Assembly (NCBI GenBank): GCA_046581755.1
Contig: JAYGFR010000026.1
Span: 1 to 16,804, forward strand
Length of the DNA stretch: 16,804 bases
Origin: Nitrospinota bacterium
GTDB taxonomy: Bacteria; UBA8248
Direction: 5' to 3'
The notes beneath the pieces are model-generated. The model saw only the letters and a list, made by a program, of their open reading frames with translations. It was not told the DNA's origin and did not search any database. How positions within the stretch are numbered: position 1 is the first letter of the stretch; each line of letters starts with the position of its first letter. Of the stretch, positions 1 to 16,804 are shown piece by piece. Both the position numbers and the translations under genes were made by a program.

Positions 1-61
1 CGGCCAAAATGCCCAAGGCCGCGGCAAGCACAAATATCCTACGAATCGATTTTCTGTACAT
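1..61 (-). CDS. 5' end of a gene running off the left edge; N-terminus resembles a Sec signal peptide (secreted/periplasmic protein)
   Basis: Minus strand reads GAAGGAG-acctg-ATG TAC AGA AAA... = MYRKSIRRIFVLAAALGILA: basic n-region then hydrophobic h-region, strong Shine-Dalgarno. Too short for the ORF track. Confidence 0.75.
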   Translation of the reverse strand, partial: MYRKSIRRIFVLAAALGILA

Positions 62-72
62 CAGGTCTCCTT

Positions 73-130
73 CAGGACCAAGGATACCTGGCAGGACCAA
101 GGATACCTGGCAGGACCAAGGATACCTGGC
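73..130. repeat. Perfect tandem repeat, 3 x 19 bp (CAGGACCAAGGATACCTGG)
   Basis: Identical units at 73-91, 92-110 and 111-129 plus one extra C; no spacers; abuts the RBS of the minus-strand gene starting at 61. Confidence 0.97.
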
Positions 131-220
131 GTTGTGGGAAGGACGGATTTCCGCACCACTCTGTCCCGTTAGTGAATAAATACCAATTCCGAATCCTACG
201 CACCCGTCTTGGGAGCGAAT

Positions 221-249
221 ATTGTAGAGGAGAGCGTCGCGCTCATCAA
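221..249 (-). promoter_or_regulatory. Putative sigma70-type promoter for the gene starting at 61
   Basis: Minus strand TTGATG (249-244), 17-nt spacer, TACAAT (226-221). Confidence 0.55.
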
Positions 250-394
250 GGAGTTTGATCGGGCCTAATCCCAACAAAATGAGCCATATTCATGGAACAA
301 CCGGGGACGGAATCTATTCTGTCGCCGGGGGGATATCCTCCTTCGGGCGGATTTCCGCCCCTCCCAATGAGGGAAGGGGGATAAGGTCCGAATT

Positions 395-412
395 AAGGGG
401 GCTATCCCCCTT
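395..412. terminator. Hairpin downstream of the rhodanese gene; possible terminator or mRNA-stabilising stem
   Basis: AAGGGGG-CTAT-CCCCCTT, a 7-bp perfect stem about 30 nt after the TAA at 441; no long U-tract. Confidence 0.35.
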
Positions 413-440
413 GTTGGCAAAAGTGAAAAAATACAACGGT

Positions 441-1280
441 TTATTCGGAATGAACCACGATGGGAACGCCCTCGCGGTTCCCCCATTCGTTCCAAGAACT
501 CATATAATTTCGCACCTTTTCATAGCCGAGAAGCCGGAGGGCCAGATAACCGTGCGCCGCACGGTAGCCGGTCTGTCAGTAGGCCGTAACTTCTTTTTCG
601 GGAGTGACTCCGATGGCCTCGAACAGCTCCCGGAGCTCGGCGGCGGGCTTCATCTCCCCCTCGGGAGTCAGATGTTCAAGCCACTCAAGCCAGACCGCGC
701 CGGGAAGGGCTCCTCCCCGCTTGGCGCGGACATCGGTCCCCAGCCATTCGCCCTCGGTCCGGGTGTCGAGGAAAACATGGTTATCGTCCTCGATGGCGTC
801 GAGAACGTCCTTGTAGGTGGCGAGGCGTTCAAGTTCGAGATTGAAATCGAACGCCACCCCCTGGGGCATCTCCGAGTCCCGGGTGGTCTCGATCCCGGCC
901 CGCTCCCAGGCCCTGTAGCCTCCGTCGAGGATATGAACGTCCTTATGGCCGTACAGTTCGACGAGCCAAAAGCCTCGCACGCAAGTGTTCCCGGTCATGT
1001 CGTCATAAAAGACGATAGTGTTGTCGAACCCCACCCCGCGCTGGCCAAGGAGAAAGGCCCACATCCGGAGGAACGACATCAGCGGGGCCTCGTCCGAATC
1101 GTCGCAGTTGACCCCGTACACATCGTAATGGCGCGCGCCGGGGATATGCCCCATCGTGAAGCGCTCGCCCTTGCGCGTATCGACGATTCGCAGGTTCGGA
1201 TCGCCCATCCGCTCTTTGAGCTGAGCGGGCGTCCATAAAAGGTTTGGGTTTTCGTAGCCTTTCGGGTTCTTGGCGTTCAT
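441..1280 (-). CDS. Tandem-domain rhodanese / sulfurtransferase (TST/MST/SseA-like), selenocysteine at the catalytic position (UGA 576-578), about 279 aa
   Basis: GHIPGA, ILDGG, FLDTR and GALPGA rhodanese motifs. Reading through TGA gives [52 protein letters not shown], restoring the active-site loop and the C-terminal YxxSWxEW signature. RBS GAGGAGG lies 7 nt before ATG 1280. Confidence 0.92.
543..575 (-). promoter_or_regulatory. Candidate bacterial SECIS element
   Basis: Directly 3' of the UGA: CAGA-CCGGCU-ACCGUGC-GGC-GCACGGU-UA-UCUG. Perfect 7-bp upper stem, G-starting apical loop 17 nt after the UGA, and a possible CAGA/UCUG lower stem. Confidence 0.7.
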
Positions 1281-1332
1281 GTGCAAACCTCCTCAAGATC
1301 TCGGGCAGGGCGCCGGACGGCCCCGCCTCGTG

Positions 1333-2079
1333 TCAGTCCGTCCAAAAGCCGCCGTTTACGTCCAGCGCCTCGCCGTTGATGTGGGCGGCCTCCTCGCTGG
1401 CGAGAAACAGGACCGCCGGCCATACGTCCTCGGGCACGGTGAGCCGGCCCAGCGGATGGGCCTTTTCCGCCTTCGATAGCATATCGGGCGGGGACTCGAA
1501 ATGGAGGCCCGTGTCCGCCGGCCCCGGAAGGACGCAATTAACCGTCACCCCGGTTTTGGCAAGCTCGCGGGCCAGGTTGAAGGTCATCGCGAGAAGGCCC
1601 GCCTTCGCCGCCGAATAGTGGATGTTGGGGCCGATGCCCCCCATCTTCCCGGCGATGGAGGAGAAGCTGATGATGCGGCCCGAGGGGGAGGCCTTGAGTG
1701 CCTCGACAGTCTCCTGGATGGCGAAGTAGGGGGCCAGAAGATTGACCCCGAGCACATCCGACCAGTCCTCCTCGGTCAGGCCCAGCGTCTCCCGGATGGG
1801 CATGTAGCCCGCGACATTTAAAAGAACGTCGCACCCGCCGAGCCATTCGAGGGCGCCGCGCATGGTCTGGCGAATATTCGCCACCTTTGTCAGGTCGCAG
1901 GGCGCCTTTTTGAGCCGGTCCGGCGGCCCCTCCAGGGCGTCCAGGCGCTCTCCGGCGCGGTCGGTGGCGAACACCTTCGCTCCCGAATCGAGAAACCCTT
2001 CGAGAATGCGACTCCCGATGTCCCCGGCGGCCCCGGTGAGAATCACTTTCCGCCCGGCGAATTCGAAACGAATGGGCAT
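1333..2079 (-). CDS. Classical short-chain dehydrogenase/reductase (FabG-like SDR)
   Basis: TGAAGDIG (TGxxxGIG variant), NVAG, catalytic S...YSAAK, C-terminal INGEALDVNGG; RBS AGAGGAG upstream. Confidence 0.93.
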   Translation of the reverse strand: MPIRFEFAGRKVILTGAAGDIGSRILEGFLDSGAKVFATDRAGERLDALEGPPDRLKKAPCDLTKVANIRQTMRGALEWLGGCDVLLNVAGYMPIRETLGLTEEDWSDVLGVNLLAPYFAIQETVEALKASPSGRIISFSSIAGKMGGIGPNIHYSAAKAGLLAMTFNLARELAKTGVTVNCVLPGPADTGLHFESPPDMLSKAEKAHPLGRLTVPEDVWPAVLFLASEEAAHINGEALDVNGGFWTD

Positions 2080-2252
2080 TCCTGCGGCTCCTCTGCGGTG
2101 CGGTGTGAAGCTGATCCAGCCGAATGAGTTTGTTCATTAGCCTTAGCATGGCCCCCCGTCCGGCTCAATGCCCGGCGGACTTCGGAGCGGGGGCGGGGAG
2201 GCGGAGCGCCCATTCTTCCCCACCAAATAGAGGAAAGCGGACGATATATGTC

Positions 2253-2281
2253 TTGTTTCGGTATGGGGGGATTGTTAAACT
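2253..2281 (+). promoter_or_regulatory. Putative sigma70 promoter with extended -10 for the molybdoenzyme operon
   Basis: TTGTTT (2253-2258), 17-nt spacer, TAAACT (2276-2281) preceded by TGn; about 60 nt upstream of ATG 2340. Confidence 0.5.
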
Positions 2282-2339
2282 TATCCAAAATTGAAATCGT
2301 ACAGCCCGCTTCACGCCGGGCCTTTCGGATGGAGATATC

Positions 2340-4632
2340 ATGTCAGACCTTGCCTATATCGGGAAAAGCGTACCGCGCGTGGACGCGCCGGAAAAAGTGA
2401 CCGGACGCGCCCTCTACACGATGGACCTCCTGCTTCCCCGGATGCTCACCGGAAAGCTCAAGGCCAGCGAATACCCCCATGCGCTGATCAAGAACATCGA
2501 CACAAGCCGGGCCAAGGCGCTTGCGGGCGTCCTGCTCGTTCTCACGGGAGAGGACATCCCCGAGGACGTGAGGTGGGGGGTCGTTCCCTTCCGCTACGAT
2601 CAGATCCCCCTGGCGCGGGGGAAGGTCCGCTTCATCGGCGAGTCCGTGGCGGCCGTCGTGGCGACCCACGAGGACATCGCCAAAGAGGCGCTGGAGCTGA
2701 TCGAGGTGGAATACGAAGACCTCCCCGCGGTGTTCGACGTCTTCGAGGCCATGCAGGAAGGCGCGCCGATCATCCACGAGGACAGGCCCGACAACATCGC
2801 CTTCACCAAGCACATGGAATTCGGCGAGGTGGACAAGGCCTTCGACGAGGCGCACCACGTCAGCGAAACGACCACCTCCTCCTCTCGTCAGGCCCATTGC
2901 GCGTTTGAGACCCACGTCGCCATTTCCGAATGGTCTCCCGGCGGCGACCTGACCGTCTATAATTCGACCCAGTGCCCGAGCCTGAGCCACCAGTATTTCT
3001 CCAAAGTCCTCAAGATTCCCGAATCCAAAATCCGGGTGATTACCAACTACATCGGCGGCGGCTTCGGCGGGAAGGCGACCAGCAAGTTCAATATCGACTT
3101 CCTCTCCATCATCGCCGCCAAAAAAACGGGCCGGCCCGTCAAGTTCTACTACGACCGCGAGGAAGAGTTTGTCCTCGGCACCTTCCGGACCAACCAGTTT
3201 CACACCACCCGGATCGCCACCGACAAGGACGGGATTATCCTCGCCCGCGAGATGCAGATGACCGTGGACAACGGCGCCTATTCCGACTACGGCCCGGTCG
3301 TCGGCGGCATCACCGCCCACATGGGAGGCAGTCTCTACAACTTCAAGGCCTACCGGCATCACGCCAACGTCGTCTACACGAACAACGTTTACGGCGGCGC
3401 GATGCGGGGGGGTGGGCAACGGCGGCTACTCGTTCGGCACCGAGGTGGCGATGGACAACCACGCCCGCGAGATTGGGATGGACTCGGCCGAGTTCCGGCT
3501 GAAGAATTTCGTCAAGAAGGGCGACACCACCATCATCGGCGCGAAAATCACGAGCTGCGGGATGTCCCAGTGCGTCGAGGAGGCGATCAAGCGAGTCCCT
3601 TGGAAAGAGGAGCGCCAGGAGAAAAACGGAGTCCGCACCGGCTACGGCCTGAGCGCATCGGTCCACTTCACCGGCGCCCGAGCGATGGGACCCGAAACGG
3701 CGGGCGCTTTTATCAAGATGAACAAGGACGGCACCGTCCAGGTCCTCTCGGGCACCATCGAGATGGGCAACGGTTCGAACACGACGCTGGCGCAGATTTG
3801 CGCCGAGACCCTGGGCGTGCGGGTGGAGGATGTCCGAATCCTGAACGGCGACACCGCCGTGAACCCCTACGGATGGGGCGTCCGGGGCAGCCGGACCACC
3901 ACCATCGACGGGCAGGCCACCCGCCTCGCCTCGATCGAGGCAAGGGAGATGCTCTTCCGGGGGGCGGCGGAGCTCCTCGAATGCGACCCGAAGGACCTGG
4001 ACGCCCGGATGGGGAAGATATTCGTCCGGAGCGCTCCGGAGAACGCCGTCACCCACTCCGAAGCCTACATGAAAATCTACGACAAGCAGGGGAGCGAGGC
4101 CGTCTACACCACCGCCAGCTACGACTCCCCGAGCGAGGACCCGGACCCGGTGACGGGCTACGGGAACTGGTCGGCGGCCTACGCCTTCGGCGCCAAGGTG
4201 GCCGAGGTCGAGGTGGACACCGAAACCGGCGCCATCGAGGTCAAGCGGATCGTGTGCGCGAACGATGTCGGGACTGTGGTGAACCCAGCCGGCGCAGTGG
4301 GCCAGATCGAGGGCGGGGCGCTCATGGGGCTGGGATTTGCCCTGATTGAGGATTATCAGGTTGAAAACGGCCAGCCCGTGAATCCCAACCTGCTCGAATA
4401 CAAGTTGCCCACCACCCTGGATATTCCCAAGCTGGAGATCATTCTCGTCGAGACGGAAAACCCGACGGGGCCCTATGGCGCCAAAGGTTTGGGCGAGATG
4501 GCCCAGCTGGGCACCTCGGCGGCCATCTCCAACGCGGTCTACGACGCGGTGGGCGTCCGCGTGAAGAGCCTTCCCGTCACGCCGGAGAAGATTCTGGACG
4601 GGCTCCGGGAAAAAGAGGAGAATGGCGGCTGA
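2340..4632 (+). CDS. Xanthine dehydrogenase family molybdopterin-binding (large) subunit, split by a +1 frameshift in the G7 tract at 3406-3412 (reconstructed about 763 aa)
   Basis: ORF 2340.. carries IGKSVPRVDAPEKVTG, RQAH, GGGFGGK and GAMRG. ORF 3412..4632 carries EMGNG, GSRTT, GQIEGG and AKGLGE (catalytic Glu). Removing one G gives continuous AMRGVGNGG, matching the AFRGFG-type Moco loop. Confidence 0.9.
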
Positions 4633-4664
4633 GCGCGTCGGGCTAAAAACAAGAGGGGAGTCTT

Positions 4665-5534
4665 GTGGCATTCGAATACGTTCCGGTGAAAACCGTTGAG
4701 GACGCCCTTGCGGCGATGAAGAAGTGGGGCGATGAGGGCAAAATCTACGCGGGCGGCGTTGCGCTTTCGATTCTGATGAAATCGAATGTGTTTCAGCCCG
4801 GCGCGCTCATCGACATTTCGGGCGTCGAGGAACTCTCCGGCATCGAGGAAACGGGGACGGGCGGCGTCCGCATCGGGGCGAGAACCCCCCACCGGGAGAT
4901 CGAGACCTCGCCCCTCATCGCCGGGCGCTTCCCGCTTCTGGCCGAGGTGTTCCACAACGTGGCCACCATCCGCATCCGCAACGCCGGAACGATAGGCGGG
5001 AACATCATCTTCGCGGAGCCCGCCTCGGACCCTCCCGCGGCGTTGTTGGTGCTGGAAGCCCGGATGATCGCAAGGAACACCGGCGGCGCCGAGCGCGCGA
5101 TTCCGGCCTCGGAGTTCTGGACTGACTATTATGAAACCGCCCTGGAGGAGGATGAGCTTCTCACCGCGATCGAGATCGATCCGCTTCCGGAGGGAATGCG
5201 CACGGCCTATACGCGGTTCACCACCCGCTCGAAAGAAGACAAACCCTTAATCTCGATTTCGGTGGCCGTGGCGGCCGGGGATGACGGCAAGACCTGCCGC
5301 GAGGCCCGGATCGGGCTGGGCGGGGTCGAGGCGGTATTCAGGCGGCTGAGAGCGGCGGAGGAAGCGCTCCAGGGAAAAGAACTCGCCCGGGAGGCTATCG
5401 ACGAGGCCCTTGCCGGCACGCTCGGCGACCTCGAACCGCTCACCGACATCCGGGCCAGCGATTCCTACCGGCGGCAGGTCACGCCCGTCTTCATCCGGCG
5501 GACCATCGAAAAGGCCGCGCGGCTTATCGGCTAA
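4665..5534 (+). CDS. Xanthine dehydrogenase / CoxM family FAD-binding (medium) subunit
   Basis: FEYVPVKTVEDAL, YAGG, IRNAGTIGGN, EPASD, DIRASDSYR; GTG start after GAGGGGAG, 32 nt after the large subunit. Confidence 0.93.
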   Translation: MAFEYVPVKTVEDALAAMKKWGDEGKIYAGGVALSILMKSNVFQPGALIDISGVEELSGIEETGTGGVRIGARTPHREIETSPLIAGRFPLLAEVFHNVATIRIRNAGTIGGNIIFAEPASDPPAALLVLEARMIARNTGGAERAIPASEFWTDYYETALEEDELLTAIEIDPLPEGMRTAYTRFTTRSKEDKPLISISVAVAAGDDGKTCREARIGLGGVEAVFRRLRAAEEALQGKELAREAIDEALAGTLGDLEPLTDIRASDSYRRQVTPVFIRRTIEKAARLIG

Positions 5535-6219
5535 AGGCCGCTCCCGCCTCCCGCCTTTCGGGCGCCGCCTGATGGGGAGGCATGGAGTTTCGCCTCAACT
5601 CCTCCAGCGCACCGGCGACCTCGCCGGATATGGCCGCCCGCCCGGCTTTTCCCCGCCGCCCGGCAGGATCGATTAACTCGCCCGCGTGAAGAACCATCCG
5701 GGTCCTGTCCGTCAATCCGTCGGGCCAGCTGAACAGGGTGTTTGTCCCTGAGAGATAGATCGGGAGGACGCGCGCCCCGCTCAGCGCGGAAAGGAACCCC
5801 ACTCCTTCCTTAAAACCCTGTTCGGCGATCGAATCGACGATACCCCCCTCGGGAAAAATGGTGAGGGCCTCTCCCTGCCGGAGAAGATTCAACGCCACCC
5901 GGAAGGTCGAGTTGCCCGCTTTTTCCCGGTCCACGGAAAACCCGCCGAAGGCGATGTTCAGCGTCCTCCATATCGGGTTCTCGAAGAGTTCGCTTTTCGC
6001 GATCTGAAAGATGGGGCGGGGGATGAAGGCGCCGAGGATGATGGGATCGAGGTAGCTCCGGTGGGTCGAGGCGATGATGAGCGGCCCCTCGAGCGGAACG
6101 TGTTCGAGCCCCCGGACGTCGCATTCGCCGAAGACCGAGCGGAAGTAGCCCCGCACAAGCGCCTTGAGCCAGGCAGGCTGGCCGTTTTGCGGTAATCTTC
6201 CGGGCGCTTCGCGCGTCAT
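5524..6219 (-). CDS. plsC: Lysophospholipid / 1-acyl-sn-glycerol-3-phosphate acyltransferase (PlsC family)
   Basis: HRSYLD (HxxxxD), AKSELF, FSVDR and IFPEG motifs. Start moved to ATG 6219 (GAGAGGAT-ATG) because the longer ORF overlaps the upstream gene. Overlaps the convergent FAD-subunit gene by 11 nt. Confidence 0.85.
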   Translation of the reverse strand: MTREAPGRLPQNGQPAWLKALVRGYFRSVFGECDVRGLEHVPLEGPLIIASTHRSYLDPIILGAFIPRPIFQIAKSELFENPIWRTLNIAFGGFSVDREKAGNSTFRVALNLLRQGEALTIFPEGGIVDSIAEQGFKEGVGFLSALSGARVLPIYLSGTNTLFSWPDGLTDRTRMVLHAGELIDPAGRRGKAGRAAISGEVAGALEELRRNSMPPHQAAPERREAGAAFSR

Positions 6220-6238
6220 ATCCTCTCGGCTCCGGCGG

Positions 6239-7276
6239 TTATTCGTAGAGCTCGGCCAGCTCCAGCTTGCGGCCTTCCCGGGCCGAGATGGTGATGCCCT
6301 CGACGACGGCGCTGGCGCGCAGGCCGGCGTGGCCGTCCACCTCGGGCGGGCGTCCATCGCGGATAGCGGCGGCGAAATCGGCCAGTTCGTCCACCACCTG
6401 GGCCGAGGCGGGATCGCCCGCCACCTCGTATTCCGTTACGCCGGGCTCATCCACCCCCTTGTGCTGAATCGTCAGGCGCCTGCCCTCGTCCTCGGCGAAG
6501 GCGTTGGCCTCGGTTCCGAAGATGTGGATGTAGAACACTTTCGGGGTGAGCATGTTCGTGCCCAGGTACCCCTGGGCGCCCGACTCGAATTCGAGCAGCG
6601 CGGCCGTCACGTCATCCAGGTTCGTTATCGGGCTCACCGATCGGCTCGAAGCGAAAACGCTCTTGATGGAGCCGAGGAGGTACTGGAGGTTGTCGGCGTG
6701 GTGGATGCCGAGGCCGGTCATGGAGCCGGAGGGGCTTTCTCTCGGATCGGCGCGCCAGTTGGGCGGGGCCACCTTGTCGGCGAATCCGTAGGAAAAATTG
6801 GCTTCGGCCTGGATGGCGTGGCCCAGCGCGCCCGAATCGATGAGGCGCTTGAGCTCGCGGTGAGCGGGCTGGTAGCGCCGCTGATGGCCGACACCGAGGC
6901 GCACGCCTGCCCGCTCGCAGGCGGCGATGGCGCGCTGGCCGTCGGGCACATGGAGAACGAAGGGTTTTTCGACGAACACGTGTTTTCCGGCCGAGGCGGC
7001 CTCCTCGACCATGCGGGCATGGGCCGAGTGGGGAATGGCCAGGATGATGGCGTCGGTTTCGCTGTCTCGAAGCGCCTCCGCCCAGCTATCCAGCGGGCGG
7101 CAGCCATGCTCTGCCGAGAACGCATCTCGCGTTTGACGCGTTCTGGCGAAACAGGCGGTCAACTCCAGCCCATCGGTTTTTTTGGCCGATTGGGCTAACA
7201 CGCCGCCCCACCAGCCGAGGCCGACCAGGCAGACGCGCACCGTTTTTCCGGAATTCATTGTGTCGTATTCCCCCAT
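6239..7276 (-). CDS. Gfo/Idh/MocA family NAD(P)-dependent oxidoreductase
   Basis: VGLGWWG Rossmann motif, GKHVFVEKP, VGHQRRY, GIHHAD; alternative start ATG 7258. Confidence 0.92.
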   Translation of the reverse strand: MGEYDTMNSGKTVRVCLVGLGWWGGVLAQSAKKTDGLELTACFARTRQTRDAFSAEHGCRPLDSWAEALRDSETDAIILAIPHSAHARMVEEAASAGKHVFVEKPFVLHVPDGQRAIAACERAGVRLGVGHQRRYQPAHRELKRLIDSGALGHAIQAEANFSYGFADKVAPPNWRADPRESPSGSMTGLGIHHADNLQYLLGSIKSVFASSRSVSPITNLDDVTAALLEFESGAQGYLGTNMLTPKVFYIHIFGTEANAFAEDEGRRLTIQHKGVDEPGVTEYEVAGDPASAQVVDELADFAAAIRDGRPPEVDGHAGLRASAVVEGITISAREGRKLELAELYE

Positions 7277-7294
7277 AGGCCGAGGTGGACCTTC

Positions 7295-9085
7295 CTATGT
7301 CGATCGGAGGCCCATCATATCTTTTCCGGGTCCATTTTTCCCGCCCGTTTCGGCGGCGGCCAGCGAATTCCCGAATGTATTCATGATGTCTTCCACCGTG
7401 ATAATTCCCAGGAGACGGGTCGGGTCCTCGCGGCTGACGACAGGAAGGCGCGAGAAATTCCGGGCCCCCAGCTTGGCCATCACCGAGTCGAGCGATTGGT
7501 CCGGGTGGGCGTGGATGACGTATTTTGTCGTCGCGGTCTCGATGACCTCCTGCCCGTCCAGTCCGGCGGCCTGGGCCTGGCGGAGTTCGGCCGCGCTGAT
7601 GATTCCGAGGAGGAGGCCGCCATCGTCCACGACCGGAAAGCCCGCGAAATCGAGGGCCTCGGTCTGTGCGATCGCCTCTTTGATGGTGAGGCGGGCGTTC
7701 AGGGTCGTCACCTCCTGCACCATGGCGTCCGATACGTGAATTTCGTGGAGAAGATGCTCGGTCTCGTGGTTGGGGAGCTGCACCCCGTCCTGGGAGGAAA
7801 GCGCGCTGTAGAGGGGCTCGGGGTCCCAGTAGCGGGAGAGGGAGTAGGAGATGGTGTTGGCGACCATGAGGGCGAGGATGATGTTGTAGTCCTGGGTCAA
7901 CTCGAAAATCATGATGACCGAGGTCATCGGCGTGCGGACGATGGCCGCGAAGGCGGCGCCCATCCCGACGAGGGCGTAGCCGCCGGTGTTGATAATCAGC
8001 TCGGGAAAGAGGGCTTGGGCGATGGAAGCGACGGTGCCCCCGGCCATCGCTCCAATGAAGAGGGCGGGCGCGAAGATGCCGCCCGAGGAGCCGGTCCCGT
8101 AGGAGATGATCGTCGCGACAATCTTGAGGACGAGGAGGACGATGAAAAACCAGGTCGTGTATCCGTCGATCATGGCCCGGGTCACCCATGGGTAGCCGAC
8201 GCCGAAAACGTGGGGAACCCATATGCCGATGACGCCGACGGCCAGCCCGCCCAGGGTGGTGGCGAGAATGACCCGGCCGCCGGAGAGGCGGAGCCACCGC
8301 TTCCTCACGAAGAGCAGGCCCCGCTTGAAAAGGGCTCCGACCCCCGCGCACACCACGCCCACGATGGCATAGGGCACGAGCTCGAGGTAGGAGGCGAGGG
8401 CGTAGGAGGGAATCTCAAAGGCCGGATTGTTTCCGAGCAAGGCGCGCGTGACGATGGAGGCGGTGATCGAGGCGGCCACGATGGACCCCAGGACCTTTGC
8501 GTTGAGGTCGCCGACGAGTTCCTCAAGGGTGAAGGTGATGGCGGCGATCGGGGTGTTGAAAGCCGCCGCCAGCCCTGCGGCGGCCCCGACGGGAACGAGC
8601 GACCGGGTGTTGCTCCGCCCGAGGGTGAAAATTTGACCCATCCAGCTGGCGATTCCAGCGCAGATCTGGACCGTGGGCCCTTCCCGGCCCAGGCTCGATC
8701 CGGTGCCGATATTTAGGGCGCCGATGAAAAATTTTCCGATCCAAACCCGCGCCGGAATAAAACCGTTGTTCACGATATAGGCAATTTTCGTCTGGGGGAT
8801 GCCGCTTCCGCGTGCTTCGGGCACGGCCCGCAGCAACAGGGCGGCGGCCAAGGCGCCCCCGGCCGGGATGAGGGGAATGATGTACCAGGGGCGCAGGATT
8901 TCGGACAGATCGCGGGAGCCGAAAAAGAGGCCGTGCAACAGGCCCAGGGTGAGGTGAAACGCAACGGCGGCGAGGCCGGCCACGACACCGATGATGATCG
9001 TGACAAAATAGAAAACCGCCTCATCGCCTATCCCGAAATGGTGAAGCCACTCGAGGAGGCGAAGCTTGAAATTTTTATTTTCCAT
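7295..9085 (-). CDS. ClC family Cl-/H+ antiporter with C-terminal CBS domain pair
   Basis: GSGIP, GREGP (gating Glu), AAFNTP, FTLEEL (proton Glu), GGIFAP, LY; two CBS repeats (FPVVD..LLGII, LPVVS..LLGII). Confidence 0.95.
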   Translation of the reverse strand: MENKNFKLRLLEWLHHFGIGDEAVFYFVTIIIGVVAGLAAVAFHLTLGLLHGLFFGSRDLSEILRPWYIIPLIPAGGALAAALLLRAVPEARGSGIPQTKIAYIVNNGFIPARVWIGKFFIGALNIGTGSSLGREGPTVQICAGIASWMGQIFTLGRSNTRSLVPVGAAAGLAAAFNTPIAAITFTLEELVGDLNAKVLGSIVAASITASIVTRALLGNNPAFEIPSYALASYLELVPYAIVGVVCAGVGALFKRGLLFVRKRWLRLSGGRVILATTLGGLAVGVIGIWVPHVFGVGYPWVTRAMIDGYTTWFFIVLLVLKIVATIISYGTGSSGGIFAPALFIGAMAGGTVASIAQALFPELIINTGGYALVGMGAAFAAIVRTPMTSVIMIFELTQDYNIILALMVANTISYSLSRYWDPEPLYSALSSQDGVQLPNHETEHLLHEIHVSDAMVQEVTTLNARLTIKEAIAQTEALDFAGFPVVDDGGLLLGIISAAELRQAQAAGLDGQEVIETATTKYVIHAHPDQSLDSVMAKLGARNFSRLPVVSREDPTRLLGIITVEDIMNTFGNSLAAAETGGKNGPGKDMMGLRST

Positions 9086-9133
9086 TTCGTTCCTAAGGGA
9101 GGGTTGTATCCATTGCCGCGGGGGCGCTTATCC

Positions 9134-9727
9134 TTATCCGCCCGCATAGGGGCGCGCGGGCGCGTATTGCGACGGATCGTATCCCTCCTTCCGGAGGCGA
9201 TCGGCGAACCATTCCGGCTCGATGCCGTTGGTTTGATCGTCGAAGCGGGCCATTTCGCAGAAAATTTCGATCCGGTGGCCATCGGGATCGCAAAAATAAA
9301 AGGCGCGGTTCTCGCCCCAGGTGCCGTCCCCCTCGGGGTGGGTCGGGCTGTGAACGACCGGGCCCCGGACGATGTCGATGCCGTTCTCCTCGATCCATTC
9401 CCTCCAGGCCTCGAACTCTTCCCGGCCGCGCACCATGAGGGCGAAGTGGTGATATCCCAGGTCGGCCACCGGGCCCTGGTCCGCCTTTCGGAGGGGGGAC
9501 AGATCTCCGGCCTCCTCGGGGAAGGATATGAGATTCAGGTCATGGTGCAGGCCGCTGCACCTGAGAAAACAAAGACCGACCGGAAGGGTTGGATGCTCGC
9601 CCGGCGCGTACTTCTCGGATACCTTGAATCCGAGGATATCGGTGTAGAATCGGAGCGATTCCTCAAGGTTCGAGACTTTGACGGCGACATGCTGAATGCC
9701 CTCGAACGTCTGACTGGGCCTTGGCAT
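9134..9727 (-). CDS. VOC (glyoxalase / extradiol dioxygenase) family protein, single-domain ring-cleavage dioxygenase-like
   Basis: IQHVAVKV..FYTDILGF, HHDL, HHFAL, GPVVH, FYFCDPDGHRIE giving a His/His/Glu metal triad; RBS GAGAGGA. Confidence 0.88.
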   Translation of the reverse strand: MPRPSQTFEGIQHVAVKVSNLEESLRFYTDILGFKVSEKYAPGEHPTLPVGLCFLRCSGLHHDLNLISFPEEAGDLSPLRKADQGPVADLGYHHFALMVRGREEFEAWREWIEENGIDIVRGPVVHSPTHPEGDGTWGENRAFYFCDPDGHRIEIFCEMARFDDQTNGIEPEWFADRLRKEGYDPSQYAPARPYAGG

Positions 9728-9815
9728 TGTTTTCGAGTTCCTCTCGCCGCATGGATTTCTGCTGGCCGCCCGGCGCGGCTGGAGGTGATATTAACGCCAA
9801 CCGGAGGAAAATGGT

Positions 9816-10577
9816 ATGGGCAGACTGAACGGAAGGGCGGCCCTCATAACGGGCGCATCCCGGGGTATCGGAAGGGCCATCGCCCGGCGGTTCGCCGCGG
9901 AGGGGGCGTCGGTTTTCCTGGCCGCCGATGGGACGAGGGATGAGCTTGAGGAGGCGGCCGGAGAGTGCCGGCGGCTGAGCGGGGAGGAGGCATTTTCCGG
10001 CGAATTCGACCTCGCCCGCCCGGAGGCCCCGGAAGAGATGGTGGCGGCCGCGCTGGATCGTCTCGGGAGGCTGGATATTCTGGTCAACAATGCGGGAATC
10101 CGCTCCCTCCACTTTTTCGGGGAGTTCACCCGGGAGGATTTCGACCAGGTGGTGGCGGTGAATCTCAGGGCGCCCTTTTTGGCCGCCCAGGCGGTCCTGC
10201 CCGCGATGCGGGCGACGGGCGGCGGACGCATCGTATTCATCGCGAGCCAGCTTGGCATGGTCGCGGCCCGGCGCACCGCCCTGTACGGGGTGACGAAGGC
10301 CGGGCTCATTCATCTGGCCCGGGCGATGGCGCTTGAACTGGCCGGCGAGGGGATTCGGGTCAATGCGATCAGCCCTGGACCCATCGCGACCGCCTACGTG
10401 ATTGAGCGCCTGGAGCGCGAGCCCGAGGAGCGGGCTCAGCGCGAGTCCTTTATTCCGGCGGGGCATTTGGGCGACCCGGACGAGATTGCCTCGGCCGCGC
10501 TGTTTCTGGCCTCGGATGAATCGGGTTTTGTCGATGGGCATAATCTGGTGGTCGATGGGGGGTATATCGCCCACTGA
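9816..10577 (+). CDS. Classical SDR family oxidoreductase
   Basis: TGASRGIG, LVNNAG, S...YGVTK, VNAISPG, GHNLVVDGG; RBS GGAGG. Confidence 0.94.
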   Translation: MGRLNGRAALITGASRGIGRAIARRFAAEGASVFLAADGTRDELEEAAGECRRLSGEEAFSGEFDLARPEAPEEMVAAALDRLGRLDILVNNAGIRSLHFFGEFTREDFDQVVAVNLRAPFLAAQAVLPAMRATGGGRIVFIASQLGMVAARRTALYGVTKAGLIHLARAMALELAGEGIRVNAISPGPIATAYVIERLEREPEERAQRESFIPAGHLGDPDEIASAALFLASDESGFVDGHNLVVDGGYIAH

Positions 10578-10696
10578 GGGGGCGGGCGCGTCGCCCCGGG
10601 GACGGTCTCCGGCTTTGCCGCCGAGGGCCCGCATGGTTAAAGTGGAGATCGTTTCATCCGAACTATTTTTTCGCCATTTCGAAAGGAGTGTGATTC

Positions 10697-11581
10697 ATGA
10701 GCTTGAATGTGGGCATCGTCGGGTTGGGAGTCATGGGCGGAGCATTCGCCGGGCACCTTTTGGACGCGGGGTTCGAGGTGGCGGGGTTCGACCCGCTGGA
10801 GGAGATGTATGCGAAATTCGAGGGGAAGGCTTTGCGGCGGGCGTCCTCTCCGGCCGACGTGGCCAGGGGCGCGCAACTGGTGATGACCTCCTTGCCGAAT
10901 TACGGCGTGGTCGAGCAGGCCGCCGCTGGGCCCGAGGGTATATTCGAGGGCGCCGAAAAGAGCACGGTCATCGCCGATATGAGCACAGTGCCGCCCAAGT
11001 TTTCCCGCTCCATGGCCGAGGCTGCCGAGGAGAAGGGGTTTCATTGGCTCGATACCCCGGTGAGCGGGGTCGGCAAGCAGGCGGCGGTCAAGGATTTGGT
11101 CGTTATGAGCGCCGGGCCGAGGGGGGCCTTCGATCTGGCCAAGCCCGCCTTTGACGCCATCGGCAAGAAAACCATTTATGTGAGCGAGAAAAACGGCCTT
11201 GCCGCCCAACTCAAGCTGGTGGTGAACCTGGTGCTGTTCGTGACCATGGCCGGGGCCGCCGAGGGAATGACCCTGGGCCTGAAGGCGGGAATCTCGCCCG
11301 AGGTCATGCTCGATACGCTGTGCTCCGGGGCGGCGGGCTCGAACGTTCTCGATGTCCGGGGGAAGGATATGCTGGCCGACAATTACCCTCCCTCCGGCCC
11401 CATATGGATTGTATTGAAGGATCTCGAGTGTGCGATTCAGTCGGCCAAGGACCTGGACGTGCCCGTCCCCCTGGCGGGGCTTTTAGAGCAATTCTACATG
11501 GCCCAAAGAAGCAAGGGACGCCAGAACGAGGATGGGAGTTCGATATTCAGGATTTTCAAGGAACTGGCGAATTTGTCTTGA
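10697..11581 (+). CDS. Beta-hydroxyacid dehydrogenase (3-hydroxyisobutyrate dehydrogenase / GarR-GlxR family)
   Basis: GIVGLGVMG, DMSTV, LDTPVSG, KLVVN (catalytic Lys), KDL; RBS AAGGAG. Confidence 0.92.
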   Translation: MSLNVGIVGLGVMGGAFAGHLLDAGFEVAGFDPLEEMYAKFEGKALRRASSPADVARGAQLVMTSLPNYGVVEQAAAGPEGIFEGAEKSTVIADMSTVPPKFSRSMAEAAEEKGFHWLDTPVSGVGKQAAVKDLVVMSAGPRGAFDLAKPAFDAIGKKTIYVSEKNGLAAQLKLVVNLVLFVTMAGAAEGMTLGLKAGISPEVMLDTLCSGAAGSNVLDVRGKDMLADNYPPSGPIWIVLKDLECAIQSAKDLDVPVPLAGLLEQFYMAQRSKGRQNEDGSSIFRIFKELANLS

Positions 11582-11620
11582 TGGCGCGGCAAGGGGCGGC
11601 GGTGCGTGAGGGGCCGGTTG

Positions 11621-11997
11621 CTAATTCTTGAAAATGGCGCTGAGTTTTCCTCAAAGACGACGGGCGTGAAGGGCTTGACGATGTAGTTCGAAGCGCTGGC
11701 CTGAATGGCCATGATGATATTTTCCTTGAGCGCCTCGGCGGTTACCATCAGAAATGGGTTTTTTTTCGTTTTCTCGTCCGCGCGGACGGCCTTGAGGAAT
11801 TCCAGGCCAGTCATCACGGGCATGTTCCAGCCCGAAACAATCAGGCCGAAATCTCCCGCTTTCGCCATACGGAATCCTTCCTCGCCGTTTTCCGTCTCGG
11901 AGACGTTGTCGAACCCGATCTGGCGAAGCATATTGCGGACTACTTTTCTCATCGTGGCGAAGTCATCGACTACGAGAACCTTCATTTTTAGATCCAA
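11621..11997 (-). pseudogene. cheY: Degenerate chemotaxis response regulator CheY
   Basis: KVLVVDDFATMRK...LIVS-G-WNMP...MVTAE...YIVKPF. Phosphoacceptor codon is GGC (Gly) at 11830-11832 instead of Asp. Adding one A to the A4 run at 11645-11648 restores EEKLSAIFKN-TAG (125 aa). RBS GGAGG precedes TTG 11997. Confidence 0.85.
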
Positions 11998-12144
11998 TGT
12001 ATGCCTCCAAGTCATTTATTTGGGGGGGGGCAGTGGACAAAATGGCCACCACAAAAGCTTTTTCCCTGCGTGCGCGCCATGCACTTGATTCGAAATTTCC
12101 GCCGCCGCGTTGAAGAGATATTTTCAGCCTCCCGGGAGAGTGTG

Positions 12145-12607
12145 ATGAAAGCTGAGGTTTCAATCCCTTTCTTCAAGCCACGATCAATGTTTTGAGCACG
12201 ATGGCCATGCTTACCCCGAAACCGGGAAAGCCCCGGATCAAGGAAACCGATGTGGCCGTTGGGGACATTACCGGGGTCATCGGCCTGACGGGCCATTCGG
12301 AGGACTCGCTGGCCGTGATCTTTTCCGAAGCGTGCGCCCTCGAGGGGGTGGGAAATATGATCGGGGAAAAATACGAAGAGATGAATGAAGTGGTCGCGGA
12401 CGCCGACGGGGAGTTGACGGAAATGTTTCGGGTGATGCGCGCTCGCAACTGCAGAAGGCCGGATATGATTTTACGGCTGCTATTCCCCCGGTCGTGCGGG
12501 GAAAGAACCACACCGTCCGCCACGTAGGTCAGGGTGGAACCACCCTCATGATTTTGTTTTCGACCGAGAGCGGAAATTTTTACATCGAAGCTTCTTTCTC
12601 GAGCTGA
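12145..12607 (+). pseudogene. cheX: Degenerate CheY-P phosphatase CheX (two 1-nt deletions)
   Basis: Joining three frames gives MKAE.xNPFLQATINVLSTMAM...GDITGVIGLTG...DADGELTEMxSGDARSQL...AAIPPVVRGKNH...FSTESGNFYIEASFSS-TGA (about 154 aa). Shifts lie near 12157-12161 and 12426-12428. The catalytic ExxN reads ELTE. Confidence 0.85.
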
Positions 12608-12663
12608 CCCCTGAGGGGGAAGGTTCCGTTCTTTCTTTATTCCGCCGCGAATGCGCACCGGCC

Positions 12664-12912
12664 TCAGGAATTTTTGTCTGTGTTCCGGATGATTTGCCGA
12701 AGCTCATCGTCGTTCAGCGTCCGCAGCTGGTCGAACGTGATCAGAAGTGTCGTGTCCGGATCTCCCCGCTCCCCCCACCATAGGCGAAAGCTGTCGTCGA
12801 CATAATTGAAGCGGATATTGTGCTCGAATCCCGGAATATCCTGTGAGAGAAGCTGGCTGATTCTTTCGGCCATTTCGCGGCCATGCCGCCGCCGCTCGTT
12901 CACGTCGGTCAA
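12664..12912 (-). CDS. Small hypothetical protein (about 82 aa)
   Basis: Protein-like 3' part of ORF 12664..13020; GGAG precedes TTG 12912 (MTDVNERRRHG...). Fills an otherwise empty gap; start uncertain; no family recognised. Confidence 0.55.
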   Translation of the reverse strand: MTDVNERRRHGREMAERISQLLSQDIPGFEHNIRFNYVDDSFRLWWGERGDPDTTLLITFDQLRTLNDDELRQIIRNTDKNS

Positions 12913-13057
12913 TGAATTAGGTCTCCATGGATTTTTTTGAACGTGCGGAGAGTCATTTTTCAGCCCTCCCCCTTGCTGCCGGTGGAACCGCAGAGTAGGG
13001 CGGCGGCGAATGGGTGTCAAGAAATGAAAAACCGGGACGGCGTGCCAGGGGGCTGAT

Positions 13058-16000
13058 TTACCGGAGAGCTTTCAGCGCATCGTTCAGATTGCGCTCCAGT
13101 ATGTTTTTGTATGCTATGAAATGGAAAGTTTTCGCGCCCCGGGGGCAGTTCTTTTTTCTGAAATCCAGCGGAAGGGAAATGTCGGCTATGGGGATGGAAG
13201 CGGCCTTGGGCTGGTTTTTCAGGAAAAGGCGAGCGGTCTCCTCGAATACCTTCACGCCATGCTGGAGGCTGGTGATTCTCTCTCCATTAATTTGAAAGAC
13301 GAGGGCCCGCTTCCCGTCCTTGGTTTTCATCTCGGCGAAAATGACCTGGCCCGGATCGTTCTTCCTGCTTTCGACGGCTTGGAGCAGTTTGTCCGAGTTT
13401 TCGATGATCTCATAGTGGTTCGGATTCGTCTTTCTGGTTTCGACGGTGTAGAACAACAAATTGACGGGAGGCATTTTGGCTTTCACGCGCCATGGCTCGT
13501 TCATGATTCTCTTGGCCACGTTGCTCAGGAATACGCCCAACCTGACTGAGTAGGCCGGCCATGCGTCCTTTCCCATGCTGACATACATGGTTCCGCCCAT
13601 TTCGTCGGAAATGTACACATGGGCCCGGACGCCATCGTTACGCATCATGACCTGGATGGAATTCAATTGGAGTACATCGGCTATGGCTTGCTGGGCGATC
13701 AATTCCGTGGCCGAGGAGGCAACGCCGATTTCGGTGCGGACCAGCCTGCCGCGCTCGCCTTTTTGGAAAAAATTCTCGAACGAGGTGTGGCGGCTGGTTT
13801 GCGCCTCCTTACCGTTCCAAGAGGCTGAAATGAGCCCTTGCTCCCCCTGGAACAGGAATGTCCGCTGAGTCAAGGGAGGAAGGGGCTTGCCGCGGAAGAA
13901 ATTGGCGATCCCCTGAAGCTCGTTTTCGAAGTCCGTGAATATTTTCCTGTTCGTCGCTAGCCCCGTCTTCGCTGTCGGGACATACACCTTCACAGCGACC
14001 TTTTTGCCTTCTTCGGCGGGTGGCAGGCGATCCAGGCAAAATCGCATGGCGGCCATCTTGTCTACATTTTCCGCTGGGCGTTCGGTGTAAACCTCCCCCC
14101 AGGAAGTGCGGTATATGACATCGACCCGGCGGATTCCCTGTCCTTGGCTGGTTTCCCCAAGATTGATGATCACGCACAGCCTTCTGATTTCCGAATCCTT
14201 GATCAAGTCATCGTTGGGCAGGTGCCCGACATTGATGGGCGGAAAGTATTCTCCCAGCGAATCCAGTATGTCCTGCAGGTTGGCGGCGGTCAGGCGCGAC
14301 TCGCGCGATTGCAGGTTGACCTGGGTCCGTTGGTCCCACACCCCGTTCGCAACTAGCCAGATGAGAAGGTCCGGCAGGTTTCTGGTCTGGCGGAGGAGAT
14401 TTGGTTCGATTTTATCGCTTTTGAGATCCGCCGCGGAAACCGGACCGCGGTAGACCTTCCACAAGTTTTCGCCGCCGGTCCGGGAGGGGGTCATCGTAAA
14501 AGTGATTTGATCCTGGTGAAGGCTGTCCTCGAAGGTTTTGGGAAGGTATTCGACCTTTTTTTCTTTCTTCGAATAGAATGTGAAAAGTTTCCGGCCCAGG
14601 ACGGTGAGGTCGGTTGCGTTGATCATGGCGTTGGAGGTGGCGCCGGTCTGAGAGAGGCGTTTGTAGGATTCGATGATAAATTTATTGACCTCGTTGCCCA
14701 GCTTGACGCTTTGATCGAACGGCCATTCCTTGAAATTGTTCAGCTTGAGAATGTAGTCGTTATCCCAGTTCCAACCCTCGATGAGCTCGCCGAGCATGTC
14801 TTTTTTCCGGTTCCGGCTCCGCATGGGGTCGTTGATTCCCGTAATCGTGTCGCCAGCCTTGAGGTAGAAGCACTGCCTCAAGATCTCCAAGAGATCGCTC
14901 CGATCCATGCGCTTGTAGTATTCCAGGATGCGGTTGAACATGAGGAGATAGCCGTCGAGATCGAACCGGTTGGGGTGCTCATCGATTTGCTGGCCGTGGC
15001 CGAGAGAGTCGAATTCGTCTCTCTCTTTTTCTTTCCTGGAAGCAAGGTTGGTGATATTTTCCTTCAAAACGTCGCAAAGAAGGGTGTTGGCCGATTCGGG
15101 GTCCATGTAGTCTTCGATAAGTCCCATTTTCATCGCCGATTTGAAAGGGCTTCCGAGCGCCTTATTGAGTTGCCATAGAGCGGCGCCGAACCCCTCCTCC
15201 ATGGAGATGTGCTGGGCGTTGCCGAGATCGATGTAGGATTTCGAATTGATGATGAAATGGTCGAAGGCGAGTTGAGAGACGCGTTCGTATTCTTCGTCGG
15301 TGATATGCGGCGGCAATGCGGTCCAGAGGGGTGGGGCGCCAGCCAGTACGGTATGCGTCCGGAAAAATTCTTCCTTGAGAAGCTTACCCAGGGCGGACCC
15401 GGCGCTTTCCTCGTCGGACTCGCCGAATTTGTTGTTTCGCGCCTCACTGATATCGGTGATGAAAAAATGACATTCGAAACGGTTGATCTTTTCCGTCCAC
15501 TCCTCGATTTTCCCTAGCTTGAATGCAAGCCCTTTGAGCTTCTCCGAGGTGAAGTCCGATTTATTGACGCAAACCCAGATATCGAAGTCGCTCTTGGAGG
15601 TTTGGGCGATGGTCGCCAGGCTTCCCATGGCGGACAGCGAGTAGATGGGGCATGAGCCTGTGCGATTCCTGAAATCAGCCTGCGTGACATTCGCGGTGGG
15701 AATCTGCATTTCGATTCGCCTGGGGATGTCGCCATCGTGCTTGAAATCGAGGACTCCGTCCGGAACCATTTCCGGGTCGTCCACATAGCCCGGGATGCCG
15801 GGCAGGTTGAGGTGTACCAGGGAGGGGAGGATGGTGAAAATTTGCTTATCCAGATCGTTCAGCTTGGAAAGGATCGTGACGATTTTCCGCTGGTTGTATT
15901 CGACATATGCGCGCGCGCGGATGGATATCCCGGTGATCACTTTCTGATCGGCCGAATCGAAGTCAGGGGTCGCGGAGAAGGAATCACTGGACGAACCGAG

Positions 16001-16063
16001 GATATCGTCGCCAGCGTCCCACTCGTCTGTATCTTTTTTTCCGAAAAATTTCTTCAGCGCCAT
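13058..16063 (-). CDS. cyaA: Class I adenylate cyclase (1001 aa)
   Basis: MGSLATIAQTSKSDFDIWVC (GS...SDxDIWVC nucleotidyltransferase motif), LLKEEFFRT, YIDLG and ALWQLNKALGSPFKSAMK correspond to the conserved blocks of E. coli-type CyaA. Confidence 0.93.
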   Translation of the reverse strand: MALKKFFGKKDTDEWDAGDDILGSSSDSFSATPDFDSADQKVITGISIRARAYVEYNQRKIVTILSKLNDLDKQIFTILPSLVHLNLPGIPGYVDDPEMVPDGVLDFKHDGDIPRRIEMQIPTANVTQADFRNRTGSCPIYSLSAMGSLATIAQTSKSDFDIWVCVNKSDFTSEKLKGLAFKLGKIEEWTEKINRFECHFFITDISEARNNKFGESDEESAGSALGKLLKEEFFRTHTVLAGAPPLWTALPPHITDEEYERVSQLAFDHFIINSKSYIDLGNAQHISMEEGFGAALWQLNKALGSPFKSAMKMGLIEDYMDPESANTLLCDVLKENITNLASRKEKERDEFDSLGHGQQIDEHPNRFDLDGYLLMFNRILEYYKRMDRSDLLEILRQCFYLKAGDTITGINDPMRSRNRKKDMLGELIEGWNWDNDYILKLNNFKEWPFDQSVKLGNEVNKFIIESYKRLSQTGATSNAMINATDLTVLGRKLFTFYSKKEKKVEYLPKTFEDSLHQDQITFTMTPSRTGGENLWKVYRGPVSAADLKSDKIEPNLLRQTRNLPDLLIWLVANGVWDQRTQVNLQSRESRLTAANLQDILDSLGEYFPPINVGHLPNDDLIKDSEIRRLCVIINLGETSQGQGIRRVDVIYRTSWGEVYTERPAENVDKMAAMRFCLDRLPPAEEGKKVAVKVYVPTAKTGLATNRKIFTDFENELQGIANFFRGKPLPPLTQRTFLFQGEQGLISASWNGKEAQTSRHTSFENFFQKGERGRLVRTEIGVASSATELIAQQAIADVLQLNSIQVMMRNDGVRAHVYISDEMGGTMYVSMGKDAWPAYSVRLGVFLSNVAKRIMNEPWRVKAKMPPVNLLFYTVETRKTNPNHYEIIENSDKLLQAVESRKNDPGQVIFAEMKTKDGKRALVFQINGERITSLQHGVKVFEETARLFLKNQPKAASIPIADISLPLDFRKKNCPRGAKTFHFIAYKNILERNLNDALKALR

Positions 16064-16107
16064 CTTTAAGTTTGCCCAGTTTTATCGTCCCGCGAGGGAC
16101 AATACCC

Positions 16108-16804
16108 CTAGAACTGGTAGGTTTCTCCTTGAACGAATATTTTAAGCCTTGGTTCATTCAACGCTTCGAGATCCTTCAAAAGTTCCTTGTGGTAGCGAAT
16201 TTTTTCATGAAAGAGATAGATGGGAACGTCGGGCGGCATTTTTTTTGTTTCCTCGTACAAAGATTTCGGCGTGAAATGCTTGGCCAACTCAGCAATGTTT
16301 TGCATGAAATTCGGAAACGCCAACTCTGTAATGATCGCCCGGAGGTCGTCGAGTTCGCGGGCTTTTTCCCAAATTGTATGGGTGGGACCCGTATCGCCCG
16401 AATAAAGAACCGATCCCGTTTCGTCTCTTATTATATATCCCACAGCATTGACCGAATGATCTACCCGGTATGCCGTGAATGACAATCCGGCGATGGTTTT
16501 CTCCTCGCCCTCTTCGATATCGATAAATTCGAGAATCGGGTTGTCCCCGGCCGCGAGGACCGTGAAGTCGGGCCATATGATGTTGTTGAACATATATTTG
16601 TGAAGATCACTTAATACAGATTCGAGACTTACGATGGGGAGGGAGGCCTCCTTCGCTCCGAAAATATTGTCGGCGATGAAGGGGATCTCTCCCACGTGGT
16701 CGAGGTGGGTGTGGGTGATGAGAATTCCCTCGAGCCGGATCTGCTCTTCCACCGAAAGTGTCGAGGCTGCACTCCCCGCATCGAGCAAGAGGCATTCATT
16801 GACC
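16108..16804 (-). CDS. Metallo-beta-lactamase-fold 3',5'-cyclic-nucleotide phosphodiesterase (class II-like), 5'-partial
   Basis: LLDAG, ITHTHLDH (HxHxDH), FNNIIWPDF, VDHSV, YSGDTGP, KHFTP, LFH. The frame stays open to the window edge (VNECLLLDAG), so the true start is outside the window. Confidence 0.82.
   Translation of the reverse strand, partial: VNECLLLDAGSAASTLSVEEQIRLEGILITHTHLDHVGEIPFIADNIFGAKEASLPIVSLESVLSDLHKYMFNNIIWPDFTVLAAGDNPILEFIDIEEGEEKTIAGLSFTAYRVDHSVNAVGYIIRDETGSVLYSGDTGPTHTIWEKARELDDLRAIITELAFPNFMQNIAELAKHFTPKSLYEETKKMPPDVPIYLFHEKIRYHKELLKDLEALNEPRLKIFVQGETYQF

What the first reader, a model, noticed from the sequence alone, without database searches (positions are those of the whole stretch)
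441..1280. Hidden selenoprotein: rhodanese with UGA exactly at the catalytic cysteine
Seen: the ORF stops at EKEVTAY-TGA, but the same frame continues for 44 sense codons ([32 protein letters not shown]...) to TAA at 441. Established: in tandem rhodaneses the catalytic Cys follows this beta-strand and opens a six-residue loop (bovine TST CRKGVT, MST CGSGVT, E. coli YnjE CGTGWR), and the C-terminus carries YxGSWxEW. Here the loop is U-Q-T-G-Y-R. Inference: UGA is decoded as Sec, giving a selenocysteine sulfurtransferase that standard pipelines would call truncated. Sec-containing rhodanese-like proteins have been predicted before, so the class is not new, but their function is poorly understood.
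Basis: partly seen in the sequence, partly recalled or inferred. Interest (0 to 1): 0.85.

Follow-up and report, generated by a model that had tools for sequence, protein, structure and literature searches.

The report
Selenocysteine rhodanese, known predicted family
The apparent stop codon inside this marine bacterium's sulfur-transfer enzyme gene sits exactly on the catalytic site, is conserved in related genomes and is very likely read as selenocysteine; this kind of selenoprotein has been predicted since 2005, so the find is real but ordinary.

Summary
Observation confirmed. Window 1280-441 (-) is a 279-residue tandem rhodanese. Its codon 235 is TGA and aligns with catalytic Cys230 of Azotobacter RhdA. 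The genome has selA, selB, selD and tRNA-Sec. Of the 30 best relative loci, 27 have TGA and 3 have TGC at this column. The tail stays under purifying selection. A 7-bp hairpin 17 nt after UGA fits the bacterial SECIS model and has almost no synonymous change. Independent contigs keep the TGA. Public proteins stop at residue 234. Sec forms make one clade nested in Cys forms. Sec-containing COG2897-type sulfurtransferases were predicted in 2005 and are still listed as predicted in 2026. The lineage is already known to be selenoprotein-rich, and this scan has noted the family on other DNA (66 notes matched the words). What is added: an operon with an SDR and a sulfonate/taurine-type ABC transporter, which suggests organosulfur catabolism; two amino-acid changes that build the SECIS; and a second rhodanese paralog with Sec in one genus. 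New member of a known kind.

The parts
441..1280 (-). Tandem-domain rhodanese (sulfurtransferase) CDS, 279 aa when TGA is read as Sec
   Evidence: two PF00581 domains; orthologs 65-82% identical
576..578 (-). In-frame TGA, codon 235, at the catalytic Cys position (predicted Sec; loop U-Q-T-G-Y-R)
549..565 (-). Predicted bacterial SECIS upper hairpin: 7-bp stem, 3-nt loop GGC starting 17 nt after UGA; a variable lower stem pairs 571-568 with 545-542
   Evidence: model constraints from PMC13188914
1288..1294 (-). Shine-Dalgarno-like GAGGAGG, 7 nt before the ATG
   Evidence: sequence
1333..2079 (-). SDR-family oxidoreductase (248 aa, FabG-like but below cut-offs), directly upstream and probably co-transcribed; it ends in an ordinary TGA stop
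   Evidence: upstream of the rhodanese in 27 of 27 Sec loci and 2 of 3 Cys loci
1..61 (-). Start of the next gene (signal-peptide-like); likely the N-terminus of the SsuA/TauA-type substrate-binding protein whose remainder begins contig C243
   Evidence: inference (binding protein follows the rhodanese in 20 of 26 other Sec loci; G000 ortholog at C243:119-892)
2340..4632 (+). Divergent xanthine-oxidase-family molybdopterin large subunit; the apparent frameshift in the G7 run 3406-3412 is an assembly error
   Evidence: all 4 runs laid lack one G at 3406
4665..5534 (+). FAD subunit of the same molybdenum hydroxylase

Best explanation
The gene encodes a two-domain RhdA-like rhodanese whose catalytic-site codon is UGA, likely read as selenocysteine, and the enzyme is predicted to move sulfane sulfur through a selenium-sulfur intermediate. 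Shown: UGA lies on the catalytic column, the Sec machinery is in the genome, the tail is conserved, and a conserved hairpin lies 17 nt downstream. Inferred from established SelB/SECIS recoding (about 0.95): SelB binds the hairpin and delivers Sec-tRNA, giving a 279-aa protein. Inferred from the ping-pong mechanism of rhodaneses (about 0.75): the Sec235 selenolate, held in the U-Q-T-G-Y-R loop, takes a sulfane sulfur from a donor such as thiosulfate or a small persulfide, forms E-Se-S-, and hands it to a thiol, thioredoxin or sulfite. No resolving Cys is conserved. Inferred from gene context (about 0.5): it handles sulfur released from an imported organosulfur compound, working with the upstream SDR and the downstream sulfonate/taurine-type ABC transporter. 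Sec arose once from Cys in this bacterial family.
For: Catalytic column; 94 of the 95 listed database homologs that do not stop at column 234 have Cys there, 1 is a gap. Machinery: selA, selB and selD over their cut-offs, tRNA-Sec with TCA anticodon, and selD itself with a TGA. TGA in 27 of 30 loci, TGC in 3. Tail pN/pS 0.18. The SECIS model is met in 25 of 27 Sec loci and 0 of 3 Cys loci, against 52 of 570 TGA ends of long ORFs and 59 of 800 Cys codons. pS over codons +3..+9 is 0.04, while the lowest of 72 other 7-codon windows is 0.24 (9 spread loci). Codons +6 and +9 are Ala/Gly in all 27 Sec loci and Ser/Ala in all 3 Cys loci; both changes create stem pairs, and none of the 94 Cys proteins has both. 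Sec clade SH-aLRT 99, nested in Cys forms, on a tree that leaves out the Sec codon and everything after it. Context. Four Cys relatives carry an N-terminal domain resembling thiol dioxygenases (one tested: Atlas score 0.96, weak PDB hit to mercaptosuccinate dioxygenase E 0.039).
Against: No protein-level proof of Sec and no activity data. The hairpin alone is not unusually stable against shuffles (z 0.2-0.9). It shows no compensatory base changes, and 2 of 27 Sec loci have a mismatch that fails the model. selB was not found in 3 of the 27 Sec genomes (drafts 67-91% complete). The 27 genomes are kin (17 from one genus), so they are not independent. The protein is below every NCBIfam cut-off (sseA 121 of 250 bits) and fits neither the TST nor the MST loop motif, so the donor is unknown. 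The transporter and SDR are also below their family cut-offs. No structure model was obtained.
Confidence: 0.85

Rival explanations
1. It is a selenoprotein, but it acts mainly as a redox or radical scavenger (RhdA-like glutathione-thiyl handling) rather than as a pathway sulfur carrier.
For: The closest solved protein is A. vinelandii RhdA, with the same C-Q-T-x-x-R loop. RhdA scavenges GS radicals through Cys230 (PMC3458005, passages). The genome carries many thiol-redox-type TGA candidates.
Against: It has a fixed place between an SDR and an ABC transporter in most loci. Identity to RhdA is modest, and loop positions 4-5 differ.
Confidence: 0.25
2. It supplies the terminal S or Se ligand to the divergently encoded xanthine-oxidase-family molybdenum enzyme.
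For: The Mo large subunit lies within 1.5 kb in 19 of 27 Sec loci and beside the Cys form of G006. The genome has yqeB and yqeC. A rhodanese role in cofactor synthesis for a molybdopterin enzyme was suggested in V. paradoxus (PMC5373536, passages).
Against: The Mo genes are on the other strand and are absent from the locus in 3 Sec-form long loci (L039, L046, L047) where SDR and rhodanese stay together. The large subunit scores far below the Se-dependent XDH cut-off (373 of 830 bits). Other Mo hydroxylases lie elsewhere in the genome.
Confidence: 0.1
3. The TGA is a nonsense mutation or an assembly error, or the 234-aa product is the functional form.
For: Databases hold the 234-aa form (25 of 120 listed homologs). 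This assembly does contain errors (extra G at 3406). The genome has two Cys paralogs that could cover the function.
Against: The TGA is shared by 26 other genomes, with a conserved tail and frozen synonymous sites. Independent contigs agree. The truncated product would lack the whole active-site loop.
Confidence: 0.02
4. UGA is read as another residue (genome-wide Trp or Gly recoding, or Cys insertion).
Against: TGA is the commonest end of long ORFs (194 of 424; 570 of 1469). The neighbouring SDR ends in TGA at its family length. The only TCA-anticodon tRNA found is tRNA-Sec. The column is Cys, never Trp or Gly, in homologs.
Confidence: 0.02

Closest known systems
Predicted selenoprotein family 'rhodanese-related sulfurtransferase', COG2897/SseA (Zhang, Fomenko and Gladyshev 2005, PMC1088965; author names come from an earlier scan note; also PMC1976440 and PMC9312934; 'rhodanese-like form 4, UxxG' in PMC13188914)
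   Same: Rhodanese with Sec in place of Cys, widespread Cys homologs, bacterial SECIS; the motif here is U-Q-T-G, which is UxxG.
   Different: Here the Sec forms are one clade confined to one bacterial family and nested among Cys proteins, so probably a separate gain. The reference sequences (MCY3690685.1, MQG53192.1) could not be compared. The operon context is not described in the passages read.
Azotobacter vinelandii RhdA (PDB 1e0c)
   Same: Best solved match (E 1e-40); tandem domains; loop C-Q-T-x-x-R with Thr and Arg kept.
   Different: Cys rather than Sec; loop H-H-R against G-Y-R; C-terminal signature YAGSWGEW against YMSSWNEW.
Bovine TST and 3-mercaptopyruvate sulfurtransferases (E. 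coli SseA, NCBIfam PRK11493)
   Same: Same fold family and catalytic position (E 1e-27 to 1e-31).
   Different: Neither CRxGx(R/T) nor CG(S/T)GVT is present; 121 of 250 bits on PRK11493.
NCBIfam rhodanese selenoprotein models NF041203 (LYCAU, CxU), NF045694 (TsoB) and NF040901 (ExtH)
   Same: Weak rhodanese-domain similarity only.
   Different: Scores of 34/115, 22/805 and 32/200 bits; different motifs and architectures.

Membership tests
Bacterial selenoprotein | In-frame UGA aligned to a conserved Cys, with conservation on both sides | tested here: met
Bacterial selenoprotein | selA, selB, selC and selD in the genome | tested here: met
Bacterial selenoprotein | bSECIS model: loop 3-9 nt, stem 4-16 bp, G in the first two loop positions, 16-37 nt spacing, at most -7.5 kcal/mol | tested here: met
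   loop 3, stem 7, spacing 17, -9.7 kcal/mol; 25 of 27 Sec loci, 0 of 3 Cys loci (own implementation without bulges; constraints)
Bacterial selenoprotein | Covariation supporting the SECIS stem | tested here: inconclusive
   stem nearly invariant, no compensatory pairs, 2 loci with a mismatch
Bacterial selenoprotein | Sec physically present in the protein | not testable with these tools
   needs MS or 75Se labelling
Sec rhodanese-related sulfurtransferase (COG2897, form 4) | Tandem rhodanese (PF00581 twice, SseA-like) architecture | tested here: met
   two PF00581 stretches; best NCBIfam hit sseA/PRK11493, though below cut-off. No COG library was available.
Sec rhodanese-related sulfurtransferase (COG2897, form 4) | UxxG motif at the catalytic site | tested here: met
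   U-Q-T-G in 27 of 27; motif from Table 1 of PMC13188914
Sec rhodanese-related sulfurtransferase (COG2897, form 4) | Orthology to the published representative sequences | not testable with these tools
   accessions not retrieved; no supplement readable
TST (classical rhodanese) | Loop CRxGx(R/T) | tested here: not met
   loop UQTGYR has Q at position 2; motif from PMC6856128
MST (3-mercaptopyruvate sulfurtransferase) | Loop CG(S/T)GVT and the PRK11493 cut-off | tested here: not met
RhdA-like tandem rhodanese | C-Q-T-x-x-R loop and RhdA as nearest solved structure | tested here: met
Curated rhodanese selenoprotein models (LYCAU, TsoB) and ExtH | Model cut-off scores | tested here: not met

The most novel reading that the evidence does not exclude
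This is a lineage-specific, independent Cys-to-Sec conversion of an RhdA-like sulfurtransferase inside an organosulfur-catabolic operon (SDR, sulfonate/taurine-type ABC transporter, divergent Mo hydroxylase). Two active-site-helix substitutions paid for its SECIS, and a second conversion happened in another rhodanese paralog of one genus. In the boldest form, the enzyme uses Sec to load S or Se onto the neighbouring molybdenum hydroxylase, linking the Sec trait to the Se-cofactor trait.
Probability: 0.12. Interest if true: 0.6.

Novelty: new member of a known kind. Interest (0 to 1): 0.27.

Why it matters
It corrects a systematic mis-annotation: 25 of the 120 listed homolog clusters end at residue 234 and so lack their active site. 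No Sec rhodanese is in the experimentally verified list of the 2026 review, and a phrase search found no characterisation. This clade offers a natural Sec/Cys pair at about 67% identity, with a compact canonical SECIS and a conserved operon, for testing what selenium does to sulfane-sulfur transfer. As a discovery it is modest, because both the family and the selenoprotein richness of the lineage are in print.

Tried and rejected
No structure model was obtained, so distances from Sec235 to Cys59 and Cys100 are unknown. A resolving-Cys mechanism was set aside because Cys59 is present in only 15 of 25 and Cys100 in only 13 of 25 Sec-clade proteins. Folding energy against shuffles did not single out the SECIS. 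The promoter/terminator scan gave nothing above chance near the gene. The search for related loci in genome contigs found only 2 loci, both duplicates of L011 and L017, and they were dropped from all counts. The first two neighbour-gene callers picked antisense frames and were replaced. One reference (second paralog) was out of frame, so that row is void. Run X3 had only a short piece near the TGA and no cover at most of the gene. The genome-wide TGA candidate list (205 of 43,022) was read by eye and not scanned against families, so no selenoproteome count is claimed. Genome-wide TGA reassignment was rejected. Supplements of PMC13188914 were not readable, and BSepDB entries were not seen; this protein may already be listed there.

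Full report
Observation. The minus strand carries an ORF from ATG 1280, behind a GAGGAGG site, to TGA at 578-576. The frame goes on for 44 sense codons to TAA at 443-441. Read through, it gives 279 residues with U at 235 and two PF00581 domains. The best solved match is A. vinelandii RhdA (1e0c, E 1e-40), whose HCQTHHR loop aligns with YUQTGYR.

Machinery. The genome (4.2 Mb, 96.5% complete) has selA, selB and selD over their curated cut-offs and a tRNA-Sec with a TCA anticodon; selD itself has an in-frame TGA. TGA is an ordinary stop here: it ends 194 of 424 six-frame ORFs of at least 600 codons (unfiltered) and 570 of 1469 filtered long ORFs. A crude scan listed 205 read-through candidates, and several show CxxU or UxxC-type contexts with nearby hairpins (read by eye only).

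Conservation. Of 61 genomes searched, the 30 best loci were fetched. 27 (own genome included; 4 genera, 17 from one genus) have TGA at this column and 3 (three other genera of the same family) have TGC. The three Cys-form genomes also have selA and selB. selB was found in 24 of the 27 Sec genomes; the 3 misses are drafts 67-91% complete. Among the 120 listed of 1409 database homologs, 25 end exactly at column 234, 94 have Cys there and 1 is a fragment. The read-through sequence is not in the collection. Pairwise pN/pS is 0.24 upstream and 0.18 for codons +11 to +36. Contigs from two DNA runs (X2, X10) and one RNA run (X15), of different studies, cover 576-578 without change; the fourth run barely covers the gene. 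Holders laid are seawater and vent metagenomes. Named relatives are Nitrospinota and Ca. Tectomicrobia MAGs. I take this to be the GTDB UBA8248 group (recalled, not from a call), three genomes of which are among the ten most selenoprotein-rich in BSepDB (PMC13326102, one passage).

SECIS. A 7-bp stem with a GGC loop begins 17 nt after UGA (565-549). It meets the consensus constraints quoted in PMC13188914 (passage). My bulge-free version of the model passes 25 of 27 Sec loci and 0 of 3 Cys loci, against 52 of 570 TGA stops and 59 of 800 Cys codons. Synonymous change is nearly frozen there: pS 0.04-0.05 over codons +3 to +9, against 0.5-0.6 in the flanks and a minimum of 0.24 in 72 other windows. 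The Sec clade reads RAAHG where Cys forms mostly read RSAHA. Both changes supply stem pairs, and none of the 94 Cys proteins has both. Against this: the hairpin is no more stable than shuffles, there are no compensatory changes, and two loci have a stem mismatch.

Origin. On the part upstream of the codon, all Sec and truncated rows form one group nested among Cys proteins, both in a 149-row FastTree and in a 65-row IQ-TREE subset (SH-aLRT 99, quick search, rooted on four distant Cys homologs; 84 database rows left out). One Cys-to-Sec gain within this family is the simplest reading. No AU test was run.

Context. An SDR lies directly upstream in 27 of 27 Sec loci and 2 of 3 Cys loci. An SsuA/TauA-like binding protein follows in 20 of the 26 other Sec loci, and a cupin on the other strand in the remaining 6. 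An ATPase and two permeases complete the transporter in several loci; all hits checked in NCBIfam are below family cut-offs. A divergent xanthine-oxidase-family Mo enzyme lies within 1.5 kb in 19 of 27 Sec loci but is missing from three long loci that keep the flanking block. Four 434-aa Cys relatives carry an extra N-terminal domain; the one tested resembles thiol dioxygenases (Pfam gave only a weak cupin-like hit). Mercaptosuccinate dioxygenase genes cluster with rhodanese genes in two bacteria (PMC5373536, passages). yqeB and yqeC are in the genome.

Mechanism. Shown: codon position, machinery, tail selection, conserved hairpin, operon order. Inferred: SelB-dependent Sec insertion (about 0.95). 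Inferred: double-displacement sulfur transfer as described for TST (PMC9369223, passages), here through a selenyl-sulfide (about 0.75). Inferred: a role in organosulfur catabolism (about 0.5). The loop fits neither the TST nor the MST motif (PMC6856128, passages). RhdA, the nearest structure, also scavenges glutathione thiyl radicals (PMC3458005, passages), which is the main rival.

What is known. A COG2897 rhodanese-related sulfurtransferase selenoprotein family was reported from the Sargasso Sea in 2005 (3 sequences; PMC1088965, passages), in Olavius symbionts (PMC1976440, passages) and in the 2022 review (PMC9312934, passages). The 2026 review lists it as form 4, motif UxxG, under 'predicted' (PMC13188914, passages and section 7 part 1 of 3). 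PMC2398784 was seen only as a listing. Searches showed no experimental study of a Sec rhodanese; the library lacks most subscription journals. This scan has noted near-identical genes in two other genomes, and 66 notes match the family's words.

Verdict. This is a real, well-supported predicted selenoprotein and a new member of a known kind. The added value is the operon context, the SECIS-linked substitutions and the parallel gain in a paralog. Interest 0.27.

Noticed in passing
L052-L055 (G025, G033, G011, G028); G000 C31:2337-3152 (L059): A second tandem rhodanese (about 30% identical, loop C/U-R-L-S-H-R) has TGA at the catalytic codon in genus g8. One search lists 11 such matches; 4 were examined and all 4 have TGA, with the same downstream hairpin sequence (GUC loop 19 nt after UGA in the predicted fold of 3 of 4). 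The matching gene in G000 has TGC. Likely a second, separate Cys-to-Sec gain; its motif is UxxS.
   Followed up: partly
window 3406-3412: The frameshift in the Mo-hydroxylase large subunit is an assembly error: one extra G in a G run, absent from all 4 runs laid, and relatives are in frame.
   Followed up: yes
window 2340-5534: Mo large subunit plus FAD subunit with no adjacent 2Fe-2S small subunit gene called, here or in the relatives examined; best but sub-threshold match is 4-hydroxybenzoyl-CoA reductase alpha.
   Followed up: partly
P0032, P0039, P0043, P0046: Cys relatives of 434 aa with an N-terminal domain of about 160 aa; in P0039 it resembles cysteine/mercaptosuccinate dioxygenases.
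   Followed up: partly
G000 C86:44735-48938; C43:4321-4959: yqeB and two yqeC-like genes over their cut-offs, so the genome likely also has the Se-cofactor trait.
   Followed up: no
G000, many contigs (for example C231, C42, C213, C247, C290, C387, C245, C299): Many further TGA read-through candidates in AhpD-like CxxU, deiodinase-like, DsbA-like and peroxiredoxin-like contexts (family names recalled from motifs, not scanned).
   Followed up: no
window 63-131: Short tandem repeat upstream of the next gene: about three and a half copies of an 18-nt unit (CCAGGTATCCTTGGTCCT-like on the minus strand), seen.
   Followed up: no
window 360-420: Inverted-repeat-like stretch just after the rhodanese stop (GGGGGATA...TATCCCCC); not picked up by the terminator scan.
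   Followed up: no
window 13058-16063: 1001-aa class I adenylate cyclase next to a metallo-beta-lactamase-fold protein with a class II cAMP phosphodiesterase hit (16108-16788).
   Followed up: no
P0001 residue 197: Trp in 25 of 25 truncated (Sec-clade) proteins against His in 91 of 95 others, the sharpest clade-specific change upstream of the Sec; relation to the active site unknown.
   Followed up: no
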